Made by a program: the position numbers and the translations under genes. Below, in pieces: positions 1 through 61,373 of a DNA stretch of 61,373 bases. The DNA is from Girardia tigrina. Taxonomy: Eukaryota. The first letter of the stretch is position 1; every line of letters starts with the position of its first letter. The stretch is from positions 1 through 61,373 of the forward strand of contig MQRK01193516.1 in NCBI GenBank assembly GCA_001938485.1, in the 5' to 3' direction. The notes below the pieces were generated by a model. It ran no database searches and was not told the origin of the DNA. It saw only the letters and a program-made list of their open reading frames with translations.

Positions 1-331
1 GGGGGGGGGGTGAGGGAGAGTCCCCATTTTTCCCCTACTATTCAATTCTTTTTTATCTGACTCTCGAAACACAAAAATAATTTTCTTTTAAAAGATGAAG
101 TTTGGAACTTCAACAGCATTATTAAAAAACTTAGCATTTTATTAAAATACTTAGTGAAAAAATACAAGCCTTTTAAAATTTAGGATTAATGTTTTTTTTA
201 AACTAAGAACGAAAAAAATATAGAAAGAAATATTTCTGTAAACTTTAATAAGTAATTGTATAAATTTTAGAATCAATAACAAAGAGTAGGTAAAATAAAT
301 ATTGTTTTTAAATTTAGAATTAATAACTAAT

Positions 332-720
332 TATTAAGAACACCAATATGACTTAATATTTTTATTATTACAACAAGTTTGATTGTCCTCAAGACAATCT
401 TTGTTAAAGTTTTCATAAGATTGTATCAGTCTATCAATTAATGAATTTAATCTTATTATCTGAGTAAATGGAGAGTTAAATATTTACTCAAAATTTTATT
501 GGTTAAAATTTAAATGATTATTAATTATTTAAAAAATATTAATTTAATAATTCATTTAAAATTATACAATTATTTTAAATTAGAAATAAATTTAAACATT
601 ACATATTTTCAGATTATAAGAATTAAAATATTAATCATCCATCTGGGTAGGAGAGACACATTTCCAAATCAACAAACACATTCAAACACAAAACATCAAA
701 CATTCAAAATATTCCTCACA
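332..720 (-). mobile_element. Solo LTR, family A
   Basis: TGTGAGGAA...TTCTTAATA; perfect 5-bp TSD CTAAT. Confidence 0.85.
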
Positions 721-1082
721 CTAATCAAAATCTAATTTGAAGAATTTCTATTTGAGAAATACAATTATCATCAGGACTGAAATGAGGTAAAATAACAAGA
801 AGTGTCTTCAGAATATTCATAATCAAAATCTCCCAAGACAAAAACTTTCTTTCAATCGCGAACAAACAAATGGTATTTGAAAGAAAGACTGTTGACTAGT
901 ATATGAATAATTACTTCTGAGATTGGAAGGAAATAATGTTGAACTATCTAGTCTTATAAATTACATAAGTATTCATGAAAGAAAAACATGGTCTTCAAAA
1001 ATCATAACAAAATATTTTTTCGTACAACAATAAATAAACGTTTTTAAATGGAATTGTGTAAACAACAAAAACAATCTTTAAC

Positions 1083-1408
1083 CTTAGCAAGCCAGGTTGC
1101 AGTTTTCCATTCGTGGTAGGTCTCTAAATATCGGCACGCGTCTGATTGTTTATTTATAGCACAGAGCAACTGAACACCTTCCTTTAAACAGTTATTAGAT
1201 ATAAATTGAGTTGCCACCAATTTGACGGTGCTATGATGAGCATTGATGTTTGAATCAGTAGAGTCAAGGTTAGATCCACTGATGCTGGTTTGTCGAACGC
1301 TTTCTTTAGACTGATTCGCTAATAAACAAGCTAGCTGAAGATCAGACACGTAAGTTGGATTCGTTGGAGGAGTCTCCAAAAGCAATCGTACAGCTCTGTC
1401 TAAATCTC
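1083..1408 (-). CDS. WDR11: WDR11 exon 19
   Basis: DRAVRLLLET...STVKLVATQFI...EGVQLLC...DACRYLETY...WLAK followed by a GT donor. Confidence 0.92.
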
Positions 1409-4400
1409 CTAGAATTTTAATATTTATATTTTATTTACTAGAATATTGGTCATTGGAAATTCGTACATTAAATAATCATTTAAAGAATTTATTGAGCGTT
1501 GTAATAAAAGAATCATAGGAATTTTATTTTATTAAATTTTCAAATAAAATAATATAATTTGAGTACTGTTAATTTAAAACGGAGGTATAAAAGATAAAGG
1601 TTAATGTGAATGTTTTTGAACAGAATCCCAGAAATAGATACTTTTCAAGTTCAAAGTTCTGAACCTTAACTTTATTCGAAAGATTTGAAAAATTATGATC
1701 ATTTTTTTATAAAAATTATGATTTCCATTATTTTTTTCAATTCGGAGATCCATGTGGGTTCAAACACATACTAAAAGGAGTTTTCCGAGTAACATCTTTA
1801 CTAACCTCTTAGATCTACGCCCTAGTTATGTTATATATAATTTATGGGGCATTATAACAAATAGAATTTTTCAAGTTGTTTATTTAAAAAATAGAATCGA
1901 ATTTTGAAACTAAAGAGTTAATATAGCCATATGATTCTAGCAAAATTATATTTTTAGCAATCTTCTGTTTTTCAATTGCTTTATACATGGTGATATAACT
2001 TACTTCGACATTAGTCTCGCACCGAACATGGTTAATAGTTTCCTTTGGGAAAACCTTTGATCTACTTCGTTCAATTCCGATTGAATTACGCCACTTGAAA
2101 GCTTGCCATTGGCTTCATAGTTACATGCGTGGATCATATTGTATCTTGTAACAACACAAGAAATAATGATTTTCTTAAACCAAGAATTTAAATTAAAACT
2201 GCATCCACCAGTTTAGCATCCCAGGCTTATACATTTTTTATTTCGATGTATGACTTTGAAACTTATGCCCTTTAACGCCGATGATTTAGAAAACATGTTA
2301 ACCAACTCCTGGATAGAACTGAACATTTTCCGTATTGGAAACTGCACTTCTAGTTGTTTTGCCCTTACATTCGTTATATTTTAAAAATTCTTTATTTTAA
2401 ATAAAAAAAATTTCAAATTATATTTTTTAATTAAAATTACTTTCGTTTCTATTTTTTATAAAAAACAATAAAAAAATTCTATTTTTAAAATTTTTCCATA
2501 ATTTATAAATTCAAGGAATTAAACAACATTTATAAATATAAATATTTACAGTTAATAAATCGGGTTAGGGTTTTATATTACACTGGAACTCCTTTTTAAA
2601 TATTTAGGGCAACAACATGGTCTTATAAACTTTATTAAAATTACAAGCCTAATTGTGTTTTGAGACAATCCTCAACCATACTTTCGTATATAGACATTCT
2701 TCTCGAATAGTAAAATAATAGTGCAATCTAAAATAAATAATATAAAAATATTTAAATTTAATAATCTGAAATTCTGTCCGAATTATTGGAATATACAAAA
2801 CAATTAAAATATGAATCTGTCATCTGGACGGGAAAGAAACCATTCCAAATATTAAGAACATTTAGACAATTCTCATTTGAATTTTTATTACTATCACAAT
2901 TAGAGTCATTACAACTCTCAGAAAGTCTTTCATCGTTTGACGTCGCTCTAATTGGTTTCGTTATTTCTATTTTTAATCATGATTATTCGAACAGTTCTTC
3001 TAAAACTTTTTAAAATATTTAATTTTTAAAAATATTAATTTAAATTATTTCTAAATAAAAACAAAAAATTATAAAAAATGTTATCAAGTTATTAAAAATG
3101 ACTTTAATTTAAATCTTTTTAAATTTAATTAAATGCTTTTCTTTTCTTAAAAAATATTAAACTTAATTTAAATTGTTAATTTAAAAATATAAACTTATCA
3201 AATTATTATTTTAATTATGTTCGAATAGGCAATCATTGTAAATATAAAAATATTATTAATAAGAAAAAATTTTTTTATAAAAACAACCACGTTTTTCAAG
3301 CAATACCAATGCACTAAAAAGAGGAAAATAATTTTTTTTCTAGACATGTGCGAAATTTTATACCTAACCAAAAACTGTGGGGTGGATTTCTGAATTACTG
3401 CTATTAGTAACTGCTATTTCCTCTTTACTGCTTTTTAGTAACAATCGATCATTTCTATGCCCCGCGTTTTTGGTTAGGTATAAAATTTCTCACATGTCTA
3501 GAAAAAAAATTATTTTCCTCTTTTTAGTGCATTGGTAATGCTTGAAAAACGTGGTTGTTTTCATAATTTTTTTTATTAATAATATTATTTAACTATTTTT
3601 AGTTATCATTTAGGAATTCAAATCTTTCGATTGATTTCGAATAACAGAAATGATAATAAAACCAAAATGACAAAGTTTTATTTTAATAAAAGCAAGTTTT
3701 ATTTCAAAATAATTTTTAAACCTAATGTTAATACTTCTACACTTAATTATCACTTGATTTTCACAATATTTGTTCAATTTATTAATTTTTTCCGTACATC
3801 CGTAAAGTAAATGTTTTAGAATATTGTATTGTCATCGGAAGCAAGCCTGTATAAAAAAATTCAGCTCAATTGGATGACTGAAAGTGGTCGAAAAATCAAT
3901 CGCAAGATTTGTTCCAGACAGACAGACAGAAAAGAAACCAAGCTAAGAAAAACGTGGTAAAAAATACCAATTTCCATCTGGGTGGAGAATCACCATTCTA
4001 AATTCAACATACTCAAATCAACATACAGCATCCATACATTTACACATTCAAACAATTTAAAATATTCCTCAAACCAAACAACACACACAATACAATATGC
4101 AACACGCATCATCCGAAAAAATCTTTGGTCACTATTTATATTCAATTATAAGTGTAACAATTGTCGGTGAGAAATTTTGGTAAAGCAGTCATTTCATTAA
4201 ATGAGTTTAAAAAGTCTTATTCAATGTGACCTCATTGGCAATCAACAATACGCTCACAATATGGCCGGAAATGGGTTTAGATTATCTGGATGAAGTTTTT
4301 GGTGATAAAGGACTTTAGAGCTTCGAACCTAGTGCCTGATTCATTTTATATCTTTGGCTCCACAAACACCAAGACTCTATGGTCATGTGAGTTCAAATAT

Positions 4401-7400
4401 ACTGAAGTATTTCAAATAATATTTCCTTCATCCAGTTCACATTATTTTGACCTGAAAGGCCGTATTTTTGGTCGTTCCATGGGTTATTTTATCACTATAG
4501 CAGAATGCAGTAACATGCTTTAGACTCAACTTTAGAAAGATATTTGATCAAACAAGGAAGCATTATTGGCTGTCTTTTACAATTAACCCAAACTTATATT
4601 ACGAAGGCAAAGTTTACTCTGTAACTTGAATTTCGTGTGGTATTTGACATTGTCCTGATGTTGAAAACATGATCGACAGCAAAAACCTTCTAATGAGTAA
4701 AGAACTCGATACATGAGTAACTTTAACCAGCTCAGTAACTTCTTGTATCGTTTTAATGTAATCTGTTTCTGATATTCAGCAATCAAACGGTGTTTAATGC
4801 ATCACCTAGATTTTTCCCAGAGGTCATTCTTCATAATGTCGCATACCGGTAACTCACTAACCCTGATATTCTTAGTCATTCGCCTACTCTATATAATTCC
4901 GATCGACTTGATAATGGATGTGGTGCTTGTGGACAGCTGTTTCCCCAATTCAAAAACTTTGCTTGTGACTCTCAGTCTTCTTAAATTTGCTAATGACTTT
5001 GATGATAATGTGATAGTCTTTCGTCAGTCTGTTTACTATATAGAACTTGAAAGATATTTTTCTGACAGTTTTTAAAAATAAAACAATCGAGTTTGATGAA
5101 ATACCGTAAAAGACATCAGTAAAATAATACATAAACAATGACAAATATTAAGTACAATTTAAGTCTCACCAAGCATAATGAATGCCTCAGCACATTTTTG
5201 GGTTTGTTTATGAGACGTTCTTTTTCTTTCTAGACTCCATAATCGAGACTTTTGATAGGATTTGTATATGTCTGTCGGCCACAACATTTCCCACGGAAGA
5301 AATATTTTAAACTGATCTTCAAAAAATACTTTTAGGACGACAATCCAAAATTTAAGTTCATAATCATCCCCAAGTAAAATTGCGGTCAGATAACACCTAA
5401 TTGCTAGGTCCATGGAAGTAGACCCTGATGCCTGTTGGAATGGATCCAAGAAATTACTGACCAAAATTCAAATAAGTTATCAGAAAATATACAATAAAAA
5501 TGCTTACTGATCATAAAGTCTCTTAAAAATACTCATTAATTTAGAGTCTTTCACTATGTCTTCTTCTGTGTTCCAAAGGTCAGGTAAGGCAGAGAATTTG
5601 CTTCTCCAGGGCTGATGTTGTAAATAGTGTTTAACAACAAAGATTATTTTGGGAGGAAGGAGAGAAAGGCACATGACCGGTTCTAGTAGCAAATGTTACA
5701 ATATTTAACTGCAAAAGTATTATATTAAGTAAAACTTATTTCTATTAGTTTCTTAAGAGTTGTAATGCTCGCTTTATAAATCATATTTTATAAAACATAT
5801 TTTTTGCTCATCGATTGATCGTATTGAATAGTCGGGTTTTTGATAATTTTTATATTCAATGTTTTTCAAACAATCGACAATTCCCAAAAAGAATTATTGG
5901 AAAAAATTCTTTATAATTAAAAAAAATTTAGATAAATTTCAATTTCGTTCTTTAAAGAATCGACAAAGAAATTGCTTAAAATTCAAATCTGCAATTAAAA
6001 AATTATTATCGTCAATTTCTCTGTTTTTCTGACAATTCTATCAATGTTTGATGTGATTCATACAAATTGCAAACCGGAAAACCGCTATCCATTCCAAATT
6101 CTATCCGATAATTCGCTAGATAAAGTGCATATCAATCCCAATCAAATCGAGAATATTAACTTTGATTTATCAATTAATATTTTTAATGCGTGTTTAAAAA
6201 TGAATATTTTAGGAATTTCATCATTGGTGTCAGAAGTTGGATTTGAGGATCATGTTAATTTAATTAATTTTTAATTAATACAATTAATTTTCATGTAAAA
6301 CCACAAAAAAAGTTGAATTCAATATACTATTAATCATTTCCTCTGGAAGAAATTTAAATTTTAGCAAAACTATGGTCAATGTGGATCAGTTTATAAATAA
6401 ATAATTTTAAAATCCATAAATTATAATTTTTATAATTCATTGAGATATTTTATTAGAATAAACATTAAGTTCTTTCCGATTTCAAAAATAAAATTTAAAC
6501 ATAATTTTACAACAAATAGAAAACAATCAAGATTCAAAGTGAAGACCATTTGAATCAATGACTTAAATCCATCTATTATCAATTTGGGCCTTATCGCTGC
6601 GGTACTATTTTTTGTTTAAGAGGCAAAATATTCCCGAGATACGTTTTCGAACTCACCCAGATTGTTGAAGTTGCGGCCACGAAGAAAGTGGACCATAGAA
6701 TGGAAAAGGTGGTAGTCGGATGGCATCAGATACGGACTATAAGTTGTGTGAGGAAGAAGTTCAATGACATCAAGACTCTTGTCTTTTCTTGGATTTCTCT
6801 GTCAGTATGTGGTTTAGCGTGGTCTTACAGCAGAAGAGCGTGCTTTTGATTTATCAAGGTGGAGTATTTTCTGCCAAGCACTCAAAACAGCTTCCTTGAT
6901 GTTTTCTTTTGTTGCTGGTTCTATCATTTATATTTTATTTTGATTTTGTTTGCCTGGATTATTAAAATATTTCCACTTTTACTCACAAGTAACATTTCTA
7001 CGGATTAAACGAACAGAACGCGGATTCAGTAGCAATTTTCTAGAGATCACCATACGTCATTGGGCTTTAATTTCAGTTAATTCATAAGGTACCTCTCGGC
7101 AGAGACTACTGACTTTTCCAACATCGTGAAGATTCCGCACAACTGATGTTTGAAGAACAATCTAGGAGTGATCGTAAAGAAATTATTTTCGATGGCTACC
7201 TGGATTGCTTCAGAATTCACTGTTAAAAGTCAGCCTAAACGCGACTTGTCTCTGAGGTCAGTGTCGTCGCCGTTATACTTTTTAAACCAATTTCGTGCAA
7301 TATGATCCGAGACCATATTCTCACCTTCAACTTCATATTTCTTTTTTGTTGCTGTCGCAGCCCTGAAGCCTTGTTTCAAATAATTTTGTAAAAGGACACG

Positions 7401-10400
7401 AATTTCTAACTTTTTAATGATGTTTCTAGAGGTTAAAAAATTAAATAAATGATAGATTATAAATGGTAATATAATTGTATATAATGATAGTGCGAATATA
7501 AAACATAAATAACAGTCGAAAAAATAGTAGAAAACACAATTAGACAAAAAATAATAAAAACCAAACAGAAATTTTGATTAACTGTATTATTTTTAGGGTA
7601 CATACCGTTTTGGTACCGCCGTCTTGGTCCCAGGCCGTTTTGGAACCACTGTTTTGGTCCTTGGTACATTTATTTATAAAATTTTTAGATGTAGTAAGTA
7701 TGATCTGTTTTGCCGAATTTGTATAATTGGAGAATTCGTGAAAAAAAGGTATTTAATATAAAAAACCAATTTAAAATGAAAAATTATCAATTTAACATGA
7801 AAAAAATCAATTTAATATGAAAATTTTGTATTTAATATGAACTAGTAAATCAAAAAAATAAAATTTTTATATCCATTCTTTATGCCGATAAAACTCTACT
7901 TTGCCAACAAAGTTTTTAAAATTTAAAAATTAAAGATTTAAAAAATTTTAATTAAAAAAACAATTAAAATCAATATAAACTACTTATAATTTATAAATAG
8001 ATATCTTGCAATTAATATTTTTCGGGAACTCCGAATTTCCCATTTTGGGATCCTAAAAAGTTTTTTCGATCAAATGTTTACATAATCCTTTATTGTCATT
8101 GAGAATGAGTAAGTCTGCAAAGTTTGAATAAAATCGATTGAGTAAAAGGCCTACAAAAATAGGTTTCTAAATTCCATGGATACATATTTATATATACCTA
8201 TATAGAAAGTAAGTTAATAAAAAGAATGGAAAAATTATCAATGTAATATGAAAAAATTTAAATTAAATTTGAAAAAAATCTCAAAATGTAAATTTTTTAT
8301 GCATAGTTATTTAAATTTCTTCTTTGGTGGTAAGCTGAATTGCAAACATGTATTGTTTAAACCTTTTTTTAAATATTAAAATGATAATTCTTCATATTAA
8401 ATACCTATTTTTTCATATTTAATTGATTTTCTTTCATATTAAATACATATTTTTACATATTTGAATATTTTAAATATTATACATATTCGGCATAACAGAT
8501 CATACAAATAAATAAATCATATACGAGGGCGGGTCAATAAGTCCGTGACTTTTGGAATAAAACACAGATTTTTTGATAAATAAATCATTTTATTTTTCAA
8601 CGTAGTCTCCCTTGAGCTCTATACACTTTGTCCAANNNNNNNNNNNNNNNNNNNNNNNNNNNNNNNNNNNNNNNNNNNNNNNNNNNNNNNNNNNNNNNNN
8701 NNNNNNNNNNNNNNNNNNNNNNNNNNNNNNNNNNNNNNNNNNNNNNNNNNNNNNNNNNNNNNNNNNNNNNNNNNNNNNNNNNNNNNNNNNNNNNNNNNNN
8801 NNNNNNNNNNNNNNNNNNNNNNNNNNNNNNNNNNNNNNNNNNNNNNNNNNNNNNNNNNNNNNNNNNNNNNNNNNNNNNNNNNNNNNNNNNNNNNNNNNNN
8901 NNNNNNNNNNNNNNNNNNNNNNNNNNNNNNNNNNNNNNNNNNNNNNNNNNNNNNNNNNNNNNNNNNNNNNNNNNNNNNNNNNNNNNNNNNNNNNNNNNNN
9001 NNNNNNNNNNNNNNNNNNNNNNNNNNNNNNNNNNNNNNNNNNNNNNNNNNNNNNNNNNNNNNNNNNNNNNNNNNNNNNNNNNNNNNNNNNNNNNNNNNNN
9101 NNNNNNNNNNNNNNNNNNNNNNNNNNNNNNNNNNNNNNNNNNNNNNNNNNNNNNNNNNNNNNNNNNNNNNNNNNNNNNNNNNNNNNNNNNNNNNNNNNNN
9201 NNNNNNNNNNNNNNNNNNNNNNNNNNNNNNNNNNNNNNNNNNNNNNNNNNNNNNNNNNNNNNNNNNNNNNNNNNNNNNNNNNNNNNNNNNNNNNNNNNNN
9301 NNNNNNNNNNNNNNNNNNNNNNNNNNNNNNNNNNNNNNNNNNNNNNNNNNNNNNNNNNNNNNNNNNNNNNNNNNNNNNNNNNNNNNNNNNNNNNNNNNNN
9401 NNNNNTTTTTACCATTGAAATCGATGGTGCAGAGTCCCCATAGTATTTATCAAGCTTAGCCTTGGTCTCGGTAATGGTTTTTTTTCGCAAAAAAATAATG
9501 CTTAATAAGCACACGAAATTCACTTTTTTCCATTTTCTCTTCAAATTACTGGGTAGTCTGATAAAGATAGCTGTGACACACAAACTAAATGACTCAGCAA
9601 GTTAAAATTTTTGAGAGGAGTCAACTGACTCATGCCTGTTGACAGGAGCAGTGTTGCTTTTCAGTAACGAGGTCAGAAATTCAAAAAGTCACGGACTTAT
9701 TGACCCACCCTCGTAGATCATATAAATAAATATACCAAGGACCAAAACGTCCTGCTCCTATATTTTTATGACTTGAATTAAGACTTAAATTCTATTAAAG
9801 CAAAAGAAAACATTTTATCTGTTTATAGGAAATAAACAGTGACTAATAGAACAACAAAGAATTAGTTTAAAAAAATTACACAAGCCGATTTTAGTTAACA
9901 GGAAAAAAGAAGGTACGGGTCAAAAGTCAAACATTTCAAATTAAAAAGTGCAATTTGTTTTATGTGAAAAAATAATGTTTCTCTCAACTATTTGTCAAAC
10001 AAACTGGACAGCCAAAAATTTTCCATCGATGGAAAATTGAAACATGTGAATGAAGAAAATAAGTTATCAGCATATGTATAATATCTTGACGTAAATGTTT
10101 TCAAGAATTACAATATTTATATAGTATTTGGGTAGATATAGGATGGACATAATTTTATGACAAAGTTAATGGCGAGTGTCTGGTGGCAGAGGATAGGCAC
10201 AATTTATTACGAAATATGAACATGAGTTGAAACTATTGTTGAAAATAAGGACTATTTTAATAAGTTCAATAAATTAACGAATACTAATATGAGGAAACAG
10301 AAAAATTTATTTAATAATTTTAATATTTACTTATTTCCTGATAATTGAAGACATTACAAATCAAAGTCAAACGAACATCGAAGGGATCCTAACACTTCAA

Positions 10401-13400
10401 CAAAACCATACCCACCAGATTCCCTTGACTTCTTTATTTTCAAAAGCATGGAGAATGCTCTCAGCAACGTTGATTTTAATAATGATGATAAAATATTTAC
10501 CCTTCGGAATTCTTATTTTAATTCTAACTCTCTGAATAGTTTGAAAGAAGAATTTATGCATTAATTTTAAATTATTTACTAAAAATATTTTCAAAACATT
10601 GTTCTTATCTTTATAATTTTAAATTTTCATTTTAAAAATAAGTGAAAAACGGAAAGTAATTTTGAAAAATCTAATCCTATTCAAACTCAAATACTTAAGT
10701 AATTTTTCCCAATAATTATTACTCTTCAAAAGCTAATTAGTTTAGAAACTTCTCAATGGAAAAGAAAATGAAAGATAAATAAGAATCAATACGTTGAAAA
10801 TATAAATAACCTGCAAAATCATCCATGTTGATAACAGAACAACAAGTTTCAAGGGATGTTGCTCGAACGACTCTAATCTCAGTTGCCGCCAGAAGCGCCA
10901 GAGTGGAACCATCATCCAGCCAGTCCGCTCCATAAATACGGTTATGCACATCCTTTCCCCATTTAATTGCTTTCACAATGGAACACTTGATAAAACTTTT
11001 ATTATTTTTTAAACAAAACTTTAATTAAATGTCTATTATATTTTTGAAAAACGTTTTGACGCTTTTAGTACGTCAGTAACTTTTTTTATCTTCTACGAAA
11101 CGCATTCATGAATATTAAATATTATCTCTATTTATTTTTATTATTATTAAGAACAAAAATTTGAATTTTAATATTTTTATAAATATAAACAGTTTGATCG
11201 TCCTCAAGACAATCTTTGTCAAAGCTTTCGTACAATTGCATTCTAAACTAAATTGATTAATGACTTTAGTTTTATTATCTGAGTAAATGGAGAGTTAAAT
11301 ATTTACTCAAAATTTAATTGGTTAAAATTTAAATGATTATTAATTATTTAAAAAATATCGTACTGTTGTACCAAAACACACACTCGCTGATCGACTTTGC
11401 AGATCTCTCCGCCATTGTCTTAATGGTGCGGTGATTTCTCTCGCACATCCCATTCCCTTGATGCCGATAAGCTGCGGTGAACCCTTGCTCGACTTCCATT
11501 TATCTAGCAACCGTCTCACTGGGGCACTTCGGAAGACAGCCGCATTATCGGAAAAGAAACGTTTCGGCGGTCCAAATTCAGAGCATACGCTATCTATATG
11601 CCAACCTATTTCCTCAGCGGATCCACTACGCAACTTTCTCCAAATACAAAATCTTGTTGCTGAATTCACTATAGTCAGATATGCGACACCGTTGAAATAA
11701 GTCACATCGCTATAAAGTTAGCACCATACCTTGTCAGTTGACAATTGCCCATGTTGATACTCAATTCGTGGGGCTGGACAGATCTTTGAACACTCTTTAC
11801 ATTGCTTGATAACTTCCTTAACTTGATCTAACTTTACTGCATTTATCCCATATTTTTCCCTCAACAGTTCACTCGTCCTGTCAACTCCAAAGTGACAGAT
11901 ATCATGAATTTTCTTGATCTCATCAACATTTGGATACTGATTTGCTTCGATGGCGTTTACTTCCACTTTCCTCTTTAGCCATTGTTTTGGAACCCTGGCC
12001 AAATAATCTGCCATATTCAATGAAAATTTCACCAATTCCAGTTCCACCTCCAGTTTTTCTTGATCTTTCAACTCACTCACGATATCGAGTCTTCGGCGTA
12101 CCAAATGTTCAGATAATGTGCGGGTTCTTGGGTTGTATGAATTCTTGAATACTGCCATGAGCCATCCATACACTGTTGCTGAGTCTGTCATCAGTTTGAA
12201 CTTATGAAAACACAAGATTATTGCCAAGTTTATTCCCCTTATGGCCAAATCCAGTTCATTCATATTTATATGGCTTGTATCATCCACTTTTATCTGCAAG
12301 TGTCATCCACTTTTCACTCCAGTTGCTGCAGTAATAGCTTCCAATTTCGCTCCATAACATCGTTTCCCACTATGATATCGACACCTGCAGGCAGCCTTTC
12401 AACCACAATTGCTCCAACAGGCCCCAGGTTCATACCGTCAAATAGCATCTCATGTAGATGCACTTTACCCAGGATATTTACCTGATTACCGTCTACCGCT
12501 ACCAGATTCATGTTTATAACTCCTTCGATTCTTGACTTTGTGCAACCTCTTCTAATAAGAGTGGCACTACTTCCCGTGTCGATCATCACCTTCATCATTT
12601 CCCCATCGATTAGCACTTGACGAATCAATAAATTCGGAATAACAGCTGAACATGAAAAAAATTATTGGCGATTGCGAAATTTTTGAGGCGATTCACGGCC
12701 AGCTTGTTGACACAGTTGTCCTCGAGGCGTTGTGGCTTTTTATAGGCGTAACTATTGCCGCTAGTTACACCACCACCCACTCTTACTGTGACATTTGGAC
12801 CTACACCATTCACTGGGGAGAGGTTGGACCCGGGAACTCCTCCCCTCTGTCGTTTCCCGACATGTTACAGTTTGCTTTAATATATCCAACTTCTCCGCAT
12901 TTAAAGCATTTAACTCTACATGTCTTCTGCGTGTGTCCAAGTCGATTACAACCAACAATCCAGCGATAAGCCCTTCCACGTGTCGTATGCCGGCCCGTCC
13001 AATAACATGACTAAGCATGAGACTTCTTTTTCCATTAGCACGTTTACCTCGATGGCAAACTCGAATCTGTCGATCCCACGTTCGACGTCCTCCCCACCAT
13101 CAAATTTCTTCAAATTACTGATAGCTTTCATAGCCGCGATAGCTTGTAAAATAAGATGATTTTTCGATTTACAAAAACTATATTATTCAAACAAATTAAA
13201 ATTAATTCACAAAATTATATTTTTAATTATAATTCTTTAGAAAATTTTTGATTTTAGATATTTTCTTATTTTAGAGATTATATATAAAAATTAATTATTT
13301 CAAAAATTTTAAGAGTGCACCTGCTCCTCACAAGTATCATTATCATTACATGATTTGTTTATATCCAGTGGCGTCGCTAGGCTTGGTGTCACCCAGTGCG

Positions 13401-16400
13401 GTAAAGTCATGGTTTCCCCCCTTCAGATTTATTCTGATTTATTCGTCATGTAATAAGTCAAAGTATGCATTTTGTAGGGTATCTACATCAGCTATGTACC
13501 GGCACCGTTTGAATGATTACACAACAAGTCAACGAACGTAGGTGTTACTTTATCATAGCATAAAATCACTGGTAAAGTCAAATCAACATGAAATGACGTA
13601 ATAATATTTCTAAACCGGAAACTGACGTCATGGACTCCGAATAAACTGTGTTCTTTAGTTAACCTTACCTTAACGTCGGGTTATTTCCGCGATGCATTTT
13701 TCATTTTGTGACACCCTCTGAGATTGTGTCACCCGGTGCGGTCCGCACTCTCCCACACCCGCCTAGTGACGCTACTGTTTATATGTAAGAATATTAGTAA
13801 ACAAATTAATAATAAATCATTGTTTCATTTGTATACTTCAAAAAAATGTAAATAGTGGGAAAAAATCTAATATTAAGATATATAATTTTAAATGCAACCC
13901 CGGAGTTATGATGATTTTCCAAAGTATCCAATAAGATCATTTGGGTTGACCATTCCTGATATATAAAAGATGAAATGGAAAACGAAAATTCAAATGATAA
14001 TGATGATAGTGAAGAAACTGAAAAAGTCGATATTTCAGATGTTTTGTTATCGATTGAAAAGTTTAAAAGGTTTTGTGCAAAAGCAATCTAATAATATGAA
14101 AATGTTAATAATATTGATGAATTTATTGTTATTCATTGGATATGATATTAAAAACAGGATTTTGTAAACAGTTTTCTGTGCAATTTTGGTATTTAAAAAA
14201 TCAAGGGATCAGTTCATTTGGGCGATGCCATTTGGGTGCCGTGATAAAATGTAATAAACTAATACTTTTATTTGTAATCAAGTACTTTAATAAATGTAAT
14301 GTATTATGTCATACAATTTAATATTTATCAAACATTTTATGAAATGAATAAAAAGTAACATTATAGAATATTTAAGAGGTTTGGGAGAAATATTTGGTGT
14401 GTTTATGTTTTGTGTAGTGTTTGCATGTTTAAATGTTGTGTGGTGATTGTGCCTCTCCTAATCAGATGAATGATTAATATTTTAATTCTTATAATCTGAA
14501 ACTAATTTATTTAAATTTAGATTTAATATTCAAATTTTTAATATTTATTATTGCAACTTTTAAATAATTTTATTGATTTTATTTTTGTAAATAATTAAAA
14601 TCAAATTAATGAATAAAAAAATTATAAAAAGTAATTTTATTTTAGCCAATAAAATTTAAATCAAATAATTTTCTTCAAGTTAGTTCAGATTGTAATGAGA
14701 AGTATTAAACATTGAGTGATGGATTTAAGTGAAAGCAATACTATTGATTACCATAGAGATGATTAAAAATGTGAATGTAATAAATGTTCTGTCAAATGTG
14801 TGAGTTCTCTTAACAAGGTTTATCACAAAACTTTTTGATGTAAAGAAAGTTGTGTTTATTTCCTACATAAACTGGTATTGTGTATATAATACAATAACAG
14901 TTGTGTGTGAAACCTTGATAAATTTTTATAAAAATAATTTTTTTGCATGTTACTTGCTTTTACTTTAATGGTATTTTAAATTTTCCTTATTACATTTATT
15001 ACATTTTTATATTTAATAAAATAATCGATTAAAGTAAAATTATAACTTTAATCAATTGAATAAAATATTTGATTTAAACAAATTTATTACTTTATTACAT
15101 TTAATTAAATATTTTATGACATTTATACATTGCATTTATTAAAATACTTGATTAAAAATAAAAGTATTACTTTATGTAAAAGTACATCTTTATTTTTTTA
15201 TTAGTGTATGTTTTTTTGTGACTGCATATGTGAATGTGTATTATTATTATTATTATTATTATTTATGATGATTTTGTGTCTTTCAAAAGAAGAAATAAAG
15301 AAAAGGAAAAGATGATAAAAGATTCAAAAGAAAATAAAATAAAAGACAAGAAAATAAAATTAAAAATACAGAAATTATATTTATACCCCTCGCCTAATTA
15401 AATAATTAAATAATTATCGCCATATTAATATGAAGATTTGAAAAGATTTAATATTTTTAATGTTTTTAAATATCTTATGCTGTACTTTAAAATATAAATT
15501 ATACTCGAATAATAATTTATCGTGAACATCTAAAATATCAATTTTCCATCTGGGTGGGAGAAACACATTTCCAAATACTAAACTCAACATACAAAATTCA
15601 ACAAACCAATTTCAACATACCAAATTTAAAATATTCCTCACAATTATAATTATAATAATAATTAAAATTGATTACAAAAAATCAATGAAAAATTATTAGA
15701 TGTAATTACCGAGGAAATTAATTTGAATACAAATCCAAAACGAAAACGTCCAACTGCAATTATATATCAATAATGGATTTCACTTTTCTTTTGCGAAACG
15801 AAATTATCTATCCAACATCCATCAATTATTACAAGAATATTCTACTGATCTTTCCAAAAGAAAACATTACATTCGTGATTGTCTATTTTGTTCAAAGCCG
15901 AAAGGAAAAATTCAAAGAACTACAGAAGTAACTTAATTAATCATCCGTTTCTTATTATACTTTTTTGTGTGATCAAATTATCTACTTTCAATTTTAACTC
16001 CTTCTGTTATTGTTGTTATGGTTTATAATTTACTATCATTATAAGACAAATAATCTTATTACTACTCATCTACTCATTACTCATACAATAATTTTTAGTC
16101 AGTCAAATATTTAACACTTTAATACATTTTATTGCGGCGCCCAATTGAACATTTTATCATGGTACCCAAATGAACGGCGCCAGAATGATGCGCAGCCTAA
16201 AATCAAGGTCTCACTGTAGTAAAAAATAATTAGTTTTCTTATATAATTTATAAATCGCAAGATATCTTTACTTGTTTCCAATCCCACGTTGAAACACCTT
16301 CAGAACAAACGATAATCACTAATTTACTCTGTCCAGATGTCACATTATCAAAGGCTATTCTGTGAATCTTTCCTTGATTCACTTGTAACGTTACTGATGT

Positions 16401-19400
16401 CATTGTCTTGAAATTCCAAAAGAGAGCACTTCCGTCATAATCACCAATGATAACCACGTTATTCCTATAGGCCATGGCTGATATTTTATTAACTGGAGTC
16501 TGTGTTGATGATTTCATGAAAAATAAACGTTTTAACAAATATGCGAACCTCAATAGGAACCTGGCGACCCTTTATGATAACACTACCTTCGACAATAATG
16601 TGTTGCATATAATTTCCGGAGTCTATACATAACATTTTCTCCTTCGTATAACTAACATATCGTTGCGTAAAAAATTAAATCAACAATAAAAACCTCTCAT
16701 CGCTTAAATTTCTTAATTGATTTTTATTTGCTCCAGTCGACCATTCCTGAAATATTTGTCAAATAAAAACATTGAAAATAAAATGCCAACCGCTATACTT
16801 ATATATCTGGTGGCAGGAGCTATTTCTCTGATTTTGATAAGAAGTCGACAATCCCAGATTTCGGTGGGACCTTCTTTGAGCAATATTAGGAAATACTGTT
16901 TTAAATTGCTAACTCGAATCATTTCAATAGAATTTTCAGGAATGTCATTTCTCAAATCAATTACTTTACCAATATCTAGGCGAACTGCGGATAAACTGTT
17001 TTTGACGCGGACAGACGCTGATCCTCCAGAACTACTGCCGTAAACGATAATGACTCCTCGCGAAGTTGGTGAAGTGGCCGCTTGAATCCATTCTATACCT
17101 CGAATGCTACAATGAATTACTTGAAACTCCCGTTCCAATTGACTTGTTAAAACATTCCACAACTAATATTTCATAATATACCATTGATAGATTATATACA
17201 TTAAAATACTTGCAAAAGACCTTTGGAATTCCCAACTGCAATTAGTGGATAATCAGAGTTGTTCATATTCACAGGATTTGCACGGATTGCTGTTGGATCA
17301 TTGAGTAATCCTTGGAAAAGAGAAACCATATTCATAGTTAACTTGCCCCATTTTTCTATTCGTCCTCTATATTGTAATAACTTAATTACCAAAGGGAAAA
17401 AGTCACACTAAAAATTTATGAGAAACTTTATCGAACAAAATCAAGTTGCCAATGTGATGGAAGATCGAGGGGTTTATATTTATAAGAATAAGAAATACGG
17501 TGATTTAAAAAGGCAAAATGCAAATTTTACAATTTTTACGCATATTTTTTAACAATGTTTTACGCTAAATGGAAAATACAAAACTATAAAAAACATATAT
17601 TGATAAAAAATTATAATATTTTTTATTCATTTTTCATTTCTTGTCTTCTTTTTGTATCAAAATATTTCCAATTCGTTTTATTACGAATGATTTGAGGTCT
17701 TCCTTTTTTGCATCTTCGGTTAACGGTTCAATAACAGGATTCAATTTCTTATTCAAATACAATACGTACCAGACATGCTGACGCTTCACAAAAGTACAAT
17801 AAGAGCACCATACATCGTATACGGACGCTAATTTCGAGAATGTAAACACAAAAATACCTGAAATACAGATTTTTAAGTTCATTTATGCTTTTAGCAGTAA
17901 AAAGAGTCTAATAGTTTATTTTTCTATCGACAAATTTATTTTCACAAGCCGAAAAACTATAAATTTGATATTGATGGGCTGTTAACTTAACAAAAGTTAA
18001 CTTCAAAATTATCGTTCAAATTGTTAAATTAGAGTAAAAAATATAAAATTAGCGTACAAATTTGCATTTTTTATTGTATTTTCCATTTAGTTTAAAAAAT
18101 TGTGAAAAATGTGCCTAAAATTGTAAAATTAGCGTATGAATTGTAGTACGCCCGATTTAAAAATACAGTAATTATAGTCCAAAATGGTACATATTCGACA
18201 GTGTGATGGTAAGGCATTAATGGAAAGCAAGAGACCAGAATCACAGGGTTTACTATTCATCATCGTTTACAATCTAAATCTGATACAGAATTAAGATAGA
18301 TTCTGTCGAATAACATGGATTTCTTTAAATTTAAAGTTGCATTGTTAATATTGTGAACAAAACTGTTGATAAAGTCAAACACTGATTTCAAAGGCAATCA
18401 GAAAACAAAGAAAATCTATAATCAACATTGTGAAAATGTCATTTTTATTTAAAGTTCAAAATTATTTAAGCTTTACCTTTTAAACATAAGAGATCTACTC
18501 CAAAAGAATCTCTTTCGAAAGGACATATACAGAAGACACATAATATTTTGGGATATTTTCAAAATGAAACAGGTTCAAAATAGCGAAGTTAAAAACAATA
18601 ATCAAATTTTCATTTGTCACTTACTTTTCCAATCTGTCGACTTTATGATTATTGGTCACAATTCGATACGACCCGATTACTGACTGACATTTCTCAGCCT
18701 CATGGAAAACAGAAAAATCCACCATAGGTGTAGTAATATTGTATAACATCACCGGCCATATCGTATCAAGAGGCGACTCAGTTTCGGGCATCTTTACGAA
18801 ATTTTGAGGAGATAATAAGTAAGAATTCTTTGCCGGATAAACCTCTAACAATACTGGAGAAATTTGTAGTTCCCATGTCTGTGGCATAATAAATTTATGT
18901 TAACAAAGTCCTGAAATATTCAGTTATAAAATATTGCCTGAATCTTCGTATCTGACATGATCAGAGATATTAGAGTTTCACTGGAAACCCCAACTGACAT
19001 ACTGTGAATGCGAACATTTCTGGTGAGCCTTGGCAAATCCGATTGACAGAGTAACTGATAATGACCAGCCTCTACCCATCCGCTAATCGCATTGTCAATG
19101 CTACAAGAATTCGTATTCAATCTTATATTCGGAATTGGAGAATCTGTTGTTTCATTGTCATCAATTTTTATACTGTTTGTAATCTCTTCATCTTCAGTGA
19201 CAATAACTGGACGTCTACCTCTTACCGTCACTATTCCGTTTTCATGAAGACAATACAGAAGATCATTTTGCCAACAACTGTATACCTGAAAACAAACCCA
19301 ATTTATTTATATAACAAACGATGACGAATCATAACATTTTAGGGATTAATTTTTCACTAAATACATGTTACCAGTACCACAGATGTAACATAACAGAGCT

Positions 19401-22400
19401 TATTAATTATGATTTGAATTACACCATACGTTGCGCATAAAATTGAATTTACTAGACCCCACTCATAGATGGGGAGAATCAATTCAATAAAAGAACTGCA
19501 TATTCTTTCTTTCGTTCTAGACAATCTCCTTCAAAATGTGTTTATATATATAATATAGATGGTTCATTCACAGGTGTTTCAGACTAGATAGGAAAGAGAA
19601 ATACTAGCTCAGTGCTGCCCAACCAGGCGATCGCGATCTACGAGTCGATCGCGACACGACTTTGGGTCAATCTTCTACTACAGACTGAAAATGAAAAAAA
19701 ATGTTTGTAAAAAAAAATTGTAAAAAAATTTTTTTTTGTAAACACAAATATTAAAAAAAAATTAAGCAATCACTATACTTTTCCGTTTTTTAGTTTGCTT
19801 TGCAAAAGTTTGTTCAAACGCTCTTCATCGAATTCATTTTGTCGTCCTGAATGAGGTGCATCCTTGAGGTCAAAATTGCCAATTTTAAATTTTGCGAACC
19901 AATCACGAGCGGTTCTATCAGCTATAGCACCTTCTCCGTATACAGTACAAAGCTCTCATATTATAACATAATGTAAAAACATAGTATGTATTTCTAACTT
20001 CCCAATCTCCCCTTAAACTACAACTATGACAACAAGTCGATCGCGACACATTTTTTAAGAAAAAAAAGTCGATCTTACGTACACAAAGGTTGGCCACCAC
20101 TGTACTAGCTTATTTATTTTTTGTTGTTGTTCACACTAATAATAAGCTGTTTTAACACATTGAATATATTTCATATGGCGGATACGTAATGTTTGTTTTA
20201 TTTTTTGTGTACAAAAAAGTGTTTATTATGTATTCTTAGCTACTATTTATTGATTGTTAAATGCATTTATTTTCATTACTTTGTTATTTTTCTATCGTCA
20301 GTAGTACGATGCGTTTTTGTATAAGATACATATACACATAGTAACTTAATGAATACTGAAAGTAATTCTTAATATTCTCAAGCCTGACCGTTAAGATATA
20401 ATACGAAAAATCATAAAATATCAAACGAAACCATATGAATAGAAAAAATATTCAAAACTTGAATCAATAACTAATATTTCCATAAAAAATACCTTAAGGA
20501 AATTCGGAGTACTTCTTTCAAGAGTAATACTGGCAACGGCTTGGAATATCATCAAGTCCATTATCAAAATTTCCCTCGGATAAACAATGATTATGTGATT
20601 TTGACAATACGAATGGTACAACAACTGGATGCAATTGGAATTATTCTGATTAGATGCATTCTGTAATTTCGACCTATGTAAATAATATTTATTTATTTAT
20701 TTTACATTCATGAAAGACATAAGATCCGAATTCGCAAATGCAAATAAATAACAATTTCAAAATAACACTGATAAAACACTTTGTGAAGTTTGATAAGTTA
20801 AGAGAAATAATAATAAACAACGGCTGTTCTACAAAATTGCAGTGGATGTAAAGAGAATGTTGTATACAAATATAATGAAATTCAATAATAAAAAGGAAAG
20901 AAAATGCATCAATTCAGATTTGAGCAACATATTCCTAGTTTATTTTGTACATTTTCATACCAACATGTGTTGGGAAATGGGTGCCATCTTGTTGGATTCA
21001 ATCTGAAATTGTCTGATCCTGCGCTTGAGAGAGATGATGGATTTTGCCTCTCGCTACCACAGAAAAAGACAGCCTTCAAGTAGCCTCAAAGGTTATCAAT
21101 GGTCAGAACATGACTTGATTTCTTTTTTTAAAAGGTACACATTCTGCAAAGAGATCTGTCCTTGCCATGGAATAATTTGTATTTTTTATCGTATATACAA
21201 TAATATTGTAAATATTTGTTCACGTATACAATTTTTATAAATTATTATTGTTTATATTGATATAAAATTAAATATATATTATATAATTAAAAAATCTACA
21301 TTTGAAAATATTAAACACTTATAAATTGTTGTTAATTTTGATAAATTTATTACATATATATAATATATTTTATATATAATATATTTTATAATATATATTT
21401 AATATATATTATAGCAAAATAAACAAGTTATAAAAATTCGAATTAAAAAACAACATGTATGTAGAAAATTCAATATTTGCACATATATTTAAAAAATACA
21501 TTACATTTATTATTTACATTATTACATTATTTATCACTATAAACAAAAATTATTTATGAAAATTGTATACATTATCAATATTTATAATTTCATTGTATAT
21601 ACAATAAAAATACAGGCGTCGACACGGCTGGTATTGAGAGAGCCTGCTCAAAATCACAAGCGAATTTCGAGTCGCTGAAGTGCAGCATTGCTAGAACATA
21701 GATCCAAATGTCCTCACATATCGTCTAATGAGTCTGCAAGGGATTCGTCACTTGTGGCGATACTTTGATTCAGACGGAAATAGATGGATGGTTCTCGAAG
21801 TGTTTCTCTTCGATTTCAAAAGCATGCCTGAGTCAATCTTCATATTATTTGAATGTTTTTCAAGACTTTTTAGCTGGATTTCTATGATTTTCTGCTGATA
21901 TTATTTTCCGTTGATTTTATTCCAAATATCAATTAGGACGCTTCGTGTTTCACAAAACATATCAAAAGTTCTAATTTAAATTGCGAAATAACTAGAACAT
22001 GACGAAAAAGTAGTTTATTTGCCTCTTAACAGTTGAAGAACTTACATTATTTTTCCGTGTATAAGAACCCCTTTTTTGTCAAAATTTAAGGAACATTTAA
22101 CGTGAATTTTCAAAAATTAGTAAATATTTGAAATATTTCTCCAACACAAAACATTTCAATTTATATTCTGGAATGAATTTTTTGGAATGTACTTTTTTGA
22201 ACTTTTTTTCCAAAAATGCACACCAAAAAATAAGAGGGATCTTATACACGGAAAAATACGGTAATAAATGCATTTTTCAATTTTTTCTTCAATTATACTG
22301 CTTTTTTACCAAAATTTTGTTTCTTGGTGCGTGAAAACCGCGAACATTCATTTTCGATGGAAACAGCGAATGAGTATCAGTTGGACCACCCTATATTAAT

Positions 22401-22439
22401 TTACCTTGTATTATGAAATGAGACAAAACTTTATATGAA

Positions 22440-22473
<34 letters not shown>

Positions 22474-25400
22474 NNNNNNNNNNNNNNNNNNNNNNNNNNN
22501 NNNNNNNNNNNNNNNNNNNNNNNTTTTGACGTAACACACTGTGACGTAATAGTCATCTTTCTATATAAACAATAACTTTCTAATTAAATACAGAACTGAA
22601 GATGCCACAAAAGTGGCGAAACATGTTTTCAAATAAAAATTTGTTTTTATATATATATCTTTAAATATATATATATATATCTCTAGAGTATTATTTCTAA
22701 AGATGTAAATTGTTTCTATTTTTAATTTTAAAATACATAAATGACAAAATTAATGTTTGAAAAGTAAAATAATTTGCCTATAACAGTAGGTACAAGGAAA
22801 ATTGGCAAGACATAATGACATTTAATGTACATACCCCTCTAATGTTGCGCTACCACCACCAAGATCCATTACTAACTTTGTTGTAGCCTTAAAAAACTGA
22901 GCAGATTTTGAAACAACCATTCTGTTGATAGAAATGGATTTATTGTCAGGAGGAGCTTCTCCTGAAGGAAAATCATTAATTTGAGATATATCTAAATTAC
23001 ACAAATACTTTTTTTAAAAAAATATATAATAAACTGATCTGACAAATTCGTGTCATACCACATAGTTATTAGGGTGAACCAAAAGTCTTTTCCTATTTTC
23101 TACGTCATTTTGTTCAATTGTTTCTCATTACCAAATAAAGATATTTTATATACATGTGTTATATGTTTTTAAACCTCTTGAATTGCTCTATCACAATAGA
23201 TATTACAACTTCTAATTAGTCGTTAATATAATTTTTATGGTCTTTTAGAAAAATCATGGAAAATTTTGAAATTCGTGTTCTTTTACGCCATTACTGGAAA
23301 CACAACTGCAGCAACAAAGAAGACATGCGAAGTTGAAAGCGATAATGTGGTCTCAAATCGTACTGCACAAAATTGGTTCAAAAGGTTCAATGAAGGCGAA
23401 ACTAACCTCGGAGACAATGCACGTTCAGGCCGACCTACCACCGTAGATTCCGGAGCAATTCGTGAAGCCGTCGATACAAATCCGTCAATAAGTACTCGCA
23501 GATTGTCGGCTGAACTTTATATTCTTCAAACATCCATTGTACGACACCTTCACGCTCTTGGCAAGGTCAGTAGACGATGTCAAGAAGTGCCTCATGAATT
23601 GACACAAATTCAAGCTGAAAAGAGTTTCAAAACTTGACAAAAATTGCTTGAAAATCCGCGCGATGACCGTTTCATCCATTGAATTGTAACTTGCAATGAA
23701 AAGTGGGTTTACTTCAGTAATCCAGACCAACAAAATCAATGGTTGATATTATACAATTTTGATATTATTACAATTTTTGATATTATACACTCAAACCTGT
23801 TTTTATACTGTCCTTCTTTATGCGATCTCATAATTTAACTATGAGTATGAGATCGCTCAAAACTATTCACACAAACTATATCGCATAAAAGCACATTTGA
23901 GTGTACAACAGACAGTTAATTGTCTGATTTCTTTGTATCAAATAAATAAATAAATAATGAAAGATACGTATACAATATATAATTATTTAAAATAAAATAA
24001 GAATAAGTATTACTTATTAAGATACTCCAAAATCAGAAGGGTGAACAAAATGAATTATATGTCATATAATGCATGCATTATGTTTGAGTTAGTAGGAACA
24101 ATCTAATATTAAAATAGCTAACAGACAGATCTGTGAATCTTTGGTTATTGCGAATAAGATGGAATCGACTCTCGTATGAAATAATCAAACGCGGATCTTC
24201 TTACACATTATGACGCGACTTGTGATCGTAGGAGATTGTGTAGGTAAATAAAAAGTTGAAAATACCAATATTTGTGTATCAAGGCGGAAAACTTTTTATT
24301 TAAATTTTCTTGTAATGGAAATTAGAATAGATAGTCAAGGACTGATCTCTTGGAATAAATCATTATGTGTCATATACATTAATTCTCCTTTTCTTCTGTG
24401 TAATTGTAATTTTGGAATCTTTACATCTCATATATATTCTAATTTGAGGAAAAGGTAATCTTGAAACAAAGTACGTTGTCTTTGATAAAGTTAGATATTG
24501 ATCACAAAATGTTTTTTCACAATCCAGCCAAAGACCTCTAAATTAAGTGCTCCTTCATTATCCCCAGCAACAAATGATTTTGATGCTTCTGTTTTATCTG
24601 CTGATTTTAATTCTTATTTAGTCTTTTACTTAAAAAGGGTTGAATTTAGTTTTTCATGAACTTCTTTTGATCAAAATAAATGAAGAAAAATTATATCTAC
24701 AGAAGGGACGTTGTCGAATCTATCTCTGAACGCGCCTCAACAAGTTATGAATCTCACCACCCGATTAACCGATAAAGAATTGGTTTTCGAATGATGACTG
24801 GGTTCGATTGAGATGTCCATTGAAGGGTTTTATTATGGTTATTATTATTGAGAGAACTAATTATTATTGGTAATAATCTTATGTATCTGTTTATGATTTT
24901 TGATGAAAAATTGGACATGTAATATCGTCATTGGTATTGGATTGTGTATAAGATAATTTCGAAATATTGTTGTTACTCATCAAATAATGTAAAACAGTAC
25001 ATAATTATATTTTAAATTATTTCCTTTCAATTTAGATAAATGATAGTTTCTATTAGTGAATGTTTCATGAATGAATTATTAACCATTCGTAACTCAATAT
25101 CTTAAATAAATATCTTAAAATATCTGTCAAATTCATCACCCTACCACCAACGCCACCTGTAGGTACTGATAAATCACCGATGTTGTATAGATCGGTGTGT
25201 AACATATATGCAACAGTGATGTAAAATGTGATATGTTAATAGTCAGAGATCCTGTAAGAGTTACAACGGTTTGTTACAGAAGTGTCACACCATGTTACGA
25301 ATGATTAAACAAAATTTATGTTAAAAGCTTTAAAATTAAACTAACGGATAACATGAAATAGTAGGACACCTACTATTTTAATAGTAGGTGGAAAAAAAAT

Positions 25401-28400
25401 TGAAAAGGCGCCCAATATTGGTTTACACCTACTATTTGTTGCTTTTGTTTTGAACTTGNNNNNNNNNNNNNNNNNNNNNNNNNNNNNNNNNNNNNNNNNN
25501 NNNNNNNNNNNNNNNNNNNNNNNNNNNNNNNNNNNNNNNNNNNNNNNNNNNNNNNNNNNNNNNNNNNNNNNNNNNNNNNNNNNNNNNNNNNNNNNNNNNN
25601 NNNNNNNNNNNNNNNNNNNNNNNNNNNNNNNNNNNNNNNNNNAACGATACACCTACTATTTGATTCCACCTACTATTTTAATAGTAGGTGGAAAATTTTT
25701 TGAAAACTTCATTACACCTACTATTTCATGTCCACCTACTATTTGATGTTATCCGTTAGTGGTAAAATAACAATAAAAATAAATATTTAAATCAAAAATT
25801 TGAAACATGAAAAAATATTGAACATATGCAACAAAATTAATAATAATAAATAATATACGAATATAATAATAATCATAAAAATATTAACCGGCAGCGCATA
25901 TAAAAAATTTTCTGCCATTTCCTTCCGGAGGTTTTGTTAAAGAAAAATCCGATACGAGCAATACGAAATTTTCTCCACGAACTGAAATCATGATAATTTT
26001 TAATATTTTCTTTTTTTATTTTGTAAACGTTTTTCTCATTTATTTATAATTTAAACAAATAATTTTTAAGATCCCAGTACGAATTTTGAGACAAAATTCA
26101 GAAATAAATAATTTAAGTTCTTATAAAAAGAGTATTTTTAAAAGTTATTCCATATTTTTAAATATCAAGTTGAGGAAAAAGTTTCTGGGAAAATTTTATT
26201 ATCGAAAAATCTTTTATTGTTTCTATTCAGCGAATTTAAAGATCAGTTCAAGATGTATTCACAAATTAAATAAATGACTTCTTTACCTCTACTTGACATT
26301 TAATTGAAAAATTCTTATTCTAGGTTTTGAACCAGTGATTTAGCCAAAGTTGGATTGCCTCGTCCATTTTAAAGTCGTTTCCACGAAGAACATTAGCGAA
26401 TCTGTAAAACAGGTAAATCTAAAAGGTCAGAACTTCAAGGCAGATAAATTTAAACCTCCAATTTATACTCTTCTAGTGCTTGTTTAGTGATTCGCGAGGG
26501 AAGTAGAGGCGGACAGTATCGAGTAATTGCTTGAGCAAATCGGTTCAATCATTAACTTAAAGCTCAGCAGTCATGGTTTCGTTATTTGTTAATTATTCAT
26601 ATTCTTTCTGTGCTAATAAATAGATCAAAGGAATTTTCGTTTCATCGACTCTCTATGACTCTTGACAAGGGAGCCAATAACTGGTCACATTCCTTTACGA
26701 ATGAGGTAATAAGGATCACAAATTAATGACACAGGTATTGTGAGGGATTCATGTGAAAAGCTCATTCCTTTAAATTTTTGAATAAATAATATTTATAAAT
26801 AATATTTGAAATAAGTAAATATTTAAAATCAAAAGTTGTCTAAACATTTATAATTTAAAAATATATCGTAATTAATTTTAAAAAGTTAGTTTCAAGAATA
26901 ATCGAATTTTATTTGAAGAGTAAAAAAAACTTAAAATGAAATTAATTGGGAAATAATCAATTTTTAAATAATTGATTAAAAATATATATATATAAATACA
27001 AGGATAAAATAGGTTGTAATAATTTTAAAAATTATTCTAAATAGTATTGTAAAAAAAAATTTAATTAAGACTTTTATCATTAACGCATCGTAATAATAAT
27101 AAAATTTGTAAATTACTATAAAATACTCCAAATTATTTTTTGGTATTTAAATTGTATGGTATTTAAAATAATTGTAGATAAAAATGCTTTTAAATATTAA
27201 TTATAAAATTCGTAAATATTGAAAAAAAATAAAACGTTAAAATCTTTATTAATTAGAAATGTTTCCCAAAAAAAAGAAATAACATTAAACTAATTCTAAA
27301 ATAATAAAAAATCATTAAGGTTAATTTAGTAAAAATATGACAACAAAATTCTACCGGTTTTGATGCCGGGTTTTTGATCAATGTTTACAAAAATAAGAAA
27401 CTCATAAATTATTCGATTATAAAAAAACAAATGATGTTAAAATATGTTCTGAAAAATGATGCTTTTACAGATGCAGTTATACAGGAATTACTATGAATTC
27501 ACCAAAGAGAAAGAATAATACAGAGTGTAATTTTTTATATCCATCCTACCGAGACACATTTAACAATCTGCAAAGTGTGTCAGGCCTATATTGCTTGTGG
27601 ACAATCAGAATACATGGAAAAGAAATTTGGTATTTCTTCAATGATAACGCATCTTAGCTTTCAACATTTAAAAGAGCTTGCTAGCCTCCAGGAAAATAAA
27701 CAAGAGTGCCACTTACATTCATCTACTACTACTAATAACAAAAAAACATACCACAGTTTAATAAACTCTGGAACAGTGTTTAGTCCGTACACAGCGTTGG
27801 CATGTCGATCATCCATCAGCTATCAAAATCAACAAGGCTATTAGACGAATGCTTGCCATAGATTTGCAGTCCATTCAACTTGTAAAGAATACTGGTTTTG
27901 TGGAACTTATGCCCAGGTTTCAAATTCCATTGATAAATATCACAGAACTACCTGATTTGTTTGAAAAAGTGAAGATGAAGATTTTGAAGATCCTTTTCTC
28001 AGGCGGCAATCAAACAAAAATACAGGCTTCCTACAATGATATCTATGACACGTATTTACCTTGCTCCACCTGCTACAAGCGATTTGTTTAGATGTAATGC
28101 GTTTCTTACCATAATTATATTTCATGTATCGTATTGTGTTTAATTATCGTTTAATTTAATATTCAACTTTACTTCAATTTTTGCAAATCCGGTACCGGCT
28201 CCGACCGGATTTGACATAAATTCTGACTCTGGTACGGCACCAGCCGGATTTCAAAAAAGGAAACCGGTACATCCCTAATCGTAACATATTTGTATAATCA
28301 TCGTATTTAAAACTGGTAAATGTAAACATTGGACTGGGACAATCAATGACTTATATCATCCAATTTAATTAAAATGGAATTCTTAAAAGAAACAATAAGT

Positions 28401-31400
28401 TCAGCAATATTTATCAAATTATTTAATAATATTTATATTTATTATTTTATTTATATGTCTGCATAAAATGAGAAAAGTTTAACAAGAAATAGAGACGACA
28501 ATCTTCTTAGTGTTAAGCAACGCATGTGAAATACTCACCGATTATTATCTGATAAAATTGACACTCGTACGTGCAAATGTTGAGAATTGATAATCACATG
28601 CGTATTGTTTAGCACATTTTATATACACTATGTACACTTCAAAAAATACAATTCATTTATGAGCTCATTCTTTTTACTTATACTTCTTACTAATTCATCT
28701 TTTACACTCGATCTCCATTATTCAGTTTATACATCACAGTCCTCAAACATCCTCCTGATTGTGTAATTCATCTAACTTTTTAATACAACTATTGATATGA
28801 TCCTTAAAACAATAGTACATATCTAGTGGAAAAACAGAAAAAAATCATTGTCTTTTTGGGAAGAAATCTGATATTTATGCTGTATCTTCTTCAGCACCCC
28901 ATTCTTGATAAATTGTTCTATACTGGTCATTACTCGTTTTGCTACTTGTAATATTACAGGAGTTTTCCGTTTAAAGGTCCACCCCGAGCGACAATATTGG
29001 AAAAAAAATAAAAATTATTTTAAGTTAATTAAAATAACTAAGTCAATAAATTTAAAACAAATTATTTACATATATATGAACCATTTATATAATTTTAGGG
29101 TTTACAATTTGAATAAAAATGTATCATCTAGAAATTTTGAAAAACAAAGAAATTTATTTTAATTTTTGATTAATCAGAATTTTTTTCAAATTGAAAAAAA
29201 TGTTATTTTGAATTTTTTTTGGAAATTAAAAGGTATATGCAGGGGAAAGTCAGACATCCATCTCAGAAAAGACAGCAGTTGATAAGAGAGAAGAGGAAAG
29301 AGAAACCCCCAGAATAAATCCCAACAGATTACAAAATTCAACCTTCCTACCAGAAGATTGTTGAAATGGTTGCTTCTGCTTTTAGCCCTGTTCAGACTCA
29401 GTCAATTAAATGTGCGTATGAATGCTTTGACGTTGCTGCGAATAAACAGAAAGAGCCCATGAATATGCTTAATCAAAGTGATGGCGTATTCTAGTTGATA
29501 AAACTGTTATTGGTATCACTTTAACTGAAGATGTTGAAAATGATGAATTTGAAATTAAAGTATTAATTGCAGGCGATATTCAGTCGAATTATAATGACAA
29601 TGAGTCTGATTTTGACGATAGTGATTATGAATAATTTCTTTTTAAAATGTCATTTATGTTGTTTTATGCACATTTTGTACTGTACCACACGAAATCCTAT
29701 TCGACACTAATAAATAATATATTTCGAGAATATATCATATTTTGTATTTTCATTGTCTTGTGAACACTTTCTTAATAAAAGCCGATGTCCAAATAAAAGT
29801 CTATATGCTTCCATTTGGGTACAGTTTGAGAGGGTCAAACTAAATAACATTCCATGAACCCTATGGAAAATTCTGAAGGCCGAAAACAAACGATAACCTA
29901 GCAACAGCAGTGATCCCTTCTTCTTTGGTCCAAGGAGAAAATAAGCTAAACAACAGGATGATCATGCGATCGCAAAAATCAGGTATCATATACTTTTCTG
30001 AGATCAAAAATATTTTCACGTCAAACGTTTAAAATAAAAAGATATACGAAATAACATTGTATTTGACCAGGACCGCAGTATTATTTTTGTTCATTGATTT
30101 TGTATTTAACGTTTTTTTACTATATATAATAATTTACAAGGTTTTTCATAATATTTAATCCGCTTATTAAAATATTTAATTTTAAAAATCAAAAAAAATT
30201 TAATTTTTTTTTAAAAATGTCTTAAAGTAAAATAAAATAATGTTTTAAAGCTATCAAATTTATTCAAATTCTTCTGATCTTAAAGCTTTTGCTAAAAAGC
30301 GTTGCATATGATTAACAAATCTGTGAGGAATATTTTAAATTGTTTGAATGTGTAAATGTATTGATGATGTATGTTGATTTAAGTATGTTGAATTTAGAAT
30401 GGTGATTCTCCCACCCAGATGGAAATTGGTATTTTTTTATTAAATTTAAAGGAATGACTATTCGAACATAATTAAAGTAATCATTTGATAAGTTCATATC
30501 TTTAATTTCAGAATTAAAATTAAGTTTAATATTTTTTAGTAAAATTTAAATTAAATGTATTTTAAATAATTTGATGTCATTTTTATTATTTTGGGATTTA
30601 TTGAGAAATGGTAAAATTTATTATTTTTAATTAATATTTTTTAGAGGTTAAATATTTTAAAAAATAACTTATAAAATTGTTCGAATAATCATGATTAAAA
30701 ACAAAAATAAGAAAACCAATTAGAACGATGGTAAAAGATGAAAGACCTTCTGAGAGTTTTAATGACTCTAAATGTAATTGCAATAAAGATTCAAACGAGA
30801 CTTGTTTAAATGTTCTTAATAAAAAATCCTTGACAATCTTCAGCTGTGACTTGTGAATGGGTAGAAATAATGGCTGTAATTAATTCATCTGGATTTCTAC
30901 AATTTAGGCTTTTGATCAAAAGTTTCCACTTAGAAAAAAATTCTTCGATAGGATTGAGTTGCGGACTGTAGAGCGGTAAAAATAATAATTGATACCCGGC
31001 TTGTTCAATCTTTTGTCTTACTTCAATAACTTTATGCATCGGACAGTTATTCATAATTAGTATTCTGTTTGTAAGGTTTAACTGTTGTAATTTATTTAAC
31101 ACCGTTTCAATAAACTCAGCATATAGTTCTCCATTATAAGCTCGATCTTTGCATTCATAATGAAATAACCCTCTGGATGTTAACACGGCAGAAATCGAAT
31201 AGTTTTTTGACCTAATTGATCTTACCGCTTTCCTTGGTAAGGTTCCAATCAAACTACGGCCGAAATTAACACCCGTTTCGTCTAAAAACATCACATTTTC
31301 TGCTGGTAATTCCATGTAAGCAGACGCAAATTCTCTTCTTTTTATTATATTCTCTTCTCTATTTCTTGCCTCTGGTATTAAGGCTATTCTTTTGAAACTA

Positions 31401-33356
31401 TATTGAAGTTTTTTAATTGCTCTTTGAATAGTTGAAATAGAAACCATGCATCCTTTTTCATTGAAAAGCCTTTGTTTTATTGTTTCTAGAGTTATCGATA
31501 GTTCTTCATCAATACAATTTCTTATGAATTGGACGACTTCGGCTGTTAAAATTGTTTTTCGTCCTGATTTTTTTCTTTTCGTTGCATATTCGGCCAGTGT
31601 TTTTGTATATCCTAATTACGGATGAAACAGTCTTGACACTTAGCTCAAGTTCAGTTGCAATGTGAATGTTTGATTTTCCGTTTTCATATTTAGTGCAAAT
31701 TAACTGACGCCCTTGGTTCGATAATCGGATTTTTCTAACCATTTTAGGATTGCTATAAAAAACTTTATTAATCTATTATAAAATAGAAATGAGTTATACA
31801 AAATTATTTAGTAAATGGATTATTTATTAATTTTTGATTATTTAAAAAAAAATTTTTTTTAAATATTTTGAGAAAAGGATTAAATATTTTAATAAGCGGA
31901 TTAAATATTATGAAAACCACTGTATATTTATTTATAAATGTATGCGTGATAATTTTTTATTTAGTTATTTGTACTTTTATTTTTTGTCAAGTATGTGCAC
32001 ATGAATCGAAATACATGAAATTAAGAAAGATCAATAAAAAATATTACTCATAAAATAATAAAAAATTAACGATCGCTGGAAAAAAGTAGATTGAGACCAA
32101 AGAAAATATTCGTTCCTTTCATTTCATATCAGATGTAGAATCATACATAACACTAGTTTAAAATTGTTTTTAAAAAATAATTTAAATTATTTTTTAAAAT
32201 GTAATCCTAGCACATATTTCGATGTTTTCTTACATCACTACCACAATTTTTTTAGAAACCTTTTAAAAATATTATAAATAAATTGGAACCATTTTTGAAA
32301 ACTACTAAATTTGGATGCAATATTCTGGGGACATCTGAGAAAAATATTTACACAAACAAGCAAATAGAAAACAATATTCCGGTATCATTGGACAAATTAT
32401 ATACACATACCGCCGTGCATGGTTTAAGAAAGAATCACACGAAGAAAACAGTAAAAAAATGCTTAGAATACCCTATGCTGAAAGGCTTTTAGAACAATAA
32501 AGAGGAATATTTATAAAAGTAAATGTAGTGTTAAGATTGATTTATTAAACACCAAAGTACTAAGTTTCCTATCAAGTATATCAAAAACGGTATATGCATG
32601 CATGTTGTTTTAGAATATAAATGTAATTGCTACGGATGTCAAAACTCGTACATTACATTGGAGAAACCAGTCATCATCTCAAAACCCGGATTATTGAGCA
32701 CTCACAATCGAGTCAGTCGATCGAGTAATGACTTTGATCGCTCGTTGTGTTGTAAGAATAGAACCATTTCTATTTCAAAAGATGAGTTTTCTTTTCTAAA
32801 AATGGTTTCGATTCCCATTATAAAAGACCGTTCTATATGTCTATTGATAACTACAACCTTTTAAATTAATATATTAACTAATTAACAAATTTAATTTTAT
32901 TATTGTACAATTTAATGATATTTTATTCTAATTAATGTGTAAACGCATAAACCAAAGCTGAGAAAAGGGACTACAAGTAGGAAACTGAGTTAAGAGTGCC
33001 ACGTTGTAGGTATCATAATAGTTAACAACTGTGCAAAAAATCGTGCTGATATTCCATCATTTGACTCTTCTACAGATATTACAATGGACATATTCGTAAA
33101 AAACTCATTTTTCAAAAAACGCGAATTGAAACATTCTGTTTATTAAAAGCACTGCTACATACACAAATTGAAGTTGGTAGTTAAGGCCTATAAATAGGTC
33201 AAAACAATAAATGATGCATACTGTATCCAGGGGCATGGATTGACCTATTGAAATAGATAGAGAACTACTTTTGCCCCATTTTTGAACAATCCACTATTAC
33301 AGGCGATTTCTGGGCTTTCTGTGCAGCGACTTCTGGTCCATTTTCTCAGCTGCGGT

Positions 33357-33410
<54 letters not shown>

Positions 33411-33460
33411 NNNNNNNNNNNNNNNNNNNNNNNNNNNNNNNNNNNNNNNNNNNNNNNNNN

Positions 33461-33502
<42 letters not shown>

Positions 33503-36500
33503 CTCTTTCAAACAATAATCAAATAATAGAGACTAAAATTTAAAGTCCGATCCCTTTAGTTTTCAATTAATTAATTAACTTTTACTTATACTCCCAAGAA
33601 TTATCATAAAGTTGAGTTGCACAGTAAAATTGTGTTCCTTCTATCGGATTACTTGTATTTTATAATTAATTGATAAAATTGTCAGAACCCACTTCTCTTC
33701 AAGGTGATTCGGAACATTTTCATCTTATAACGGACTGTTCAAATAGAAATATTCGAAGGAATAAAACGTGGACAAAGTAATATGTTGATGAAAGACAGAG
33801 ATAATAATTGCAGACAAGCGTCAATGATTGAACGATAAGAGGGAATCTGCGACACGAAGAATCACATTACAGATCAATGTTATTCATCCGGATAGATCGA
33901 TTGATCAATACGTGCGCACTTGTAACAAGTGGCTGTGATTCAATCACTGGCGATTTCGGGATGTCTTTTTATAAGACTTGATCCGATATTATATCCATGC
34001 AGTTTAGTGATAATGCAGAAATAAGAATGTAATAACAGTCGTTGGAATTAACAAAAACACTAAAAACTATTTAAATGTAGATGTGCTATCTTGAAATTTC
34101 CATTTGTATTCCATTTTGCAAACATTTAATCTATAGAAGGAAATATATGATAAACAATATGCATGAATTTAATACTTAATAGAAGAATATAGAAACAGAA
34201 CATTGATATTTGTAAAAAGATCAGAAATAAGGTGCAAAATAATTGTAAAATAAAGATCTCTTCTAGTGCTGCTTCAAACCTTCATTAAGATGGAAGATGT
34301 GGGCCTTCCATCTCTTTCAATGGTATTGAACCGTAGGCTCTTTAGAGGGTCCATCCCAACTAAAAAGCAATAGCAGCCCCCCGATAGACCTCCTACGAGG
34401 TTGTCAGCTTTCCGCTTAAGATATCTCTTCGGACCCCCAGTAAAAAACGACCAACCATGTTCGGATATTCCATGATTTAGCATTCCTTTGGCCGTACCCA
34501 TGGACTTTGAACAGCCAGCGAAGGGACAGTTAAAATTTCCTTTTTCAGATAAATCAGTTAAACGGAAATTTAACACTTCTAAGGAGATCGTTTCCGAGAG
34601 ATTCGTTGAAACATTCGTATCGATGGTCCGTACCTGAATACAGCTTGTAATTGATGGATTGTCTTCCTTCTTCCTGATATCGCCGATCAATTTTAACCCA
34701 CCACACAAGTCGTCATCACAACAGTCACCTGCTTTTCTTCTTTGATGCTTCTGTTGGATTTGATTGGATTGATTTGCTTTTTCTGTATGATCTGTCTTGA
34801 AGTGTCTGGTCAGCCACCCTATTGATACATAGCTCCTGGAGTAGTACTGATATGGATAAAGTTTCTGCTTGTCCGGAGCCATTTCATGATCCATTTTGAT
34901 AAGTCTATTGAGCTCCTTTTGTTCTGCAAAGGTCTTCTTGCAAAGCTCGTAGTGACATTTGACCATTTGCCTTCTCGGTTTGATCAGTTTCGGCAGATCT
35001 TCGGTCTTCCTCCCTACGATACTCCTTTTGCGGCTTTGTAAGATGGTACAAACTTCGATCAGATTAAACAAGATTAAAAGAAATTCTTCTCCAATTCAAT
35101 ACATCAAACCTAGGTGTACCTTAAATACGAGAAGTGAGACACTTTTCCTAGCATTGCATTTGTTTGAGAATCAGAAAATGGGATATTATATCGCAGACTC
35201 TTGAAACTGAATGAGATGAAAACTAATATTAGACAGAAACAATCTCATTATCAACAATGCAACCTTCAAACCCAACATTCGATTGTTCAATTGTGATCCG
35301 GTAACAGATGATCATCAGTCCTACCAACGAAAATCATTCTCCAAATTTGTGTCAGAACATTGATATGATCATTTAATCACTTAAGTATGGATCATCATTC
35401 CAATATTATTATTCCAAAGATGTATGACGCGTTCAAAAGGTTCCAGTTTGGTTTCATGATGTGTCAAGTGTGTCGCCAGTAGATTTATTCTTTAATTCAT
35501 GATACTAATCGTAATCCACTTATTGGAGTACATCACCAACCTCACAAGATTATTTTCAAGAATACTGGAAAAAATCATCAATATTGTGTGTTAGGGAATA
35601 AATTTGAAGCTAAAATTTTTGATGTAGTAAATTAATTTAAATGAATAATAATAATGTAAAATTCTTTAAGAAAATTTTATCATAATAATTAAGTTAAATA
35701 ATTAAATTATTTTTATGTATTGGGTTGACCAAAAAGTCATTGCGTTTTTGAGTAAAAAAAAAAGCTTGAAAATATAAAACGGTGTGATAAAATTTAAATT
35801 CTAATATATATTTGAAACCTTAATTTTCAGACTATGTTTATACAAAATATTAATTGATTTTGTTTTAATTTATTACTTTACCGTCAATTCGAAATGGAAA
35901 ATCAAAATGAGCATATTCATCATGTTTTGTTGCATTATTTTCGCAAAATGAAAACCGCTGTGCAAGCTCATAAGAAGATATGTTTTGTATATGGTAGTGA
36001 CTCCTTAAAACTTNGACAGTGTCAATACTGGTTTTCTAAATTTCGTTCTGAAAAATTTCATCTGAAAGATGCACCACGCTCCGGTCTACCAGTTGAAGTT
36101 GACGGCGACAAAATAACAGCACTGATCAAATCTAATCCACATATGACGACAAGAGAAGTTACAGAGACTCTGGAAATATCGAAATCAAGTGTTGGAAGTC
36201 ATTTAAAGAAACTTGGATTCGTCAGNNNNNNNNNNNNNNNNNNNNNNNNNNNNNNNNNNNNNNNNNNNNNNNNNNNNNNNNNNNNNNNNNNNNNNNNNNN
36301 NNNNNNNNNNNNNNNNNNNNNNNNNNNNNNNNNNNNNNNNNNNNNNNNNNNNNNNNNNNNNNNNNNNNNNNNNNNNNNNNNNNNNNNNNNNNNNNNNNNN
36401 NNNNNNNNNNNNNNNNNNNNNNNNNNNNNNNNNNNNNNNNNNNNNNNNNNNNNNNNNNNNNNNNNNNNNNNNNNNNNNNNNNNNNNNNNNNNNNNNNNNN

Positions 36501-39500
36501 NNNGTCTGGTGGGATTTTAAAGGAATTGTGTTTTTTGAACTCCTTCTGAGGAATGAAACCATCAATTCAGACAGATATTGTGGTCAGCTGGAGAAATTGG
36601 CTCATTCAATTCAACAGGAACGGCCTGAATTGGCAAATCGAAAAGGAGTTGTAATTCAGCATGATAACGCAAGACCGCATACAAGTTTGACCACTCGCCA
36701 GAAACTCTTATCACTGGGTTGGGAGGTTTTGCCGCACCCACCGTATTCTCCNNNNNNNNNNNNNNNNNNNNNNNNNNNNNNNNNNNNNNNNNNNNNNNNN
36801 NNNNNNNNNNNNNNNNNNNNNNNTGATGATGACATCAAATCGTTCCTAGACGGCTTTTTTGCCGACAAAGGCAAAGGTTTTTATGAATCAGGAATAATGA
36901 AGCTACCGGAAAGGTGGAAGAAAGTGATTGAAAATAATGGACAGTATATCGTGTAAATATATTTGTGCATCCATGTCATTTTTTGATAATCAATATTTTA
37001 TTAAAAAACGCAATGACTTTTTGGCCAACCCAATATATAAATATTTGTACTATATATGGTTGGTAATTTAAATAAATTGGTTCCTCCAAAAAATAACTGA
37101 ATCATATTAAAATAAAGAAATTGTTTTAATATTCAGAGGTTGGAAAAAAATTCAAAAAAGTGGAAAATTGTTTATTAAAATAAATTTTTACTAAAAAGTT
37201 ATTTCTTACTTTTTATTATGGAGTATTCGGCCGTTCCGAAAGAAGATAGCATTGTGTATACTGCCTCGAGAATTAAAAACACTCGAGTTTGTACTCTTGT
37301 CATTAAAATAATTTTAGCTCCCCTATTGCCAAGAACATTCTTGTGGCATTTTCTGATTTCGGAAAACCTCTGACTTTTAATAATACTTAGCTTTGGGATT
37401 TAATTAGCTTTTTCCAAGAATACTATGATATTGTGCGGGAGGTTACAAAACATTTCTCAATGCGCTTGCCTCCAATCCAATATCTTCATTCTCTTTGAGA
37501 AAACAAATACAAGTTATAAGAGTTATGGTTAACTTTCTCATCTAAATAATCTTCCTTATCAAAATTGTTGGAATAATGAAGCGTATGGTTTTGACAAATT
37601 CTCAATTTTATACAAGTTTATTCGCATTTAATTTATATTATTCAATTTCTTAAGCGTTATTTTTTTCGTAAACATATTAATGTTAACAAGGTATAAATAA
37701 TGTCTTCATCTAAATTTAAAATATAATAATATCATATTTATTATTATTATTAATATTATTTTAAATTAAAAATAACAAGCTATATTCCTGAAATCGTGAC
37801 AGTCAATCGCAAAGTCCAAAATCGGGTTCGAATAGTTTTTGGTCCAAACGCGATTACCACTGTCTGTGTTCCACATGACCAGGTCACCTCCACTGTACAG
37901 AATCAATATAAAATCAATTGATAATTCTCTATAATGTCGCGTCCAATGAAAATCTAGCAGAAATAAGTAAAGGCAGTATGAGGAAACAACATTGTACCCA
38001 TTATTTTTTTCCCCGAATAACAAAAATCTGAAAGAATCGTTGCGTAGGTCGCATCCCAAACGATAATTGTCCCTGAGACGTCCGCTGACGCCAATTTCAA
38101 CGAATACGGTTTCTTTAAATCGTGATAGAAATTCTCCGGAGCCCATTTCACCTGATTATTTGTTTATATTAAATAAATTTGTATTCATTCTTATAGCTCT
38201 TTGCCTTGTCTACACAATATTAACAACCAATATAGATATGAAGAGAGCGATACGCGTACATATTTGAAAAATGTAATAAAATGTATATATAAAATTTTTT
38301 AAGTATCATTAATAGAGGTGTACCGGTATCAGTTTGAAAGAACCGGCCAGTGCAAAAGCCAGAATCAGAATTTTGGCAAATCTTGCAGAAATCGAGCCCA
38401 TTTTGTAAAATTTGAACATTTTACAAAAAAGATAATTAAATTCCATACGGTATGCGGAGTGATAACATTGGTTATTAAGCGAAATTTTTGAATATAATGA
38501 CAGGAGAACAGAGCAACGATAAATTTATTAGACGAAATCGTACTTCTATGTTCCATTAGTCTTATGAGGAATATTTGGAATGTTGATGTTTTGTATGTTG
38601 TTTGAGTGTTGTATGTTGATTTGAATTTGTATCTCTCCTACTCAGATGGCTGATTAATATTTTAATTATTATTATCTGAACTAATTTATTAAATTTAGAT
38701 TTAATATTCCAATTTATTTTTAATTTTTTATGATTGTAAATTTTAAATGATTTTATTAATTTTATTTTTAAATTTGTAAATTATTAAATCAAATAGATAT
38801 TTTTAAATAATTAATAGTAATTTTATTTTAACCTATGACATTTGTAGTAAAGATCAGTGTTAATGTTCCTAACTGAACTAAAGACTCTTTCAGATGGAAC
38901 TCTTTCGGCTGATGTAAGGTAACCACGTATCATAGGCACTATTGAAGGTAGCCCTTGCTGGATAGATTTCCAACAGAAGAAATAGATTTCTAAAGAATTT
39001 GAAGAGACATTCTGTTAAATAAGTTGATAACAGTATCTACAATTGATGCTAATTTTTGGTTATCAAGTGGAGTGATTGGGATGATTTCATCCAAATTGAA
39101 CAGTAAACAGAGATGCACTGATTTGGGTTTACTGACTCCTTGTAACTATTGCCCTATTTTAATTGCAAGGCCTTGAAATGTATTTCACGAGACACAAATA
39201 AACTTACTTTATCATTAGCCAAACTATGCAAATAATCAATTTAACCCTTAAGAATACTGAAAATTATTTTTACAACATTTATTGTTACAAAAATGAGAGC
39301 TATCTTCGTTAGTGCTCTCGGAAGATCGTTCATAATTCTGCATTTACGTAAGCCAGCATCACAACTAATAAGTGTTACAGGCATATGATTGAAAAGAAAG
39401 AAAATAACATTGTAAGGAACATTTTTGAATGTTGTTTTAGGGTTGTGTTTCTCCCACCCAGATGGAAGATTGATATTTTAAATGTTTTTAAACGTCGGAT

Positions 39501-42500
39501 TATTTATTCAATTTAAAAATATAAATAACAACTTTAAAATTAAATAATATATTTAAATATTTTTTAATAATTACAATTATATTTTAATTTAAATTCTAAA
39601 TTATTTTGTAATTGATTTTGTAAATTAAATTGTAATTTAAATTTGATTGAATAATAAGACGTTTAGAAATAAAATGAAAAATTTATCAATCAAGCATGAT
39701 GACTAGCTACAAAGTTTGGTGGAGAATTGTCCTAGTGGCAATTCAAGTTGTTATATCAATAAAAGTATTGAAAATCCAATAAGTGTTCTTAATAAACATC
39801 ATGTTATCCACCAATTTCTCCATCACCAATCTTCTAATTTATTATTCTGTGAGTTGAATATAGCAATAATCTAGTAGACTCCAATTTATAAAATGGATTT
39901 TCCAAAAATATTATTCACATTTCTGAAAGTAAATGTTTCATTTTTAGTTCTCATTTTACCGCCACTCGTTTTTCATAAGGGCATGATTTCTAATTTTTGC
40001 GAAAATTAAGCAACAAAACGGCTGAATTGCGCGGGAAACAGTACTGGGGTAAAAAATTGGATGGATAGCTAGTTTTCCGAAACCGAACCCCTAATAATTA
40101 TAGATATATGTGAAACATTTACATACGAGAATGAAGAAGAAAATGAAAGATATTTTTTCATACATCCTTTAATTAACTCATAAATAAATTTAGTGACCTA
40201 ATGAAGATATAAAAATAATTACTTCTTAAAATAAATAATAAAAATCAGAAAACACAATATTGAGGCAAAAAACTGTAATTTTTATTAACAAGAAACGTGG
40301 ATTAATATTTCGTTTGTCCATGCAACCGGTCGACAATATTATTTATCTAATTTTTCGCTATCATATTCAAATTACCAAAAAAATGATTGAAAAATAAATT
40401 TTTGTATTAAATAATAATGTTTAATTATTTAATATGCACTTGATTCACTTTAACATATATAAACTATAATATATTTTGACAACTAAGTCATACACGCTTT
40501 TATTTATAAATGAATATGTAACTTATTATGTAACAGTTATAAAAAACTCCCAAGAAAGTAGTTTTAAGACTGTATGAACAATGATTTTGCTAAAACTGAA
40601 GAAAATATATTATCAATAAATTATGTTTTAAATTATGTTTACAATACATCGTTCAACATTTTATTACCCAACAAAATTCGATCCAAAAGTGCCTGAATTG
40701 CAATCATAAAGGATAATCCCAATGAAATATTCAATTGAAAGAAAAGTAATTCTTCGATTACTTATTCTGAATACAACCAATAAATGGAATGAATATGGAA
40801 ATCTAAATGATGGTTCAGAGAATTTTACACCAAACCTTCAAGAAAAGTCATTTACAGAAATGGAAACTTAAACCAGTGGTTTTCAACCTGTAAGAATATT
40901 GCTAAAGGGATGCTTGTGAGGAATATTTTAAATTTGGTATGTTGAATTTTGTATGCTGAGTTTAGTATTTGGAAATGTGTTTCTCCAACCCATATGGAAA
41001 ATTGATATTTTGGATGTTCACGATGCATAGTTATTCGAGTATAATTTGCATTTTAAATTACAGCATAAGATATTTAAAAAACTTTAAAAATATTAAATCG
41101 ATTCAAATTTTAATATTAAAAATTTAAATAAAGTAAACAACTTTTAACTAATTTTTAAATTAAATAAATGTTCGTTCTTTACATAAAATAATTTTTAAAT
41201 AAAATTAATACTAAAATTACAAAATTTGAACTTTAAAAATAAAATCTGAAAATAATGAAAAATTTGTTCGAATAATTTTTTGTTAAAAAACATTAACAAA
41301 AATTCATCAATTTAGAACGATGTCAAATTACGAAAGCTTTGCTGAGAGTTGTCCAAAAGACAATTCAAATTGTATTGAAAATAAATGTTCGAAAACCCAT
41401 GTTGGTGTTCTCAATAATGCTAAAATCATATTTCAATAATTAAAAAAAAATTTTGCTCGTGAAAATCAGACTGAAAACAAACGTTTTTGAGAACCGAAAA
41501 GCCATCGAAGGAAGATGATCGCGATCGAATTGTCAAAATCGTCGACTATCAGTGATCGAATCTCATCCAACAGCTTACTAAATGCATCGACAGTAACACC
41601 ATCAGAATGAACACAGTTGACACAGTGTACTATCACCAAATTCGACAAGTCCGATTGGAAAATTAAATTTGGTAATTTTCCAATTCATAAAGAGCGATTA
41701 ATTTTATCGAAAACTTTCTTGAAAATTTTAGTGGGAGTCACAAAAATAGTTAATTGTCAATAATAAGTGCAATTGATTTTTTTTGCAATTTTTCAGTGAA
41801 TTCAGAATAACAAAAAATAAATAAAACTATAAAATAACCGAGAAGAATTTTGGGAAAACTAAGATTCGCAAAAATTAAATTAATTATTAAAATGAAAAAA
41901 GAATCATTTTTGTTGAAGTCCGTCAATTAAAATAAAAAAAAACGTTTCTCAAAAAAATCAATTCAACAAAAATTGTTTAAATATGCACAAACTTGAAGTG
42001 ATTTTATTTGCAATTTTGATGGAAGAAAATTCAGACAGGTGCAATTTTTTTTCTTCATAAAAAAAGCAAAAAAAATAGAAAAAAAGATCAAGAAAAATAC
42101 AACAAAAAGAAAGGAAGATTCAGAAGGGTTGCACGAACAAAGAAAAGTGCTAAAAATCAAAATGTCATTACTAAAAAATTACTTTTGATGATGTAATAAC
42201 ATCCAATGGTCCATTTTCAAAAATGTTTAAATTATATTATTTATAAATAATTTGGTGTAACTATATTGATCAATATTGTAATAATAACAAAGGTAAGGTC
42301 GTGATTTTAATAAAAATACTTATTTATATTAAAGACAAAATTTTTTAAAAATCCAAAAGGTTTGGAAATCAATTTTTAATAAAAAAGTAGTGTTAAAAAT
42401 CTTAAAAATATAAAAAAATTCAATATACCCCCAAAAATTGTAGAAATATTTTCTTTCTGAACAAAATATTTAATTGATATTTACATCAGAAAATCGATTC

Positions 42501-42936
42501 AAAAAATTGTAAAATAATTTTATAAAAATTCCTAAAAATATTTTTTGGATACAAAATAACAAAAAATAATAGAAATAAAATAAATAAAAAATGCAAAAAA
42601 GATTCAGAACGGTCGCATGGACAAAGAAAAGAGCAAGAAGAACGAGTTTTACCAGATGAACGGGTTGAGTGTGTTTCTCGAGAGTTTGGACCAACTGAAT
42701 TCGCGTACAATAGAAAATATAAACGTCTCAAATTTCAAATCAATCGCAAATCAATTACTTGACCGGATTTAGGGTCGACAATTTGTACGTAATTGTTATT
42801 TCCACTCGCCAACAAACCTTGCCAACCGCTTTAGTAAAATGATTTCTTCAGTAAAAAAATCAAATTTATTTACTTACATGTCACTACTAAAAAAATTCTG
42901 AACGTGAAATGAACCGGGTAAAATCTTAAATTTCAT
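1083..42936 (-). CDS. WDR11: WD repeat-containing protein 11; 19 exons in the window, 3' end lies off the left edge
   Basis: Exons: 42936-42878, 42828-42759, 42694-42653, 38151-37998, 37953-37777, 25981-25889, 22991-22835, 20673-20493, 19285-18938, 18878-18625, 17366-17210, 17162-16791, 16746-16694, 16651-16549, 16499-16272, 10985-10811, 5682-5508, 5456-5170, 1408-1083. All are phase-compatible with GT(GC)-AG borders and sum to 1137 aa. Motifs collinear with human WDR11 as recalled: GWQGLLA, VKWAPEN..LASADVSGTIIVWD, VYPREILIMDL, LYCLHENG, IEMIRVSNLKQY, LQHQPW, DRAVRLLLET, EGVQLLC...DACRYLETYHEWKTATWLAK. Confidence 0.92.
1940..2370 (-). pseudogene. Decayed MuDR/Mutator transposase N-terminal fragment
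   Basis: Frameshifted translation FSSIQELVNMFSKSSALKGISFKVIHRNKKCI..C resembles the MuDR DNA-binding region. Confidence 0.45.
2850..4073 (-). mobile_element. Solo LTR, family A, split by a ~0.7-kb insertion
   Basis: Both halves match the copy at 30322-30821; perfect TSD CCAAA. Confidence 0.85.
3251..3959 (-). mobile_element. Helentron-associated (DINE-1/HINE-like) non-autonomous element with a long inverted repeat
   Basis: Subterminal motif ACCACGTTTTT occurs at 3286, inverted near 3546, and near 3950. It also has a (CTGT)n microsatellite and ~120-bp inverted arms at 3251-3375 and 3466-3587. It is inserted in an A/T run. Confidence 0.55.
5170..5682 (-). CDS. WDR11: WDR11 exons 17-18
   Basis: EPVMC...LQHQPW and RCYLTAILLGDDYELKFW; 51-nt intron at 5457-5507. 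Confidence 0.9.
6530..7420 (-). pseudogene. Decayed mariner transposase
   Basis: N-terminal HTH (EIRVLLQNY...ARNWFKKYNGDDTDLRDKSRLG) and LPHTTYSPYLMPSDYHLF (YSPDLAPSDY-like); many stops and frameshifts. Confidence 0.8.
7596..9759. mobile_element. MULE/foldback-type non-autonomous element
   Basis: Inverted arms (GTTTTGGTCCTTGGTACATTTATTTATA and its complement at 9721-9748), internal ~21-bp repeats, and a 9-bp TSD with 8/9 match (TTATTTTTA/ATATTTTTA). Confidence 0.6.
8524..9713 (-). mobile_element. Mariner transposon (Himar1/irritans-like); middle in an N gap
   Basis: Near-perfect terminal inverted repeats (TIRs) CGAGGG(C/T)GGGTCAATAAGTCCGTGACTTT and TA TSD. Transposase starts MEKSEFRVLIKHY and ends WTKCIELKGDYVEK. 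Confidence 0.9.
10811..10985 (-). CDS. WDR11: WDR11 exon 16
   Basis: RIYGADWLDDG...EIRVV aligns with human RILDVDW...CIRVL; phase 0 to 1. Confidence 0.85.
11145..13332 (-). mobile_element. Decayed Ty3/gypsy element lacking RT (gag, protease, RNase H, partial integrase), fused to a partial family-A LTR
   Basis: gag with a CCHC-like knuckle, protease IDTGSS, RNase H (HINMNELD...LMTDSATV), integrase H-H-C-C and SDNAAVF. Candidate 5' LTR TG...CA at 13145-13332; partial family-A LTR at 11145-11358. Confidence 0.85.
13366..13777. mobile_element. hAT-type MITE
   Basis: TIRs CAGTGGCGTCGCTAGG / CCTAGTGACGCTACTG; 8-bp TSD TTTATATC/TTTATATG. Confidence 0.8.
14382..14815 (+). mobile_element. Solo LTR, family A (CA-ended subfamily)
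   Basis: TG...CTTAACA; perfect TSD AGGTT; AATAAA near the 3' end. Confidence 0.85.
15428..15642 (-). mobile_element. Partial LTR, family A (5' part)
   Basis: Reverse complement matches 40915-41110. Confidence 0.75.
16272..17366 (-). CDS. WDR11: WDR11 exons 11-15
   Basis: YPLIAVGNSKG, IHCSIRGIEW, IEMIRVSNLKQY, IIGDYDGSALFWN; introns of 47, 44, 42 and 49 nt. Confidence 0.9.
17494..18170. mobile_element. MITE-like inverted-repeat element (Tc1/pogo-type TA ends)
   Basis: Inverted arms at ~17523-17583 and ~18070-18130; ends TACGGTG...TACAGTA. Confidence 0.5.
18625..19285 (-). CDS. WDR11: WDR11 exons 9-10
   Basis: VYSCWQNDLLYCLHENG...SDTKIQ/TWELQ; separated by a probable GC-AG intron at 18879-18937. 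Confidence 0.85.
19610..20102. mobile_element. hAT-type MITE containing a mariner fragment
   Basis: TIRs CAGTGCTGCCCAACC / GGTTGGCCACCACTG; perfect 8-bp TSD TACTAGCT; mariner HTH fragment (TARDWFAKFKIGNFDLKDAPHSGR) at ~19800-19950 on the minus strand. Confidence 0.85.
20493..20673 (-). CDS. WDR11: WDR11 exon 8
   Basis: CIQLLY...NHIIIVYPREILIMDL...ITLERSTPNFLK. Confidence 0.9.
22045..22263. mobile_element. pogo/Tc-type MITE
   Basis: Inverted repeats TTTTCCGTGTATAAGA.CCC and GGGATCTTATACACGGAAAA. Confidence 0.55.
22592..22631 (+). ncRNA. Minimal type I hammerhead ribozyme, probably in a Penelope-like pseudo-LTR
   Basis: CTGAAGA core, stem II GCCAC-AAAA-GTGGC, GAAA, palindromic AACATGTT, short stem I GAA/TTC. 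A TATA box lies upstream and AATAAA downstream, with (TA)n flanks. Confidence 0.65.
22835..22991 (-). CDS. WDR11: WDR11 exon 7 (divergent linker)
   Basis: Open 157-nt exon with TTTAG acceptor and GTATGT donor. Phase 1 to 2 bridges exons 6 and 8 exactly, but sequence similarity is low. Confidence 0.7.
23068..23745 (+). mobile_element. 3'-truncated decayed mariner
   Basis: TIR-like TTAGGGTGAACCAAAAGTC; MENFEIRVLL...TAQNWFKRFNEG...VPHELT...IVTCNEKWVY with frameshifts and stops. Confidence 0.8.
25341..25759. mobile_element. MITE with subterminal CCTACTATTT repeats; middle in an N gap
   Basis: 14-bp TIR CTAACGGATAACAT / ATGTTATCCGTTAG. Confidence 0.65.
25889..25981 (-). CDS. WDR11: WDR11 exon 6
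   Basis: FVLLVSDFSLTKPPEGNGRKFFI aligns with human ISDFSPSKPPSGPGKKVYI; AG/GT borders, phase 1-1. Confidence 0.85.
27490..28277 (+). mobile_element. Decayed hAT (BED-finger) transposon with right end
   Basis: CKVCQ...MITHLSFQH BED finger; MLAIDLQSIQLVKNTGFVELMPRFQIP; CCGG-rich subterminus ending CCGGTACATCCCTA. Confidence 0.7.
30137..31922 (-). mobile_element. Tc1/IS630-family (DD34E) transposon, inactivated
   Basis: ~44-bp TIRs and TA TSD. Motifs FLDETG, ILIMNNCPMH (second D is N) and YSPQLNPIE. The ORF is frameshifted and its C-terminus is split by a solo LTR. Confidence 0.9.
30322..30821 (+). mobile_element. Solo LTR, family A, inserted in the Tc1 transposase
   Basis: TGTGAGGAA...TTCTTAATA; TSD AAATC (right copy offset by 2 A in a homopolymer). 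Confidence 0.85.
32460..32860 (+). pseudogene. Penelope-like GIY-YIG endonuclease remnant
   Basis: HVVLEYKCNCYGCQNS then (frameshift) YIGETSHHLKTRIIEH. Confidence 0.7.
33357..33500. repeat. (CA)n(TA)n microsatellite around an assembly gap
   Basis: Seen directly; a similar (TA)n run borders the gap at 22444-22523. Confidence 0.9.
34274..35071 (-). pseudogene. ORF with three partly degenerate C2H2 zinc fingers, probably retroelement-derived
   Basis: CHYELCKKTF..H, YPYQYYSRSY..WLTRHFKTDH, CPFAGCSKSM..MLNHGISEH; no ATG start; lies in WDR11 intron 5. Confidence 0.45.
35589..37251 (+). mobile_element. Solo LTR, family B, split by a mariner
   Basis: TGTTAGGG...GATAGCA; perfect TSD TTGTG; both halves match 60846-61251. 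Confidence 0.85.
35720..37033 (+). mobile_element. Mariner transposon, near full length; transposase at 35894-36956 with N gaps
   Basis: TIRs TTGGGTTG(A/G)CCAAAAAGTCATTGCGTTTTT and TA TSD; motifs VWWDFKGI, QHDNARPH, LPHPPYS. Confidence 0.92.
37777..38151 (-). CDS. WDR11: WDR11 exons 4-5
   Basis: VKWAPENFYHDLKKPYSLKLASADVSGTIIVWD and LVMWNTDSGNRVWTKNY; 44-nt intron at 37954-37997. Confidence 0.9.
38563..38850 (+). mobile_element. Partial LTR, family A
   Basis: TATGAGGAATATTT start and TCTCCTACTCAGATGG motif; 3' end missing. Confidence 0.7.
39411..39794 (+). mobile_element. Solo LTR, family A
   Basis: TGTAAGGAA...TTCTTAATA; perfect TSD AACAT. Confidence 0.85.
40915..41416 (+). mobile_element. 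Solo LTR, family A
   Basis: TGTGAGGAA...TTCTCAATA; perfect TSD ATGCT. Confidence 0.85.
42653..42936 (-). CDS. WDR11: WDR11 exons 1-3 (MKFKILPG...GWQGLLA...LEKHTQPVHL)
   Basis: ATG at 42936; GT-AG introns of 49 and 64 nt; matches the WDR11 N-terminus. Confidence 0.85.
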
Positions 42937-43335
42937 CGATTATAAAATTTAAAATTTGAAAAGTTGAATGTTTTTTTAGTTGATTCAAACAAAATTATTT
43001 ACTAATTATTTTTTTTGTCGTTAATTTAATTACGAGAAAGATTTTGATTTAATTTATAAAATAATATTTTTAACGATAATTTTTTTGGCATTATTAACTT
43101 GAAAAGCATTACATTGTTTATATTAATTTAGAAAAGTTTTAACTGCCAACGAATTTTTATCTTCTTATCGGTAAACTTTGTTCTTTTGTACTTCAACAAT
43201 GCCACGACGACTCGAAAATAATTATATAAGAAAAGAAGAATTTCTTATTGATAATCATTTTTTACGTGATAAGATATTTTATATTTTGTTTAGTTACCAT
43301 AAACTTTCTATTTTTTGTTTTATACATTCTACGAG
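42937..43335. promoter_or_regulatory. Probable bidirectional promoter between WDR11 and SPSB
   Basis: Divergent start codons about 400 bp apart with no recognisable transposon between them; inferred from geometry only. Confidence 0.5.
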
Positions 43336-44542
43336 ATGAATTTTATTTTTGATAGTTTTTGTAAAAGATTTTTCAGCCCATCTCAATTATCAAATGTGAC
43401 TGATAGGTCTAACTTAGAGAATTATGAAACTGAAAAACAGAAGTTAAAAAAAAGATATATGAAGTGGATTCGGGGAAAGTTTTTTTATCAGAGAATGTCT
43501 CTTCTATCAGACGTGGCAATACCAAATAAACCGGGTAGAGTTATGATTTCCCACTGGATTCCCTACCTTTTCGAGGAAGGTCAAATAGATGAATATATTC
43601 AGTCACTTAATTCATGGTCTCCGGAGAAAAAGTCTATTAACATACAAATTATGGAAGCCGATCCGTTCACATTCCATCGAAGTCCTGTTGCAAATAGTAC
43701 TGATGCAATACGAGGTAAAGTAGGTGTTTCTACTGGAATTCATATTTGGAAGATACATTGGCCTCAAACAATGAGAGGTACTCATGCAGTGGTTGGAGTG
43801 GCTTCCGATGATTCATTGTTACAATATGACAGCTACATTTCTCTTGTTGGGTATGATAAGGAGTCTTGGGGTTGGGACATTTCCAATTTAATTAAAGTCC
43901 ATGATAATCAGTCGAATTTTTTTGGTTTTCAGAAGTATCCAAACTTTAAAAAATTATGTGACAAATTACCTGTTGAAAAGTCTCATAAAATACCAGATGT
44001 TATTTATATAATTCTTGATATGTATCAGGGCACTTTGTCTTATATGGTAGCTAATAAATTTCTTGGTATAGCTCATTCAGGTTTACGGGGAAAAACCTTG
44101 TATCCGGCCGTTAGTGCCGTGTGGGGCCATTGTGAAGTCACGATGAATTATTTTAATTTTCTAAATGGTGATTTTTATTTATATTTCAAAATTTTATGTG
44201 ATTAATTTTATTTTTATGTGATAAACTTTTGGAATTATGAAAATAACAAATTATTTTAAATAAAATAATTAATTTTATATTAAGATGGTTATTTGCTTCA
44301 ATAAACATAATTCTTATTTTTTATTAGAGCCTCCTAGTCTGAAGAGCCTAAGTTTATACCAATTTAAGAAATTACTCAGATTTCACTGTCTGTTTAATAA
44401 AATATCAAGTTTAAAGTTAGACAGCTTTTTTGAGAAGCTTGTTTCCTCAATCAATTATCAAGATGCTGTTTCCAAACTCGATATTCCAACAGTCCTAAAA
44501 GATTTACTGATGACAAATAAATCTGTAATTGTGAAATTCTGA
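43336..44542 (+). CDS. SPSB1: SPRY domain-containing SOCS box protein (SPSB1/SPSB4/gustavus-like); exons 43336-44167 and 44328-44542
   Basis: SPSB SPRY motifs FHRSPVANSTDAIRGKVG, RGTHAVVGVA, ESWGWD and LYPAVSAVWGHCEV. A phase-1 intron (GTGATT...TTAG) precedes the SOCS box EPPSLKSLS...LDIPTVLKDLL. The start codon is uncertain. Confidence 0.9.
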
Positions 44543-45010
44543 GTGATATTTTAATATGTTTTTAAATAAAAGTTTTTTTCATAATTCTTTTACTTCCAAA
44601 AATATACTCTCTTCAATTTATATTGATAACAACGGGGAAAATATTCATCTCCAGTAATATAAAGTCTTTAAACATCAAATGCGGTATCTATGGATTGTTT
44701 ATTTATAATTTCCTATTTTTTAGAAATAAGGCAATAATAAGTATTATACACATTTTTGCCAATAAAGTTGATACATTAATACATAGGACGATAACTTCCA
44801 AATACAACAAATATGATGTTTATATCGATGTAATTCAAAATGTTTTTTGCATAAATTGTTATATATTTATTTAGGATTAAAATGAAATTTTAATTTTTGA
44901 AATATAAAATTGATTTTAATTATAAATAATGATAAGATACAAATAAAAACCTCTCACTGAAATAAAAAAAACTTATTTAAATAAATTAAAAATTTTATTT
45001 TTATTTATAA

Positions 45011-45182
45011 ATACTTGGTCCTCCTTTTATGCGATAGAAACGTTCCACGGTGCTTAAAAAGACTAGATGATACACCTAAAACAGACTTAAAATAAAAGAA
45101 GGGTTCCATATTTTGTTGAAAGAAATATCAGCATAACTTCAAAAGCACATAAAAATAAACCTCATAAAAAGAGGTCCAAGTG
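45011..45182. mobile_element. Small Tc1-type MITE
   Basis: Imperfect TIRs ACTTGGTCCTCCTTTTATG / CATAAAAAGAGGTCCAAGT. Confidence 0.5.
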
Positions 45183-46611
45183 TAAATAATTTATATTATA
45201 TTAGTTTAATAATGTAAATAAACTTTTTCCTTTAGGAAACTTAAAAATGATACTAAAAAAACAAAGAAAATTGGTTTAATAATTTGTATTTTGACATTAA
45301 TTCGTTTTTCTTAAAAATAACAATTCGTAATATTATTACTTATAATTCATATTCGAATGATTTTTCAATGCAAAATTATGATATACATATATATTATTTT
45401 CTATACTGCTAATTATGTATAAATAATAAATAAATCTAAAATTGTCCCTAAATTATTAACAAAAGTGAAAATATTTAAAAGATCAATTGTTAATACTTTA
45501 AACATTTTTAGAAATTCAACAATTAAAAGTACAAAAAAGATACTACAATAAAAAATCATATTAAATATGCTATAGTTGTATAATAACGATTCTGATACTA
45601 CATAATTTCGAATTTCCCTCAGTGAGTTAGATCAGTCTATTAACAAAAGAGATCTTAAACAGACTATTAAACAAATAGTTGAAATAAAGTTACGAAAACA
45701 TTTATAGAAGAATATACATATTAATACATGAAGCAGGGTTAAAAGCAAGAACCTAATTTTTATCCTTCTAAATACATTAAAAATTTTCATACATTTATAC
45801 CTCCCTCGAGTATTCCAAAATACGAGAAAATAGTTTAATATATTTTAAAAGAAAAAAAACGAAAGCTCTTTAAAATCCTCCATTATATACTTTTAATTAT
45901 CCACATAAATGAACTGTTAAATGGTCTGTAAATTTAGATAAAAGCATTTTTGAAAATATATTAATTGAACATTTTTTGATGTTTCCTTCCATCTTCATCA
46001 TTGTTTAATTTCTGTCAATAATTCAATATAAAAATTTGTGATTTACCTAACTGTCGCTTGCAATAGCTTTCAAAACCTTTTTGTAAAACAGAAAATTTAT
46101 CTATTGAAATGGATGATGTTTTACTCTTACAATACAACAAATGATAAAGACTTGCAATCGATTGTGAATGTATCCTAATCCTAGTTTTGAAATGACAATT
46201 TATCAATTAAATGTGGCCTTCTCAGACTATATGGGTTACTACATAACATCAATAACAGATATGATCTTGACCAAGAGACTTCCTATTAAGTAAAATCTTT
46301 TTATCAGTTCCAGAATATTCTATGACCATTTTGCACGGCCACCGATGCACATCTTCGAACTTTCAAAGTTCAGGCATGTTTTGGCATGACAGATATGTTA
46401 GACCATTTGTGATTTCGGTATCAATATCATTTATTAGGTTCGTGGTTTTGTTCCGATGAAATTTTCGAAGACATTTTTGAAACTTTTATTTAATAACAAC
46501 AATAAACAAATTATTTAAACAAATTTTGCCTAAATACATTTCTGAAGAACGATTTTTAATTTTTCTTGCACAAACCAATAATATCTAAATAATTTTAAAT
46601 ATAAAAATATG

Positions 46612-47350
46612 TTAATTTATTATTTTAAAAATTGAAATTGTGTTAAATTTTTTTACCAATTTTAGTACCATCTCTTCCTCTCTGAAATATCTCTTCCCTC
46701 GACTTTCTTTTTGGTACATCATCCTTTTCTCCGCTGCCGCATCTGCATTGTCTTGAACCTCTTCAGGGATCTGATCCTTGTCGTAAGTTTTCGTTCCAGA
46801 CTCCGAATGGATGTTTATTTTCCGGTCATAAACGATCTCGAAAGGTGAGAATTTAGTTGAATCTTGCAGAGTTGCACCCATTTCGTTAAAAACTCATTAA
46901 AGATTTGTTTATCCGACTCAACTCTGAGTATAAAACACTGTTAACTAGTTTCTTTACCCGGATTTCAAACGTGGCAAATCTCTCTTTTGCATCTTGCTTG
47001 ACATTCGCCAGTTCCATAAAATTATCCAAGATTGACTTCTTCGCCATAAATGTGTCGCGAAACCAATCTTGAGCTTCCATCTGAGTCATTTCATCCGTTC
47101 TTGAATCCTTCCATGATTCCCTAGCTTCTTCAGACAATAATAAATCAAATGCACTCGCCAAAGGCAAGTCATTTAATGACAGCAATTCCTCGATATCCTT
47201 TAGCCATTTTCCATTTCTTGCGAATCTCTACAGTCAAACTTATGGACATTGAAATTGAGAATTTCTTGAGTCTTCTTTGGCAGCGATGCAAGCAAAATAT
47301 TTCCTTGTTAGCTTCTCGTAATTGCGTTGATATTTTCGACGTGGTCGCCA
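46612..47350 (-). mobile_element. Internally deleted gypsy-like remnant (primer-binding site, gag, integrase tail)
   Basis: PBS-like TGGCGACCAC at 47350-47341. gag-like WFRDTF...LANVKQDAKERFATFEIRV is joined to an integrase-tail-like STKFSPFEIVYDR. Confidence 0.6.
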
Positions 47351-47689
47351 GTAACGTTTTTAGATTCTTTAAAATCCATAAGTCAAATTCCGCGTACAAG
47401 CAAAATATATTATTTAAACAAAACAATATTTAACAATTAATCAATCACACGTAACTTACTTATTTAAAATTCAGTTTGATATCTTCCATTTACATTAGTG
47501 ACAAAAATTTCAAGAAAAGAAAGTTTATTATTAATTTCCATTTATATAATTAAATTATTACTAGAAGGAAGACCATTGAATAATTTTAAGAAAGGTTCTA
47601 TGGGAGATTAATTTCTAAATACCAAAATGAAATTCTTTTTATATCTCTTACTACATAGGATTTTAATTAAGATTCTCATTGATAGGATC

Positions 47690-48120
47690 TCCAAGAGACT
47701 TCATAAACATTGAAAAAAACATTTGGAAACTCATGGAGACTTCAAATTCTGAATGCATCATTTATCATTAAAATGTGTCATTTTTCTGACAAAACTTTAG
47801 AAGTTCTTACAATTTCTGTCTCTTTATTATCTTGTTCAAAGAATAAAAGTTTTCCTCCCAAAAGTTTTCACACAGATCAATAATTTCATCGATTTGCCGA
47901 TTTATTAAAAAAACATGGAGATATCAAATGTGGCCGTGTCTTTAGAGTCAAATGAAGGTATTTGATTTTAAATGAAAATGTAACCTTCTATTTCAGAAGT
48001 TTCTCAAATTTCTGATAAATATTGATTCTATCAATGTACTCCGATTTGCTAAGTATGACGAGATTAGAATCTTTATTTGTAACAAATATATCTTTATTTC
48101 TCTTAACTTATTCAATGTTC
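47690..48120 (-). pseudogene. Possible Penelope-like RT remnant
   Basis: LRENKDIFVTNKDSNLVILSKSEYIDRI resembles the Penelope ADKG..VVIL.K.DY motif; heavily decayed. Confidence 0.4.
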
Positions 48121-49980
48121 CTTCTTCTTTTTTTCTTACTTTTTATTTTGCTTTTAATATAAATATTTGTACCTTTCTTTGATGAAAATTGTTTGTCATA
48201 CTGTTGAGTATAAATAATAAAAGTATTTAATAAAAAATATTTTTGTTCTAATTAACAGATAAAATAAGATTTATTTATCTCGTTACCTAATTAAATATAA
48301 TTTATATATAAATAAGTAAATTAGAAAAAAGGAAAAGGATAAATAATCAACAATAAAATAAGAAGTATTTATCATGAAAAGACAATTAAATTATTTTTAA
48401 AGTAAATAAATATATAAAAATAAAAAAGAGAGGACTATAAAAGAAGGAGAAAAAAGAATAAAAGTACACAAATTTTATATATAAAGAAAGGTCAAATTAA
48501 TTAAGTTGATCTAAAAGNNNNNNNNNNNNNNNNNNNNNNNNNNNNNNNNNNNNNNNNNNNNNNNNNNNNNNNNNNNNNNNNNNNNNNNNNNNNNNNNNNN
48601 NNNNNNNNNNNNNNNNNNNNNNNNNNNNNNNNNNNNNNNNNNNNNNNNNNNNNNNNNNNNNNNNNNNNNNNNNNNNNNNNNNNNNNNNNNNNNNNNNNNN
48701 NNNNNAGAGAAATCATTAAAAGAAGAAGGTGTGAAATTATATATAAATTATATATTTTATAATATATTTTTATATATCTTTTATTAAATTTCTTGTGGGC
48801 AAGAGTACTTCCTCTTCTCACGTTACCTAAAATTTAAACTCATAAATAGGTTAAGTTTCCTTTTAAATATTCGAACAAGATTTGTAATTGTACATAAATA
48901 AATATATTTTAATAAAAAGAAATCTTCGTGTTTTAATTTCTTATTGAATTAACGCATAATCACCTATATCCCAACAATACCATAAAATATCTTAAATTGG
49001 GGATTGTTTTCCTTTATGGAACACGTTTTATTTTGAAGAGTTCAAAGCATTTTTATTTTCATTTTTGATGTAGTAATTATCCATACCAATTATAATTTTT
49101 TCCACGTTGATGATACACATATTCAATTTCAGAGTCCAATCACCATGTATTCAACGAAGAAAAAGGATCAAATTTTAAAATCAAGCATTCTTCGTTTGTT
49201 AATTCATAAAAAAATCGAAGTTTACTTGAAAATGTTTTTTTTGGATAAAATAAAAAATCAAAGTTGAAAAGTTATCATTTTGATTCTTAAAAAATTACAA
49301 AAAAAGGAAAAATTTATTAGTTATCCTTTCGAAACTAAATCTAACTCAAGCCGAACAAATACTCAAATAATTTATTTACTTTTACTAGTTCTAGAAATTT
49401 TTCTATTAACAGTTGATGAAAAAAATCCTCGGATTATTTAATCAACTTTTTAATTAATCCGAAGAGACCGTTCCGTTAACATTCTCCAATTATTATACTA
49501 TAATTGCTATTATTTTGCAGTACTATTCACTTTCTCATCGATAAGGGATCAAGAAGTTAACCCACATTGCCTGCCATATAATATACGACTATCAAATAAT
49601 AACGAATCTAGCAAGTTAGATATTACTATAGTTTCTTTGAACAAACTTATCTTCTGGTCACTCTTGATTCTTTTGTGTAGGCTGTTACGCCTCTTTTCTT
49701 TTTTTCGTTCAGCGTTTTTTGTTGAATATCTAATTAATTTATTTATACAAAAACTAAATCTATTTGACATATAATTCAACAAGAAAATTCACCAAACAAC
49801 ACCAAAGTTCTCATTAGTTTTCTTTTAGAATTAATATTAATGTATTTCTATAGCAATAATTCGTTAAGAATTATTAATTAAAAGATAAAAAAATTTAGAT
49901 AAATTAAACATAACTCTCTACTAAAGCGAAAAGTTATTTTTAATTTAATATTTCTATAAAAGCAAAAATAATTTCTGATG

Positions 49981-50903
49981 TGCTAAGAGAACTCACACAT
50001 TGATTTAAAGTTTTATTAGAAAAACCAATTGGGATCATCCTTAATACAATCCATAGATAAACATTCATTGGTAGGCATTCCTATACAAGATTAATAATAT
50101 TTATCTAATTATCTGAACCATTTTGAAACCTAAAAAATCTTCAAAAATATTTACTACAAATTTCATTGGTTAGAAAAAAAATAAAAAATAATTATTTAAA
50201 AATATTATTTTGCTTTAATATTTAAAATTTCATATGAAATTTATATAATATAATATAATTATTTTAATATTATTAAGAACAATATTTAAATTTTCAATAT
50301 ATTTATTTGTATCACAACTTGAATTGGCACTAGGACGATTCCCCACAAAAATTGCGTGGTTAATCATCGTTCTTGATTTTTAATAATATTTTTAAACGTC
50401 TTATTAATCAAACAAATTTAAATTAAAATTTAATTTACAATTCGATTATAAAATAATTTATAATTATAAATTTAATAATTTAAATTAAACAATAATTTTT
50501 ATTTATTTTAAGAAAAATATTTTTAAAATATTATTTATGATATATTAATCTAACTTTAAAGTTGGTTATTTAAATTTAATAATGGATTAAATAATCCGAT
50601 GTTTTAAAATATTAAAAATATCAATCTTCTATTTTGGTGGGAGAAGCACAATCCTAAAACAACATACCAAATAACATAAAATAAACACCATTCAAAAATA
50701 TTCCTCACAAATATAATATAGTATTACTTAAGGATTTACAATGATATTAAATTAAATTGAGATAATATATATTAATTAAATTCATATTAGTTTCAGATTT
50801 GAAGAATTAAAATATTAATCATCAATCTGGTTTGGAAAGACAATTCCAAAACAACACACAATATTCAAACGCAAAGTATCAAACATTCTAAACATTCATC
50901 ATG
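49981..50903 (-). mobile_element. Older family-A solo LTR hosting a younger one
   Basis: 3' end ATGTGTGAGTTCTCTTAGCA at 49981; 5' part at 50780-50903; TSD TGATG/TAATG (4/5). Confidence 0.65.
50271..50709 (-). mobile_element. Solo LTR, family A (nested)
   Basis: TGTGAGGAA...TTCTTAATA; perfect TSD AATAT. Confidence 0.85.
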
Positions 50904-52793
50904 TAATGTTAATTAATAAAACAATAAATATCATTTTTTCTTTTTCCAAAATTATAAAAGAATCTGGTTTTTTATATGCCAACAAAATTAATACTTTTTG
51001 AAAGAAAACTATTTAACTTATAAAAGACAAATCTCACTCCAATTAATTTTATTAAAATTACAGTTTTATAAAAAAGAAAAAAACCTAAAAATGTTTTACA
51101 TTTTTAAAAAAGTTTTTCAACCACAAAATGTTTAGAATTCCTCATTTACTCCTAAGAAAGTTTTGTTACCTGGTTAAATTTCAAAATATTTTGAAAATAC
51201 TAAAGAAATAGAAATAAAAAAATAATAATCCGTTTTAGAATATGAAGTATTTTTATGAAAATTTAGAATTGAAATAAATTAAATCAAATATATTCCTTTG
51301 AAAAATAATTTAATTAAAGCTTTTTAAAAAATTGATTATTGAACATGTTTTGAATTTTCATATTTCATCATCATCAATTATAATAAGTGAAGTGCTGGCT
51401 TGCCGGATCTAGTTGAGGTAAACAACACCTCTTGATCGTGCGGGGTGTCGCCCGATTGCTCGAGCAATCCGTGAGCGCCAACGTTTCGGTTCGACCACGG
51501 AACAACCGGTTGGATCTGGTTCCGGCACTCGCTCTCAAAACCACAGACAGGAGTTCCCCGTTCCCTCGAGTGACATCGTCCGGGAATTGGCAGTTGTGCG
51601 GGAAAAAAGAAAAAGTGATTGTGCACCAATTAACATTAATTGATAAAAAATTACATATCAACCATTTTGTCTAACATCGATTTCCGTTTTTAAAATTACG
51701 CAATTTATTTGTGTTTGTTTAAACACCAAATTTAATTTTGATCACAATTTTCAGTTTAATTAATTTTTTTATTTAGTTTTTTGATCATTGCAGCTCCGAA
51801 TCACCGATATAAGTAAAATATTTGACTTTTCATTTAAGTGTTTTTATTTAACGTGGAAGATTTTAAAATTTATATTTTATTTTTTAGAGATTTTATATAA
51901 TATTTATGCAAAATTTTTATTACTTAATATAATGTTTTACAGAATTGAAACGACTGTACTTTGACCATTTTGAATATTAATTAATAGGTGGAAGTGTCAT
52001 ATCAAAAATGATTCACAGAACTGCGGCTCGTTATGTGAATCAAAGTTCTTCTGTAAAATAGAAAACTCATCCCTTGTAAGAGAAGACGTTATAATGTTAC
52101 AATGTAACCAATGATCAGGAACCTTACTTGATTTTGAATGCTAACTAATCGTAGTATTGAGGTGCCGATTTGCCTCTTCAATGTCGAGTTTTTACACATG
52201 TGAAAATTAAATTTATAAACTAAATTAGCTTGAAATTCAAAAATCTAATTTGATCTATTTGAGAGAATCTTTGAACTCTGGATGTCATTGAAATCACTTT
52301 TGCACTGCCTATATTTCTACAAATACTCTTTTAAATTTTTAACTACTCAGAATATGATATTTTTATTATTTGTTTTTACTTTAATGCATTCAGATTATTC
52401 GTGTGTGCTCTTCATTGTTTTCTTCTTTTAATCTTTTCTTAATTCGTTTTTTTATGCATAATCTATCCAATGTAGCCTTAATGTTGTGCTTTGTCTGTTT
52501 GTTTGTGAACATGTTGTACCACAAGTGTCCTCGATGAATATTCAAAGCATGATGTGCGTATTCAAAATTGAAAGACAAAATCCAAACTCTGTGAATTGCG
52601 TTTATAAGACACAATAATACACATATATAAAGACAAAATTTATCAAAATATTGTCTGAATCAGAGGACTGTACATAAATTATTATCAAAAGATTTTGTAA
52701 TATGAACGAACATCGGTTCTAAATTTTCGATCACTTAAAGATATTGAAAAGTGTTTGGGCTGTAACTTCAATTGTAATTTCTCTGACAGATTT

Positions 52794-55469
52794 TTATCCT
52801 CCTTTCAAAAAACTCATCACTGTTATCATTGAGTTATCGGTTATTCCAGATTCTTGAATTGTTTTATCATCTTCCAAATCACTTCCATTGAATGATAACT
52901 GAAGAGTGCCTTTTATTTCTGCTTTATTTTTAATAAGAAGTTTCAGTTTATCTACTGTAAAATTAACCGGAATCGTAATCTGGTAATTTCTCTCGAGACA
53001 ATAACAAAATAGGTTTACCATCTTCGACATTGAAACACTCAAAGAATCTTTTCCATACATTCCTATTTCCTCTTCATCCACCATCTCTTTTCCTGATATC
53101 TCCAAATGAACTTTTTTCGATCCAATTTTAAATTTCTGTGACAATTTGCGCTTCACTTTTTCAACTTTTGCATTTGGAAAATATTCTAATGAATATTCTT
53201 TTTCTTCATACTTAACGTTGATCTTCATCTTTTCTATCATAATTATTTCGGACTTTCCTAATTTGTATTTGTATAAATGCTCTTCAGTTTGAAGATGTAT
53301 CTTATCCGACCAAAGCTGGAAAGACTTTTTATCCATTTTCGCACTTTTTGACAATTCGGTTATCAAATTCGATACTTTCTCGTCTGAAAATAACTCAAAA
53401 TTATAATTTTGGTCATGACATTTTATGTTTATTTTGACTTTCTCTCTCATTTTGATAATCGCATTGTTTCGTATTTTATACTTATATATCTTCTCATTCC
53501 CATTATCAATACATTCTTCATTTAAGCTCAAAATAATATGACTCTCTTCAATTCCAAATTTCCTCCTCAATTGACCATTTATATCTTCAAGTGTCATATC
53601 CGAATATACTTCAATATTCTCTCTTTCCTCACAAAAATCTATTAAGAGTTTTATGTTTGTTTTCATTGCCAGTTTTGACTTATCTTTAATCTTGTATTCA
53701 TTTATCATTTTATCATCATTAAGAATTTGATCGTTGAAATGAAGGATGATTTCGTTTATATTGTTCTTAAATGTTTCCCGTATTTCTTTTTTTAAATCCG
53801 ATATTGTCTCATCCGAAAATATTCCTATACGATATTCTTCTTCACAAAATTCAATGATTACTGTTATCTTTACTCTCATCTTCAATTCCAATTTGTTTTC
53901 TTCAGTTTCAATTTGTCCCAATAGAGTCTCATTCTTAACCTCTTCTTCATTCATATATAACTGAAAAGATCCAATTCCAATTCCGATTTTCATCGACAAT
54001 TGAGTCTTTATATTTTCAATTGTTTTCTCGGATGATTCTTCTATTTCATGAGATTCTCCACAATAATTCACATTTATTCTCATTATTATCGACATAAACA
54101 ACTCAGAATTGTTCTCTATTTCGTATTTTGTAAATCCTTTCTCGTCCAATAAATAAATTGAGTCTTTTCTCAATTGGATATATTTACTTTCGATTTGAAT
54201 TATTTCTGAGAGTTTCCTTCTTACATCCTCCACAGTTGCATTTGATGACTCTACGATATTGTAACTTTTGCGACACGATTTTATTGTTATATTAATTTTG
54301 GGGTCGATGATTATTTCTGAGTTGTTTTTTATTTTATATATATACAATTTCTCATGGTCCTTTAAATCTTTTCCTTGAAATATTAATCCATAATCATTCA
54401 ATTTCTCCATTCCTTTTACTTCCGATATTCGTTCTCTCACACTCGAGATGGTCGCATCAGATGATGTTGCAAAAGGAAAAGTTGTATCAAAATATTTTAC
54501 CGACAGTTTTATCGTCCCTATCATTATCAATCTTGACTTATCTTTAATCTCGTAATATTTTATCATTTTATTATCATTCATAATTTGATCATTGTAATGA
54601 AGGATGATTTCGTTTATATCGTTCTTAAATATTTCACGTAGTTTCTTTTTTAAATCCGATATTGTCTCATCCGAAAATATTCCTATACGATATTCTTCTT
54701 CGCAAAATTCAATGATTACTGTTATCTTTTCTCTCATATTCAATTCCAATTTGTTTTGATCTGTTTTGATTTTTCCCAATAGAGTCTCATTCTTAACCTC
54801 TTCTTCATTCATATATAACTGAATGGATTTATTTCCAATTCCGATTTTCATCGACAATCGAGTCTTTATATCTTCAATTGTTTTCTCGGAGGATGTTTCT
54901 ATTTCGTGAGATCCTCCATAATAATATACAATTATTCTTAATGTATCGATTATTACTTCTGAATTGTTTTTAACTTTACTTGTGTAAAATGTTTCATGAT
55001 TATGTAAATATTCTCCTTCATATATTAATCTATAATCATTCAATCTCTCCATTCCGGTCACTTCCGATATTCGTTCTCTCAGACTCGAGATGGTCGCGTC
55101 AGAGGATGTTACAAATGGAATAGTTGTATCAAAATATTTTATAATAACTGTTATCGTCTCTGTCATTATCAACAATGAATCCTCTTTTATTGGATATTTG
55201 TAGATCTGATCATCGTCCTGCAGAATTATTTCCTCGGATCTTAAACAGATGCGGTTTTCTTCAATGCCAAAGATGTGCGATAATTGAGTCTTAACGTCAA
55301 AAACTGTCGCATTAGATGAAACTTTAATTTGACTTTTTTGATCATGAAAAATTAGTGTTTTTACAGTGAAACTTCGACGAAAAACACAATAGTAAAATAC
55401 GACGAAAGTGATGAAATATATAATCCACGAAAATAAGAATGAAAAACTGACTTCCATTGATATAAACAT
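52794..55469 (-). CDS. Membrane-anchored poly-ubiquitin-like protein: N-terminal TM helix, 12 tandem UBL domains, C-terminal LKGG
   Basis: Intact intronless 891-aa ORF. Residues ~8-30 are hydrophobic and followed by RR. Repeats of ~71 aa show a ubiquitin-fold pattern (T[IV]xxLKxxI...LxxxGxxLxD..T/L..Y.I...S.[LI]). The last unit (aa 817-891) aligns to ubiquitin by eye and ends VMSFLKGG-stop. Confidence 0.85.
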   Translation of the reverse strand: MFISMEVSFSFLFSWIIYFITFVVFYYCVFRRSFTVKTLIFHDQKSQIKVSSNATVFDVKTQLSHIFGIEENRICLRSEEIILQDDDQIYKYPIKEDSLLIMTETITVIIKYFDTTIPFVTSSDATISSLRERISEVTGMERLNDYRLIYEGEYLHNHETFYTSKVKNNSEVIIDTLRIIVYYYGGSHEIETSSEKTIEDIKTRLSMKIGIGNKSIQLYMNEEEVKNETLLGKIKTDQNKLELNMREKITVIIEFCEEEYRIGIFSDETISDLKKKLREIFKNDINEIILHYNDQIMNDNKMIKYYEIKDKSRLIMIGTIKLSVKYFDTTFPFATSSDATISSVRERISEVKGMEKLNDYGLIFQGKDLKDHEKLYIYKIKNNSEIIIDPKINITIKSCRKSYNIVESSNATVEDVRRKLSEIIQIESKYIQLRKDSIYLLDEKGFTKYEIENNSELFMSIIMRINVNYCGESHEIEESSEKTIENIKTQLSMKIGIGIGSFQLYMNEEEVKNETLLGQIETEENKLELKMRVKITVIIEFCEEEYRIGIFSDETISDLKKEIRETFKNNINEIILHFNDQILNDDKMINEYKIKDKSKLAMKTNIKLLIDFCEERENIEVYSDMTLEDINGQLRRKFGIEESHIILSLNEECIDNGNEKIYKYKIRNNAIIKMREKVKINIKCHDQNYNFELFSDEKVSNLITELSKSAKMDKKSFQLWSDKIHLQTEEHLYKYKLGKSEIIMIEKMKINVKYEEKEYSLEYFPNAKVEKVKRKLSQKFKIGSKKVHLEISGKEMVDEEEIGMYGKDSLSVSMSKMVNLFCYCLERNYQITIPVNFTVDKLKLLIKNKAEIKGTLQLSFNGSDLEDDKTIQESGITDNSMITVMSFLKGG

Positions 55470-57139
55470 TCGATTAAGCTATTAGTATTTCCTATACAAT
55501 CTGGGAATATAAAAGAGGATCTTAAGAGCCAATAAAAATGACTTTATTTATGGAAATGTTTGGTTTATTCAACCTAAATTTTCAATTTTAGTAAGAATAA
55601 ATTAGTTAGAAAGACTGGTAAAGCAAGTACTCTACTTTAGTGTTTCTACGACCTTTTTCATGACTTTGATGTAAAGAATATTTTTTGGGAAATATATGTC
55701 CATTTTAAGACATAAAAGGAAGAGTTTCTGACCATGAGTAATAGGGAGAGTTTCCTCTAGTTATATCAGAAATATTTAAATACAAAATATTTTATGATTT
55801 TGCTATTCAAAATAAACTAAAAACCTTTTATGTAAAAAGACTTCTATTCAATTTCCAACAAAAAGAGAATACAACTGTAACTTGAGACTCATTTTATTAA
55901 AAAAACAAAATAAATGTGTGATAAAGAATGCAGCGGATATAAAAATATCAGATTGATCAAATTAGTCTTTCTGCTTTCCTGGAAAAAATCTTTCATATTA
56001 AATGAAGAGTTATAAAAATTATTTAATAACTAACAACTATCTTTAATTTGTAAATGTTGAAATTTTAAAAATGAATTTGAAAACAACATTTGTAATTTCG
56101 AAAAAAATTTAAAGCAATCTTGGAAAAAGACGAATAACTATTTCGCCAAACACAATTTCAAAACGCGAACACTTAACTGAGCTCTGATATGTTCCGTTTA
56201 TCAAAAACTCTTTTTGAAATCATCATATCCTACGCTATATTTTCTTTTTTACCCTTCACAGATGTAATAAACATTTGCTTGATGTTGATAAGAAGAAGTA
56301 AATTCTTGTTTGATGTAAAACTTTCTTTGCTAGTCTTACTTAAAAATTTTTCTTCAAATACTCGGTCTCAGTCCGATAATATAGATTTATGCTTCCAAAA
56401 CTTGTAAAGACAGTGACTTTTATAGCTTCTACGAAGTTCAGTTCATCTCATTTAGCCGATGACCCACCATTTTTCTGAAACGATCTATCATTACGGGTAA
56501 GTATTTGTATTTGGATTTGAATTCTTAGAAGTAAGCTACATCAGTTATTATTTGTTCCAGCAGTTCAAAATCTTCTTATGAAATCAATAAATTTTTTTAA
56601 CGCTTCAAATATGTTTTCTTTTTCGCTCAGAATTCACATCTCTGAAATCAGAGTTCGATAGTTTATTTATGTTTGCCCATTAATAGCTTTCTTGATTATC
56701 TTTCATCAACTTTTTATTTATCTGATGAAACAGCTTCTCGTGCTTTTATTGTGTTAACTTCTGTACATAATGTCTGGAACTAAAATCTGTATCGTCTTTT
56801 CTTTCTTCCTCATGACCATAACATCTATCAGTTCGTATTGATCAAAATTCTTAAAATATTATCTTTTCTTCACTTAAACATTTATATTCTATGAGGAACC
56901 TTGAAGTAATTGACGTTTCGATTTCAAAATTTAAAATGACAGTTATTTATTTGTGGTGTCTACATTATGAAAATTTCCTCCTTCTACGGTATTTATAAAC
57001 TTCACTTTTGATTTATTTATCATCGCTTCGTTATAACGTGCCCAAAATTTTGTACATAACTTTTTATCAATTTTTAAAAGTCCATCGGACTTATTATGTT
57101 CTTTTTCTTTCCAATATGCCAAAATGAAATTGAAACTAG

Positions 57140-57440
57140 ACAGTTTAGATTTGTTATGTAAGTCAAAAGACTAAAGATCAATATCAATAAGACCAAAGTT
57201 ATGAACCTAAACGAAGATACCAAAGTTCTCACCGCCGGACACCAGCTTGAGACTGGTATTGAGTGGGTAACCACATTCGTCTATTTGGGTTCCACAATCT
57301 CCTCAAATGGCACCGCTGAAGATGAGATAAGAGAAAGAATTCAAAAGGGTACCAGGAAGATCAGGGACCTCAAACCGGTCCTGAGGAGCTCCAAACTCTC
57401 TTTACGGAACAAGAAGAAGATTGTCAGCTCTTGCATACTT
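57140..57440 (+). pseudogene. Non-LTR retrotransposon (RTE/CR1-like) RT C-terminal fragment
   Basis: LKININKTKVM...FVYLGSTISSNG..EDEIRERI; abuts a partial family-A LTR at 57441-57549. Confidence 0.8.
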
Positions 57441-58002
57441 GAAAATTGATTGATGAATCTAAGTGAAAGCATTACTGTTGATCATCATAAAGATGATAAA
57501 AATTGTGAATGTAATAAATGTTCTGTCAAATGTGTGAGTTCTCTTAACACTTATTTACTTATTCCTTTTGTTTCTATTCTTTTTATTTATATAACAAAAT
57601 ATAACTTTAGATTTTTACATAAATATTTGCAATTTATGATTTATATATTTTTTTCTGAATTTTATTTTAGAATAACAAATATAATACTTTAAATACATTT
57701 TAAGATATACCTCAACATATACATACCTATGACGAATAATTGACATACCAATCACTAGATTAGAGTAGAATTTTGCTCGTCTGCTTCATCGATTTGATCT
57801 GGGGAAATAGGAGGATCGTCAAATTTTAACAACCTGGTCGAGTTGAATGATCAGAATTGTATCGGAAATTAATCAACTGTTTCCGCAGCAGAGTCGATCA
57901 ACGAATTAATCAATTCACTGATGAATGTAGGAAAGGAAAGTTAATTTCCTTGATATTTGATCAAGATTGATTTGCTAATCTAGCGTAATATGGCTTTGTA
58001 AT

Positions 58003-58458
58003 TGTGAGAAATATTTGGTGTATAGATGTTTTGTGTAGTTTTTGCATGTGTAAATGTTGTATGTTGATTTGGGATTGTGCCTCTCCTAACCAGATGGATT
58101 ATCAATATTTAATTTCTTATAATCTGAAACTAATTTATTTAAATTTAGCTTTAATATTCAAATTTTTAATTTTTATTATTGCAACTTTTAAATAATTTTA
58201 TTGATTTTATTTTTGTAAATTTTTAAATAATTAAAATTAAATTAATGTTTAAAAATAAAAGATTATTATTTCAGCCAATCAAATTTAGATTAAATATTTC
58301 TAAATAAAATAACTTTCTCAAGTTAGTTTAGATTATAATGAGAGATATTGAAAATTGATTGATGGATCTAAGGGAAAGCAATAGTATTGATCATCATAAA
58401 GATGATAAGAAATGTGAATGTAATAAATGTTCTGTCAAATGTGTGAGTTCTCTTAACA
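58003..58458 (+). mobile_element. Solo LTR, family A (CA-ended subfamily)
   Basis: TGTGAGAAA...CTTAACA; perfect TSD GTAAT; close to the copy at 14382-14815. Confidence 0.88.
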
Positions 58459-58617
58459 GTAATATTTGATCACGGACCAGCGCGAATAGTTATAATAATT
58501 TCTAAAATGTTAAGTTTGGAGATTGGGAAACTTTATTACAATCTCTATATGGTAAATTAACAAAAGAATTATTAGCCGAAGTTGAAATCTCGGAAATTAA
58601 TTAGGAACTTCCTTTAA

Positions 58618-58995
58618 TCCTGATTATCCGAACAATTTTTCTTAAGTCATTTTTTAAAAATATTTAATTAGTAAAATTATTATTTAAAAATAATAATTTT
58701 TAACATTTCTCAATAAATCCCAAAATAATTAAAATGTCATCAAATTATTAAAAATGGATTTAATTTAAATTTTACTAAAAAATATTAAACTTAATTTTAA
58801 TTCTTAAATTAAAAAATATGAACTTTATAAAATGATTATTTTAATTATGTTCGAATAGTCAGTTCTTTAAATTTAAATTAAAAAATACCAATTTCCATCT
58901 GGGTGGGAGAATCACCATTTTAAATTCAACAAACTTAAATCAACATACAGCATCAATACATTTACACATTCAAACAATTTAAAATATTCCTCACA
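58618..58995 (-). mobile_element. Partial LTR, family A
   Basis: Reverse complement matches 30322-30695. Confidence 0.8.
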
Positions 58996-58996
58996 A

Positions 58997-59110
58997 TTGC
59001 AACAATTTTATTTATGATTGCAACAAATTTATTAAACTTTGCAACAATTTTATTAAACATTGCAACAGTTTTATTATTGATTGGGACAGTTTTATTAATG
59101 GTTGCAAGAC
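58997..59110 (+). repeat. 21-bp minisatellite (TTGCAACAATTTTATTAAACA-like, ~5.5 units)
   Basis: Tandem units seen directly. Confidence 0.8.
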
Positions 59111-59119
59111 TTTCATTAA

Positions 59120-59356
59120 CCCCTTTACCGTGGAAAAAAAATTTTTTTTGGAAACTGTAATTTTCTACACAAACTACACTACGCATAAATTATAATCATA
59201 ATAAATAAAGATTATTTGTTTCCTACATTTATTTTTATACCTGTCGTACGCACGGCACACAGACGAATTTTATATCTGAAGACGAGTTAACTCGTGATGT
59301 ACGGTTAAGCCCTAGATTTCACATGACGAGTTAACTCGTGACACACGGTAAAGGGG
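59120..59356. mobile_element. piggyBac-type MITE
   Basis: TTAA TSD; perfect 13-bp TIR CCCCTTTACCGTG; two internal GACGAGTTAACTCGTGA repeats. Confidence 0.88.
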
Positions 59357-60005
59357 TTAAAGATCTTAAAACCCTATATTTAGATTTAATAAGTGCTTTA
59401 AAACAGATATTTGGGAAAAAAAATTAGATTTTAATTTCTTTCACGGTGTTCACAACTTCAAAATAATCAAAACATTCCTGAATATAAAGGAGTAAAAATG
59501 ACATTTTCTTAAAAACTTTGGTTGTGGACACTTTAAAAACGCGGTCAAACTATTGAATTTAGTTTTATTTTTTTTAAAAATTGACTTTCCACCTGAGATT
59601 TACAGTAACATTTTTATAAATGTCTTCTACTTCTAAGAATTATGAAAAAATCGTTATTTTTAATTAAAACTTTGTCGGCAAAGTAGAATTCTGTCTTCAT
59701 TAAGAATGAATTTTTTTGATTTACTAGTTTTTATTATTAAATTATTTCACCAAAATATTTCTTTTGTTTGTTGATTTGTCGGTCACGCTCAAGATTTGCT
59801 ACGATCAAATTTTTTTACACCTGAAGAATTAATTTTTTTCTGCACTACCATTACATTAAGTTAATCAACAATTTTTATAGAAACTTTCTAGATTTTTAAG
59901 TTTTTACTGTCACTTTTAGTATTTATATAGTTGTTTAACTGTAATCAAGAAATCGTAATTTAAATAGATTATTTGTTTCTGTTGACAACAGCAATAGTAG
60001 TGTAA

Positions 60006-60629
60006 ATGGATCTGAATAGCGATCAAGAGATAAACGAATTGGACGAATTGTTGAAAATGGACATAATCGAGTTGAAAGCGCAGATTGAAGAGAACCAGCT
60101 GATTCATGGGATCGTGAATAAAGACCTCAGGTGAACTGGTTGAGAGAGAAAAACTTGTATCACCATGGCTATCGATCGATCGATTATCTGATTAATTTAT
60201 TATTTATTAATAAATATTAAATTAAATAAAGGATAAAAAAAATAATAATAAATAAATAATAACAAAATTAATGATAAAAAATATTAAAAATCATAAATAA
60301 TTAATAAAAAATAATAAATAAGGATATTATACATTAATAAATAAACAAAAATATTTTTAGTTCTTATTTATTCATTATTGATTATTATTGTATCGATCGA
60401 TCGATCGATTGTGTGTGTGTGTCGTGACGAATGGTCGTGCAGCTCGATCTACGTGCCCAAGGACCCAGACTACTGGCGAGTGCGGCGCAAGGTCAGTCTG
60501 AGGCAGCTGCTGCGAGAAGGCGACGACAAGAAGTTCGGGCGAGTGGTAGCCGAGTCGATGAGGGCCGAGATGGACAGTTGCGACCGAGTGGAGTACTGCG
60601 AGAGGTCGCTGATGCTGCTGCTGGGCCAG
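60006..60629 (+). CDS. Probable CCDC162/C6orf183 (DUF4549)-like gene, first two exons (60006-60130, 60443-60629)
   Basis: Spliced product MDLNSDQEINELDELLKMDIIELKAQIEENQLIHGIVNKDLS-SIYVPKDPDYWRVRRKVSLRQLL...MRAEMDSCDRVEYCERSLMLLLGQ. Phase-2 GTGAAC...GCAG intron, then a GTGAGT donor. Resembles the recalled DUF4549 N-terminus (SSVPxPKDxxYFR..MQRELESC..EYT..LPLLL.Q); not verified by search. Confidence 0.6.
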
Positions 60630-60845
60630 GTGAGTCTCTGTGGGAGATTGAGGCGCATGAGTTCATCGAATGAATTATCGATTTTATCATCATTATTTAT
60701 TTATTAATATTTTGATAATTATTTATTATTATTTATAATAATTACTTATTTATTTATTTTTATTATTTTTTATAAATTATTTTCATTTATTATTATTTAT
60801 TTATTAATAATTTAATTATTATTTTCATTATTTATTATTTCTTAT

Positions 60846-61373
60846 TGTTAGGGATTAAATTAGAGGCTAAAATTTTTGATGGATAATTAATTTAATTTAA
60901 ATTAATTTAGTTGATTCCGCATGGAATTTAAATTAAATTAATTAAATTGATTTAAATGAATAATAATGTAAAATTCTTTAAGAAAATTTCATCATAATAA
61001 TTAAGTTAAATAATTAAATAATTAAACTATTTTTATTTATATAAATATCTGTACTATTTATGGTTGGTAATTTAAATAAATTGGTTCCTCCAAAAATAAC
61101 TGAATCATATTAAAATAAAGAAATTGTTTTAATATTCAGAGTTTGGTGACAATTCAAAAAGAGTATAAAATTGTTGATTGAAATAAATTTTTACGAAAAA
61201 GTTCTTTATTTTTTATTATGGAGTATTCGGCCGTTCCGAAAGAAGATAACATGACGACCAACGACAAGGAATTCGAGCCAATTCAAACGGTGAACGCGGA
61301 ACAATTAATATCGAGATTGCTACCCGATCGATTCCAACGAAATGACGACGTGGATACCTTTATATCCACCTGT
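60846..61373 (+). mobile_element. 5' end of an LTR retrotransposon, family B (LTR 60846-61251, PBS-like site, gag start)
   Basis: TGTTAGGG...GATAACA followed by TGACGACCA and an open gag-like frame MTTNDKEFEPIQTV...DRFQRNDDVDTFISTC that runs off the window. Confidence 0.8.

Follow-up and report, generated by a model that had tools for sequence, protein, structure and literature searches.

A predicted membrane-anchored protein of twelve ubiquitin-like domains with one terminal Gly-Gly in Girardia tigrina: a candidate multi-domain modifier

Modifiers that join several ubiquitin-like (UBL) domains and have an E1 of their own, ISG15 and FAT10, are regarded as vertebrate inventions. UBL domains also occur at membranes: TMUB1 and HERPUD1 are membrane proteins with one UBL and no free terminal Gly-Gly (GG), and UBL3/MUB is lipid-anchored at its C-terminus. 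To our knowledge, no modifier described in eukaryotes is a transmembrane protein in its own right. ISG15, which works with UBA7, UBE2L6 and HERC5, is a soluble protein of two tandem, non-cleavable UBLs with one terminal GG, in the sequence LRLRGG, and is reported only in vertebrates (PMC9722776). FAT10 (UBD), served by UBA6 and UBE2Z, is likewise soluble and consists of two linked UBLs. Its tail, CYCIGG, is more hydrophobic than that of ubiquitin and needs no processing (PMC13065764). Polyubiquitin precursors (UBB/UBC) carry ubiquitin folds head to tail in one intronless ORF. In bacteria, BubA is a multi-beta-grasp modifier with varied N-terminal domains that is conjugated via its last domain and acts in anti-phage defence (PMC11601596).

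The gene described here lies in a stretch of 61,373 nucleotides of the Girardia tigrina genome (contig MQRK01193516.1), hereafter the window. An earlier note on this DNA had pointed to an intact intronless ORF of 891 aa. A check of the reading frame bears this out, "intronless" being meant for the coding region only; in-frame stops precede the ATG, and the 190 nt upstream hold no other ATG. The terminus VMSFLKGG followed by a stop, TAA, is read directly in the sequence, and the predicted mass is 105 kDa. The features are as follows.

52794–55469, minus strand: complete ORF of 891 aa (anchor, 12 ubiquitin-like domains, terminal Gly-Gly, TAA), from ORF calling, Pfam and AlphaFold2.
55519–55557, minus strand: AT-rich upstream motif, a putative core promoter, weakly common to the paralogue L002 at the same distance from the ATG (about 50–90 nt upstream in both genes).
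55380–55451, minus strand: predicted transmembrane helix V7–F30 of signal-anchor type with acidic E6 ahead, from hydropathy and AlphaFold2; kept in L002.
55374–55379, minus strand: basic pair R31-R32, C-terminal to the helix (positive-inside); KKK in L002.
55158–55373, minus strand: UBL unit 1, class A, aa 33–104, from unit division and the unit tree.
54516–55157, minus strand: UBL units 2–4, classes B, D and E, aa 105–318, the extra internally duplicated block that turns a 9-unit layout into 12, from unit identities and the tree.
53022–54515, minus strand: UBL units 5–11, classes B, C, D, E, F, G and H, aa 319–816, from unit division and the tree.
52797–53021, minus strand: terminal UBL unit 12, class Z, aa 817–891, tail SFLKGG, with Phe at ubiquitin position 72.
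52797–52802, minus strand: terminal Gly-Gly codons, with the stop immediately after, from the sequence.

The ORF was said to lie amid decayed transposons. Remnants of mariner, Tc1 and LTR elements are indeed present, but the surroundings are not transposons only, since the window also carries host genes: exons of WDR11 at 16713–17162 (minus) and 37766–38170 (minus), and an SPRY-domain (SPSB-like) gene at 43315–44205 (plus), a copy of which on contig C229712 is 89% identical. A 265-aa ORF at 34274–35071 (minus) has weak C2H2 zinc-finger matches and is probably retroelement-derived.

The window protein resembles ISG15 in its tandem non-cleavable UBLs with one terminal GG, in the pro-tail borne by some of its relatives, and in the dedicated UBA1-type E1 that it would imply. 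It differs in having 12 domains (2–12 across the family) instead of two, the end SFLKGG, an anchor, and an invertebrate host, with no detectable orthology. Membership in the ISG15 family was considered and rejected, as two domains, LRLRGG and a vertebrate host are all absent. With FAT10 it shares linked UBLs and a hydrophobic tail of non-ubiquitin type (SFLKGG here, SCLTGG and NCLTGG in relatives), yet FAT10 has two domains and is soluble; assignment to that family fails on domain number and tail, which would have to be two and CYCIGG. The bacterial Bub/Bil Ubls are alike in their multi-beta-grasp build and varied N-terminal domains, and conjugation via the last domain is proposed for the window family by analogy; they are unlike in having 1–3 domains and bacterial enzymes, and no sequence relationship is shown. 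TMUB1, HERPUD1 and UBL3/MUB likewise hold a UBL fold at a membrane, but a single one that lacks a free GG. The protein would therefore appear, from its sequence, to be a new form of multi-domain UBL modifier outside the ISG15, FAT10 and polyubiquitin families. Our preferred reading, to which we give a probability of roughly 0.6, is a family of ISG15/FAT10-like modifiers that evolved independently; its anchored members would tie targets to a membrane, with defence as a possible role. A single-GG modifier of this kind, tethered to a membrane, had been suggested in the earlier note, and the architecture together with the selected GG and the selected anchor speaks for it.

Twelve ubiquitin-fold repeats had been recognized in the sequence. 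The Pfam ubiquitin model matches the protein in 10 stretches (E=4e-62), a unit HMM finds 12 units of 70–75 aa, and AlphaFold2, given a 12-sequence family alignment, predicts 12 beta-grasp domains and a helix at residues 7–29 with a mean pLDDT of 79.8; single-sequence AlphaFold of the last four domains gives a pLDDT of 33. Taken singly, the domains can be overlaid on ubiquitin, NEDD8 and ISG15 with Z about 14 and an rmsd of about 1 Å. The beta-grasp fold of a type I UBL modifier is thus found by Pfam, AlphaFold2 and structure alignment. At most junctions of the model there is no linker, the last strand continuing directly into the first strand of the next domain, while the overall shape is not fixed by the model (pTM 0.39).

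Pairwise identity between units is 13–39%, except for U2/U5 (69%), U3/U7 (75%) and U4/U8 (80%), and GG occurs only at aa 185–186, inside unit 3, and at 890–891. The absence of a GG cleavage site from the 11 internal junctions is thereby upheld, as is the view that the protein is not a processed polyubiquitin precursor. Such a precursor needs near-identical 76-aa units with LRGG at each junction; here the units are dissimilar and fall into position-specific classes, the spacing is about 71 aa, and the junctions are devoid of GG, although head-to-tail ubiquitin folds in one intronless ORF are common to both.

The same data bear on the suggestion that the protein is a preformed polyubiquitin-chain mimic recruiting ubiquitin-binding proteins to a membrane. 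The best Foldseek matches of the whole model are linear tetra-ubiquitin, though at TM 0.1–0.14 and rmsd 14–18 Å. Against this, the Leu8/Ile44/Val70 patch is not kept: across the 62 internal units, Phe or Tyr prevails at position 8, where Leu is not among the common residues, Ile44 is found in 4, and Arg, Thr or Lys predominates at position 70. The linkerless 71-aa spacing compares with 76 in linear chains, the LRLRGG spacer of such chains is missing, and units are 14–29% identical to ubiquitin. The mimic, which the earlier note had entertained, is hence dropped as highly improbable.

The protein is one of a family. A search of the AT-rich genome (1.43 Gb in 255,254 contigs) for paralogues returned 62 matches, and the loci read comprise about 14 intact intronless ORFs of 2, 3, 4, 6, 9, 10 or 12 UBLs each and about ten broken copies; canonical polyubiquitin genes with 228-bp spacing are present separately. 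In a tree of all units, position-specific classes emerge with a common layout of nine, A-B-C-D-E-F-G-H-Z. The window gene reads anchor-A-B-D-E-B-C-D-E-F-G-H-Z, that is, the 9-unit form with an internal duplication, as the high identities of the three exceptional unit pairs indicate. Whole-gene dN/dS is 0.3–0.55 in all family pairs tried, including those with dS >1, and each unit has therefore stayed distinct, in contrast to the units of polyubiquitin. A dN/dS near 0.5 denotes moderate constraint, which counts against the preferred reading. Judged from the paralogue comparisons, purifying selection acts on the coding sequence, the anchor and the single terminal GG, and the ORF at 52794–55469 is a real gene under selection. 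So far the family appears private to one genome.

Several further loci were encountered in these searches. A second, more ubiquitin-like multi-UBL family (L039:882–1784, minus; L040:2919–4594, minus) is partly N-masked, ends FRQVGG-S and has no GG at the junctions seen. A fragment of about 300–450 bp from the unit E region of a 9-UBL gene exists in at least 15 near-identical dispersed copies (L041, L042, L043, L029) with common adjoining sequence, as if captured by a mobile element. One family copy (L007/L009, contig C197494) is disrupted by a mariner transposon insertion, and an ORF with a TRAF-type zinc finger (L032:6794–7372, minus) is separated by about 2 kb from a 4-UBL copy with a frameshift.

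The hydrophobic segment V7–F30, described at the outset as one N-terminal segment followed by RR, reaches a Kyte-Doolittle 19-mer maximum of 2.18. Hydropathy, the AlphaFold2 helix and a paralogue agree on a single hydrophobic helix, about 20 aa long and with basic residues C-terminal to it, the form of a signal anchor. Its conservation among relatives, which the earlier note wished to see checked, is found in one paralogue, L002 (contig C239816), a 674-aa protein of nine UBLs ending STLKGG-TGA. L002 starts M-x-x-x-M-[E/D] as the window gene does, and continues with a hydrophobic run (maximum 2.72) and KKK. It is not a mere allele, as the flanks are unalignable (about 5 kb upstream, 3 kb downstream) and the unit number differs. 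Between the two genes dS is about 1.2 in the anchor, 0.55 in unit 1 and 0.07 over units 6–12, from which we infer old paralogues partly homogenised by gene conversion. Leaders of anchor type occur at 0.07% of positions in the window, and simulated neutral survival of the leader per lineage is 0.03–1.3% at distances of 0.55–1.2 and up to 7% at 0.3. Since the leader has been kept in frame in both genes despite a dS of about 1.2, the anchor, by this comparison, is under selection.

Alternatively, the ORF could be decayed polyubiquitin or unexpressed, with a leader that is chance T-rich sequence or the end of an intron. A T-rich leader followed by GAAG does occur in both paralogues, and broken relatives are many. 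However, the codon phase of the GAAG site differs between the two genes and unit 1 lacks a Met; a shared splice acceptor is hence unlikely and was discarded as the origin of the leader. The low neutral survival of the leader, the persistence of nine position-specific unit classes across paralogues with dS above 1, and the separate existence of canonical polyubiquitin genes also speak against decay or silence, which we hold to be scarcely credible.

An acidic residue precedes the helix and RR or KKK follows it in both anchored paralogues. By the positive-inside rule the basic side of a membrane helix is cytosolic, and on hydropathy and charge only, a topology with the N-terminus out and the UBLs in the cytosol is favoured, as had been supposed. 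A cleaved signal, or lumenal or extracellular UBLs, would instead make a secreted or surface protein, cytokine-like as is free ISG15. The N-terminal position of the segment would suit this, as would 11 N-glycosylation sequons, a number expected by chance in so Asn-rich a protein; yet a basic n-region is absent, the charge order runs the other way in both paralogues, and all other members keep the same GG without any leader. We regard secretion or surface display as very unlikely, and continue with the preferred reading of an anchored cytosolic modifier.

Conservation of the terminal GG among paralogues, another point raised earlier, is complete: 12/12 terminal domains carry both Gly75 and Gly76, either free or exposable by processing, in an alignment with a mean identity of 33% and six invariant columns in all (GG and four others). 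Gly makes up 3.4% of residues in internal units. The dN/dS of the terminal domain is 0.25. In L010, a member of 10 domains, the G-H-Z block is triplicated; the two internal Z copies have lost the GG tail and the last has kept FLRGG. The other GG losses among the copies read are in broken ones only (L032, L027, L028, L038), and some broken copies retain GG. Members either end at GG or bear short tails (LCCGD, FNCGF, EED, MF, SKL, NEH), and pro-ISG15 likewise has a short tail after GG (PMC9722776). In the window gene and L002, the stop right after GG is retained although the stop codon differs and the 3′ flanks cannot be aligned. On these comparisons the terminal GG is under selection, and its pattern of retention is that expected of a modifier attached whole via one end.

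Post-GG tails in L013:1447–2379 (minus), L037:2563–3066 (plus), L004, L005 and L030 are hydrophobic (ATFWIFFFNKFIWFQRK; NLEFYLYLLRIFDII) or Cys-rich (LCCGD, FNCGF, INSCCF), and could be C-terminal membrane or lipid anchors lost on processing.

A conserved GG could also serve a decoy or scaffold that is never conjugated, its tail binding a protease, an E1 or a pathogen deubiquitinase without ligation and its anchor localising the decoy. OASL- and USP7-type tandem UBLs function without being ligated as modifiers. Both OASL and USP7 are among the fold matches of the 12-UBL model, and residues 72–74 before the GG vary widely in the family, a degree of variation uncommon among proteins that share a single E1. 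At position 72 the terminal domain has Phe in the window gene, where its relatives show T, C, G, I, L, H, E or F. The stop held directly behind GG, the pro-peptide-like tails of other members and the expansion of E1s and E2s in the genome weigh against such a decoy, and we consider it unlikely.

The enzymes were surveyed by profile search of the genome, in which counts are profile matches and not locus numbers, the assembly being redundant (identical-score doublets and triplets); the single-copy controls for this redundancy, PF14732 and PF08825, had no match in the genome. The four-helix-bundle (4HB) domain, of which each UBA1/6/7-type E1 has one, gave 20 matches spread over 20 contigs, with 14 distinct score classes among them, the UFD gave 29 and the SCCH domain 55. 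For a full-length E1 model, 5 contigs have long open frames that match 600–700 of its positions, and many further contigs match part of it. Examples of UBA1/6/7-type E1s are C233121:3858–6065, C254152:8203–10095, C158880/C254378/C75456, C229156 and C239705, several of which are open frames of 650–875 codons. The E2 domain (UQ_con) has at least 150 matches, drawn from 414 candidates, most of them whole-domain in one frame without introns and several in tandem clusters; contigs with such matches include C249919, C244919, C238594 and C175276. Humans have about 35–40 E2s. Their UBA1/6/7-type E1s number three (PMC12355090).

We infer that the extra E1 and E2 enzymes serve the multi-UBL family. Arg72 is the specificity filter of UBA1 (PMC12355090), and canonical UBA1 is an unlikely activator of the window protein because its terminal domain is without Arg72. 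A dedicated E1 is implied, much as the CYCIGG-type tail of FAT10 goes with an E1 other than UBA1 (PMC13065764). Removal of the N-terminal domain of ISG15 does not slow its transfer, the E1 reading only the last domain (PMC12355090), and extra upstream domains therefore need not hinder activation.

Taken together, the preferred modifier reading would work as follows. The N-terminal helix, a signal anchor, would insert in an ER-derived or the mitochondrial outer membrane, and the 12 linkerless domains would extend into the cytosol. A dedicated E1, one of the extra UBA1/6/7-type enzymes and not canonical UBA1, would adenylate Gly891, and a paralogous E2/E3 pair would pass it to a lysine of the target. 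The other 11 domains, not being cleavable, would form a bulky spacer, by estimate tens of nm long if extended, and the target would end covalently tethered to the membrane or sterically blocked by a 105-kDa tag. Soluble relatives would provide the same tag with 2–10 domains and no anchor. In its fullest form, this amounts to a private ubiquitin-like conjugation system built independently, with modifiers of 2–12 domains, several extra E1s and over 100 intronless E2s, in which the window protein is a transmembrane modifier ligated via Gly891 as a covalent tether to a target, e.g. a pathogen protein; that whole is tentative, and we would put it at rather below even odds. Host defence is the likeliest purpose, a guess by analogy with ISG15 and bacterial Bub (PMC11601596) to which we give something just short of an even chance; it is suggested by genes that turn over rapidly, by intronless genes in tandem and by enzymes expanded alongside.

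The anchor is carried by only 2 of about 14 intact members, the others being soluble and without a leader, and the soluble ones could be the true modifiers while the two anchored copies have a regulatory role, taking up E1/E2 or a deconjugase as sinks at the membrane, and are seldom transferred. A tethered 105-kDa protein would presumably be an awkward E1 substrate. Even so, its terminal domain is under purifying selection with LKGG intact, and on so long a spacer the tail would have soluble enzymes within reach; this division of labour seems to us quite improbable.

What is new here is a genome-private multi-UBL family with a selected terminal GG and a selected anchor, alongside expanded E1/E2 matches. 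If the preferred reading holds, a family of 2–12 domains with an invariant GG beside expanded E1s and E2s in an invertebrate would be evidence that cascades of this type have come about repeatedly, and would supply natural variants on the role of extra UBL domains and the splitting of specificity among E1s. With a modifier anchored in a membrane, a protein could be relocated or trapped in a new manner, by covalent tethering instead of tagging. The host being a planarian, RNAi makes the modifier reading directly testable.

Literature searches returned no account of the multi-UBL family, and no outside homologue of the full 891-aa protein was found in libraries that may lack relevant animal proteomes. 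Profile searches outside the genome gave generic ubiquitin proteins only (P0159 is an ordinary polyubiquitin-like protein), and metagenome and viral contigs gave no family homologue. A HMMER scan of 1.84 billion representatives found only multi-UBL proteins at 21–35% identity, from a diatom, an anaerobic fungus and metagenomes, and none of 150 HMMER hits combines an anchor, many UBLs and a terminal GG. A few proteins, P0038, P0112 and P0130, have a terminal GG after 4–8 divergent UBLs; P0130 and P0038 are metagenome proteins with 7–8 UBLs and terminal LRGG/LRGGM. P0059 and its neighbour, from the bacterial assembly GCA_030147755.1, have a hydrophobic N-terminal segment and 5 UBLs, ending LRGE or IAGD. 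These database proteins (P0130, P0038, P0059 and the neighbour) are 21–30% identical to the family, and their units group apart from most family units in the tree. Each half of the architecture has thus arisen elsewhere, convergently. In the bacterial assembly, two tandem genes (L076:742–2118 and 3496–4872) encode this hydrophobic N-terminus and the five eukaryote-like ubiquitin domains; their context gives a chlamydia-like impression, and they are possibly host-directed ubiquitin mimics.
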